Notes under the pieces: generated by a model | The model's database searches: none | What the model saw: only the letters and a program-made list of their open reading frames with translations | Told to the model about the DNA's origin: nothing | Made by a program: the position numbers and the translations under genes | Origin: Candidatus Woesearchaeota archaeon | GTDB taxonomy: Archaea; Nanobdellota; Nanobdellia; Pacearchaeales; GW2011-AR1 | Direction of reading: 5' to 3' | Assembly: GCA_964529375.1 (NCBI GenBank) | Contig: CAZGUQ010000005.1 | Coordinates: 1 to 33,785, forward strand | Length of the DNA stretch: 33,785 nucleotides | Part shown: positions 1 through 33,785 of the stretch, piece after piece | Position numbering within the stretch: position 1 is the first letter of the stretch | How the letters are laid out: each line of letters opens with the position of its first letter

Positions 1-85
1 TTGGCATATCTGCAGAAACAGGCATTACAAAGAATCCTGCCAAGACTAGGACAACCAACGGCAACAAAACCAAATATTTTTTCAT
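1..85 (-). CDS. N-terminal fragment of a signal-peptide protein (continues beyond window start)
   Basis: Minus strand from ATG at 85-83 reads MKKYLVLLPLVVLVLAGFFVMPVSADMP, a typical signal peptide/TM. Same orientation as the DUF411 gene and 25 nt downstream of it. Truncated by the window edge, so absent from the ORF track. Confidence 0.35.
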   Translation of the reverse strand, partial: MKKYLVLLPLVVLVLAGFFVMPVSADMP

Positions 86-110
86 TTGTTTTTCCTCCTT
101 GTATTTTTAT

Positions 111-701
111 TTAAATTCTCATGAACTCATTGTAAGTTCCGTCATTGTTCACAGCGTAAATCACAAAATCCCCGGTTTTTTGTCCAGGCATTCCTGGAGA
201 ACCCATCGGCATTCCAGGCATTGCAATTCCCCTTAGGTCTGGCTGCTCTTTTAACAATTTTTCAACAGCTTCAAGAGGTATATGGCCTTCTACAAAATAA
301 TCTCCTATGATTGTAGTATGGCAACTCTCTAATTCAGAAGGCACCCCATACTCTCTTTTTGTTGCTTCTGAATCCTGAACGTTGAATGAATTAACTTTTG
401 GCTCTGTTTTCCCAGCAACATATTTCGAATAAACATCGCAGCATCCGCATGTTATTGATTTGTAGATATCTATCTGTGAAACTTGATTTATGTTTTCAAA
501 ACTGCTGGTTCCAGAACCTCTTGTTAATAATAGAATAAATAAAAAAACCGCGATTATTCCAATAAATAAAACCCACACCCTACTCTTCTTCTGCTTATTA
601 TCTTCTTCCATTTTATGTGTTTCCTGTTTTTCTAAATTTTTTAAGTCATTGCAACATCCTTTTTCTTTGTGCTTTCCCGTATGACAGCATTCCATTAACA
701 A
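111..701 (-). CDS. DUF411/CopG-family copper-binding protein, TM-anchored, with Cys/His-rich N-terminal tail
   Basis: 196-aa ORF. ITCGCCDVY (CxCC), ESCHTTIIGDYFVEGHIP and GIAMPGMPMGSPGM are hallmark blocks of DUF411/CopG-type proteins. One TM (WVLFIGIIAVFLFILLL). N-terminal MECCHTGKHKEKGCC. Start overlaps the stop of the upstream gene (695-701). Confidence 0.85.
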   Translation of the reverse strand: MLMECCHTGKHKEKGCCNDLKNLEKQETHKMEEDNKQKKSRVWVLFIGIIAVFLFILLLTRGSGTSSFENINQVSQIDIYKSITCGCCDVYSKYVAGKTEPKVNSFNVQDSEATKREYGVPSELESCHTTIIGDYFVEGHIPLEAVEKLLKEQPDLRGIAMPGMPMGSPGMPGQKTGDFVIYAVNNDGTYNEFMRI

Positions 702-934
702 CCCCCTACCATTCCTGTTCCGCTTGTTGTGGCAATCTGTCCCTGGAATCTTGCAGGTATTGTTCCATGCATTTCATAATTCATGATTTCATTTTCTGTC
801 CAGCCAGATGTGTCTATTTGCCCATTTGCATTCACGGAATTTCCTGTTGCAGAACCCTTGAAAAATACAGTATAAATTACTGCCAATAACAAAATTCCTA
901 TGATTACCCACAGTACTGTTTTCTGTGTTTCCAT
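695..934 (-). CDS. small N-terminally TM-anchored protein ending in GMVGGC
   Basis: 79-aa ORF. TM helix VLWVIIGILLLAVIYTVFF. C-terminus TSGTGMVGGC-stop. Starts 3 nt after the stop of the 938-1099 ORF and overlaps the DUF411 start. Confidence 0.6.
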   Translation of the reverse strand: METQKTVLWVIIGILLLAVIYTVFFKGSATGNSVNANGQIDTSGWTENEIMNYEMHGTIPARFQGQIATTSGTGMVGGC

Positions 935-937
935 TTT

Positions 938-1099
938 TTAACAGCCCCCGACCATACCGCTATATGCGCTTGCTGCCTGCCCTGCATTGGATGAAAGAGC
1001 ACCTGTGCTGCCTCCTCCGCCCTGGAAAAATATAGTGTAAACAACAGCCAGTAACAAAATTCCTATAATTACCCAAAGCACGATTTTTCCTGTTTCCAT
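938..1099 (-). CDS. small N-terminally TM-anchored protein ending in GMVGGC (not in ORF track)
   Basis: Hand translation of the minus strand gives METGKIVLWVIIGILLLAVVYTIFFQGGGGSTGALSSNAGQAASAYSGMVGGC-stop (53 aa, 162 nt in frame). GGAGGT Shine-Dalgarno (complement of 1111-1118) lies about 12 nt upstream. The N-terminal helix is nearly identical to that of the 695-934 product. Confidence 0.55.
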   Translation of the reverse strand: METGKIVLWVIIGILLLAVVYTIFFQGGGGSTGALSSNAGQAASAYSGMVGGC

Positions 1100-1126
1100 T
1101 TGTTATTTTTTACCTCCTAAAATAAA

Positions 1127-1828
1127 TTAACATCCTCCAACCATGCCACCAGATGCCTGTCCTTGTTCAATTCCTCTGTAAGCATTTGTTGTAAGATTTA
1201 TGTAACTGACTTCAATGCCATAACTTTTCATTACCTGCGCTTTCCCTTCTAGTATTCCGGGAAAGAAAAGAGTTTTCCATTTTCCTACTTCTGTTAGAAT
1301 CTCCTCATCACTGAATTCTGTTCCGTGATATTTAATCAAGTATTTTGCCAATCCGCGCATTGCATAGCTGTGTGCGCAGCCGCACGCTGCTTTTCCATTG
1401 CTGAAAATAACACTTCTGGCTCCACAGCAATACTCACACGCAATTCCTTTATATTGATTATATAATATGTCAATGTATCTATCCAAATCAGCATCCTCAA
1501 GTTCTTCAACCCTGTCTATGTTTCCAAGCAGACTTATTGTTTCCTCTGTTTTTGTTGGATTATTTGGAGAAACATCATCATACGTTATTCCAAGCTCCTC
1601 TCCATAAATCTCTGGAACACCAGCAGGAACAATAGTATAGGCGGAAACAGTTCCTATGCCACTACTTCCAATGGCACTTCCTGTTTGCTCTGTCCTGTTT
1701 CCTGAATAAGTATATAAGAGGATTCCTGCAAGGACAACAACAATGGCAACCTGGGCATAAAATTCCCAGTCTGTTTTTTTATTTGTTTGCTTTACCCCGG
1801 AATTTTCTGGTTTGTTTTTCAATTCCAT
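1127..1828 (-). CDS. TM-anchored Cys-rich protein (PCYCGC-motif-like domain) ending in GMVGGC
   Basis: 233-aa ORF. TM helix YAQVAIVVVLAGILLYTY. Cys cluster GIACEYCCGARS...GKAACGCAHSYAMRG resembles the PCYCGC-motif family often linked to copper loci. C-terminus QASGGMVGGC-stop. Confidence 0.7.
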   Translation of the reverse strand: MELKNKPENSGVKQTNKKTDWEFYAQVAIVVVLAGILLYTYSGNRTEQTGSAIGSSGIGTVSAYTIVPAGVPEIYGEELGITYDDVSPNNPTKTEETISLLGNIDRVEELEDADLDRYIDILYNQYKGIACEYCCGARSVIFSNGKAACGCAHSYAMRGLAKYLIKYHGTEFSDEEILTEVGKWKTLFFPGILEGKAQVMKSYGIEVSYINLTTNAYRGIEQGQASGGMVGGC

Positions 1829-1895
1829 GCATTTTCTAAGAAATAGTTTATTATAATCGCTTTGGTGTAACTAGTTACATAGACGTAAATAGAGT

Positions 1896-2381
1896 TTAAT
1901 TCCTCAAAACAACAATATTATTCATTCCCCTTCTTTTTCTTTCTATCAATTGCTTTGCCTCTAGTTTGTCAAGAAGCCTTGTAATTCCGACTTTTCCTGT
2001 TCCGAGCTTTTCCATCAGTTCTGCCTGAAACATTGTCCCGTTTTCATTTTCAAGGATTTTTACAACTTCTCTTTCTTTTGGTTCTAAAGCAGCAAGGTCA
2101 ATTTTCTTTCTCTTTTCCTTGATTTTCTTAAGAATTATCTTTTCTCTCTGTTTCGTGAATATAAGAACAAATCCAATTACAAGCAACACTCCAACAATGC
2201 CAAGAGCAAAATATTTCTGGTAATTTACAGAATCGTACATTTCGCATGATTCAATATCCCCATGTTGAATATAACAGCTGTTTCTTACAGATTCCATTAA
2301 GGTATTATTAAACAAAAATACTAAGAATATCAAGATTATAGCAATTCCCAAAACTAAAAAGCCGACATTCTTGTTTTCCAT
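1896..2381 (-). CDS. membrane-tethered winged-helix (MarR/ArsR-like) transcription regulator
   Basis: 161 aa with two TM helices flanking a short loop holding two Cys (NSCYIQHGDIESCEMYD). A basic linker follows, then a C-terminal wHTH (EREVVKILENENGTMFQAELMEKLGTGKVGITRLLDKLEAKQLIERKRRGMNNIV). Confidence 0.7.
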   Translation of the reverse strand: MENKNVGFLVLGIAIILIFLVFLFNNTLMESVRNSCYIQHGDIESCEMYDSVNYQKYFALGIVGVLLVIGFVLIFTKQREKIILKKIKEKRKKIDLAALEPKEREVVKILENENGTMFQAELMEKLGTGKVGITRLLDKLEAKQLIERKRRGMNNIVVLRN

Positions 2382-2478
2382 GATTTAAAACCAAATAGTT
2401 TATTTATATACTTTTTGAAATGATGATAATAAATTTTAAATTAAAATCATGAACGCCCGGTTCTATAATTAACATTGT

Positions 2479-2880
2479 CTATGCTAACAGTATTATAAAG
2501 ATGGTTATAACAATCACTGTGTTTGCAAGGCAGTATTCGCAAAAATGTTTTATCACAAAACTCTGAACGCCAACGAGATAAAGAGAAAACAGAGCAGCCA
2601 AGCCGGTAATAACAAGAAAACCAGTCGTGAATAAACTTAAAGTTAAAACTGCGGGATATAAAATAGCGACTAGGCTTGCCGCGGCCACAAAAACATAATA
2701 TACCATTCCAAGAACAGTGTTTTCTGTTCCGAAATGCTCTGAATGCTCGCTTTCTATTACTTTATTGCAGTCTTTTCCAAGGATGCAGTAAAGCTGCTGC
2801 TTGTTTGTCTTTGTATGCCAGATATGATATGATAAGAAAAATCCAAGAAGTGATAAAATTAATGTGTAAGTGTATATCAT
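2479..2880 (-). CDS. vitamin K epoxide reductase (VKOR) family thiol oxidoreductase
   Basis: 133 aa, 4 predicted TM helices. Loop Cys pair C-ILGKD-C followed by V..S....FG....LG, and a CxxC (FCEYC) at the start of the last helix. This is the VKOR layout. Confidence 0.75.
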   Translation of the reverse strand: MIYTYTLILSLLGFFLSYHIWHTKTNKQQLYCILGKDCNKVIESEHSEHFGTENTVLGMVYYVFVAAASLVAILYPAVLTLSLFTTGFLVITGLAALFSLYLVGVQSFVIKHFCEYCLANTVIVITIFIILLA

Positions 2881-2984
2881 TTTACTTTGATATGGGAAAA
2901 ATTTTAATTAGCATTGTTAATATAACAGATAGCACCAGCATTATCTAACACCCCAATATTAATCTCTCTTTTATTTAACATTAT

Positions 2985-3536
2985 TCATTCAATTAATTTT
3001 CCTATTATTAATTTAAAATCATTCATTTCGGCATTCAAATCCCCTTGCCTTTCATATCCGTTTCCTATTCTTATGTATTTCCCGCCAAAAACAAAAGTAG
3101 GAATAGAGCCTTCTGGATTATATTTTTTATATATATTAAGAATTTCTTGAGGTACTTCTGTTTCTGTCCATGAAGTCAGTGTATTGTCTCCTATATCAAT
3201 CTCCCAGTGCTGAAGATTAATCTGGCTGGAAAAATTCTCAGCTGCCAGACTATCAAAAGTATCTGCAATCCATTGGCAATGGGAACACCATGTTGTTGAA
3301 AAAAGGATTACATAAGGTCTCCCGCTATTATCCACCAAAATTTGATTTCCTGTATCATAAAATGTAGAGCCTTCTACAGATATTTGATTTTCTTGGTTTC
3401 CTCCCCAAGAATCAGAAACCACAAAATAAATCATTACTGCAACAATAATGAAAGCAATCAAATAAAATCCAAGGGTTGATTTTTTTATTTCTGTTATATT
3501 TTTTTCTATATTCTGCCCGACACTTTTATCATCCAT
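2985..3536 (-). CDS. TM-anchored thioredoxin-fold protein (WCSHC active site)
   Basis: 183 aa. N-terminal TM (FYLIAFIIVAVMIYFVV). FSTTWCSHCQW CxxC motif and cis-Pro-like GSIPTFVF, typical of the thioredoxin/TlpA fold. Confidence 0.75.
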   Translation of the reverse strand: MDDKSVGQNIEKNITEIKKSTLGFYLIAFIIVAVMIYFVVSDSWGGNQENQISVEGSTFYDTGNQILVDNSGRPYVILFSTTWCSHCQWIADTFDSLAAENFSSQINLQHWEIDIGDNTLTSWTETEVPQEILNIYKKYNPEGSIPTFVFGGKYIRIGNGYERQGDLNAEMNDFKLIIGKLIE

Positions 3537-3688
3537 TAACTAAAAAAAGAATATTTGTTTATTAAGGTTTCTGAAATTAGTTCTCTTAATAAAAATAGGT
3601 TAATTGAAAAAGATGAGCCATATTATATCATTACTAAATTTCTTTTATATTAACAACTTCTTTTAATTATTAGAATTATGCAGAATAT

Positions 3689-4417
3689 TTAAGCAACAGA
3701 AGCTATTTCAGCCTCAAACTGTGTCCAGGGATAAGCGCCGGAAATGCTTGTTGCATCTCCTGTTTCTGTATTAACAATTACAAAGAAAGGCGTTCCCCTT
3801 CCGCCTGCACTCGTTGCCTGTGCGAGTTCTTTGCTGACTTCTGAAGCCATTTTAGAACCGTCAAGGCAGCTGTTGAATTCTCCTGTGTTCAGTCCTAGTT
3901 GTGATGCATATGACTTAAGGCTTGCAACATCAAGAGCCTGCTGATTTGTGAAAAGCTTATCATGATATTCCCAGAACTTTTCTTGCTCATCTGCACATAA
4001 AGATGCCTCTGCAGCTTTTTGTGCCCTTGGATGTATTGAGTTCAAAGGAAATTGCTTGTAAACCAAATTAACTTCACCATTTGTGAAATAACTGCTTGCC
4101 TTAAAATCTGTTACTGCACCCTCAAAGGCTCTTGCACAAAAAGGACATTCAAAGTCAGAAAATTCAACTATAGATATTTTTGCTTCTGGATTTCCCAAAA
4201 CAGGATCATTATCTTCTATAAGAGCATTTGCGTTTATGCTTGGCTGATTATTGCTTCCAGTGTCTGTTACAGCTGCTCCAGTGGGGCTTCCCCCATCTCC
4301 TCTAAACATGAAAAAACCACCAATTACAATAACTATCAAAAGTAGTAAGGTAGAATATTTCCATAAAGAATCTTTCTTTATAGTTATTGTTCCGCTCTCT
4401 TTATTTTCTTCTTCCAT
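3689..4417 (-). CDS. TM-anchored DsbA-like thiol:disulfide oxidoreductase
   Basis: 242 aa. N-terminal TM. EFSDFECPFCARAF (CPFC), the helical insert (FWEYHDKLF) and GTPFFVI are typical of the DsbA/Thioredoxin_4 family. Confidence 0.85.
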   Translation of the reverse strand: MEEENKESGTITIKKDSLWKYSTLLLLIVIVIGGFFMFRGDGGSPTGAAVTDTGSNNQPSINANALIEDNDPVLGNPEAKISIVEFSDFECPFCARAFEGAVTDFKASSYFTNGEVNLVYKQFPLNSIHPRAQKAAEASLCADEQEKFWEYHDKLFTNQQALDVASLKSYASQLGLNTGEFNSCLDGSKMASEVSKELAQATSAGGRGTPFFVIVNTETGDATSISGAYPWTQFEAEIASVA

Positions 4418-4512
4418 CTTATTTTAGTATACTGAAAAAGTATTTTATAAATGTTATGGTGATTTCTTGGTTTTTCAGATAAGATTATATATTTCTTCAT
4501 CTTATATTTTTT

Positions 4513-4689
4513 ATGTATAAAAGGGTGGTTGGAAAGTGCAAAAATCCGGGATGCAAACAATCTTTCGGAATTGTAAGGGATCTGCTGCATGATAAAAAAG
4601 GTGTCCTTAAGGTAAGATGCCCCCACTGTGAGCATTTTAATGAGATAGGAGTTAAGCAGTTTAACAAAATTGTTTTATTAGCTATTTAG
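4513..4689 (+). CDS. small zinc-ribbon protein (not in ORF track)
   Basis: Hand translation gives MYKRVVGKCKNPGCKQSFGIVRDLLHDKKGVLKVRCPHCEHFNEIGVKQFNKIVLLAI-stop (58 aa) with Cx4C...CxxC. TATA-like gattatatattt lies about 25 nt upstream. The competing 83-aa minus ORF (4384-4635) looks spurious. Confidence 0.45.
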   Translation: MYKRVVGKCKNPGCKQSFGIVRDLLHDKKGVLKVRCPHCEHFNEIGVKQFNKIVLLAI

Positions 4690-4697
4690 ATTGTGAA

Positions 4698-5684
4698 TTA
4701 AACAATCCCGTTTTCCAGAACATCGTCCCAGGATTTCTCGCCAATGGCAACCATTGCCTCAAGCATTGTTAATATTGGCTTTGGATATTTTGCAAAATCG
4801 TCAAGGGCAATTCTCGGGCAAGCCAATTCAACAAAGGCATCTATATGATAGAAATTCATTATCTTATCAGGAGTTAATTCTGACATTGTAATAACAATTG
4901 CATTTTTTCCAGCGTTCTTTAATTTTCCAAGAAGTTTTATTGGGTTTCCAAATTTTTGTCCTGGCTTTATTTCAACTATTATAGCAACATTTTTTGCATT
5001 CTTAAATTTTTCAATTGAAAAAATTCTTTGCTTTAGAATCTTGTCTTTCAAGCCAGCCATTGAGCGAACATCATCGTTGTAAACATCGAGAAGAATAACT
5101 GGCTTTCTCAAGGCAAGTGTTGCACCCATTGAATGAAATTGGTTTCCTATTATTACAAATGCCTCAACTTGTTCCTGAATTGCTTTCAATCCCCTGTATT
5201 CACAGCCAGTTATATGCCCTTCATATGCGTTTGTTCCTGCTTTCTGAGACAAAACAACGTTCTTTCCTTGTGATTCATAAAACTTTATCACATTTTCAAT
5301 ATCATGCCTGTGCTGTATTGAATATGACAATCCAATAGAATTATATTCTTTCAGAAAGGGAAGAGATTTATTTAAAATTGGATTTAAATCCAAAATATCC
5401 TGAACTTCCATATATAATATAGGGAAATCAACTTCTATGAATTGTGCATGTCCGAAATGAACGAGCAAGTCAACGCCTAAAGCCATAGCCTCCTGAACAG
5501 CAACAGAACAAGCACCCCAGCATGATTCACCTGAAAAAATGCATTCAATTCCCAATGATTCAATCCAAGTTGCAATTTCAGACGCATCTCTCTTGATTCC
5601 TTCTGCAAGCTGCACAAGAACTTTTTTTGGTTTTCTTGCCTGCAGTTCTGCAATCAATTTTTCTTTTTCGAAGTTAAGGGTCAT
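4698..5684 (-). CDS. dph2: diphthamide biosynthesis protein Dph2 (2-(3-amino-3-carboxypropyl)histidine synthase)
   Basis: 328 aa. Overall Dph2 pattern: VLVQLAEGIKR..., GESCWGACSV, LLVHFGHA, three-domain length. An archaea/eukaryote-specific gene. Confidence 0.8.
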   Translation of the reverse strand: MTLNFEKEKLIAELQARKPKKVLVQLAEGIKRDASEIATWIESLGIECIFSGESCWGACSVAVQEAMALGVDLLVHFGHAQFIEVDFPILYMEVQDILDLNPILNKSLPFLKEYNSIGLSYSIQHRHDIENVIKFYESQGKNVVLSQKAGTNAYEGHITGCEYRGLKAIQEQVEAFVIIGNQFHSMGATLALRKPVILLDVYNDDVRSMAGLKDKILKQRIFSIEKFKNAKNVAIIVEIKPGQKFGNPIKLLGKLKNAGKNAIVITMSELTPDKIMNFYHIDAFVELACPRIALDDFAKYPKPILTMLEAMVAIGEKSWDDVLENGIV

Positions 5685-5725
5685 GAAACTATCAGAGAAG
5701 TATGGGGTTTTATAGGTTTTGGTTA

Positions 5726-5895
5726 TTGATTACGTTAACTTAAAATGTGATAAATACTGTTAAATTAAGGATTAACCAACGACATTTTACATATTATAAT
5801 CAGCTAAAAAAGGCAATTATTGAAACTTTAACCATACGTCTTTTATAGACGATAAAACTAGAAAATTTGCTATCCCATTACCTATTGGCTTAACA
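5726..5895 (+). repeat. 170-bp interspersed element, copy A
   Basis: The reverse complement aligns without gaps to 15762-15931 (141/170 identical by hand count). Runs of 35 nt and 20 nt are identical. Imperfect terminal inverted repeats cGTTAActtAA / TTggcTTAACa. Confidence 0.75.
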
Positions 5896-5903
5896 TAACT
5901 TGA

Positions 5904-6365
5904 TTATTCAAGCTTGGATTTTAAACGTTCAAGTTCAAGCACAAGCTTCGGCAATCCGGCTCCGATAAATCTGTCCTGATAAACATTTCCAAACTCGTCA
6001 TCTTCATGAATAAGATATCCTGGAAAAACTCTTTCGCAATCTAGTTGAATCCTGGTTCCTCTTATAAGATTATAACTGAGAATAGCTGTCAATGGTGCGT
6101 ATCCTCTAACAAAATACTTAAAAGAGACAATTTCTGAAGAAAGATTTTCATATCCATATTTAATCTGCTTCACTCTTATCCTGTGTCCTACCCTATTTTT
6201 GATTCTTAAATCTTTTCCAAAAGCGCTACTGATACCAGAAGAACTGCCAAGTCTTGCTTTTCTTCCAGTTAATTCATTTAAAAAACCATTTAAGACTTTC
6301 CTAAAAACTTTATCAGTTACTAATTCCTTCTGGTTTGAAACCACAGAATCAAATAATTCCAACAT
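5904..6365 (-). CDS. hypothetical protein
   Basis: 153-aa ORF, same strand as trxB and 38 nt downstream of 6404-6847. No motif recognised. Confidence 0.55.
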   Translation of the reverse strand: MLELFDSVVSNQKELVTDKVFRKVLNGFLNELTGRKARLGSSSGISSAFGKDLRIKNRVGHRIRVKQIKYGYENLSSEIVSFKYFVRGYAPLTAILSYNLIRGTRIQLDCERVFPGYLIHEDDEFGNVYQDRFIGAGLPKLVLELERLKSKLE

Positions 6366-6403
6366 ATCCTAAGAGAAAAATAGTCCTTTATAAATTTATC
6401 AAT

Positions 6404-6847
6404 CTACCTAATTTTTCCTAGGAGCTCTTCAAGAGAAAATCGAAGGCTATTTGGATGAATTGAACTTATTGCTCTTTCATGAATTACATTCTTGCTATTA
6501 TTATGAATAATTAAGAAATAATCCCCGTCGTCAATTCTTTTTTGGCATCGAAACATGAAATATCCTGGATATGACAAACCTCCAATTCCTGTTTCGATTA
6601 TTGGTTTTCTGTCTCCATTTAAATAATAACTGATAACTACTGCTTTGCTTAAAGAGCCGTAATTAGAAGGCGTTATCTCTAGTCTTCCGGTTTTTCCGAT
6701 GGGGAGAACAAGAGAGCTTGTTGGAGCAAGATCTCTTAGATCAGATATATGGCTTATGTTATATATCTCAAACACATCCATAATCGCATTTGCCGCGGTC
6801 CGCAAATCTTCTGTTGTGTAACCTATTTCACTTATTTCTTTTATCAT
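6404..6847 (-). CDS. hypothetical protein
   Basis: 147-aa ORF 52 nt downstream of trxB on the same strand. No motif recognised. Confidence 0.55.
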   Translation of the reverse strand: MIKEISEIGYTTEDLRTAANAIMDVFEIYNISHISDLRDLAPTSSLVLPIGKTGRLEITPSNYGSLSKAVVISYYLNGDRKPIIETGIGGLSYPGYFMFRCQKRIDDGDYFLIIHNNSKNVIHERAISSIHPNSLRFSLEELLGKIR

Positions 6848-6899
6848 GGAGAAGAAAGAGAATTAAGCAGGGTTATAAATCTTACTTAAAATTAAGAAG

Positions 6900-7847
6900 T
6901 CACAACTTCTTTTTCATTATATGTTCGTAGGCGCTGTAAGCCGCAGTGCAGGCATCTGCAACTCCTGTAATAAGCTGCTTAAACGGCTTGTCTGTAACAT
7001 CTCCGGCTGCAAATACTCCTGGAATGTTTGTTTCTGAAGTCATATGGTTTATTTTTATTTCTCCTGCGCTATTCAGCTTAACACCGAGCGATTTTGCCAA
7101 ATCTGAAAGAGCTATATGCCCTATTGCGACGAAAACACCATTAACTTTCAATTCGCGGGATCCAAGATATGATTTATCTAAGATTACTGACGTAACAGAT
7201 TCTTTGCCTCTTATCTCACTTATATTTGTATTATTTATTACTTCTATCTTTTTATTTTTTTGAATCCGCATCAGGTTTATTGGTTCAGGATGAATTTGTT
7301 CTTTGTGGTAAATGATATAAATTTTTTTTGTATGCTCTGCAAGAAGAAGCGCATCTTTTGCCGCGCTATCTGAACCGCCAATAACAGCAACTACTCTATT
7401 TTTATATAAAGGGGCATCACATAAAGCACAATAGCTTATTCCTTTATTTTCAAATTCCCTCGAACCTCTAACTTCTTCTGGAAGCTTTCTCAATTTTGTT
7501 CCTGTTGCAAAAAGAATTGTTTTTCCTTGGTATTTTGTTTTTTCTGTAATAATAGAAAAAGAGCTCTTCATTTTTTTTATGGAAACAGCTTTCTCTCCTT
7601 TTATGGTTACAAGATTGTAAGAACGCGTATGTTTTTCAATATTTTTCGCAAGTTCTGGTCCAGAGATTGTTGTAAAGCCAGGATAATTTTCGACAGTATC
7701 TGTTGTTGTTATAACTCCGCCAATAGAAAGTTCTGTTCCGTGAGTGGATCCAAGGACAAGTGTTTTCAATCCTAACCTGGCAGCATACATTGCTCCGGCT
7801 AATCCGGAGCCGCCTGCACCGATGATGATGAAGTCATAAGATTCCAT
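6900..7847 (-). CDS. trxB: thioredoxin-disulfide reductase
   Basis: 315 aa. FAD fold IIIGAGGSGLAGA, redox CALC (CxxC), NADPH fold VIGGSDSA, GVFAAGD near the C-terminus. Confidence 0.9.
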   Translation of the reverse strand: MESYDFIIIGAGGSGLAGAMYAARLGLKTLVLGSTHGTELSIGGVITTTDTVENYPGFTTISGPELAKNIEKHTRSYNLVTIKGEKAVSIKKMKSSFSIITEKTKYQGKTILFATGTKLRKLPEEVRGSREFENKGISYCALCDAPLYKNRVVAVIGGSDSAAKDALLLAEHTKKIYIIYHKEQIHPEPINLMRIQKNKKIEVINNTNISEIRGKESVTSVILDKSYLGSRELKVNGVFVAIGHIALSDLAKSLGVKLNSAGEIKINHMTSETNIPGVFAAGDVTDKPFKQLITGVADACTAAYSAYEHIMKKKL

Positions 7848-7853
7848 TTTTTG

Positions 7854-8462
7854 TTAAGATATCAATATACTGATAATTCTTCCCACAGAAAATGCTAAGA
7901 ATGCAGCTATTCCGCCAATTATCAGAGTTTGAAAAGTTGATTTAATTTTATGCTTTCCAGTAACTTCCCCCTCAAACCAGCCAATGGTGATTAGGGCAAT
8001 GCCAGTCAATACTATAGAATATTTAAATTGGTTTTCTATAATTACCGGATTTTTTGTGATAGCAGCCACTATGAAAGATAGCAAAGGAAGAAGTCCTATT
8101 AACAAAAATGAAATAAAGGTTGCTGTTGCACCTTTCATCGGATGCTTATCTTGTTTTTTTATTAATTCATTCCGCGATTTTATTGCAAAATAATGCGCGA
8201 CAGCCATGGAAAATCCATCTGCAACCAGATTTGCAAAGCCAAGAGCAAGAACTACAATAGGAGTTAAAGAAGCTCCTATAACTCCCGAAACAACAGCGAA
8301 TGTGGTGATTGAGCCGTCCATTCCGCCATAAACAAGTTCTGGAAGATATTTTCTTTCAATTTTTTGTGTTTCTTTTTCTATCTTTTCTTCCTCTTTTTTT
8401 ATGCTTCTTCCCATTTTTATATCAAGAAAACAGGGTTTAAAATGTTTTTTAGATTGGTTCAA
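7854..8462 (-). CDS. VIT1/CCC1-family iron/manganese transporter
   Basis: 202 aa. ELVYGGMDGSITTFAVVSG signature followed by several TM helices. An alternative ATG lies at 8414. Confidence 0.75.
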   Translation of the reverse strand: MNQSKKHFKPCFLDIKMGRSIKKEEEKIEKETQKIERKYLPELVYGGMDGSITTFAVVSGVIGASLTPIVVLALGFANLVADGFSMAVAHYFAIKSRNELIKKQDKHPMKGATATFISFLLIGLLPLLSFIVAAITKNPVIIENQFKYSIVLTGIALITIGWFEGEVTGKHKIKSTFQTLIIGGIAAFLAFSVGRIISILIS

Positions 8463-8519
8463 GATAAAACTTTTAAAGTTCTTTTACTCTTTTGTTTTAT
8501 AAAAAGAGTGTTTTAAACA

Positions 8520-9371
8520 ATGACATATTACTTGCCGGTATTTGGGGCTGTGATGCTTGCTGCCGGAACAATTTTGGAAAGATTGGTATTAAAGGGAAAG
8601 AAGGTAGGAATTAGGTCATACCAAGTAGCGTCTTTCCTTGCAATAGTAATTGCCATCTCGCCTTTTCTTTATTTTTTCTGGAAACTTGATTCCCAGGCAT
8701 TAGAGATTGGAAACATTCTAATATTCCTGGTAGTTATTCTTTTTGCTCTGTTGGCTAATTTACTTGTCTTTTATTCATTAAAATGGGAAAAAGTAACAAA
8801 TTTAGAACCAGCGAGAGTCTTGGAGCCGTTGTTTGTCATTTTGCTTGTCATCATTTTCAGCTTATTTACAGAGGGAATCTACGCAAAAAACCCAAAGATC
8901 ATTCTTCCCGCTATAATAGCATCTCTTACCCTGGTTTTTTCTCATATAAGCAAACATCATTTAAAATTCAACAAATATTTTATTGCGGCAGTTCTTGGAA
9001 GCCTTTTTTTCGCGCTTGAGCTTGTTATTTCAAGGCTTATTCTGGATTTTTATTCTCCAATAAGCTTTTATTTTTTCAGAAGTGCTTCGATTTTAATTTT
9101 AAGCTTTATAATTTTCAGGCCAAGTTTTAAACAGTTGGACACGCAGACAAAAGGAATTGTTTTTGTTACAGGAATAATTTGGACAATATACAGGGTTATA
9201 ATTTATTACGGTTATCTAAGCATAGGAATTGTTTTTACGACTCTTATTTTAATGCTTGGGCCTGTTTTCATTTACATATTTGCCCATTTTTTCCTTAGAG
9301 AAAAGATGTCATGGAGAAATTTCGTTGCGGCAATAATTATCGTCGGTTCCATTATCTATGCACTAGTTTAA
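8520..9371 (+). CDS. EamA/DMT-superfamily permease
   Basis: 283 aa, about 10 hydrophobic helices in two similar halves, typical of drug/metabolite transporters. Confidence 0.75.
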   Translation: MTYYLPVFGAVMLAAGTILERLVLKGKKVGIRSYQVASFLAIVIAISPFLYFFWKLDSQALEIGNILIFLVVILFALLANLLVFYSLKWEKVTNLEPARVLEPLFVILLVIIFSLFTEGIYAKNPKIILPAIIASLTLVFSHISKHHLKFNKYFIAAVLGSLFFALELVISRLILDFYSPISFYFFRSASILILSFIIFRPSFKQLDTQTKGIVFVTGIIWTIYRVIIYYGYLSIGIVFTTLILMLGPVFIYIFAHFFLREKMSWRNFVAAIIIVGSIIYALV

Positions 9372-9543
9372 AGAGGCATATTTTTTAATTTATCTTAACC
9401 TAAAAAAACAGAGGTATGTTTTTAATTTTAACTTATATCAACCCGAAATAAGATAGTATTACCCTATAGCGACAAAGAATAGTATTAATTCTATAATAGT
9501 AACATATAGAAATATTTATATACCCTTTTTTCCCAGACAGAGG

Positions 9544-11202
9544 ATGAGAAAAACAGGCTTGGCGAAAGGAATTGGTTATGCTCTTGCAATTGGTTCTTTG
9601 GCAAATACAGCCTATGCACAAGATAGCGGAAGACAAGCAAGAAGCAACGAACTTTATTGCATGTTAAACCAAGAAGGAAAATATGTTCTTAGCTCTGATA
9701 GCACAGGGCCAATAGTCAGAAAAGATTCAACGGGAAAAATAATAAAAGAAGATTTTTGCGCAACAGTTCCATTAAGATATCTTCCAAGAAACATAAGAAC
9801 ACCAGTCGCTGGAAGAGATTCTGTAAGAAAAACCGCAATGCCTATTGAAAGAAGCATATCAACACAAAGAACAGAATCAAGAGACACATTAAGAGCAAGA
9901 ATTGTACCAAGAGTTGAAGCACTCTCCCAAGATACTTCAAGGAGAGCAATTCAGGGAATAGAAACAAGGAACATAGAATCAACAGACATAAAATATCTTC
10001 CAAAGTTAATGGAGGGGATTATTTATGAAATTTACAGAGATCCCAAGACAGATTCCTTAAAAATTGAGTTTATCCCTAAAGAAATGAGAGTTGGTTTGCC
10101 GAGGGGAGAATATAGGCAAACAAACCAGGGAGATAGTATTCTTATTGATTTGGGAGTTATAGATGAGGTTGATAACAGGCAGTTCAGATTTAACACTAAA
10201 GAATTAGAAGAAAAGATTAGAGATTACTTAGAAAGAAAAAATATAAGAATAAATTCTGTTCGCGATCTCCCAAAGCTTGCAGAGGGAGAAGTTTATGAGA
10301 TATACAAGGATGAAAATGATTCTATAATCACTTCAATTGTACCCAGAGAAATCAGGGAAAGAAGAAAAGAACTTGGATTGCTTTATTCAGAGTTCTACAG
10401 AGAAACTAGTCAAAAAGACAGCATCATTGTCCATCCAAATGTTCTGAGTGAAGTTAATAATGACAGTCTTGAAATCAGATTAGGAAACATAGAGAGAATA
10501 ACAACCCCTTACAGAATAAATTCAAGAGGAGAAAGGGTTGAAGAAGAAGAAGAAAGACAACCGCAAACACAAACACAGCCAGCACAAAGACAGGTAAGAA
10601 GAATAGAAACAGGAAGAAAACAAACAATAAACAAAGCAACTCTTGGTTTGGAAGCTGGAATTGGTTCTAGAGAAGAAATTGCTTTAGGTTTATTTTCAGA
10701 AATTCCATTGAACAAATTCCTCAATGCAGAAATCTTTGGAAATTATCATGTTTCCCGTGGAAAACCCATTTACTCTGACACAACTACAGAAACAACAATG
10801 AGAGAAACGCAGTTGATAGGCGGAACAGGAGCAACTGCAACTTACAAAGATAGAACAGATGAAATTTCAACAAGTTTAATGGAAGAAATACTTGCAGAAG
10901 CGGGCGTTGGATTAACATTCAGAATTGACAATTTTGAACTGCCGTTGAGAGCTGGAGCTGGTTTTGTAAATGAAACAGAAACTCAAAATGGAAAATCAAA
11001 AATAACATTCACAAGAAATCTTCAGGAATTAGCGAGTGATTCAATATCAAACACAAGAGTTCTTGGGCCAGAATTAAAGGCAAGATACTTTGCAAGTGCT
11101 GGTTTAAGATATAATGTAAATAAAAATTTGTCTGTCGGCGTTTCCGGAAACAGGATTGGAAACAGGAACAGCATAAGGGCAGGCATAAGGGGGAAATTTT
11201 AA
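9544..11202 (+). CDS. secreted protein with two ~90-aa internal repeats and a C-terminal OMP-like beta-barrel region
   Basis: 552 aa. Signal peptide ending AYA-QD. Repeats DIKYLPKLMEGIIYEIYRD... and VRDLPKLAEGEVYEIYKD.... An E/Q-rich linker follows. The last ~190 aa form amphipathic strands (AGVGLTFRI, LRAGAGFVNE, YFASAGLRYNV, LSVGVSGNRIG) ending SIRAGIRGKF. Confidence 0.7.
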   Translation: MRKTGLAKGIGYALAIGSLANTAYAQDSGRQARSNELYCMLNQEGKYVLSSDSTGPIVRKDSTGKIIKEDFCATVPLRYLPRNIRTPVAGRDSVRKTAMPIERSISTQRTESRDTLRARIVPRVEALSQDTSRRAIQGIETRNIESTDIKYLPKLMEGIIYEIYRDPKTDSLKIEFIPKEMRVGLPRGEYRQTNQGDSILIDLGVIDEVDNRQFRFNTKELEEKIRDYLERKNIRINSVRDLPKLAEGEVYEIYKDENDSIITSIVPREIRERRKELGLLYSEFYRETSQKDSIIVHPNVLSEVNNDSLEIRLGNIERITTPYRINSRGERVEEEEERQPQTQTQPAQRQVRRIETGRKQTINKATLGLEAGIGSREEIALGLFSEIPLNKFLNAEIFGNYHVSRGKPIYSDTTTETTMRETQLIGGTGATATYKDRTDEISTSLMEEILAEAGVGLTFRIDNFELPLRAGAGFVNETETQNGKSKITFTRNLQELASDSISNTRVLGPELKARYFASAGLRYNVNKNLSVGVSGNRIGNRNSIRAGIRGKF

Positions 11203-11203
11203 G

Positions 11204-11533
11204 ATGAAAAATTTAAGGAATTATTTAACTGCAGGGATGGTTGGACTTAGTTTATATGGATGTTTGACAGAACAAGATTCAATACAAAACAGACAGGGTA
11301 ATACACAAAAACAGCAAACAGAAGAATATTCTTTTGATAGGTTTGGGGTTACTACTAAAAGTATTCCTATAAAAATTGAAGGAGAAGCTTTAGGTATTAC
11401 ATCTGGTGATTTTGATGGAGATGGTGATATAGATATCGCTACTATCATTCGTAGATCTAGTGCTCTGGTCAATTATGATTTTTTAAAAATCTATGAAAAT
11501 AAAATTCCCCAGAAAACAGGAGAACAGAGATAA
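11204..11533 (+). CDS. small lipoprotein-like protein with FG-GAP/VCBS-like motif
   Basis: 109 aa. The N-terminus GMVGLSLYGC resembles a lipobox. GDFDGDGDIDIA is a Ca-binding FG-GAP-type motif. Starts 1 nt after the upstream stop. Confidence 0.55.
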   Translation: MKNLRNYLTAGMVGLSLYGCLTEQDSIQNRQGNTQKQQTEEYSFDRFGVTTKSIPIKIEGEALGITSGDFDGDGDIDIATIIRRSSALVNYDFLKIYENKIPQKTGEQR

Positions 11534-11534
11534 G

Positions 11535-13025
11535 ATGAAAAACACAAAACTACTTTTAATCTCTCTCGCATTAATCTTTCTAATTTCGCTTGTTTCTTTT
11601 GCAAGCGCAGCAAGCGTCATCACAAACATATTTTATGATTCAACAACAGAAAGAAATGCGACAATACCTTACGGAGAGCAGATTGGATTGATAATCAGCG
11701 CTGATTCGATTTTTGAAGATAACATGACATTAAGTGTTGATTTGCTTGATTCTAATGGAGATTTTATAAGAAACTTGCTTTCTGTTTTCACAACCAGCGA
11801 TTCTTATTCAAACTATATTATTTTGGGGCCAACTCTTTACAATTCTACTGGAGATTATAAAATTATTTCCACAATTACTGCTGCAAGCGGGCAGACAGAC
11901 ACAGATGAATTAACTCTTAGTGTAAATGCTCCAGCAACAGGAAACAATGCTCCTGTTATAATCTCAATTCCTGTAACACAAGTAAATGAAAGCCAAGTTT
12001 ATGTTTATCAAGTAACAGCAACAGATGCTGACAATGATGCTTTAACTTACACATTAACTCAAAATCCTAGCTGGCTTTCAATAAATTCTGGCACTGGTTT
12101 AATTTCTGGCACAGCTCCTAGCGTTGATTCAAATACAGATTTTGCAGTAACTGTTCAAGTATCAGACGGTGAAGACACAGCAACACAGTTTTATGTGATT
12201 ACTGTATTAAATGTTATTTCTCCGCCAATAAACAATGCTCCTGTTATAACATCAACGCCAATAACAAGTGTTAATGAAAGTACAGCATATTCTTACCAAG
12301 TTACTGCAACAGACGCTGATGGTGATTCCCTAATCTACTTTTTAACACAAGCTCCGGGTTGGCTTACAATAGATAGCAATGGCTTAGTTTCAGGAACAGC
12401 ACCTTCTGTAAATGCAAATACAGATTTCCCAATAATTATTCTAGTATCTGACGGACAAGCAAGTGCAACACAATCATATGTTTTAACTGTAATAGACATT
12501 TCCGCAGGAAATAATGCTCCTATAATTACATCAACCCCAATAACAAGTGTTGATGAAAATGCACAATATTCTTATCAGGTAACTGCAACAGATGCCGATG
12601 GAGATACATTAACTTACTCTTTCTCAGGTCCAAGCTGGCTTTCAATCAATGCAAATACTGGTTTGGTTTCGGGAACAGCACCTAGTGTTTCTTCTGACGC
12701 GCAATTCACAATTACAATAACTGTTTCAGACGGCACAGATTCTGCAACACAAACATATACATTAACTGTAAATGATGTTTCTGGAACAGGTGGGACAGGT
12801 GGAAAGAAAGGAGGCGGAGGAGTAAAGATTATTCCGGCAAATGATTTTGAAAATCAGAAATATCTTGATCAGTTTGGGCCGATAAATGCGGCTGAAGAAG
12901 AAACAAAAACTCCAGAGCAAAAAAGTTCTTTCTTGAAGGCACTTTTGATTCTTATTTGGATTGTTGTCTTTTTGCTCTTGATAGCTCTTGCTGTTTTGTT
13001 AGTTAGAAGAATAAGAAGAAAGTGA
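11535..13025 (+). CDS. surface adhesin with three tandem cadherin-like/putative-Ig domains and C-terminal TM anchor
   Basis: The ATG at 11535 gives signal peptide MKNTKLLLISLALIFLISLVSFASA. Three repeats of NNAP.I.S.P.T.V.E...Y.YQVTATDADGD.L.Y....P.WL.I....GL.SGTAP. G-rich stalk. TM plus RRIRRK at the end. Confidence 0.8.
   Translation: MKNTKLLLISLALIFLISLVSFASAASVITNIFYDSTTERNATIPYGEQIGLIISADSIFEDNMTLSVDLLDSNGDFIRNLLSVFTTSDSYSNYIILGPTLYNSTGDYKIISTITAASGQTDTDELTLSVNAPATGNNAPVIISIPVTQVNESQVYVYQVTATDADNDALTYTLTQNPSWLSINSGTGLISGTAPSVDSNTDFAVTVQVSDGEDTATQFYVITVLNVISPPINNAPVITSTPITSVNESTAYSYQVTATDADGDSLIYFLTQAPGWLTIDSNGLVSGTAPSVNANTDFPIIILVSDGQASATQSYVLTVIDISAGNNAPIITSTPITSVDENAQYSYQVTATDADGDTLTYSFSGPSWLSINANTGLVSGTAPSVSSDAQFTITITVSDGTDSATQTYTLTVNDVSGTGGTGGKKGGGGVKIIPANDFENQKYLDQFGPINAAEEETKTPEQKSSFLKALLILIWIVVFLLLIALAVLLVRRIRRK
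11943..12785 (+). repeat. intragenic tandem repeat (3 units of about 280-290 nt)
   Basis: Units start at 11943, 12231 and 12510, each with aacaatgctcct (NNAP), and encode the three cadherin-like domains. Confidence 0.75.
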
Positions 13026-13147
13026 TTTTTCTATTAAAATATAGCATAAATGATGTTCAATTAATATGTTATTAATAAGGTAAATCTTCTACATCTAATA
13101 AATTGGTGTATTTTATATTAAAAAGGGATTTATATCAATATTAAACT

Positions 13148-14758
13148 CTAAAACATCCCCTCTTCCTGTGTCCTGCTTATTCTTCCAATGCTATTGCTTT
13201 TTCCTGAAGAAGCAATCACATCGTCAATCCTAAGAATCATCATTGCAACTTCGCTTGCTGAATTGATTGCCTGGGTTTTTATTTTCAATGGTTCTATAAT
13301 TCTTGCTTCAAGCATATTCTCAATCTTGTTCGTAAAGAGGTTTAAGCCAGCATTTCTTTCTCCAGAATCATGTCTTGATTTCAATTCTGTAAGAACATCT
13401 ATGGGATCCAACCCAGCATTTTCTGCGAGAGTTGCAGGAATAGATTCAAGTGCAGAAGCAAATTCCTCTACTGCAAGCTGTTCTCTGCCACTAAGACTGT
13501 GACCAAACTCTCTAAGCCTTTTCGCCAGTTCAATTTCCACAGCCCCCCCTCCGGAAACAACCAAACCTGTCTGCAATGCAGAAGCAACATCACCCAAACC
13601 GTCTTTAATTGCCCGTTCAATTTCATCAATAACATGCTCTGTTCCTCCGTGAATCAATATTGTTAATGCTTTAGGATTTTGGCATCCACGAACATAAGTC
13701 AGGGAATCCTCGCCGTGCTTTACTTCCTCAACTAAATCAGCAGAGCCAAGCTCAAACGGATTTAATTCAGAAAGATTGCTTACTATTTTTCCTCCTGTCG
13801 CCTTTGACATTTTTTCCATGTCGCTTCGGGAAACTCTTCGGCAGGCATATATTTTTTCCTTGGCAAGAAGATACTGCGCAAAATCATCAACCCCTTTCTG
13901 ACAGAAAATGACATTTGCTCCAGAGAGTTTTACTTTTTCCACCATGTCTTTGATTTCTCTTTCTTCCTGTGCAATAAATCCGTGGAGCTGCTCAGGACTT
14001 GATATAGAAATTTTTGTTTCAATTTCCGGATTTCTCAGCTCAAGAGAAAAATCAATCAGCGCTATCTTTGCTCCTCTTACAGATTGAGGCATGTCCTGTG
14101 AAATCCTTGATTTGTCTATGACAATTCCCGAAATTAATTCAGTATCTTTTATGCCATCGCCTTTTGATTTTTCTATCTTTATATCACTCAAATCCACTTT
14201 TCCTTTATTTTCTATCTGCTTAACAGCTCTTACAATAATGTCTGCAAACCAGTCTCTGGAATCTTCTGCTCCTTTCCCAGTCATCGCTGTCATCGCAATC
14301 TGTTTCAAAATATCTTCGTCATCTGGTGTGATTCTCAGGGCAATATCACGCAAAATTTCCTGTGCTTTCTCAGAGGCAAGCCTGTAACCTTTCGTAATGA
14401 CTGTTGGATGTATTTTCTTGTCGAGAAGTTTTTCAGCATTTTCCAAAAGTTTTCCCGCAATCATTACTGCCGTAGTTGTGCCGTCGCCAACTTCACTTTC
14501 CTGGGTTTTTGCAATCTCAACCATCATCTTGGCAGCAGGATGCTCTATCTGCATTTCCTCAAGAATTGTTACGCCATCATTTGTGATTGTTATATCGTTT
14601 GTTGGAGAAACCAGCATCTTGTCCATGCCTTTTGGTCCAAGAGTTGTCTTTACAATTTCAGCAACCATTTTTGCTGCTAAAATGTTGTTCCTCTGCGCAT
14701 CTTTCCCAAGAAGCCTTTGAACGTCTTCGGGCATAAGCATAACTGGTTTATCTGACAT
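13148..14758 (-). CDS. ths: thermosome subunit (group II chaperonin)
   Basis: 536 aa. [25 protein letters not shown] and VSGGGAVE motifs, and a helical-protrusion region. Archaeal CCT/thermosome family. Confidence 0.95.
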
Positions 14759-14764
14759 TTTTTA

Positions 14765-15070
14765 TTATTTACCTCTTCTTAAATTAATTAAGTAAGAATA
14801 ACCTTTAGCCTGTAAAACCAATCTGGAATTGTCCGGGTTCTGTGAATCGTAATCTAAACGAAATTCGGCATTCATCTGCCCTCTAACTTTTGATATTGGA
14901 ACATGATAGTATTCAGGGGTTATAATAACAGTTTTTTCTCCCATACTCAGCTTAATCTCTAAAGAATTATCCTGAGGAAGCAAAATACACGGCATATTTT
15001 TCATGGCATCTTCAAGTTTTTTTAATTGATTATCATCTTCAACAATGAATCTTATTTTCATATTAATCAT
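14765..15070 (-). CDS. hypothetical protein, immediately upstream of thermosome
   Basis: 101-aa ORF whose stop lies 6 nt before the thermosome ATG. No motif recognised. Confidence 0.5.
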   Translation of the reverse strand: MINMKIRFIVEDDNQLKKLEDAMKNMPCILLPQDNSLEIKLSMGEKTVIITPEYYHVPISKVRGQMNAEFRLDYDSQNPDNSRLVLQAKGYSYLINLRRGK

Positions 15071-15162
15071 ACCTCTTTATTATCATATTTAAACATTATT
15101 GTAATAAAATAAGTGAAGCGAAAACTCGCAAAGTTTATATAATTAAAGGGCTTAATTTCTAC

Positions 15163-15726
15163 ATGAAAAACACATTGGTTGCTGATGTGATGACAAGGGA
15201 GCCTTTCACTACAGGGTCAGATACAAGCCTTCTTGAATGCGCCAAAATTATGATAAGAAAGAAAGTTGGCAGTTTGCCTCTTGTTGATAAAAAAAATCTT
15301 ATTGGTTTCATCAGCCAAAGAGATGTCTTATGGGCTCTTGTAAAGAATCCAAAAGCAGATTTATCAAAAATAAAGGCAAAAGATCTTTCCCCAAAAAAAA
15401 TAGCGACGATAAAACCCAATATAACAATTGATGAAGCAATAAGAAAAATGAACAATCTTAAATTCGACAGATTTCCTGTTGTAAAAGACAAGGAACTTTT
15501 GGGTATAGTAACTTCAAAAGACATCCTGAATTTCCATCCTGAAATTTATCCCGAACTTGAAGAGCTGTCAAAAATAAGAGACGAGGCAGAAAAACTGAAA
15601 AGAATAACAGAATCAAAAGAAGGAGCATTCGCCCAGGATGGAATTTGCGAGGAGTGTGGAAACAGGGACTCTCTTTACAGAGTCAACGGAATGCTTGTCT
15701 GCGAATCCTGCAAAGGTTCTATCTAA
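15163..15726 (+). CDS. CBS-pair domain protein with C-terminal zinc ribbon
   Basis: 187 aa. Two CBS motifs (VADVMTREPFT..., GSLPLVD; ...FPVVKDKELLGIVTSKDIL). C-terminal CEECGN...CESC. Confidence 0.85.
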   Translation: MKNTLVADVMTREPFTTGSDTSLLECAKIMIRKKVGSLPLVDKKNLIGFISQRDVLWALVKNPKADLSKIKAKDLSPKKIATIKPNITIDEAIRKMNNLKFDRFPVVKDKELLGIVTSKDILNFHPEIYPELEELSKIRDEAEKLKRITESKEGAFAQDGICEECGNRDSLYRVNGMLVCESCKGSI

Positions 15727-15761
15727 CTTTTATTTTGATATTTGGTCTTTCTTAATGGTTC

Positions 15762-15931
15762 TGTTAAGCCAACGAGTGATGGAATAGCAAATTTTCTAGT
15801 TTTATCGTCTATAAAAGAAATATAATTAAAGTTTCAATAATTGCCCTTTTTGGTTAATTAAAATATGTAAAATATCTTCGGTTAATCACAAATTTAAAAA
15901 GGTTTATCATCTTTTAAGTTAACGCAATCTT
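15762..15931 (-). repeat. 170-bp interspersed element, copy B (inverted relative to copy A)
   Basis: See copy A. Contains the identical runs atagcaaattttctagttttatcgtctataaaaga (15784-15818) and ttaaagtttcaataattgcc. Confidence 0.75.
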
Positions 15932-15932
15932 C

Positions 15933-16628
15933 TTAGTCAAAAACTGGTGTGAAATGCAATTGACTGGCTTTCTTTTCTACAAATTCCCTAAGAATTTTTT
16001 CCATATCAAACCCTTTTATATACTGATTAAATTCTTCTGAGCCAACAACAAGTTGTGCTTCGTGGGCTATTTTTTTATAGATTTCGTAAACTGCTTCGAT
16101 ACGGTTATTTATCTTTACCTGTTTGTGATGAATTGCAAGGATTCCTTTATTCCCTATTAACTCCCCTAGAAAGGGCTCGTCTCTTCTTATAACAATCCCA
16201 ATTGATTGTATATCTAAAGGAGTATTATCAATCAGATCTTCCAAGGTTGGCCGAGGGTAAGAATTTAAATCGCTCACAACAACACAATATTGCTTATTCC
16301 AAAAAGCAGGGTTTCCATACTTTGTTCTTCTTTCTCTCCAGCCAAGATTTCTTAGAGTATATGGCTTTGTAGAAAGTTGGCCTGCTACAAAATCAACATC
16401 AATAATTCCGTTTTCTCTTCTTGTTTTTATTTTATATTCAAATTCACTTATTGGTCTATATATATAACCCCCGGCAATCATCAATTGACCTTCAGAGTTT
16501 CCAAGTCCAATTTTAAGAATTTCAGGCCATTTTGGATCTTTATCTAATGTTTTTACAACTATTCCACGATACTTTTCTCTTAATTTTTCTATGTCTGGGG
16601 ATGGTTTTTCTAGCTGCTCAGAAGCCAT
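15933..16628 (-). CDS. hypothetical protein, possible minimal Pol-beta-type nucleotidyltransferase (class II CCA/poly(A) polymerase head-like)
   Basis: 231 aa. IAGGYIYR...IIDVDFV (GG...DxD), PTLEDLIDNTPLDIQSIGI (compare EEDL.RRDFT.NA) and LGELIGNKGILAIH are spaced as in class II nucleotidyltransferase heads. The similarity is weak and judged by eye. Confidence 0.55.
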   Translation of the reverse strand: MASEQLEKPSPDIEKLREKYRGIVVKTLDKDPKWPEILKIGLGNSEGQLMIAGGYIYRPISEFEYKIKTRRENGIIDVDFVAGQLSTKPYTLRNLGWRERRTKYGNPAFWNKQYCVVVSDLNSYPRPTLEDLIDNTPLDIQSIGIVIRRDEPFLGELIGNKGILAIHHKQVKINNRIEAVYEIYKKIAHEAQLVVGSEEFNQYIKGFDMEKILREFVEKKASQLHFTPVFD

Positions 16629-16730
16629 TCCTTTAGCACATCATCTTATCTTATAAAATATATTGTGAACCACAACACTGTTCATTTAGTTAAATATTTA
16701 AATCTAATATCCCTTTTTAGGAAAAATAAA

Positions 16731-17237
16731 ATGCCAGAAAAAGAAACGATTTTCTCAAGCAAAATAAAGTACACCGGAGTTTTTTCATTTAAGGATTTCT
16801 ATAAATTCTGCTATGATTGGCTCAAAGACGAAACAGGCCTTGAAATCAAAGAAGATAAATACACCGAGAAAATAGATGGTGCTTCAAAGAGAATAGAAGT
16901 TGGATGGACAGGAGAAAGAAAACTTACAGATTTCTTCAAGATTGAGGCAAAGATAAATATGAAGGCGGAAAATCTGAAGGAAATAGAGGTTTCACAGGGA
17001 AATGCCAAGGTAAAAACAAATCAGGGTGCTGTTGAAACAGAAATAAAAGGGATTATTGTAAAAGATTATGCAGGAAAATTTGAGACGAGCGCATTCAAAA
17101 AATTCCTCCGTGGCATTTACGAAAAATGGGTAATTCCTTCAAGCATTGAGGAATACAAGACAAAAATTTCGGAAGACTGCGATAAATTCCTCAATCAGGC
17201 AAAAGCATATCTTGATTTAGAAGGAAAGAAGTTTTAG
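16731..17237 (+). CDS. hypothetical protein
   Basis: ATG at 16731 (MPEKETIFSS...) is preceded by TATA-like ttaaatatttaaat about 28 nt upstream. The track ORF starts earlier at a GTG. No motif recognised. Confidence 0.55.
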   Translation: MPEKETIFSSKIKYTGVFSFKDFYKFCYDWLKDETGLEIKEDKYTEKIDGASKRIEVGWTGERKLTDFFKIEAKINMKAENLKEIEVSQGNAKVKTNQGAVETEIKGIIVKDYAGKFETSAFKKFLRGIYEKWVIPSSIEEYKTKISEDCDKFLNQAKAYLDLEGKKF

Positions 17238-17554
17238 GTTTCTAATGGAGAAAGCGTAACAATGCGTTCGCCGGCATGTAAACGCATGATATCTCCGTTC
17301 TGCAATCTATAGTGTTCGTCAAAAAATTCTGTTTTGCTGAAAATTGTTCCTTCTTTGCCCCAATATGTCTTGTACATTTTTATATAAAATCCCTTCTCAT
17401 CCTTACATAAAATGTCATACACCACGCCCTCTTTAGCTACAACGCTTCCATTTCTTAATTCTGAAAAGAGATTTCCTTTAATTCCTTCTCTTTCTACATA
17501 TAAGGACTTGCCAAGATGGTCTTTCAATCTTCTTTCATTTATTTTTCTTAACAT
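17234..17554 (-). CDS. hypothetical protein
   Basis: ATG at 17554 (MLRKINERRL...). The track ORF extends to a TTG at 17605 through the promoter palindrome. tttttataaa lies about 20-28 nt upstream of the ATG. Confidence 0.5.
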   Translation of the reverse strand: MLRKINERRLKDHLGKSLYVEREGIKGNLFSELRNGSVVAKEGVVYDILCKDEKGFYIKMYKTYWGKEGTIFSKTEFFDEHYRLQNGDIMRLHAGERIVTLSPLET

Positions 17555-17591
17555 TTTTATCCCTGAATTTCCACATTTATAAAAACTTATA

Positions 17592-17613
17592 TATTTCGGT
17601 TGCAACCGAAATA
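17592..17613. promoter_or_regulatory. 22-bp perfect palindrome in a divergent promoter region
   Basis: tatttcggttg|caaccgaaata is perfectly self-complementary. It lies 38 nt from the minus-strand ATG (17554) and 30 nt from the plus-strand ATG (17643). Confidence 0.5.
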
Positions 17614-17642
17614 CTTAAATATAAAATCTTTCTGTTTTCTAC

Positions 17643-19013
17643 ATGAAAAAGTGGTTTTTTTTCCTTGTTGCCTTGATTCTTCTGCCAAGCGCGCTTGCAA
17701 TAAATCTTAATGTTGAAAAAACAAGCGAAAATGAAGTACTTATAGTTGATATTGAGCAGCCTGTTGTTTTTAATCTAAAAATAACAAATCTTGGGGCTCC
17801 GGGAAATTTTGAATTCTACAATCTTGCCAGCTTTAGTCTTTCACCCGAAACTTTCTCCTTGACTTCCGGAGAAACAAGAGAAATTCAGCTGGCTTTGAGT
17901 CCAATAGGAAAAATCTCGCAGCGTGGATATTACACTGTTCCAGTATATATAAGAGCTTCAGATACAAGCGAAATAAAGCAGGATTTAACCTTCAAGGTAA
18001 TAAATCTCAAAGATGCATTTGAAGTTGGTTCTGGCGACGTTGACCCCCAAACACAGGAAATAGAAATTTACATAAAAAACCTCGAATCTGTTGATTTCGG
18101 AACAGTAAATGTTTTATTTTCTTCTGCTTTCTTCAGTCTTGAAAAAACCCTGCCGCTGCAGTCAAGAGAAGTCCAGAGATTTTCTGTTCAGCTAAGCAGA
18201 GAGGATTTCAAAAATCTTATGGCAGGCTTCTATACGTTGAATGCAGAAGTAACTGCTTTTGAAAAAAAGGCAGATGTTGAAGGAGTAATAAGATTTGTGG
18301 AAAAAGATATTTTAACAACAACAAAAAAAGACTATGGCTTCTTAATCAATACCCAAATAATAACAAAAATAAACGAAGGAAATACCCTGGCAGCTTCAGA
18401 TACTGTTATAAAGAAAAATCTGGTTTCAAGGCTTTTTACAACTTTTTCTCCTACACCAGACATTGTCGAGCGCTCTGGATTCTCTGTTTATTATACCTGG
18501 TCAAGAGAAATACCACCAGGAGAATCTCTAGAAATAGAAGTGAAAACAAACTGGCTATTCCCATTTATTCTGTTGCTTCTTGTTGTCGCAATAGTTGTTC
18601 TCGTAAAGAAATATACAGGAACATCTGTTATTTTGAGAAAAAGGGTTTCATTTGTAAGAGCAAAGGGCGGTGAATTCGCGCTTAAGGTCTCAATAGCAAC
18701 GCAGGCAAGGAAGCATGTTGAACGCGTGAATCTTATTGACAGATTGCCTCCTCTTGTAAAGCTTCATGAAAAATTCCTTGGCGAGCAGCCTACAAGGACA
18801 GATGAAAAAAACAGAAGGTTGGAATGGAACTTTGATTCCATGCAGCCAGGAGAGATAAGAATTGTAAGTTACATAATTTATTCCAAGGTTGGCGTTTTCG
18901 GCAAGTTTGAATTGCCTATATCGACAGCAATCTTCGAGCGTGAAGGCGAAATCCATGAAGTTGAATCGAACAAGGCTTTCTTCGTTTCAGAACAGAGAAA
19001 GGTTGAAGAGTAA
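17643..19013 (+). CDS. membrane protein with CARDB/DUF11-like beta-sandwich domains
   Basis: 456 aa. Signal peptide (FFLVALILLPSALA). Repeated beta-rich modules with the pattern ...I.N.G...F.... TM helix WLFPFILLLLVVAIVVLV. A further domain follows (VNLIDRLPP...WNFDSMQPGEIRIVSY). Confidence 0.7.
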   Translation: MKKWFFFLVALILLPSALAINLNVEKTSENEVLIVDIEQPVVFNLKITNLGAPGNFEFYNLASFSLSPETFSLTSGETREIQLALSPIGKISQRGYYTVPVYIRASDTSEIKQDLTFKVINLKDAFEVGSGDVDPQTQEIEIYIKNLESVDFGTVNVLFSSAFFSLEKTLPLQSREVQRFSVQLSREDFKNLMAGFYTLNAEVTAFEKKADVEGVIRFVEKDILTTTKKDYGFLINTQIITKINEGNTLAASDTVIKKNLVSRLFTTFSPTPDIVERSGFSVYYTWSREIPPGESLEIEVKTNWLFPFILLLLVVAIVVLVKKYTGTSVILRKRVSFVRAKGGEFALKVSIATQARKHVERVNLIDRLPPLVKLHEKFLGEQPTRTDEKNRRLEWNFDSMQPGEIRIVSYIIYSKVGVFGKFELPISTAIFEREGEIHEVESNKAFFVSEQRKVEE

Positions 19014-19296
19014 GAACGCTCGGGTGTGATCGTTCTAGAACAAAGGAAAGTTGAGGAATAAGGAATTGTCTACGCCAACTATGGCCACAAAGAAGGACAT
19101 GTAGCTCAAATAAAAAGATTTCTAAAACAAAATGAGGTTGGGGAATAAATATATTTAAACAGTTCTAATAGTCAAAAATCAATAAAGTTATAATTAAAGG
19201 GATTATTTATATTAAATATTATATCGTGTTAGATAACCAAACGTAGCTATTTTAAAAAGTAAAACCTTAAAAATCCATTACTTCTTTTTAATTCAA

Positions 19297-19447
19297 CCCC
19301 GCATAGCTCAGTGGTAGAGCGTTCGGCTGTAGACTTTGTCTAGGGTGGAGATTCCATATCAAGATTAGAAAGGATAACTATGAAGCCCGATAAGCCGCGA
19401 GTTCGACAGAACCCGAAAGATCCCCAGTCCGATTCTGGGTGCGGGGA
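19297..19447 (+). tRNA. tRNA-Tyr(GUA) with ~79-nt intron in the anticodon loop
   Basis: Acceptor CCCCGCA/TGCGGGG (the archaeal Tyr C1-G72 pair). D arm GCTC-AGTGGTA-GAGC. Anticodon stem TTCGG...CCGAA, loop CT-GTA-G. T arm CCCAG-TCCGATT-CTGGG. Discriminator A, then a T-run. Intron about 19333-19411 with closing helix tttgtc/gacaga. Confidence 0.85.
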
Positions 19448-19451
19448 TTTT

Positions 19452-20159
19452 TTATAAGAAAACAGGGGGGGAAGAATTTACTCTGTTAAAAATTTCTTGA
19501 TATCCTCTTACTTCATCTGTATCAGTAGCGTCGTGTGTGAAATGCAAAACAAGTTTTCTTTCTGGTTTTCCTGCAAGAAGGGATTCTGTTCTTACTAAAA
19601 TCTTCTGCCCGTAGCTTCTCGTAAAAAATCCCGGGAATTGATCAGGCACCTGCACTATATAATGTGCCAATCTAAAGCTTTCTGGGGATAAAACATAACC
19701 TGCCCGATGGAAAAAATCCAGATTATCTTTTACTATCTTAAATGCCTCGTGACCCCAAGCAAAGTCTTTCTTGGCGTCCATTGAATTAATTTCTGGAAAA
19801 CGTAATTTCAACATTTCCAATTGCCCGCCTCTTAAGACATCTTCTACTCCAGAATTATATAAAGAAAATTCTTTTAATCCTAATTTTCTCTTTTCTCTGT
19901 CAATAGTAACTTGTGCCGAACTTTTAGGAATGTATCCATTTTTCAAACTAAAAAGCATTTCAAAAGAGGTCGTTGCTTGCGTAGGGAGGGCATATTGTAT
20001 AAGATATAAAAGGTCTTGACTTTCTACAGGCCCCTTTTCTATTTTATCATGACGCAATTTATCCGCATAAGGAATATCATCAGTTAAAACCATATCCCCT
20101 TTGGTGTGTCTTGATTTAAATAATTTATTAATATAGAATATATATCTTTCCCACTCCAA
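19452..20159 (-). CDS. hypothetical protein
   Basis: 235-aa ORF ending 5 nt from the tRNA-Tyr 3' end. No motif recognised. Confidence 0.55.
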   Translation of the reverse strand: MEWERYIFYINKLFKSRHTKGDMVLTDDIPYADKLRHDKIEKGPVESQDLLYLIQYALPTQATTSFEMLFSLKNGYIPKSSAQVTIDREKRKLGLKEFSLYNSGVEDVLRGGQLEMLKLRFPEINSMDAKKDFAWGHEAFKIVKDNLDFFHRAGYVLSPESFRLAHYIVQVPDQFPGFFTRSYGQKILVRTESLLAGKPERKLVLHFTHDATDTDEVRGYQEIFNRVNSSPPVFL

Positions 20160-20193
20160 TAATCCTTATATAGTATTTTTCTTATAGACAAAA

Positions 20194-20514
20194 ATGGTTT
20201 TAAGAAAATTAACAGTTAATGATAAAGGCCAATTTACCCTTGATGAACGAGTTGTTAATGTTATACCGGTTGGTCTGCCTGTCCTTGTATCTCTTCCAAC
20301 TAAAGTTATCGAAGATTTCATAGTGGGCACTATAGGAGAAAAGGAACTAGCTAGATATGGATACCCCTGCCCTCCAGAAGTTGATTATTATACTTTATCT
20401 GAAAGAGAGGTTTCAACAGTTAGCCATAATCAAACGCGACAAATTGATGTTAGTCTTTTAAGAGCGCTCCAATTTTATAGGTCGATTGGGGTTGGTAATG
20501 GGAGCACAACATAA
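20194..20514 (+). CDS. hypothetical protein (possible AbrB/SpoVT-like N-terminus)
   Basis: 106 aa. The N-terminus LRKLTVNDKGQFTLDERVV weakly resembles the looped-hinge-helix fold. Divergent from 19452-20159. Confidence 0.5.
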   Translation: MVLRKLTVNDKGQFTLDERVVNVIPVGLPVLVSLPTKVIEDFIVGTIGEKELARYGYPCPPEVDYYTLSEREVSTVSHNQTRQIDVSLLRALQFYRSIGVGNGSTT

Positions 20515-20517
20515 AAA

Positions 20518-21111
20518 ATGGAACAAAAAGAAAGAATGATTCTAGAAATAATTCTTGCCGTGGTTTTTATTGTGTTCTTAATCATGATATCAATTGTTGT
20601 CATAAACGCCGCAGAAGGCTCTGAAACAGAAACAACAATCACAAATTCATTTAATACATATAATTATAACACATATCCCGCTAGAACCCAGACACAATAT
20701 ACAACGCTAAGCGCAAAGCCATATATTGTCGATAACGATTATGAGAGAAATTACTATTTAATCGACGATACAGATTATTTTAATGATGGAAGACATTATG
20801 ATAGTGATAATAGATACTTATCTTATGATTCTTCGTCAAGATTAAGAGTTTCAGAAGGGCTTTTTGGAAATGATATAAATAATTACGAAGTTTATGTCAG
20901 AAACAAAGATTATACAGGAGGCTATTTCACCGTGAATTTCTATTTCGAAGATTATTATGGAAACGTTGACTTTGAAGTCATGAAGCATTACATTGATCCA
21001 AGAGAAGAAAACAGATTTGTCTTCAAAGATATCTCTCCAAACAGATATGATTACAGAAGATGGTGGTATGATGTTGAGTCTTTAACCACAATAAAGACAG
21101 AAATTAATTAG
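20518..21111 (+). CDS. TM-anchored Tyr/Asn/Asp-rich protein
   Basis: 197 aa. N-terminal TM (ILEIILAVVFIVFLIMISIVVI). Ectodomain very rich in Y, N and D. Starts 3 nt after the upstream stop. Confidence 0.6.
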   Translation: MEQKERMILEIILAVVFIVFLIMISIVVINAAEGSETETTITNSFNTYNYNTYPARTQTQYTTLSAKPYIVDNDYERNYYLIDDTDYFNDGRHYDSDNRYLSYDSSSRLRVSEGLFGNDINNYEVYVRNKDYTGGYFTVNFYFEDYYGNVDFEVMKHYIDPREENRFVFKDISPNRYDYRRWWYDVESLTTIKTEIN

Positions 21112-21224
21112 ATATGGGTTAAAAAGATATCGAGGACAATATGCATATCTCCGTCTATAGAAATATTTAAAAACTGCGCATCTTTTTAGAATTCAATAAA
21201 AAGGGGTGAAAAACGAGGCTGACA

Positions 21225-21311
21225 ATGGAAAAGATGGAAGAATTTGAGAGTTTTGAGGATGAGAATGAATTTGAAGAAGCCATAGATGATTTAGACCTTG
21301 ACGGCGAGTAG
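21225..21311 (+). CDS. possible 28-aa hyper-acidic micro-protein
   Basis: MEKMEEFESFEDENEFEEAIDDLDLDGE-stop, with GAGG 7 nt upstream. Too short to be sure. Confidence 0.2.
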   Translation: MEKMEEFESFEDENEFEEAIDDLDLDGE

Positions 21312-21313
21312 GT

Positions 21314-22228
21314 CTAATTGCTGTAATTTAATACAGCTTCATTATTATCCTTTTCCAACTCTTCAAAATTTGTTTTTATCAAAAATCTTAGTTCATCAAC
21401 GTCTTTTTGGAAGACAAAAATATTTGTCACTGTTATTAGTCTTCCATGTCCTATTTTAAGAGATTCCAACCCTATTTTCTTTACCGATTTGTCATCTGCA
21501 TAAACCTCTATTTCTGCCGCAGGAGAATCGGCAAGCCCCTGATTTCTTATGGTAAGATTTAAATCCAAATATCTTCCAGACATTGTGGCAGAAACATTTT
21601 CAAACGCAATATCGGGGAGGCTTTGATAGGAATATAATTGGTCTATTAAATTTATTATGTCCTGGCTTATTGTCTGGCTGCATTTGCTCACAGGATACAT
21701 TATATTATTCGGATTTTCAGAATGGGCAAAGCCAAGAGTATGCAGCAATTCATGAATTCCAACATTCGGATTTTCGCACTTTGATTCTCTTATTAATGTT
21801 ATTGCGCCGCGATGTATGACATTGAATTTATCTGTTCTTGTAATATTCACAGGCCCCCCTTCTCCTGCTATGAACAAGTCTCCTTCAAATCTTGCATCTT
21901 CATCGCAAGTTATAGAGATTTCCTCGTTTGAAGCAACAGGATAAAAATTCAGAGCAGTCAGGTTTTCTATAGCATCAAAAGATCTCTGCATTTCATCTGT
22001 TTTTTTCAGGGGGCATGATTCAATCTTGTATGATATATCATTTCCGGGATATCTCATATTAGGATAAAACTGCATGCTTTCATTTTCCACATTTCCCAAA
22101 GTGAAGTTAGAATTTCTAGAGCTGGTTGTGCCAAAATCAATTGTCTCAAAGGGAAAAACCCAGTAAAAAAATATCAGCAAGACTAGGAAGATAGCAATAA
22201 CAGAAGCCAGAATGCTTTTCCACCCCAT
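21314..22228 (-). CDS. TM-anchored zinc metalloprotease (metzincin/matrixin-like) with C-terminal CARDB-like domain
   Basis: 304 aa. HELLHTLGFAHS (HExxHxxGxxH) followed by the Met-turn NIMYP. N-terminal TM. C-terminal beta domain (LDLNLTIRNQGLADSPAAEIEVYADD). Confidence 0.85.
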   Translation of the reverse strand: MGWKSILASVIAIFLVLLIFFYWVFPFETIDFGTTSSRNSNFTLGNVENESMQFYPNMRYPGNDISYKIESCPLKKTDEMQRSFDAIENLTALNFYPVASNEEISITCDEDARFEGDLFIAGEGGPVNITRTDKFNVIHRGAITLIRESKCENPNVGIHELLHTLGFAHSENPNNIMYPVSKCSQTISQDIINLIDQLYSYQSLPDIAFENVSATMSGRYLDLNLTIRNQGLADSPAAEIEVYADDKSVKKIGLESLKIGHGRLITVTNIFVFQKDVDELRFLIKTNFEELEKDNNEAVLNYSN

Positions 22229-22282
22229 TTTTAATAAAAAAGATTATTGTATATAAATTTGTTGTACAACAAATTTAGCAGG

Positions 22283-22346
22283 TTCGGTTAACTTAAAAGG
22301 AAATAAAATCGCAAATTTATCATTCCATCTCCTATTGGCTTAACAG
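22283..22346 (+). repeat. internally deleted copy C of the 170-bp element
   Basis: tcggttaacttaaaagg matches the left end of copy A, and gcaaatttatcattccatctcctattggcttaacag matches its right end. About 105 nt of the middle is missing. Confidence 0.5.
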
Positions 22347-22503
22347 AATCATTTAGCAGAAATATTTTAAATAAAAATATTATATTATCATTTACCTATT
22401 GCCATTGTACTTTATAACTATATCTTTTACCATTAACAATATTTTGATATCCATTATTTTTTATATAAAAAATAATTAAAAAGAAAAAGTTTAACAGAAG
22501 ATT

Positions 22504-22617
22504 TTAATAGCCTTCTTCTTCAGTTTCCGGGAATTCATCATCAGAATCATCTTCATCGCTATCTGATTCTTTCAAATCCTCGTCTTCTGATTCCTCTTTT
22601 TTGTGTTTGTGTTTCAT
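22504..22617 (-). CDS. possible 37-aa hyper-acidic micro-protein
   Basis: MKHKHKKEESEDEDLKESDSDEDDSDDEFPETEEEGY-stop on the minus strand. Low-complexity, so uncertain. Confidence 0.2.
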   Translation of the reverse strand: MKHKHKKEESEDEDLKESDSDEDDSDDEFPETEEEGY

Positions 22618-22685
22618 TTAAACTCCAAGTACTAGTATACAAATTACGGGTTTTTTAAAGTTTTTGCTTCGCCAAGAAGTTATTT

Positions 22686-22976
22686 TTATGCAGTATCTGA
22701 AGATGAGAGTATGTAAGCCACTGCATTAACTGTTTGCAGCCGACCATTTTTTGAAGAATATTGTACACCCCCAATAGCATCAACTGAAGCATCTTTTGCA
22801 TACTCAAACATATGTTTTATGGCTTCTGTTTTTGATTGACCAGCGCCCTTTACACGATCTTTTAATGGTGTATATTTATTAGGAACCGCGCCAGTCAAAA
22901 CAGTTATGCCAAATTCTCCGGCCAGTTCTTCTAACGTCTTTTCTTTTCTCCGCCATCTCATTTTATTCTTTAACAA
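22686..22976 (-). CDS. small protein, possibly YbjQ/DUF74-like
   Basis: 96 aa (91 aa from the ATG at 22961). SKTEAIKHMFEYAKDASVDAIGGVQYS resembles the helix plus GA.AV.G... block of YbjQ-type domains. Weak. Confidence 0.45.
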   Translation of the reverse strand: MLKNKMRWRRKEKTLEELAGEFGITVLTGAVPNKYTPLKDRVKGAGQSKTEAIKHMFEYAKDASVDAIGGVQYSSKNGRLQTVNAVAYILSSSDTA

Positions 22977-22992
22977 TCACGATTTATAAGTT

Positions 22993-23457
22993 TTATTGCA
23001 GCCCAACACACATTGCTTTTGTCTGGTCAAGAATGCAATAAGCATCTTCTGCGCTCCAGACGCTGAATTCATGGTAAATATTTCCTTCAACAGGAATTAT
23101 AACCTTTTTTGTATTAAATCCTAAGTTTTTTCCTATGTCAGAATAATATGCACTCCATGAAGTACAGACACCGCCTTGTTCTTTGAGTTCTTCAAAGCTT
23201 AATGTCTTGCTGACATTATCAAGATTATATTTATAGAATCCTTTTGTTATATCAACAACACAGGAAGCAGAATCTTGCAGGCTGGTGTTTTTGCAGGCAT
23301 TTGCAATATCTTCCACGCTATTGTAGTCTTGGGAATTAAAATATCCAAGTATCAATGGAGTTATAAGAATCAACAGCATTGCAAACAGGACTATTAATAA
23401 CCCATATAGCATCCTGTCTATCTTGCTTATCCTGCTTATTTTTCCTGTATTTTTCAT
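22993..23457 (-). CDS. TM-anchored transglutaminase-like (Cys-His-Asp) protein
   Basis: 154 aa. N-terminal TM (LLIVLFAMLLILITPLILGY). GGVCTSWSAYY ... YHEFSVW ... ILDQ matches the Cys/His/Asp spacing of the transglutaminase-core fold. Confidence 0.6.
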   Translation of the reverse strand: MKNTGKISRISKIDRMLYGLLIVLFAMLLILITPLILGYFNSQDYNSVEDIANACKNTSLQDSASCVVDITKGFYKYNLDNVSKTLSFEELKEQGGVCTSWSAYYSDIGKNLGFNTKKVIIPVEGNIYHEFSVWSAEDAYCILDQTKAMCVGLQ

Positions 23458-23518
23458 AAAAACCCAATCCAGAATTAGTATATAAATCTTGCCCTTTTGT
23501 AACTACTATAGAATTACA

Positions 23519-23658
23519 CGCCCACGCCGGGAGTCGGACCCGGGTTTCCAGCGTTCTGCGCATTTTTCAATTCTCTCAAAGGAGAGGGTATTGTAGGGAG
23601 AACCTTGGTTCTCCTCATGCGCGACAGGCTAGCGTCATAGCCGTTAGACCACGTAGGC
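23519..23658 (-). tRNA. tRNA-Asp(GUC) with 68-nt intron in the anticodon loop
   Basis: Minus strand: acceptor GCCTACG/CGTGGGC, D arm GTCT-AACGGCTA-TGAC, anticodon stem CTAGC...GCTGG, loop CT-GTC-GC, T arm CCGGG-TCCGACT-CCCGG, discriminator G. Intron about 23554-23621 with helix gcgcat/atgcgc. Confidence 0.85.
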
Positions 23659-23691
23659 ACTATAAAGAATAAAGAAATTTGTTTTTAAAGA

Positions 23692-24972
23692 TTATCTTTT
23701 TGCAGAAGTTATCTTCTTCTTGCCGTTCATGTACTTCTGCAGAACACTCGGAATTTTAATGCTGCCGTCTTTCTGCTGATAATTTTCAAGAACTGCAACC
23801 ATGATTCTTGAGGTTGCCAAAGCAGTATTGTTCAATGTATGCAGGACATATCTTTCTCCATTCTTTGAAATTCCTTTTATATTCAAATCTCTTGCCTGGT
23901 AATCTGTGCAGTTGCTCAAGCTTCCAATCTCTCCATAGCTTTTTGTCGTTGGCCTCCAGACCTCAATATCTTCGCTTCTGGCTTTCCAATCGCCAAGATC
24001 TCCAGAGCACATTTCAAGAATCCTGTAAGGAAGCTTAAGTCTCTTTATTATTTCTTCTGCATTTTTCCTTAATTCATCATAATATTTCCAGGAATCTTTT
24101 GGCTTGCAGAAAATAAATTGCTCAACTTTGTTGAACTGGTGCGTTCTCCAAAGTCCTTTTTCATTAATTCCATGGCTTCCTATTTCCTTCCTAAAACTCA
24201 TTGAATATCCAAAAAATTTCAAGGGCAATTTTTCTTCAGAAATTGTTTTGTCTGCCAGCATTCCAAGAATTGCATCTTCTGCAGTTGGGATTAAATAAAG
24301 ATTCTCTGATTCAATCTTGTAAAGAGCGTTTTCAAATGCCTTGAAATCTCCTTTTGCCATCTCAACTCTTTTATTAACCATCAACGGAGGCTCAATATAC
24401 AAATATCCTTTTTTGCTCATGAAATCAATTGCAAAACCTATTAGCGCACGATTCAGCAGAGCTAAATCTTTCTTCAAATAATAAAATCCAGAGCCGGCAA
24501 CTTTTGCAGAAGCATCAAAATCTCCAATATCAAGGGCTTCAATAAGCTCAACGTGTGTCTTGGCTGGAAACTTTAAGATTGTTTTCTTTCCAGCAACTTT
24601 TCTTATCTTGTTGTCCTTTTCGCTTTTGCCTTGAGGAACATCCGGATGCATTAAGTTAGGAATTTCGTAAAGCCTTTTGTTGAAAGAATCATAAAGGTCT
24701 TTTTCTTCTGATTCAAGTTCTTTCAATTTTTGCGGAATTTCCCTTGCTTTTTTTATTAATGAAGAAGCATCTTGCTTTTTCTTTTTAGCCAGATTTATCA
24801 GTTCAGAAATTTTGTTTCTTTCATGCCTCAATCTATCTGCCTCTGTTTTGACTCTGCGCCATTCTCCATCAAGTTTTAGAACATCATTAATTATTCTTTC
24901 ATCACGTCCTTTTTTCCGGTTGTTCTTTTTGTAAGTCTCAGGTCTTTCTCTCAAGTCTTTAAGGTCAATCAT
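23692..24972 (-). CDS. serS: seryl-tRNA synthetase
   Basis: 426 aa. N-terminal coiled-coil arm. Class II motifs FRKEIGSHG, SNCTDYQARDL and NNTALATSRIMVAVLENYQ. Confidence 0.95.
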   Translation of the reverse strand: MIDLKDLRERPETYKKNNRKKGRDERIINDVLKLDGEWRRVKTEADRLRHERNKISELINLAKKKKQDASSLIKKAREIPQKLKELESEEKDLYDSFNKRLYEIPNLMHPDVPQGKSEKDNKIRKVAGKKTILKFPAKTHVELIEALDIGDFDASAKVAGSGFYYLKKDLALLNRALIGFAIDFMSKKGYLYIEPPLMVNKRVEMAKGDFKAFENALYKIESENLYLIPTAEDAILGMLADKTISEEKLPLKFFGYSMSFRKEIGSHGINEKGLWRTHQFNKVEQFIFCKPKDSWKYYDELRKNAEEIIKRLKLPYRILEMCSGDLGDWKARSEDIEVWRPTTKSYGEIGSLSNCTDYQARDLNIKGISKNGERYVLHTLNNTALATSRIMVAVLENYQQKDGSIKIPSVLQKYMNGKKKITSAKR

Positions 24973-24995
24973 ATCTTCAACAGGGAAGAATTATA

Positions 24996-25020
24996 TTTAA
25001 AGTTATTGAATAACTTTAAA
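24996..25020. promoter_or_regulatory. 25-nt palindrome overlapping the serS promoter region
   Basis: tttaaagttatt-g-aataactttaaa has 12-nt perfect arms and starts 24 nt upstream of the serS ATG (24972). Confidence 0.35.
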
Positions 25021-25161
25021 AGTTAGATGAATACAGGAGAAAAGCCAACACATTATATTTATTAGTAAATATGGACCTATTAGCGGTTTATATCAATTTT
25101 TGCATTAAAATCTTGATTCATTTTTGAATAGATTTAAAAGTTATAAAACCCATTGTTTTAA

Positions 25162-25836
25162 ATGGCTCTTGCTGATTTAACATCTGAACTTGCAGCTGCA
25201 TATACAGGCTTTCTAGGCACGCTATCCCCATTTTTCCAGAGTTTTATCAATCTTTTTTTCCTTGCCTTGCTTATAGTAATTTACTCTGTCTTCATATGGA
25301 AATTCTACAGGTTTATAGGAACAAGGAACATCTTTGAATTAAACCTCAGCAAATACAATACGGCAGAACATCCTATTCTTGTAAGAATTATTGCCATTTT
25401 CCTCTACCTTATTGAATATATAATCTTGATGCCTATACTCGTGTTCTTCTGGTTCGTAGTATTTACCCTATTCTTAATTTTCCTCACAGAAGAACTTCCC
25501 GTAAATACAGTATTGCTTCTTTCAGTAACAGTAATAGCTGCAATAAGAATGTGCTCTTATATACCGAATTATGGGGAAAACGTTGCAAAAGAGATTGCCA
25601 AGCTTCTGCCATTAACTCTCCTTGCAGTATCTCTTGTAACCCGTGGGTTTCTCGATTTTGAGAAGGTCATAGGGCAGTTAAGTCAAGTTCCCGATTTTTT
25701 TAACCTAATCTTTAATTATCTTTTATTCATAATAATCTTAGAAACAATTTTAAGATTTTTTGGATTTCTTTTCTCTTTCCTTAATCTGGAACCAATAGAA
25801 CCAGAAGAAAAAAGGAAAAAATCAGAAGAAGATTAA
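25162..25836 (+). CDS. polytopic membrane protein, unknown function
   Basis: 224 aa with about 6 hydrophobic helices and an acidic/basic C-terminal tail. Confidence 0.65.
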   Translation: MALADLTSELAAAYTGFLGTLSPFFQSFINLFFLALLIVIYSVFIWKFYRFIGTRNIFELNLSKYNTAEHPILVRIIAIFLYLIEYIILMPILVFFWFVVFTLFLIFLTEELPVNTVLLLSVTVIAAIRMCSYIPNYGENVAKEIAKLLPLTLLAVSLVTRGFLDFEKVIGQLSQVPDFFNLIFNYLLFIIILETILRFFGFLFSFLNLEPIEPEEKRKKSEED

Positions 25837-27549
25837 TCAATCTTTTTCAACCTCTGGATGCCTGCTTCCTCTTGTGCGCATTTCCTTAAGCATTTGAACA
25901 TGCCTTTCTTTTTCTTCAAGATAGCCTTTCTCATCTGTCTTTATTATTGAAAGCATTCTTGCAACATATTCTCCCCCAAGAAAATGAGGAGTTAAAACGT
26001 AGCTTGCCCCTTTCTTATACAAATCCAAAGCATCCTCAATGCTGTGCGCTCTTACAATTATTATTGCTTTCTTGTTTTTCTCTCTGATATTTTCTATTAA
26101 AAGAACATTTGTTTCAAATTCTGGAATTGTTGAAACAGCAATATCTATTTTGTCCAGTGAAATGCTGCTAAGAAGATCTTCATCATCAACATCTCCATAC
26201 AAGCAGGGAATTCCAAGCTTTTCAAGGCTTGCTATTGTTTCCGGATTGTAATCAACAACAAGATATTTTTTCTTTATTTTTTTAAGTGAATTTAGAATTC
26301 CAAAACCTATCCTATTATACCCCAAGAGAATGGCATCAACCTCTCTTTTCTTTATTTTTCTCTCCTTAATGCCTTTTTTCTCAAAAATTACGAGATATTT
26401 TGAAAGTTTTCTATAAATCTTGTTTGAATATATTATCATATATGTGCAGCCGGCAATTGTTATCAGGCCTATAAGAGTCATTAAAGATAAAATCTCTGGT
26501 GAAAGATGATTGATTTTTACGCCAAGCGCTATCAATATCAAGGAAAACTCGCTTATCTGCGCAACAGTAAGCCCTGCAAGAAAATTTGTCTTTTTAGTAT
26601 ATCCAAAAACAGCCATTAAAGACATTACAATTAAAGGATTTCCAATAAGAATCAATAAAGAAAATAGTATGGCTGGAATAATAAGATGGCTTATGTTTCC
26701 CACAGTCATCTGGGCTCCGAGAAGAAGGAAAAATGAAATCAGGAAAAAATCTCTTAGCGGCTTCATCCTTGAGCTTATCTCAAAGCTGTAAGGAGACACA
26801 GACAAAAGAATTCCGGCAATCAAGGCTCCGATTTCAAGTGTAAGGCCCATATAAAAAAACAGGGAAGCGAGTCCAAGCCCCCATGCTATTGAAAATACAA
26901 ACAAGAATTCCTGGGATTTGGCAAAAAATCCCTGAAATTTAGGCAGAACGCGAAGGCTTATGGGAATTAAAACAGCCAGCAACAAAATTCCTTTTATAAT
27001 GGTTGAACTGATCTGGCCTATAAAATCTCCTGATGAAAAAGAAGATATTATAACTAAAATAACTATTGCAACCAAATCTTGAACAAGAAGAAACCCGATT
27101 GAAATCTTTCCATATAAAGCATCTAAATCTCCTTTATCAGAAAGCAATTTCATGATTATAATCGTCGAAGAAAAGCTTATTGCTATTGCTATATATAGGG
27201 AAGTTAACGGTGAAAATCCCATCAATGTCGCAATAAAATAACCAAGAAGTATTGTAAATACTATCTGGCCTATTCCTGTTATAAGAGAAATTTTTCCAAC
27301 TTCTTTTATCACCTTTGGAGAAAGGTGCAAGCCGACAATGAAGAGAAGAAAAGCTATTCCGAATTCAGAAAAAACACTTATTGTGCTGGTTGCATCTGTT
27401 CCAGGAAGAATTCCAAGGAAAAACGGGCCGGCAATTACTCCTGAGATTATATATCCAATAATCAATGGCTGCTTAAGAATTCTCATTACAAGAGACACGG
27501 CAAGCACCAGAAGAATAATCAAGCTTATCTGGTTAAATAAATACACCAT
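25837..27549 (-). CDS. Kef-type monovalent cation:proton antiporter (CPA2) with C-terminal RCK/TrkA-N domain
   Basis: 570 aa. About 390 aa of polytopic Na+/H+ exchanger-type helices, then the Rossmann-like DAILLGYNRIGFGI and a TrkA-like domain. Confidence 0.9.
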   Translation of the reverse strand: MVYLFNQISLIILLVLAVSLVMRILKQPLIIGYIISGVIAGPFFLGILPGTDATSTISVFSEFGIAFLLFIVGLHLSPKVIKEVGKISLITGIGQIVFTILLGYFIATLMGFSPLTSLYIAIAISFSSTIIIMKLLSDKGDLDALYGKISIGFLLVQDLVAIVILVIISSFSSGDFIGQISSTIIKGILLLAVLIPISLRVLPKFQGFFAKSQEFLFVFSIAWGLGLASLFFYMGLTLEIGALIAGILLSVSPYSFEISSRMKPLRDFFLISFFLLLGAQMTVGNISHLIIPAILFSLLILIGNPLIVMSLMAVFGYTKKTNFLAGLTVAQISEFSLILIALGVKINHLSPEILSLMTLIGLITIAGCTYMIIYSNKIYRKLSKYLVIFEKKGIKERKIKKREVDAILLGYNRIGFGILNSLKKIKKKYLVVDYNPETIASLEKLGIPCLYGDVDDEDLLSSISLDKIDIAVSTIPEFETNVLLIENIREKNKKAIIIVRAHSIEDALDLYKKGASYVLTPHFLGGEYVARMLSIIKTDEKGYLEEKERHVQMLKEMRTRGSRHPEVEKD

Positions 27550-27617
27550 CTTTTTTCTTAGTTAACAGGCTTTTTTGATATAAAAAGGTTTTTAAACAAA
27601 TTTTAAATCCTATATCC

Positions 27618-27926
27618 ATGCCGAAGGTAAGAATAAAGCTAAACAGCACAAATATAGAAATGATCAATAATATTTGCAATTCCATCAGAGACTTAGCCAA
27701 TAAATCTGGAATAGCAATATCTGGCCCTGTTCCTCTTCCAACAAAAAGATTAAAGATAACAACAAGAAAAAGCCCTTGCGGAAATGGAACAGCAACGTTT
27801 GATAATTTCGAAATGCGCATCCACAGAAGGCTGATTGACTTGCCAGCAAATGAAAAAGTGCTGCACCATATAATGAGGATGCAGATTCCAAAGAATGTCA
27901 ATATCAAGATTGAGATGAAGGATTAA
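27618..27926 (+). CDS. rps10: 30S ribosomal protein uS10
   Basis: 102 aa. KVRIKL.S........C..I...A...G....GP.PLPTK......RKSP.G.G..TFD.FEMRIH.RLIDL matches the archaeal S10 pattern. Confidence 0.95.
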   Translation: MPKVRIKLNSTNIEMINNICNSIRDLANKSGIAISGPVPLPTKRLKITTRKSPCGNGTATFDNFEMRIHRRLIDLPANEKVLHHIMRMQIPKNVNIKIEMKD

Positions 27927-28135
27927 GAGATTTTCTGGTGCAAATTTATTTTAATATGTAAGAATAGATTTGCTGTAGTAAGAATATATAGAAGTTTTGT
28001 TATATATTAAAAATTTGTTTATTGGGATATCTTCTAAACTATATTCTTAGCAGTCTATATTTCCAGATTCCAAATGAAATATATCCTTCTTCACAGATTT
28101 CTTTATAAAATCATTTTATTTTCAGATAGCATAAA

Positions 28136-28645
28136 ATGGGGCTAAGATTAATAGCAGCAGTTGCACAAGATGATGTAATAGGTTTCCAAGATGGAATCCC
28201 ATGGAGAAAAACAAAGGAAGACAGGACAAGATACAGGGAAGATATGGCTAGGTTCAAAACTTTAACAGCAAATCATCCTGTAATAATGGGGAGAAAAACT
28301 TTTAATTCAATAGACAAAAAATATGTTCCATTAGATAGCGGAAGGACAACAATTGTTATTTCAAAAACAATGAATTTTGAAGACAATCCCGGAATTGTTA
28401 TCTGCAGAACACTCCCTGAAGCAGTAAGAAAGGCAAGCCAGATAAATGAGAATTTTTACTGTGCAGGAGGTCAAACTCTTTACGGCGCGTTAATAGGAAA
28501 ATTGGCAGAAAGGCTTGAGATAACTGAAATCCATAGAAGATTTGAGGGCGATACTTTTTTCCCAGAGATTAATCCAAAAGTTTGGAGAGAGGCTTTCAGA
28601 GAAGATCATGAAAATTATTCTTTTGTAACTTACGAGAGAAGTTAA
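28136..28645 (+). CDS. folA: dihydrofolate reductase
   Basis: 169 aa. LIAAVAQDDVIG..GIPW, VIMGRKTFNSI and CAGGQTLY are typical of the DHFR fold. Confidence 0.85.
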   Translation: MGLRLIAAVAQDDVIGFQDGIPWRKTKEDRTRYREDMARFKTLTANHPVIMGRKTFNSIDKKYVPLDSGRTTIVISKTMNFEDNPGIVICRTLPEAVRKASQINENFYCAGGQTLYGALIGKLAERLEITEIHRRFEGDTFFPEINPKVWREAFREDHENYSFVTYERS

Positions 28646-28712
28646 AAAATGGTTTAAGAAACAGGCTAGTAAGAGTCAAGGTTTAAAAATAGATTTCTTT
28701 TATTTCATTTGG

Positions 28713-28793
28713 GCCCGTGTGGGACAATGGTACTCCACTCGATTGGAAATCGAGGCCTTTACTGGCTTCCAGGTTCAATTCCTGGCACGGGCG
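28713..28793 (+). tRNA. tRNA-Ser(GGA), class II with long variable arm
   Basis: Acceptor GCCCGTG/CACGGGC. 3-bp D stem. Anticodon stem CTCGA/TCGAG, loop TT-GGA-AA. 14-nt variable arm GCCTTTACTGGCTT. T arm CCAGG-TTCAATT-CCTGG. Discriminator G, then TTTT. Confidence 0.85.
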
Positions 28794-28865
28794 TTTTGTT
28801 ACTACAAAGTTAAGACAATATAGAAAGATTTAAATAATGTGTATTCAGATTATTTCTAGATTAAA

Positions 28866-29057
28866 ATGGCATTTTTAGATGACACTGTAGTTTCGCTAGA
28901 ACGTTTATTTAAAGATAAACCAGATTCGTCTGCACAAGTCCCTTGTTTTAATAGAGAAAACTATGAAGGTTTAAGGAAGAGACTTAGTGAAAGGTACGAT
29001 ATAAGCGAACCAAACGTAGATGATTTTTATATGGTCACTATAAGAAGAAAGATTTAA
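28866..29057 (+). CDS. hypothetical small protein
   Basis: 63-aa ORF. No motif recognised. Confidence 0.4.
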   Translation: MAFLDDTVVSLERLFKDKPDSSAQVPCFNRENYEGLRKRLSERYDISEPNVDDFYMVTIRRKI

Positions 29058-29168
29058 TTATAAAAATATCTGGGAATGTAACACTTTTTTTGGGAGTCTA
29101 ACAAAAAGTAAGGGGTGTGGTTGGGGCGTCCTCAAAACCTTTATATAAATCCACAGTCTTATTTCTTT

Positions 29169-29501
29169 ATGATTACCCTGCAGACAAAAGGCTTTGAACT
29201 TTTGACCCAAAAAACAAAAGAGGAATTTCAGAAGTTATGGGGAGAATACTCAGAAAAACTGGGACGCAAGTTAAAGAATATTAAATCTGTAAAAATCCAT
29301 CTGAAAGAATACAGCCCCGGAGGAAAAACAAAATTCAGCATTCATGTTCTTATTACTTATGCTGGAAAAGCAATGGAAGCTGACTGTTCCGATTGGGACT
29401 TAAACAGAACTTTCCATAGAGTTTTTGCCAAGATAGAGCAGGAAGTTGAACACAAGTTTCATGTAAGCGATCAGCACAAAAGAGGGAATATATTTGATTA
29501 G
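29169..29501 (+). CDS. possible ribosome hibernation factor (HPF/RaiA, S30AE-like)
   Basis: ATG at 29169 (MITLQTKGFELLTQKTKEEFQKL...) with tttatataaa about 20 nt upstream. The pattern I-T-x-K-x-x-E-L-T, helix, VKIHLKE, KFSIHVLI, G..MEA..., helix ...FAKIEQEV parallels the beta-alpha-beta-beta-beta-alpha layout of YfiA/HPF. Confidence 0.45.
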   Translation: MITLQTKGFELLTQKTKEEFQKLWGEYSEKLGRKLKNIKSVKIHLKEYSPGGKTKFSIHVLITYAGKAMEADCSDWDLNRTFHRVFAKIEQEVEHKFHVSDQHKRGNIFD

Positions 29502-29558
29502 GTTAAACTAATTGCTAAAACAGATAATCTTTATATATTAATTAATTTGTTGCAAGTA

Positions 29559-30242
29559 ATGGACAGAAGCATTTTTGCAGGGCAAGAGAGAAGAATAATA
29601 GAAAAGCTGAATACTCCGAAAAAGCTTCAAGAATATATAAACAAAGAATTAAGATATAACTTTGAAGAAAATGGAAGTACAACCAGGTCTTTCAGAAGAG
29701 TTTTAAGAGACAAAACAGCACATTGTCTAGAGGGGGCTTTATTTGCAACTGCCATCTTGTACTATCATGGTCACCTCCCTCTAATTGTGTGTATGGAAGC
29801 CAGAGATATAGACCATAATATAGCAATTTATAGAGTAAATAGAAGATGGGGGGCTGTCGCCCAATCAAGAGATTCAAACCTAAAAGGAAGAAGCCCTGTG
29901 CATAGAAAAATAAAAGATCTTGTTATGTCCTATCATCCTTATTACTGGGATTTTTTTTCGGAAGACAAAGATATAACAAGTTTGACAATGAGGGGCTATG
30001 CAAGAGTAGATTTAAGACAATTTGGCACAGGTTGGATAACTTCTGAGCAGAATCTTGACAATATAGAAGATGTCTTATGGGATGAAAAATATCGTTTTTT
30101 ATTTCCAAGAAAAGATAAGCCAAGGTTTTACAGGGTTGACAGAAAAACCCAGAAGATCATATTCTTAAATCCACAAACTTTAAATAACCTTATTCAATCA
30201 ACAAGGCATGGAAAAAGACATCGGAAAGCTCAAGAAGAATGA
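29559..30242 (+). CDS. transglutaminase-like (Cys-His-Asp) fold protein
   Basis: ATG at 29559. KTAHCLEGALFATAIL ... DHNIAIYRVNRRWGAVAQSRD fits the C...H...D core spacing of transglutaminase-like enzymes. Confidence 0.5.
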   Translation: MDRSIFAGQERRIIEKLNTPKKLQEYINKELRYNFEENGSTTRSFRRVLRDKTAHCLEGALFATAILYYHGHLPLIVCMEARDIDHNIAIYRVNRRWGAVAQSRDSNLKGRSPVHRKIKDLVMSYHPYYWDFFSEDKDITSLTMRGYARVDLRQFGTGWITSEQNLDNIEDVLWDEKYRFLFPRKDKPRFYRVDRKTQKIIFLNPQTLNNLIQSTRHGKRHRKAQEE

Positions 30243-30483
30243 CACAACAGATGTAATTGTAAGGCTTGATGATTTCGGAGGAAGGAAAGGCCTGACAATA
30301 AGAGAGTTTGTTACGAGTGAAAGATACACCGGCTTCACAAAATCCGGCGTGCGGATTCCAGTTTCAGATTTTGGGAAATTCAAGGAATTCGTAAATTCAA
30401 TAACAGAGGAAGATCTCAAGGAAGAGGCTTCAGCAACCAACGACCAAAAAACTTTAGATAAAGAAGAAATAGAAGATTATTGA
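30208..30483 (+). CDS. PC4/Sub1-like ssDNA-binding protein
   Basis: 91 aa. VIVRLDDFGGRKGLTIREFVTSERYTGFTKSGVRIPVSDFGKFKEFV parallels the PC4 pattern (..V.EFKG...IDIREY...G...PGKKGISL....W..L). Overlaps the upstream gene by 35 nt. Confidence 0.5.
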   Translation: MEKDIGKLKKNDTTDVIVRLDDFGGRKGLTIREFVTSERYTGFTKSGVRIPVSDFGKFKEFVNSITEEDLKEEASATNDQKTLDKEEIEDY

Positions 30484-30590
30484 TTTTTATCAATTACTTA
30501 TTTTTAATAAGACACAGCCACCACACCCCTAATATCATTGTATGGGTATTAATCATCCTATATTAACTATTTTAAAATTTTTTTGATCAA

Positions 30591-30755
30591 TCAAAGAAGA
30601 CTTTCAAACCAAAGAAATGCCTTTATTATTAAAGAAGCAAGAATAAGAACCGAGCCAAGAATAACATTTCTTTTATGGTGATGACTATGGCTAAAGAAGA
30701 TTAACAAAATCCCTACAATAAAGACAATTACAAGCAGAGGATCATACCATTGCAT
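30591..30755 (-). CDS. possible 54-aa two-TM membrane protein with HSHHH loop (not in ORF track)
   Basis: Hand translation gives MQWYDPLLVIVFIVGILLIFFSHSHHHKRNVILGSVLILASLIIKAFLWFESLL-stop. Confidence 0.3.
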   Translation of the reverse strand: MQWYDPLLVIVFIVGILLIFFSHSHHHKRNVILGSVLILASLIIKAFLWFESLL

Positions 30756-30859
30756 GACTATTCTAATGGATTTTAGTTTTTAAAATTAGTGTTTAAATTC
30801 TAAAACCTGTATAAAATCCTTTTCCAAAAGTTTTTATACCCTGTTTTTCTTGGGTTTTT

Positions 30860-31069
30860 ATGGAAGAAGAAAAAATGGAAGAACACCCGTCTGAAAACAA
30901 GCCAGAGGGTGAAGAAGAAACTTCTGAAAATACCTCTGAAAGTGAAGACGAGGAAACAGAAGAAGAGAAGAAAAAAAAGAAAAAGAAAGAAGAGGAAGAA
31001 GAATCAAACGATTCCTCTTCTGAAAGTGGCCCAAAAAGTGAGCAAGAATCTTCTGAACAATCAGAATAA
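30860..31069 (+). CDS. hyper-acidic low-complexity protein
   Basis: 69-aa ORF, E/S/K-rich (EEETSENTSESEDEETEEEKKKKKKKEEEEE). Followed by a long T-rich tract. Confidence 0.4.
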   Translation: MEEEKMEEHPSENKPEGEEETSENTSESEDEETEEEKKKKKKKEEEEESNDSSSESGPKSEQESSEQSE

Positions 31070-31088
31070 TTTCTAACTTTTCTACTCG

Positions 31089-31119
31089 TTTTTATTTTTT
31101 ATTTTTTATTTTATTTTTT
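31089..31119 (+). terminator. oligo-T tract (archaeal-type terminator candidate)
   Basis: tttttattttttattttttattttatttttt begins about 20 nt after the stop at 31069. Confidence 0.4.
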
Positions 31120-31180
31120 AAAGATGTGCCAATAAAAGTTTTCCAAAAAACTTAAAAACCCTAAATCGTATATAATATAA

Positions 31181-31276
31181 GGTCGAAGAGAAGGAACCGT
31201 CAGTCTAAGCAGATCTTCGGATCGCAATCTTCGGATTGCAGCTTAACTGGTTTCGAACTTCGTCTCCGGCCTTTTT
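31181..31276 (+). ncRNA. candidate structured small RNA (unknown family)
   Basis: Nested helices cgaag/cttcg (31184-88/31258-62), ggaacc/ggtttc (31193-98/31249-54) and agt.taagc/gctta.act. Two adjacent UUCG-capped hairpins gatc-ttcg-gatc (31212-23) and gcaatc-ttcg-gattgc (31224-39). AT-rich TATA-like DNA upstream and T5 at 31272-76. Confidence 0.45.
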
Positions 31277-31333
31277 CATTCTTAAAAGATTTAAATTCAA
31301 AACCTTTTTAACCAACATCCTTCTCATTTTTCT

Positions 31334-33057
31334 ATGAAACTAAAAATAAGACAGCCAATTGTTACGGTCTGCGGACATGTTGACCATGGGAAGACAAGCA
31401 TACTGGACAGGTTAAGGCAGAGTGCAGTTCATAAAGGAGAGGCTGGAGGAATAACTCAAAAGATTTCTTTTACAGTTTATCCTGCAGAAAATTTAAAGAC
31501 AGCCTGTCCTTTAATAGAGCAATCAGGAATAAAATTAAACATTCCTGGCTTTTTGTTAATTGATACTCCAGGGCATGCAGCATTCACAAATCTAAGAAAG
31601 CGTGGCGGAAGTCTTGCAGACTTGGCTGTCCTTGTCATAGACATCAACGAAGGAATAAAACCCCAGACTTCAGAAGTCATTCAAATTTTGAAGCACAATA
31701 AAACTCCTTTTATAATTGCTTTAAACAAAATTGATAATATCCATGGATGGAAGTTCAACGAAAAAAAAGGATTAAAGGGAAATATAGAATCGCAGGCAAT
31801 AAATGCTGCTTCAGATTTCAGGGAAAAATATCTTACTCTTATGGGAAGCCTACAGAATTACGGTCTTGATTCTGACCTTTATTATAATATAGATGATTTC
31901 ACAAAAAAAGTGGCTCTTGTTCCCTGCTCTGCAAAAACAAGCCAGGGAATTCCAGAATTGATTCTTGTTCTTTGCGGCTTAAGCCAAAAATATCTTGAAA
32001 ACCGTCTTACCTTGGGGTCGGAAGGAAAAGGCGTTGTTCTTGAGATAAAAAGGGAAAGAGATAATTCTTATCTTGAATCAATAATTTATGATGGGTCTTT
32101 AAGCAAGAACGACACAATAGCCATTGCCAATCTTGATGGAAAGCCCGTATTATCTAAAATAAGGGTCCTTGAAGAAATAATGCCTGTATCTGACAAGTTC
32201 TCGCCAAAGGAAAAAGTCATGGCTGCGACAGGAATTAGAATTCAGTTAAAAGAAAATGACAATGTTCTTCCGGGAATGCCTTTTGTCGTTTACCACGATA
32301 ATTTAAAGGAAATCGAAGCTCTTTTCAAAAAAGAATTATCAGAAAATATCAAGACAGACAAGCAGGGAATTATTGTAAAGGCAGACAGTCTCGGAAGCCT
32401 TGAAGCATTGTTGATTATATTAAAGCAAAATAACATTCCTGTATTAAAAGCCGGCATTGGCAGAATAAACAAGGCAGATATGGCAGGTGCAAGAGCAAAT
32501 CTGGAAGTTAATCCCTTAGATTCTGTTATTCTAGGGTTTAATGTGGAATCAGAGGAAAATATTGTTTCGGGGGTGAAAATCATTGCAGATGATGTCATTT
32601 ACAAGCTTATTGAAAATCTCATAAAATTCAGGGAGGAAAAAAGAAAAGAGATAGAAAAAACAAGGCTCTTAGGGCTTAGCAGCCTATGCAAAATGGCCTT
32701 GCTTAAACAATATGTTTTTAGGAACACAAATCCGGCAATCTTTGGAGTAAGAGTGGAAGGAGGAAAACTCATACGGGGATTGCATATTATAGATAATATT
32801 GGGGAAAGGGTTGGAAAGATAAAAAACATCCAGCCAGAAAACAAATCAGTTGATCCTGCATAGAAGTGGCTGTCTCTATCTCTGGAATAAATTATGAAAG
32901 AAGAATGAAAGATATTGATTCTCTTTACTCAGATATTTCAGAACAGCAATTCAGGAATTTCAAGAAAAACAAAGACCTTTTATCTTCTGCTGAACTCAAG
33001 ATTCTCCAAGAGATTGCAGAAATAAAAAGAAAAACAAAAATAGATTGGGGAATTTAA
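31334..33057 (+). CDS. infB: translation initiation factor aIF5B (IF2-type GTPase), frame interrupted near 32854-32865
   Basis: GHVDHGKT, DTPGH and NKID GTPase motifs, with domains II-III in ORF 31334-32863. ORF 32866-33057 (VAVSISGIN...LQEIAEIKRKTKIDWGI) is the normal aIF5B domain IV / C-terminal helices, but in the +2 phase. Confidence 0.85.
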
Positions 33058-33209
33058 AATATTAATTATCTCCTCTTCCTTCTCTTTCTTTTTCCTTCCA
33101 ATTTAAACCACACAAACCCAAATTATTAATATAGAAATAGCCCGCTTAATCCACATTTACATCAATTATTAAAAATAGATTTTTATTGTCCTAAATAATT
33201 AAAACTATC

Positions 33210-33785
33210 TTACTTTTTTCTTCTTTTCACATTCCATAAAATTAGCCCAATGAGAACCGCTATAACAACCACCCAAATCCAACTATTGCCTTTGCATTCC
33301 CCGCAAACACCGCCACAGTCTTTTCCAGTCTCGTCATAATTCTTTACATTGTCTTCACATTGCTCCACTATTTCGTAAACGCTGAATCCAGTTACATTAA
33401 ATACATATTGTCCTGTTGTTTGATTGAAAGTCACATTTTGGCATTTTGTATCAGGACAATCAACTCCATCTATTTTGATTATTGGATTTGAAAATCCAAC
33501 TCCCGTAAAAGTCAGCATTGCACTCTTGTTGAATTGCGGTATCAAAGAAGAATTAATCCAGATTTTTTTATCTAAAACTTTTATCCTTTCTGCCAAATTC
33601 AAATCGCTGCTCAAGTTCAAATTTTGCAGGAATTGTATTCTTCCATACTGATTTACAAATTTCACATTTGATATATTTTGCAGATATGTTGCATTATACA
33701 ATGAAAAGTTGATTGTCTCATTTGTATACCAATCATTCCAGTTGTAAGTAAAATCTGGACCATGACTTATTCTAAATGTTATTGT
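33210..33785 (-). CDS. C-terminally TM-anchored surface glycoprotein candidate (N-terminus beyond window end)
   Basis: The frame stays open from 33701 to the window end (…TITFRISHGPDFTYNWNDWYTNETINFS-LYNATY…). Ten N-x-S/T sequons. Cys-rich stalk CEDNVKNYDETGKDCGGVCGEC. TM WIWVVVIAVLIGLILW followed by KRRKK. Confidence 0.65.
   Translation of the reverse strand, partial: TITFRISHGPDFTYNWNDWYTNETINFSLYNATYLQNISNVKFVNQYGRIQFLQNLNLSSDLNLAERIKVLDKKIWINSSLIPQFNKSAMLTFTGVGFSNPIIKIDGVDCPDTKCQNVTFNQTTGQYVFNVTGFSVYEIVEQCEDNVKNYDETGKDCGGVCGECKGNSWIWVVVIAVLIGLILWNVKRRKK

Follow-up and report, generated by a model that had tools for sequence, protein, structure and literature searches.

A Met-Val-Gly-Gly-Cys C-terminus shared by membrane-anchored proteins as the mark of a gene module of copper-resistance islands in DPANN archaea

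Described systems used for comparison

CopG (DUF411) is an extracytoplasmic copper-resistance protein, the representative from Pseudomonas aeruginosa (PDB 6WIS) holding a Cys-bridged Cu4 cluster that is bound through a CxCC motif plus a Met (PMC7558416). A CopG gene lies in the same operon as—and is translationally coupled to—the genes described here, which encode a large Cys-rich protein and two mini-proteins of 53 and 79 residues, all three ending in the same short tail. The ligand vocabulary of CopG is shared by the large protein in its CxxCC and CGC motifs and its Met/Cys tail; CopG, however, adopts a thioredoxin fold, whereas the large protein is all-helical in the model, exhibits neither sequence nor fold similarity to it and carries a C-terminal Cys tail that CopG lacks, together with tail-only companions that CopG does not have either. 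None of the three tail proteins could be assigned to CopG, there being no Pfam match and no PDB match by profile or Foldseek (best E = 2.3).

Concerning small exported proteins, those of the CutF/DUF2946 type, encoded by cutFOG, carry a short Cys motif, occur with the CopG homologue CutG and are required if copper is to be handled (PMC8456105). In CutF the signal peptide is cleavable, the Cys motif is a central CxxxC and the Pro-rich C-terminus lacks a terminal Cys; the protein serves a multicopper oxidase. With the present module no multicopper oxidase has been seen and there is no sequence similarity to CutF. A likeness to the tail as a carrier arm is found in SoxY, the invariant Cys of which is situated in a Gly-rich conserved C-terminal peptide that enters the active sites of partner proteins (PMC5336275, PMC11237559). 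SoxY, which is soluble and periplasmic, has a beta-sandwich structure and SoxZ as its partner in sox operons, whereas the MVGGC proteins are anchored by transmembrane (TM) helices, have no sox genes nearby and give no Pfam match to SoxY. It should also be noted that the Cys of SoxY is followed by further Gly residues, that of the MVGGC proteins being the very last residue.

Short terminal peptides supplying or completing a metal thiolate are represented by the CxC of CCS, the HCH of Ctr1, the C-terminal CC of MerA and the GMxCxxC of HMA domains, the G-M-x..C of the tail resembling one half of the HMA loop. The Cu4S6 clusters of Ace1, Cox17 and the Ctr1 tails contain six thiolates, the number present also in the large protein. 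To our knowledge, none of these copper and mercury termini consists of a single terminal Cys on MVGGC or is accompanied by separate tail-only membrane paralogues. The PCYCGC proteins (PF13798) are likewise Cys-rich and extracytoplasmic, have a CGC-containing motif and occur in metal contexts, but neither the protein of the window nor any of the large-family members (0/122) matches that family at E ≤ 0.1.

The three tail-bearing genes

The window—the whole stretch of DNA that was analysed, 33.8 kb long—comes from a DPANN archaeon, and the five-residue ending Met-Val-Gly-Gly-Cys is common to three adjacent membrane-anchored genes in it (Table 1). The three minus-strand ORFs with an identical GMVGGC-stop, pointed out in the first-pass annotation, were confirmed by both coordinates and translations, and no further ORF of the window ends in GMVGGC. 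The codons reported there for the three genes were recovered (ggc/ggt/gga, atg, gtt/gtc/gta, gga/ggg/ggg, gga/ggc/ggt and tgt), differing at nearly all synonymous sites, so the identity is one at the protein level; together with the conservation in homologues given below, this bears out the claim that the tail is conserved as protein rather than as a DNA copy.

Table 1 Features of the locus (positions within the window)
Feature	Position	Strand	Description
Secreted Met/His-rich protein, 69 aa (start only)	1..85	(-)	Cut by the window edge; opens the copper island that lies downstream
Membrane-anchored CopG/DUF411	111..695	(-)	194 aa; N-terminal MECCHTGKHKEKGCC, TM helix, CGCC, SCHT, GMPMGSPGMPG
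79-aa mini-protein	695..934	(-)	TM anchor, conserved Met/His core, GMVGGC, then TAA
Core of the 79-aa protein	749..817	(-)	IDTSGWTENEIMNYEMHGTIPAR; nearly invariant in the family; candidate Met/His metal-binding motif
53-aa mini-protein	938..1099	(-)	TM anchor, Gly/Ser/Ala/Gln linker, pre-tail AGQAASAYS, GMVGGC, then TAA
Large Cys-rich protein	1127..1828	(-)	233 aa; Lys-rich N-terminus, one TM helix, linker, helical Cys-rich domain ~64-222, GMVGGC, then TAA
G-M-V-G-G-C codons of the large protein	1130..1147	(-)	Stop at 1127-1129
Cys cluster of the large protein	1367..1438	(-)	C131-E-Y-C134-C135-G...C149-G-C151-A-H153-S154
Two-TM winged-helix regulator (DUF7343/MarR-like)	1896..2381	(-)	Pfam; extracytoplasmic loop SCYIQHGDIESCEM
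VKOR	2479-2880	(-)	Pfam; local context
Thioredoxin-like	2985-3536	(-)	Pfam; local context
DsbA-like	3689-4417	(-)	Pfam; local context

That the small ORFs are no genes at all, their shared tail having arisen by local duplication or by chance, might be suggested by the shortness of the 53-aa ORF and its absence from the first ORF track. Against this stand the differing synonymous codons, the small ORFs with the tail that come after the large gene in 74 of the 80 loci compared at species level, the fact that both small ORFs are annotated by public gene callers, and the 173 homologues of the 79-aa protein, the xMVGGC end being found in all 120 among the matches listed. The dN/dS ratios on orthologues, a check proposed in the first-pass annotation, point to purifying selection on the 53-aa gene (0.06-0.16) and the 79-aa gene (0.12-0.31), i.e. 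0.06-0.31 for the small ORFs together, the large gene giving 0.08-0.11. Judged by these sequence data, both small ORFs are real genes under purifying selection, the probability of the non-genic explanation being practically negligible; the lack of conservation that would have spoken against them was thus not encountered.

The near-identity of the N-termini of the two small proteins was also borne out, 21 of 25 residues and 63 of 78 nucleotides being alike, with seven synonymous and five non-synonymous codon differences. What follows the TM helix was originally described as mere linkers, which remains valid for the 53-aa protein but not for the 79-aa one, the latter containing a strongly conserved, Met/His-rich core with the consensus (L/I)DTSGWTENE(I/K)MNYEMHGTIPAR. 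Neither mini-protein, the 79-aa core included, has a match in Pfam or NCBIfam. From one to three tail-bearing mini-proteins are present per module; the 79-aa gene occurs in 28 of the 80 loci and a linker-type, 53-aa-like ORF in most of them. Since the TM anchors are preceded by Lys-rich N-termini, the tails are expected to be outside the cell. A cytoplasmic N-terminal CC motif, considered as a defining feature, was found in only 17/103 small proteins and 7/58 DUF411 proteins and is therefore regarded as accessory.

As for the large protein, the CEYCCG...CGCAHS cluster reported at first reading is present at residues 131-154, and C131, C134, C135, C149, C151, H153 and the terminal C233 are all invariant in 122 sequences reaching down to ~33% identity. 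No match was obtained in Pfam or NCBIfam, Pfam remaining blank also for the 122 family members, and a profile search of the PDB sequences likewise gave none. The AF2 model of the domain is of high confidence (mean pLDDT 95.8, pTM 0.92), and Foldseek against the PDB yielded best E-values of 1.1 with the full-length model and 2.3 with the domain model, at TM ≤ 0.25. The domain as modelled is thus an all-helical new fold without a solved structural relative. The tail block is modelled as ordered (pLDDT ~84), which in the model suggests a peptide docked by specific recognition rather than a free arm; the top non-local partners of tail position -5 in the MIp covariation are residues 155 and 150, both beside the CGC, at ~1.4 SD only.

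Conservation and gene neighbourhood

The 233-aa protein has 1967 homologues, none of them with a name. Close homologues retain the tail in 119 of 120 cases, and a G-x-C-COOH end is found in 125 of 150 divergent representatives (50% clustering), those of Micrarchaeota and CPR bacteria among them. Position -5 is occupied by Gln in 32/125 and by Trp in 3/125 of these divergent sequences, which indicates that Met is not an essential Cu(I) ligand; the Val and both Gly residues are nearly invariant, which calls for a specific docking partner; and an extension beyond the terminal Cys was seen in only 5 of 130 tails. Concerning the small neighbours, the 103 ORFs selected in the 80 species-level loci by the tail pattern [MQ][VIL]GxC all have M-V-G at positions -5 to -3 and Cys as the last residue, 102 of them ending in MVGGC and one in MVGDC.

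The search for the tail in translated small ORFs, suggested in the first-pass annotation, was carried out as a scan of metagenomes, in which nearly all the real tails fall into the families of the module: 55 large-family, 47 small TM and 22 79-aa-type ORFs, i.e. 124 of ~150 matches, the others being truncated copies or chance matches. The large gene was located within 1.5 kb upstream of 55 of 58 small tails. The tail is therefore specific for the module rather than a general sorting signal. The module was found in at least 344 species-level genomes and in ~2000 protein clusters. A full-text literature search for 'MVGGC' returned unrelated papers only, and searches of the literature on DPANN archaea with copper or DUF411 and of that on C-terminal cysteine chaperones yielded no description of the module; the view that the tail belongs to no described family hence holds for Pfam, NCBIfam, the PDB (by sequence and fold) and full text. 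In the sequences compared, the tail, itself undescribed, is the mark of a gene module of copper-resistance islands that is conserved widely but uncharacterised.

The same evidence bears on the possibility that MVGGC serves as a signal for processing, attachment or sorting—a site for Cys lipidation, a diglycine end after loss of the Cys, a RiPP-like modification or a means of attachment to the envelope or a host. The fixed terminal position and the five near-invariant residues are typical of signals recognised by an enzyme, the mini-proteins are of the size of precursor peptides, and M-V-G-G-C agrees, if loosely, with the final positions of the lipobox consensus; PGF-CTERM, LPXTG and the lipobox are likewise short, conserved motifs in a fixed terminal position. 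True sorting signals, however, tag many unrelated proteins, whereas MVGGC is confined to the families of one operon, faces outward without a hydrophobic segment next to the Cys—neither a hydrophobic helix nor a charged tail adjoins it—and has no sortase-like partner nearby. Moreover, the large protein bears the tail itself, modelled as docked. Among the recurrent neighbours, i.e. the clusters present in at least 8 of the 80 loci, there was no protease or peptidase, sortase-like protein, E1/JAMM, radical-SAM, YcaO, flavin decarboxylase or transferase. Membership among the ubiquitin-like or sulfur-carrier proteins also failed, the large protein being all-helical in the model, the tails predicted outside the cell and E1/JAMM not recurrent, as did membership among RiPP precursors, no modifying enzyme family such as radical SAM, YcaO, LanD-type or MNIO being found in these clusters. 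A processing or attachment role, the alternative offered in the first-pass annotation, is therefore disfavoured by the restriction to one operon, by the lack of a modifying enzyme nearby and by the outward-facing proteins, and we consider it highly improbable.

The gene order is conserved: a membrane HTH regulator (66/80 loci) is followed by the large Cys-rich protein (80/80), one or more mini-proteins and CopG/DUF411 (59/80). Translational coupling, claimed for all three genes, is tight for the 53-aa with the 79-aa gene (3-nt gap) and for the latter with the DUF411 gene (overlapping TAATG); the large gene is separated from the 53-aa gene by a 27-nt spacer with a GGAGG site. The start of the DUF411 gene is the ATG at 695 (MECCHTG...), overlapping the stop codon of the 79-aa gene, and not the TTG at 701. 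Its product belongs, on sequence grounds, to DUF411/CopG, matching Pfam PF04214 with E = 6e-25 (87.1 bits, cut-off 27) and the CopG of PDB 6WIS with E = 2e-20, the segments CGCC, SCHT and PGMPxGSPGM being aligned. The loop of the regulator has exactly two Cys in 61 of 63 members, in the pattern C-x5-10-C-[PE]-M. The 11-mer ATAAACTATTT, present 5' of the regulator as well as of the large gene, was considered as a conserved operator but proved not to be general when compared with 21 other loci.

Genes of copper handling occur within 6 kb in a part of the 80 loci, CopZ/HMA proteins in 26, cupredoxin-like proteins in 20 and P1B ATPases in 18, and thus accompany CopG in its linkage to the module. 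A CsoR-like repressor adjoins the large gene in one locus (L073) and a P1B ATPase in another (L062). In locus L082, the full gene of the 69-aa Met/His-rich secreted protein (2868-3077) precedes the genes of an HCPLC-membrane/rhodanese fusion, CopZ, a cupredoxin-like protein and a P1B ATPase. The contig of the organism itself runs on into the secreted Met/His-rich protein, the cupredoxin-like one, CopZ with the motif MHCASC and a CPC-type P1B ATPase with the motifs CPC, YN and MxxSS.

An HCPLC membrane protein was found 3' of DUF411 in ~56/80 loci, sometimes fused to or beside a rhodanese, as in the fusion here, a separate rhodanese gene being nearby in ~12 loci; another membrane protein, with several TM helices, CxxC in the first of them and CC at its C-terminus, is present in 28/80. 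These proteins suggest thiol or sulfur chemistry as much as copper. Together with the resemblance of the invariant Gly-Gly-Cys to the SoxY carrier arm (PMC5336275, PMC11237559), the thioredoxin fold of CopG itself (PMC7558416) and the DsbA-like, thioredoxin-like and VKOR genes upstream within the window, they are in favour of a covalent thiol relay. According to this explanation, what the terminal Cys conveys from one partner to another would be a mixed disulfide, persulfide or polysulfide instead of a metal, the CxxC and CGC of the large protein would be redox-active, and reducing equivalents or sulfane sulfur would be supplied across the membrane by the HCPLC and CxxC/CC membrane proteins with the rhodanese. 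The relays of DsbD and CcdA, in which Cys pairs pass disulfides on, offer a model for it. Recurrent Sox, Dsr or other sulfur-oxidation genes were, however, not seen among the neighbour clusters of the 80 loci. VKOR (3/80), the thioredoxin-like protein (1/80) and DsbA (19/80), considered as core partners, were discarded as such, VKOR and DsbA being far rarer than CopG and the copper genes. The co-occurrence that the first-pass annotation proposed to test was thus found for DUF411 and did not hold for VKOR or PCYCGC, DsbA being an occasional partner. Furthermore, the 79-aa core is of a Met/His type typical of Cu(I)/Ag(I) binding and not of sulfur carriage, and in bacterial versions of the module the CsoR-like repressor and P1B ATPases stand beside the large gene. 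We regard the thiol relay as rather unlikely, although it would be compatible with a role in copper, since a reductive relay could keep copper-binding thiols reduced.

A structural or assembly disulfide has also to be weighed, in which the terminal Cys would pin the C-terminus of the large protein to the cluster and would cross-link the mini-proteins with that protein or among themselves, giving a disulfide-bonded complex at the membrane surface. There is an even number (six) of invariant Cys residues, the model places an ordered tail against the domain, the site is predicted to be extracytoplasmic with DsbA nearby in some loci, and the TM helices of the two mini-proteins resemble each other more when they come from the same genome (0.48) than from different ones (0.31), which is compatible with a shared complex. 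On the other hand, a CC and a CGC beside an invariant His are typical of a metal site and have a bad geometry for a structural disulfide, DsbA and VKOR are absent from most loci, the invariance of Val-Gly-Gly and the strictly last position of the Cys would be superfluous, and the neighbourhood of copper genes would be left unexplained. This explanation appears improbable. As an objection to the copper site proposed below, the six invariant Cys of the outward-facing domain could equally make three disulfides as bind copper.

A possible extracytoplasmic copper-thiolate site

The explanation favoured here, albeit tentatively and with somewhat less than even confidence, is that the terminal Cys completes a Cu(I)-thiolate site outside the cytoplasm, the mini-proteins acting in trans as tethered relay arms. 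The three genes would form the core of a conserved extracytoplasmic copper (thiophilic-metal) module that DPANN archaea share with some CPR bacteria. In the large protein, anchored in the membrane as type II, the five CxxCC and CGC cysteines may form a metal-thiolate site together with the His, a sixth thiolate being contributed by the C-terminal Cys as it docks back on (M/Q)-V-G-G-C-COOH; such ligands would suit a polynuclear Cu(I)-thiolate cluster like that held by CopG. The 53-aa and 79-aa proteins, tethered to the membrane, would present this tail as well, the longer of them adding its Met/His motif, and may take Cu(I) at the membrane surface, e.g. as it leaves a P1B ATPase. Their tails could then exchange with the cis tail at the docking site of the large domain, from which the metal would be handed to the co-translated CopG/DUF411 oxidoreductase, while the upstream two-Cys membrane HTH regulator may sense the same signal outside the cell. 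We infer the metal binding, the identity of the metal, the docking at the Cys cluster, the exchange in trans and the hand-over to CopG from the features given above.

The suggestion of the first-pass annotation—a Met plus a terminal Cys on a flexible Gly arm as a Cu(I) or thiol relay—is thus supported in part, namely by the copper context of DUF411, the 6WIS match and the copper genes of the contig. Its flexible arm with Met as ligand is weakened by the Gln at position -5, the near-invariance of Val-Gly-Gly and the ordered tail.

Going further, the docked MVGGC-COOH might be a removable part of the active site of a Cys5His domain of a new fold, into which the mini-proteins plug in trans, ferrying either a metal or a covalent adduct on their terminal Cys. 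This sharing of tails, which we hold to be doubtful, would amount to a minimal system of carrier peptides that is particular to DPANN and CPR, whose ultrasmall cells lack an outer compartment in which soluble chaperones could be kept.

A great part of microbial diversity is made up of DPANN archaea and CPR bacteria, in which the majority of conserved membrane proteins have no known function. Were the terminal Cys a thiolate exchangeable in trans, it would indicate how cells without a periplasm hold a copper relay at their surface and would define a new ligand architecture of metallochaperones; as a covalent carrier or a site of modification, it would define a new class of carrier peptides or signals. 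The module is tractable, offering a domain modelled with high confidence but without a solved relative and a five-residue motif readily amenable to mutation or synthesis. The MVGGC motif also provides a simple annotation marker for genes of fewer than 100 codons, often missed by pipelines.

Three adjacent genes with a common terminal tail

The three adjacent minus-strand ORFs, i.e. the gene of the large protein and those of the two mini-proteins, all end in G-M-V-G-G-C followed by TAA, as described in the first-pass annotation, and the GMVGGC ending is found in none of the other ORFs of the window. The tail codons differ among the three genes at nearly all synonymous sites, so that the identity of the tail is kept at the protein level and not by recent DNA copying, in accordance with the earlier claim; that the same six residues should close three neighbouring genes by chance is not realistic. 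The translational coupling also proposed there is tight for the 53-aa and 79-aa genes (3-nt spacing) as well as for the 79-aa and DUF411 genes, the latter starting (MECCHTGKHKEKGCC...) at the stop/ATG overlap (TAATG); the large gene lies 27 nt ahead of the 53-aa gene, with a GGAGG site.

Location of the tail genes and of the features discussed with them (L082 is the public copy of the same contig, running on past window position 1; the other L numbers denote loci of other genomes)
Feature	Sequence	Position	Strand
Large tail protein, 233 aa	window	1127-1828	-
Mini-protein, 53 aa	window	938-1099	-
Mini-protein, 79 aa	window	695-934	-
Cytoplasmic Cys-rich N-terminal stretch MECCHTGKHKEKGCC of the membrane-anchored DUF411 protein	window	650-695	-
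Two-TM regulator with cytoplasmic winged helix (DUF7343/MarR-like), upstream of the tail genes	window	1896-2381	-
Exact 11-mer ATAAACTATTT, two copies	window	1841-1851, 2393-2403	-
Secreted Met/His-rich protein, 69 aa, part	window	1-85	-
The same, full gene	L082	2868-3077	
HCPLC protein fused to rhodanese	L082	3093-3938	
Flavoprotein, VIT1 transporter and surface proteins	window	6900-8462, 9544-13025	
Second large and small gene pair	L011	10807-11803	
DsbA-N-terminal-like domain with tail	L067	3164-3511	
~50-aa type with a different Gly-rich Cys ending	L017	7999-8151	

Concerning the large protein, all of its 1967 database relatives are unnamed or ‘hypothetical’, those labelled with a source coming mostly from Nanoarchaeota (Pacearchaeota, Woesearchaeota), and 119 of the best 120 end in (M/Q)-(V/I)-G-x-C. 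When 1.84 billion cluster representatives were searched exhaustively with a profile, only 283 relatives came up; among the best 150 of them, which take in Micrarchaeota and CPR (Magasanikbacteria) members at ~33-45% identity, 125 end in G-x-C-COOH, five in the tail plus a short extension, and 20, mostly obvious fragments, have no tail. The divergent members exhibit the longer motif (L/M)-P-x-(M/Q)-V-G-G-C, and position -5 is Met in 88 representatives, Gln in 32 and Trp in three. The Cys cluster noticed earlier is indeed present (C131-E-Y-C-C-G ... C149-G-C-A-H-S), and the invariant columns of 122 aligned diverse members include C131, C134, C135, C149, C151, H153 and C233, so that conservation of the terminal Cys equals that of the cluster ligands. 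Judged from these alignments, the tail is an integral and ancient feature of the large family; its being an artefact, refuted by conservation, has a negligible probability.

The large protein and the mini-proteins

The full-length model, built with 52 close homologues, was moderate (pLDDT 78), and the domain model of residues 64-233, with 122 diverse sequences, reached a mean pLDDT of 95.8 and a pTM of 0.92, being all-helical with a short beta-bridged Cys loop. Foldseek revealed no structural neighbour of either model in the PDB (best E = 1.1 and 2.3, TM <= 0.25), the sequence profile had no relative among solved structures, and no Pfam family was matched consistently by the 122 members; the domain, Cys5His, is predicted to represent a new fold. 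Lys-rich N-termini preceding a single TM helix would place the N-terminus inside and both the domain and the tail outside. Over the last ten residues, tail included, the pLDDT averages 84, so the tail is predicted to be ordered and not the free, flexible Gly arm assumed previously. The near-invariance of Val-Gly-Gly together with the strictly terminal Cys argues that the tail may be recognised by a specific pocket, position -5, with its Met/Gln alternation, probably packing rather than ligating. A disulfide latch or assembly tag, with which both the modelled order of the tail and the even Cys count would agree, is rather improbable: the geometry of the Cys motifs, the scarcity of DsbA and the need for Cys as the very last residue speak against it.

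Both the 53-aa and 79-aa ORFs are genes. They are called as such in public assemblies of the same organism; at 74 of the 80 species-level loci compared, one to three small TM-anchored tail ORFs follow the large gene; and the 79-aa protein has 173 homologues, xMVGGC ending 120/120 among the matches listed. Pairwise dN/dS against relatives, a check suggested in the first-pass annotation, amounted to 0.06-0.16 (53-aa gene), 0.12-0.31 (79-aa gene) and 0.08-0.11 (large gene), the values being rough because dS is near saturation. The N-terminal TM helices of the two mini-proteins are, as claimed, nearly identical (21/25 residues and 63/78 nt, with seven synonymous and five non-synonymous codon differences). 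Their description as an anchor, linker and tail fails, however, for the 79-aa protein, whose Met/His-rich core—(L/I)DTSGWTENE(I/K)MNYEMHGTIPAR—is nearly invariant; the 53-aa type has a semi-conserved segment AGQAASAYSG ahead of the tail.

Where both small paralogues occur together (24 loci), their TM identity averages 0.48 within a genome versus 0.31-0.34 between genomes, suggestive of gene conversion or of co-adaptation to a common membrane partner. The DUF411 protein of the window has a cytoplasmic Cys-rich start; a comparable N-terminal M-x-CC is seen in 17/103 small tail proteins (including those at loci L007, L016, L019, L022, L023, L027, L030, L031, L040 and L074) and 7/58 DUF411 proteins of other genomes, and several neighbour proteins have cytoplasmic ...CCKRW or ...CCKE endings. 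A second small TM-anchored type of ~50 aa, present in the neighbourhoods of the module at L017 and seven other loci, has a different Gly-rich Cys ending (...GGGCGR or ...GAGCGR).

Confinement of the tail and gene neighbourhood

Metagenome contigs were scanned for DNA that would encode G-M-V-G-G-C-TAA, and the 150 matches classified comprise 55 large-family ORFs, 47 small TM-anchored linker-type ORFs, 22 ORFs of the 79-aa type, five cut by contig ends (mostly large-family copies), 18 without a usable ORF (contig-edge cuts or chance) and three others, i.e. one CEHCCG large-family variant and two short chance ORFs. Of the small tail ORFs, 58 had upstream sequence of sufficient length, and in 55 of these the Cys motif of the large gene precedes the ORF by no more than 1.5 kb on the same strand. 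The tail is therefore specific to this module and unlike a general sorting signal, which would be expected on many unrelated families. It is also modular, since it occurs in a second, divergent large and small gene pair of one genome (L011), both genes ending LPGMVGGC, and on a small domain that resembles the N-terminal domain of DsbA-like proteins from archaea and CPR bacteria (L067). The processing or attachment signal considered in the first-pass annotation—a lipidation, Ubl-like or RiPP signal included—is very improbable, with the tail restricted to one module and borne by the large protein itself, no recurrent enzyme gene in the neighbourhoods and an outward topology.

The 80 loci had the highest scores among 344 and over-represent Nanoarchaeota, and the neighbour counts, taken within +/-6 kb, are undercounts where contig ends cut genes. 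The conserved order is the two-TM membrane-bound winged-helix regulator (66/80), the large protein (80/80), the small tail protein(s) (74/80; the 79-aa type in 28/80) and DUF411/CopG (59/80), followed at ~56/80 loci by a ~172-aa multi-TM protein with an invariant AHCPLCT straight after a signal-like N-terminus, in which Pfam recognised no family besides the rhodanese part fused to it in this organism. Further neighbours are a multi-TM protein that contains CxxC and ends in ...CCKRW (28/80), CopZ/HMA (26/80), cupredoxin-like proteins (20/80), P1B ATPases (18/80), DUF5676 and DUF302 (16/80 each); in bacterial versions the large gene adjoins a P1B ATPase (L062) or a CsoR-like repressor (L073). 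Past window position 1, the contig runs on into a copper island, opened by the 69-aa Met/His-rich protein cut off at the window edge (...HIAEMTSDHAQEMGAMFGHMVSNMAQGEDCLHH) and continuing with the HCPLC-rhodanese fusion, DUF5676 and a Met-rich membrane protein, and further on with a cupredoxin-like protein, CopZ (MHCASC) and, at the end, a P1B ATPase with a His/Met-rich N-terminus, whose CPC, YN and MxxSS motifs are a P1B-1 Cu(I)/Ag(I) signature. The operon is conserved in DPANN/CPR copper islands; the sources searched contain no account of it, and neither the motif nor the domain is described in Pfam (2025), NCBIfam r20 or the literature open to searching.

DsbA, VKOR and Trx-like proteins, present at 19/80, 3/80 and 1/80 loci, are not core partners; co-occurrence with VKOR was among the checks suggested in the first-pass annotation. 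According to the annotation of the identical contig, two further stretches of the window encode a thioredoxin-reductase-like flavoprotein (Pyr_redox_2), the iron/manganese transporter VIT1 and, in a row, large surface proteins that are unannotated or He_PIG/Big_9-like.

A possible copper relay and the upstream regulator

A new-fold Cys5His domain, as modelled, and one to three tethered mini-proteins have the strictly terminal (M/Q)VGGC tail in common. A copper relay is the best-supported reading, though its chances fall somewhat short of even. The five Cys of the cluster would build a Cu(I)-thiolate site together with His153 and the terminal Cys, docked there; a Cu4S6-type cluster would be consistent with six thiolates, and the CC, CxC and CxxC spacing is that of copper-thiolate proteins and CopG. 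The mini-proteins would offer the same tail in trans, catch Cu(I) at the membrane surface, swap with the cis tail and hand the metal on to CopG, a membrane tether suiting cells without an outer compartment to hold soluble chaperones. The DUF411 protein matches P. aeruginosa CopG (6WIS) with E = 2e-20, CGCC, SCHT and GMPxGSPGM being aligned; CopG is a thioredoxin-fold copper-resistance protein whose Cu4 cluster is held through CxCC and Met (PMC7558416).

A SoxY- or DsbD-like arm that relays thiols, persulfides or disulfides covalently is less probable and on the whole unlikely: the analogy of the Gly-Gly-Cys arm to SoxY (PMC5336275, PMC11237559) and the frequent HCPLC and CxxC/CC membrane proteins, plus rhodanese, speak for it, whereas copper genes dominate the neighbourhood and the 79-aa protein has a Met/His core. 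Such a relay may coexist with a copper role, keeping the thiols reduced.

The tail proteins belong to none of the known families tested, only the downstream gene being assignable, as a true DUF411. The nearest analogues in function are the Cys-bridged cluster of CopG, small partners with a Cys motif such as CutF of the cutFOG operons (PMC8456105), the swinging arm of SoxY, and the Cys-bearing termini of copper and mercury proteins. The module probably serves extracytoplasmic thiolate-based metal or thiol handling by new families, with a seemingly unprecedented tail-sharing architecture; it is less likely than not to be a separate, new carrier-peptide mechanism.

The outward loop of the regulator contains two Cys, one His and one Met (SCYIQHGDIESCEM), and 61/63 relatives have two loop Cys and no more, spaced as C-x5-10-C-[PE]-M. 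The regulator is thereby a candidate one-component sensor that faces outward and responds to extracytoplasmic metal or redox state. The exact 11-mer, to which no comparable common upstream motif was found in 21 other loci, has its sole two exact copies in the window 12-13 nt upstream of the start codons of the large gene and the regulator, beside TATA-like boxes.

Follow-up and report, generated by a model that had tools for sequence, protein, structure and literature searches.

The protein encoded by the ORF at positions 9544..11202 (+ strand, 552 aa) of the window, which is the whole stretch of 33,785 nucleotides that was analysed, very probably carries at its C-terminus a β-barrel of the type known from bacterial outer membrane proteins (OMPs). 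The DNA originates from a member of the Pacearchaeota (DPANN), a tiny groundwater archaeon. OMP-type transmembrane β-barrels are presented in teaching as a distinguishing trait of diderm bacteria and the organelles descending from them, and we know of no outer membrane or barrel-insertion machinery in Pacearchaeota. Such a barrel had already been proposed in the original prediction; new are the obligate downstream gene encoding a stalk protein and the unusually conserved long loops of the barrel.

A TATA-like box (TTTATATA, positions 9515..9522, + strand) was read from the sequence approximately 26 nt 5′ of the ATG. It represents a putative archaeal promoter, from which a leaderless or short-leader transcript may be made; the sequencing runs containing the locus are DNA runs only. 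The first 25 amino acids (positions 9544..9618, + strand) constitute a signal peptide with a predicted cleavage site after T-A-Y-A, in agreement with the A-x-A site that had been suggested. Gln26, the residue at +1, is kept in at least 90% of the sequences in the 55-member family alignment. When the ORFs of the genome were screened for signal peptides of the A-Y-A-Q type, the barrel ORF was the sole example. The following N-terminal region (aa 26-364; positions 9619..10635, + strand) is hypervariable and is closed by a polar linker rich in E and Q (aa ~333-351). In the full-length AlphaFold2 model its pLDDT values were mostly below 50, so that aa 26-364 are without a usable model. The region harbors two tandem repeats of about 90 aa each (aa 149-238 and 239-330; positions 9988..10533, + strand), which by self-BLASTP are 38% identical across 96 columns (E 4e-16). 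BLASTP revealed no match at E≤0.01 between this region and the N-terminal regions of other family members, and phmmer matches extended 5′ of the barrel in few members only, the furthest reaching aa 183.

The C-terminal domain (aa 365-552, the last residue being Phe552; positions 10636..11199, + strand) was modelled by AlphaFold2 from a 55-sequence alignment with a mean pLDDT of 95.7 and a pTM of 0.81. The last ~190 aa had been described as a series of eight or more short amphipathic strands. This agrees well with the model, which is all-β and shows eight antiparallel strands in meander order that are predicted to form a closed barrel. The amphipathic strands, all of membrane length, comprise aa 367-374, 379-389, 393-404, 449-461, 464-475, 515-525, 529-538 and 541-552. 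Turns of two to four residues (aa 390-392, 462-463 and 526-528) are located on the same side as both termini. Opposite to them are the loops L2 (aa 405-448, 44 aa; positions 10756..10887, + strand) and L3 (aa 476-514, 39 aa; positions 10969..11085, + strand), two β-hairpin extensions which in the model form a protruding four-stranded sheet. According to the alignment column statistics, L2 is characterized by the motif R-E-x-Q-L-I-G-P-G-T-Y-K-x-R-T-D-x-I-T-T and L3 by the motif G-x-S-T-I-x-F-E-R-N ... P-x-V-I-T-N.

Structural comparisons by VIA-align gave Z-scores of 16.4 for the designed transmembrane barrel 6x9z, 16.1 for OprF, 15.9 for PagL and 15.8 for OmpA, with rmsd values of 1.8-2.6 Å (2.6 Å over 125 residues for OmpA). 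The Z-scores for OmpX and Ail were about 10-11.3. Soluble designed barrels obtained lower Z-scores and a much lower ranking score than membrane barrels. Foldseek alone, run against the PDB, had yielded OMP matches with poor TM-scores (0.2-0.4), a question that was settled by VIA-align, and an Atlas model showed TM-scores of 0.68-0.84 to OmpA/Opa/OMP_b-brl clusters. On the sequence level, the family profile searched against the PDB matched OmpX (E 0.006) and Ail (E 0.008) over the last hairpins, as well as OmpA and, at E~1, the EspP barrel. The protein itself (aa 353-552) matched the Pfam family PF13505 (OMP_b-brl) with 14.3 bits (E 0.046), which is below the cut-off of 28.7 bits; its link to the OMP family therefore rests on the relatives, the profile and the fold. 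Within the 55 members, PF13505 was matched by 36 at E≤1 and by nine at E≤1e-5 (best 3.4e-10), and it was the sole Pfam family matched at the latter threshold. These sequence matches place the family, taken together, in PF13505, but not the 552-aa protein by itself. Both the predicted fold and the profile searches, which had been suggested as checks of the original prediction, came out in favor of a barrel.

With its eight antiparallel strands, the short turns at the side of the termini, the C-terminal aromatic residue and a long-loop sheet standing above the barrel, the domain resembles OmpX and Ail, in which this sheet binds proteins. However, L2 and L3 of the archaeal protein are far longer (~40 aa each) and are its most conserved part, whereas the loops of bacterial OMPs are usually the most variable one. 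Further differences from OmpX and Ail are the N-terminal extension of 340 aa, the obligate partner gene and its occurrence in an archaeon in which no BamA was found. OmpA and OprF, which are among the best structural matches, have a polar interior containing glycines and conserved residues of both charges, as the archaeal domain presumably has too. In contrast to them, the archaeal barrel is C-terminal, not N-terminal, and is not accompanied by an OmpA_C peptidoglycan-binding domain.

One face of the strands is hydrophobic (mean KD +2.4, 0.6% charged residues) and makes up a belt of 43 positions. The other is polar (KD -1.3, 23% Gly, 28% charged residues), with Gly, Glu and Arg among its conserved residues, and its conservation exceeds that of the hydrophobic face (permutation p 0.009). 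Aromatic residues are clustered in girdles at both strand ends. Composition, conservation and the similarity to OMPs, not the geometry, suggest that the hydrophobic face points outward. The protein ends with R-A-G-I-R-G-K-F, in which a classical β-signal had been seen. The terminal Phe and the quoted ending were confirmed, but the alternation of hydrophobic residues is only partial in the 552-aa protein itself, as it possesses Gly at position -2. The family consensus ends with R-I-N-L-R-Y-R-F, with hydrophobic residues alternating at -2, -4 and -6, and the last position is occupied by an aromatic residue in 93% and by Phe in 91% of the 55 members.

The partner gene encodes a He_PIG/cadherin-like Ig-repeat surface protein (positions 11535..13025, + strand; 496 aa from the ATG at 11535) with a signal peptide and a C-terminal transmembrane anchor. 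Its start was deduced from homologues, a longer ORF beginning at 11493. The product matched He_PIG with E 1.9e-43. Sequence and alignment indicate a transmembrane helix at positions 12930..13004 (+ strand), which is followed by R-R-I-R-R-K (positive-inside). Between both genes, there is a small inserted ORF of 109 aa (positions 11204..11533, + strand) with a lipobox-like sequence L-Y-G-C, an FG-GAP-like motif D-x-D-x-D-G and a weak match to FG-GAP_3 (E 7e-4, below the cut-off). Neither the related loci nor the rest of the genome contain a homologue of this ORF, which is outside the conserved module. In every related locus examined, the He_PIG gene is located directly 3′ of the conserved barrel gene, co-linear with it and tightly spaced, and the pairing extends to the weakest family member and to an outlier in another GTDB family. 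Pairs of two types, type 1 and type 2, occupy the same locus, indicating type switching and fast evolution. Of the genus genomes with a barrel, nine could be assessed, and all nine contained the N-terminal domain of the type-1 stalk; it gave no strong match in the 32 genus genomes without a barrel match, counts that overstate independence as related genomes share ancestry.

Prediction of the barrel-stalk complex resulted in an ipSAE of 0.64, compared to 0.00 for the best control. Out of 80 solved complexes, 58 attain this mark, as do 2 out of 110 mismatched pairs; these counts are a rough guide here, because own alignments were used. In the predicted complex, the membrane-distal N-terminal domain of the stalk (positions 11616..11816, + strand) sits on the loops L2 and L3. 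Its predicted contact segments (aa 42-52, 67-75 and 104-108 in the 510-aa numbering) are conserved among type-1 stalks, and type-2 stalks differ from them in these segments. The interface residues of the barrel are the most conserved positions of the domain (entropy 1.47 versus 2.35, p<1e-4), an agreement that is not fully independent because the complex predictor uses conservation. Going by these models, it is rather probable that barrel and stalk bind to each other.

By an exhaustive search with a single sequence, the domain was detected in ~57 sequence clusters, always at the C-terminus. A word-index search with aa 350-552 found nothing beyond the barrel protein itself, and the same kind of search with the family alignment disclosed no match among proteins of 110-350 aa. 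Thus, neither the exhaustive nor the word-index search revealed a bacterial relative beyond Pfam-level similarity. Since no stand-alone bacterial relative was found, a donor tree cannot be built, and a bacterial origin of the barrel cannot be shown. Horizontal acquisition had been considered earlier; a recent event finds no support in the data: only the ~57 clusters of the same architecture were found, all contexts examined belong to Pacearchaeota, and the similarity to bacterial proteins is at Pfam level only. For the upstream proteins of the type-2 pairs, we claim no homology to the family (hhalign probability 6%; PF13505 in one of six; no PDB match). They are encoded at the same position and exhibit the same type of signal peptide and an OMP-like feature profile.

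The families PF01103 and PF07244 (Omp85/BamA, POTRA) had no match in the genome of the organism, whose bin is 82% complete with an estimated contamination of 5.4%. PF01103 was likewise without a match in 42 genomes of the genus, while 7 of 14 diderm control genomes were matched. These results are in line with the earlier remark that a Bam machinery is not known from archaea of this type. Further OMP-like barrels were not detected in the 82% complete genome by PF13505, PF06178 (KdgM) and two heuristic screens. The genome does encode a protein of 2048 aa with an SLT murein-transglycosylase domain; on account of SLT-type proteins, bacterial hosts or prey have been proposed (Castelle et al. 2021, PMC8204110; Vigneron et al. 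2022, PMC9723730). Peptidase M23 was dismissed as a sign of a bacterial host, as a control archaeon has this family too and the gene here adjoins ftsZ.

We propose that the gene product may be the head of a two-protein cell-surface spike. The barrel protein is strongly predicted to be exported and to form, with its last 188 aa, an eight-stranded barrel of bacterial OMP type. The He_PIG stalk is anchored in the archaeal membrane by its C-terminal helix, again on strong prediction, and is predicted to grip the L2/L3 sheet with its membrane-distal N-terminal domain. In this arrangement the barrel would be held ~15-20 nm from the archaeal membrane with its loops toward the archaeon. The hydrophobic belt would be embedded in a second lipid layer, beyond which the hypervariable N-terminal region would lie. 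We regard the outer membrane of a partner bacterium as the most likely second layer, at a probability of roughly 35%, and an unrecognised layer of the archaeon itself as less likely. Residing in the partner's outer membrane in the native orientation of an OMP, the barrel would serve as a receptor or anchor supplied by the archaeon and would then be held by the stalk. We count the absence of Omp85 matches from the 42 genomes and the SLT protein in favor of a bacterial partner. Against it speaks that we know of no route for an archaeal protein into the periplasm of another cell, and that the 340-aa N-terminal region must end beyond the second membrane if the loops are turned to the archaeon. That the protein is destined for an outer or host membrane had been one of three readings given originally, and it remains the leading one, whereby the location itself is what we infer.

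Pacearchaeota may even plant a receptor of their own making, a more specific idea that we consider quite unlikely: the barrel would reach the periplasm of a Gram-negative partner, whose BAM would insert it, and the Ig stalk would clamp the exposed L2/L3 loops. If this is true, the C-terminal Phe would have been kept in a BAM-less archaeon because the partner's BAM inserts the barrel. Functional analogies to the proposed barrel-stalk pair, for which no homology is claimed, are the pairs Opa-CEACAM and intimin-Tir, where a barrel or receptor in the membrane of one cell is gripped by an Ig-type protein whose anchor lies in the membrane of the other. The parallel consists in small-barrel loops to which a membrane-anchored rod of Ig domains binds with its tip; in the case of intimin-Tir, the attacker moreover provides its own receptor. 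Unlike these, the archaeal pair is encoded in one operon, and its delivery to a partner membrane is hypothetical.

Instead of residing in lipid, the barrel could belong to an S-layer-like coat of two components and be its outer subunit, with its belt buried in protein-protein lattice contacts or holding scavenged lipids. In the SlaA/SlaB system of the Sulfolobales, the 5′ gene codes for the outer subunit and the 3′ gene for a stalk with β-sandwich domains and a C-terminal transmembrane helix; the outer subunit binds to the tip of the stalk. Gene order and the C-terminal anchor of the stalk are what the archaeal pair has in common with this system; the parallel is an analogy, as no relation in sequence or fold was found and the outer subunit here would be an OMP-type barrel with a lipid-type belt. 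A coat would have the simplest topology, all parts remaining outside of the cell, and type switching at one locus and fast evolution are typical of surface-layer genes. Nevertheless, we regard a coat as rather unlikely. The 43-position belt with its 0.6% charged residues and the two aromatic girdles are a signature of lipid exposure, and the sequence similarity is to membrane barrels, with soluble designed barrels aligning less well. Moreover, a coat should be universal, whereas the module occurs in a minority: type 1 in 10 of the 42 genomes of the genus, and a He_PIG gene adjoining the thermosome gene in 11 of 80 loci of a comparison seeded with the thermosome (the same comparison seeded with the stalk protein yielded no loci). 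No S-layer family of Pfam was matched. A place for the belt outside of a membrane is conceivable, since a bacterial superfamily of eight-stranded barrels is known which oligomerises and traps lipid (PMC12228718). If the belt and the girdles call for lipid, an outer lipid layer of the archaeon that has escaped recognition could provide it as well. The barrel would then be a resident OMP-like anchor tethered via the He_PIG stalk, requiring merely Sec export to the space outside the membrane, and stalk and barrel would make a plausible inter-membrane tether. OmpA, OmpM and Lpp tether bacterial outer membranes in a parallel manner. What renders such a layer unlikely is the failure to find Omp85/POTRA or a second OMP-like barrel in the 82% complete genome, or Omp85 in the 42 genomes of the genus. 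In addition, provided that the interface is as predicted, L2 and L3 would face a periplasm-like space and the 340-aa region would have to cross the layer, a topology which is the reverse of that of bacterial OMPs.

The signal peptide, the variable N-terminal region and the C-terminal barrel with its final Phe are also reminiscent of type Va autotransporters, where an N-terminal passenger is exported through the protein's own barrel. Weak matches to the Autotransporter beta-domain in 8 of the 55 members (best E 2.3e-4) and the EspP match mentioned above point in the same direction. The model, however, shows eight strands and not 12, there is no linker helix in the lumen, the interior is packed with conserved Glu, Arg and Gly residues and leaves no channel, and neither BamA nor TamA was found in the genomes searched; we consider autotransport very improbable and the protein not a member of this group. 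Because the interior of the eight-stranded barrel is filled and no channel exists, a pore-forming toxin was rejected too. The estimated contamination of the bin and a domain type that is otherwise bacterial could hint at bacterial contamination, at a chimeric assembly or at a transferred gene that has no function and is decaying. Yet the barrel gene lies between EamA and thermosome genes on an archaeal contig of 33.8 kb, whose GC content is even, and the thermosome, aIF5B and diphthamide synthase genes flanking it confirm the archaeal nature of the window asserted before. Independent MAGs, including contigs of 351 kb and >270 kb, show the same order DPH2 - trxB - EamA - barrel - He_PIG - thermosome, and the locus was recovered in runs of at least two groundwater samples with 93-98% of the sampled words. 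Furthermore, the ~57 diverged clusters have preserved the reading frame along with signal peptide and C-terminal Phe. As every context examined is a Pacearchaeota chromosome with conserved synteny, contamination is excluded, and the probability of an artifact or a decaying gene is practically negligible.

Our data suggest a conserved, vertically inherited family of OMP-type barrels in archaea in which no BamA was found, each gene being tied to that of a stalk. An OMP barrel with a stalk and without BamA points either to an unseen layer of the Pacearchaeota envelope or to a barrel in the membrane of another cell, and either answer bears on the hosts and the attachment of the uncultured Pacearchaeota and Woesearchaeota. 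With its two small domains, the pair lends itself to in vitro assays of binding and of membrane insertion, and whatever its location, the barrel could inform on BAM-independent barrel folding. A planted receptor, if true, would extend the Tir-intimin principle across domains and would provide the first molecular handle on the symbiosis between DPANN archaea and bacteria.

The ORF at 9544-11202 on the forward strand encodes a protein of 552 aa (P0001). The features on which the original prediction relied, a signal peptide with an A-x-A site (window 9544-9621, cleavage between T-A-Y-A and Q-D) and the C-terminus ...R-A-G-I-R-G-K-F, were confirmed on the sequence. A Pfam search with P0001 alone gave no significant match. 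When 1.84 billion representatives were searched exhaustively with phmmer, P0001 matched 57 clusters of proteins with 360-565 aa, nearly all within query residues ~330-552 and up to a few residues short of the subject C-terminus. Nearly all family members possess an A-x-A signal peptide followed by Gln and end with ...R-x-N-x-R-x-x-F. The Gln at position +1, which is at least 90% conserved across the family, is reminiscent of the 'Q-rule' for signal-peptidase-I substrates in Bacteroidota. No second signal peptide of the A-Y-A-Q type was detected in a screen of the genome's ORFs, one other ORF of which ends V-S-A-A-Q. The N-terminal region of P0001 (aa 26-364) contains two repeats of ~90 aa (E 4e-16), was predicted with low confidence in the full-length model and, by BLASTP, showed no detectable similarity to the N-regions of other family members.

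The C-terminal 200 aa of 55 members were aligned (A1), and this alignment was used to model the C-terminal domain. AlphaFold2 predicted an all-beta domain (mean pLDDT 95.7, pTM 0.81), which VIA-align placed closest to the designed transmembrane barrel 6x9z (Z 16.4), the OprF barrel (Z 16.1), PagL (Z 15.9) and OmpA (Z 15.8, rmsd 2.6 A across 125 residues), followed by TtoA, NspA, OmpW, Opa60, OmpX and Ail (Z 10-15). Since soluble designed 8-strand barrels aligned as well (Z ~14.5), the fold by itself is no proof of a membrane barrel. Against the PDB, the A1 profile matched OmpX (E 0.006), Ail (0.008), OmpA and the EspP barrel. PF13505 (OMP_b-brl) was matched by 36 of the 55 members at E<=1 and by nine at E<=1e-5, the sole family at that level; P0001 by itself scored under the Pfam cut-off. 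Its ESM Atlas model agreed with OmpA, Opa and OMP_b-brl clusters (TM 0.68-0.84), and the matching AlphaFold DB clusters were OMP barrels without exception. On the basis of predicted fold, topology and profile, we group the domain with the small OMP barrels of eight strands (PF13505, MBB clan; OmpA, OmpX, Ail); a barrel of outer-membrane type had been suspected from its amphipathic strands and terminal Phe.

Eight membrane-length strands were assigned from the secondary structure of the model and column statistics. An autotransporter identity was rejected, as there are eight strands, not 12, and no lumen. The turns at the terminus side comprise 2-4 residues; on the opposite side L1 and L4 are short, while L2 (aa 405-448) and L3 (aa 476-514) are each ~40 aa long and are predicted to prolong strands 3-6 as a protruding four-stranded sheet, similar to that of OmpX and Ail but longer. 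The most conserved motifs of the family, R-E-x-Q-L-I-G-P-G-T-Y-K-x-R-T-D-x-I-T-T and S-T-I-x-F-E-R-N...P-x-V-I-T-N, reside in these two loops. One strand face (43 positions) is hydrophobic, with a mean KD of +2.4, 0.6% charged residues, 7% Gly and aromatics concentrated at both ends; the other (40 positions) is polar (mean KD -1.3, 28% charged, 23% Gly), with conserved Glu (aa 370, 396, 452, 465), conserved Arg (aa 469, 522, 545, 549) and glycines that hardly vary. Conservation is higher on the polar face (entropy 1.99 vs 2.32, permutation p 0.009). For a soluble barrel, one would expect the hydrophobic core to be the conserved face. Judged by composition and conservation rather than coordinates, we infer a lipid-exposed exterior and a polar, OmpA-like interior.

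The window is contig C5 of a genome of 586,649 bp in 47 contigs (82% complete, 5.4% estimated contamination), and the gene comes from a groundwater metagenome. Its neighbours, encoding thermosome, aIF5B, diphthamide synthase and SerRS, bear out the archaeal character of the window, whose GC content is even (about 0.32-0.39). In runs of at least two samples, 93-98% of the sampled words of the locus were present. The closest thermosome loci belong to Pacearchaeota, Nanoarchaeota and Woesearchaeota MAGs, mainly from groundwater and sediments. A recurrent order was found, on contigs as long as 351 kb: diphthamide synthase, trxB and EamA, then the barrel gene and a He_PIG Ig-repeat gene in the same direction, facing the thermosome gene. 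This order rules out contamination or chimerism and argues for vertical inheritance; the bacterial origin considered in the original prediction could not be demonstrated. A 172-nt inverted repeat (84% complementary; window 5728-5899 and 15758-15929) encloses a 9.9-kb segment with the barrel-stalk operon and the thermosome gene, but a mobile island seems unlikely because the gene order inside is kept in other genomes. Elsewhere in the genome (G000), the gene immediately downstream of an FtsZ-like gene codes for a Peptidase_M23 protein (43 bits; G000:C3:33236-34111, forward strand, locus L109); aIF5A and ribosomal protein L11 are encoded on the same contig, which is archaeal.

In every related locus examined, whether from the genus, from other genera, from the weakest family hit (P0058) or from an outlying member of another GTDB family, the He_PIG gene lies within a few bases 3' of the barrel gene. 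The partner proteins begin with a signal peptide; at the C-terminus they have a TM helix or else an amphipathic tail. In the window, the two genes are separated by a 109-aa ORF (11204-11533, forward strand) with an L-Y-G-C resembling a lipobox and an FG-GAP-like motif, D-x-D-x-D-G; no homologue of this ORF was found in the related loci or at another place in the genome; the partner gene, termed stalk, probably starts with the ATG at 11535, one base past the stop of this ORF. In a genome of another GTDB family of the same class (L107:1498-2759, reverse strand) the barrel homologue is apparently split, a signal-peptide ORF (2253-2759) overlapping the barrel ORF (1498-2313) in a different frame, possibly by a frameshift or sequencing error; here too a He_PIG-like protein follows next downstream.

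The A1 barrel, always a single copy per genome, was detected in 10 of 42 genomes of the genus, in 14 of 401 drawn from the order, all of one GTDB family, and in four of 401 drawn from the phylum. All nine barrel-bearing genus genomes with an assembled downstream gene encode a stalk with a type-1 N-domain (motifs S-V-x-T-x-L-F-Y-D, S-A-D-S-I-F-E and T-S-D-S-Y-S). Among the 32 genus genomes without a barrel hit, two gave weak type-1 matches (E about 1e-4); these two and six thermosome loci contain a second kind of stalk (type-2), preceded in the barrel-gene position by a different protein with an A-Y-A-Q type signal peptide (L028:7177-8346, L049:11088-12365, L066:11939-12694, L077:11853-13136, L086:11454-12620, L102:9968-10963 and L111:2721-3890, all reverse strand). 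Its Gly-rich amphipathic C-terminus ends with ...R-L-N-P-N-K, not Phe. Hhalign against A1 gave a probability of 6%, which does not demonstrate homology to the barrel family; one of six matched PF13505 (2e-4), and by language-model (Atlas) features these proteins are nearest to OMP barrel clusters. They may represent a sister barrel family.

For the mature barrel protein (aa 27-552) and the stalk ectodomain (aa 42-470, numbered in a 510-aa frame), complex prediction with custom alignments gave a score of 0.64, compared to 0.00 for the best of three controls; in the tool's calibration, 58 of 80 solved complexes reached this mark, as did 2 of 110 mismatched pairs, counts that are only rough for custom alignments. 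The confident predicted contacts involve barrel residues 420-439 and 481-505, i.e., L2 and L3, and stalk residues 42-52, 67-75 and 104-108, the first strands of the membrane-distal N-domain. It is in these three segments that type-1 and type-2 stalks differ, and the barrel interface is much more conserved than the remaining domain (entropy 1.47 vs 2.35, p<1e-4), an agreement that is supportive though not independent, because the predictor sees conservation. The stalk N-domain is predicted to contact the barrel loops.

The stalk is a type-I membrane protein, in which the N-domain is succeeded by three He_PIG domains, then a Gly-rich linker, and finally a TM helix with R-R-I-R-R-K behind it; with this architecture the N-domain should be held about 15-20 nm away from the archaeal membrane. 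If it grips L2/L3, the loop side of the barrel would face the archaeon, the hydrophobic belt would lie past the stalk, and the termini with the hypervariable N-region would point away from the cell. Such a belt would require a hydrophobic environment. We give a probability of roughly 0.35 to the outer membrane of a bacterial partner, in which the barrel would adopt its native OMP orientation. Several observations favour it. In line with the original expectation that these archaea have no Bam machinery, no Omp85/BamA was found in the 42 genus genomes, yet the terminal residue is aromatic in 93% of the family members. The same genome also encodes a membrane-anchored protein of 2048 aa (G000:C16:2307-8453, reverse strand, locus L110), in which aa 1905-1979 form a murein-transglycosylase domain of the SLT type (35.6 bits, cut-off 21.3), and from such proteins it has been proposed that small-genome Pacearchaeota and Woesearchaeota attach themselves to bacteria or prey on them (PMC8204110, PMC9723730). 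That the barrel would have to be delivered to the other cell counts against a partner membrane.

A rather unlikely alternative is a protein coat, with the belt buried in lattice contacts or holding scavenged lipid, which would resemble a two-component layer of the SlaA/SlaB type. That the archaeon itself has an outer lipid layer, so far unrecognised, in which the belt resides seems more doubtful still; like the partner membrane, such a layer leaves the 340-aa N-region on the far side without explanation.

The resemblance to Opa-CEACAM, intimin-Tir and SlaA/SlaB is one of functional analogy only. Two family members are annotated as 'hypothetical protein' at NCBI, and a full-text literature search yielded no description of OMP-type barrels from Pacearchaeota or Woesearchaeota; one paper mentions a possible distant relative of PopA in Altiarchaeales. 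The new element is the obligate barrel-stalk module, together with the predicted contact between the barrel loops and the stalk.
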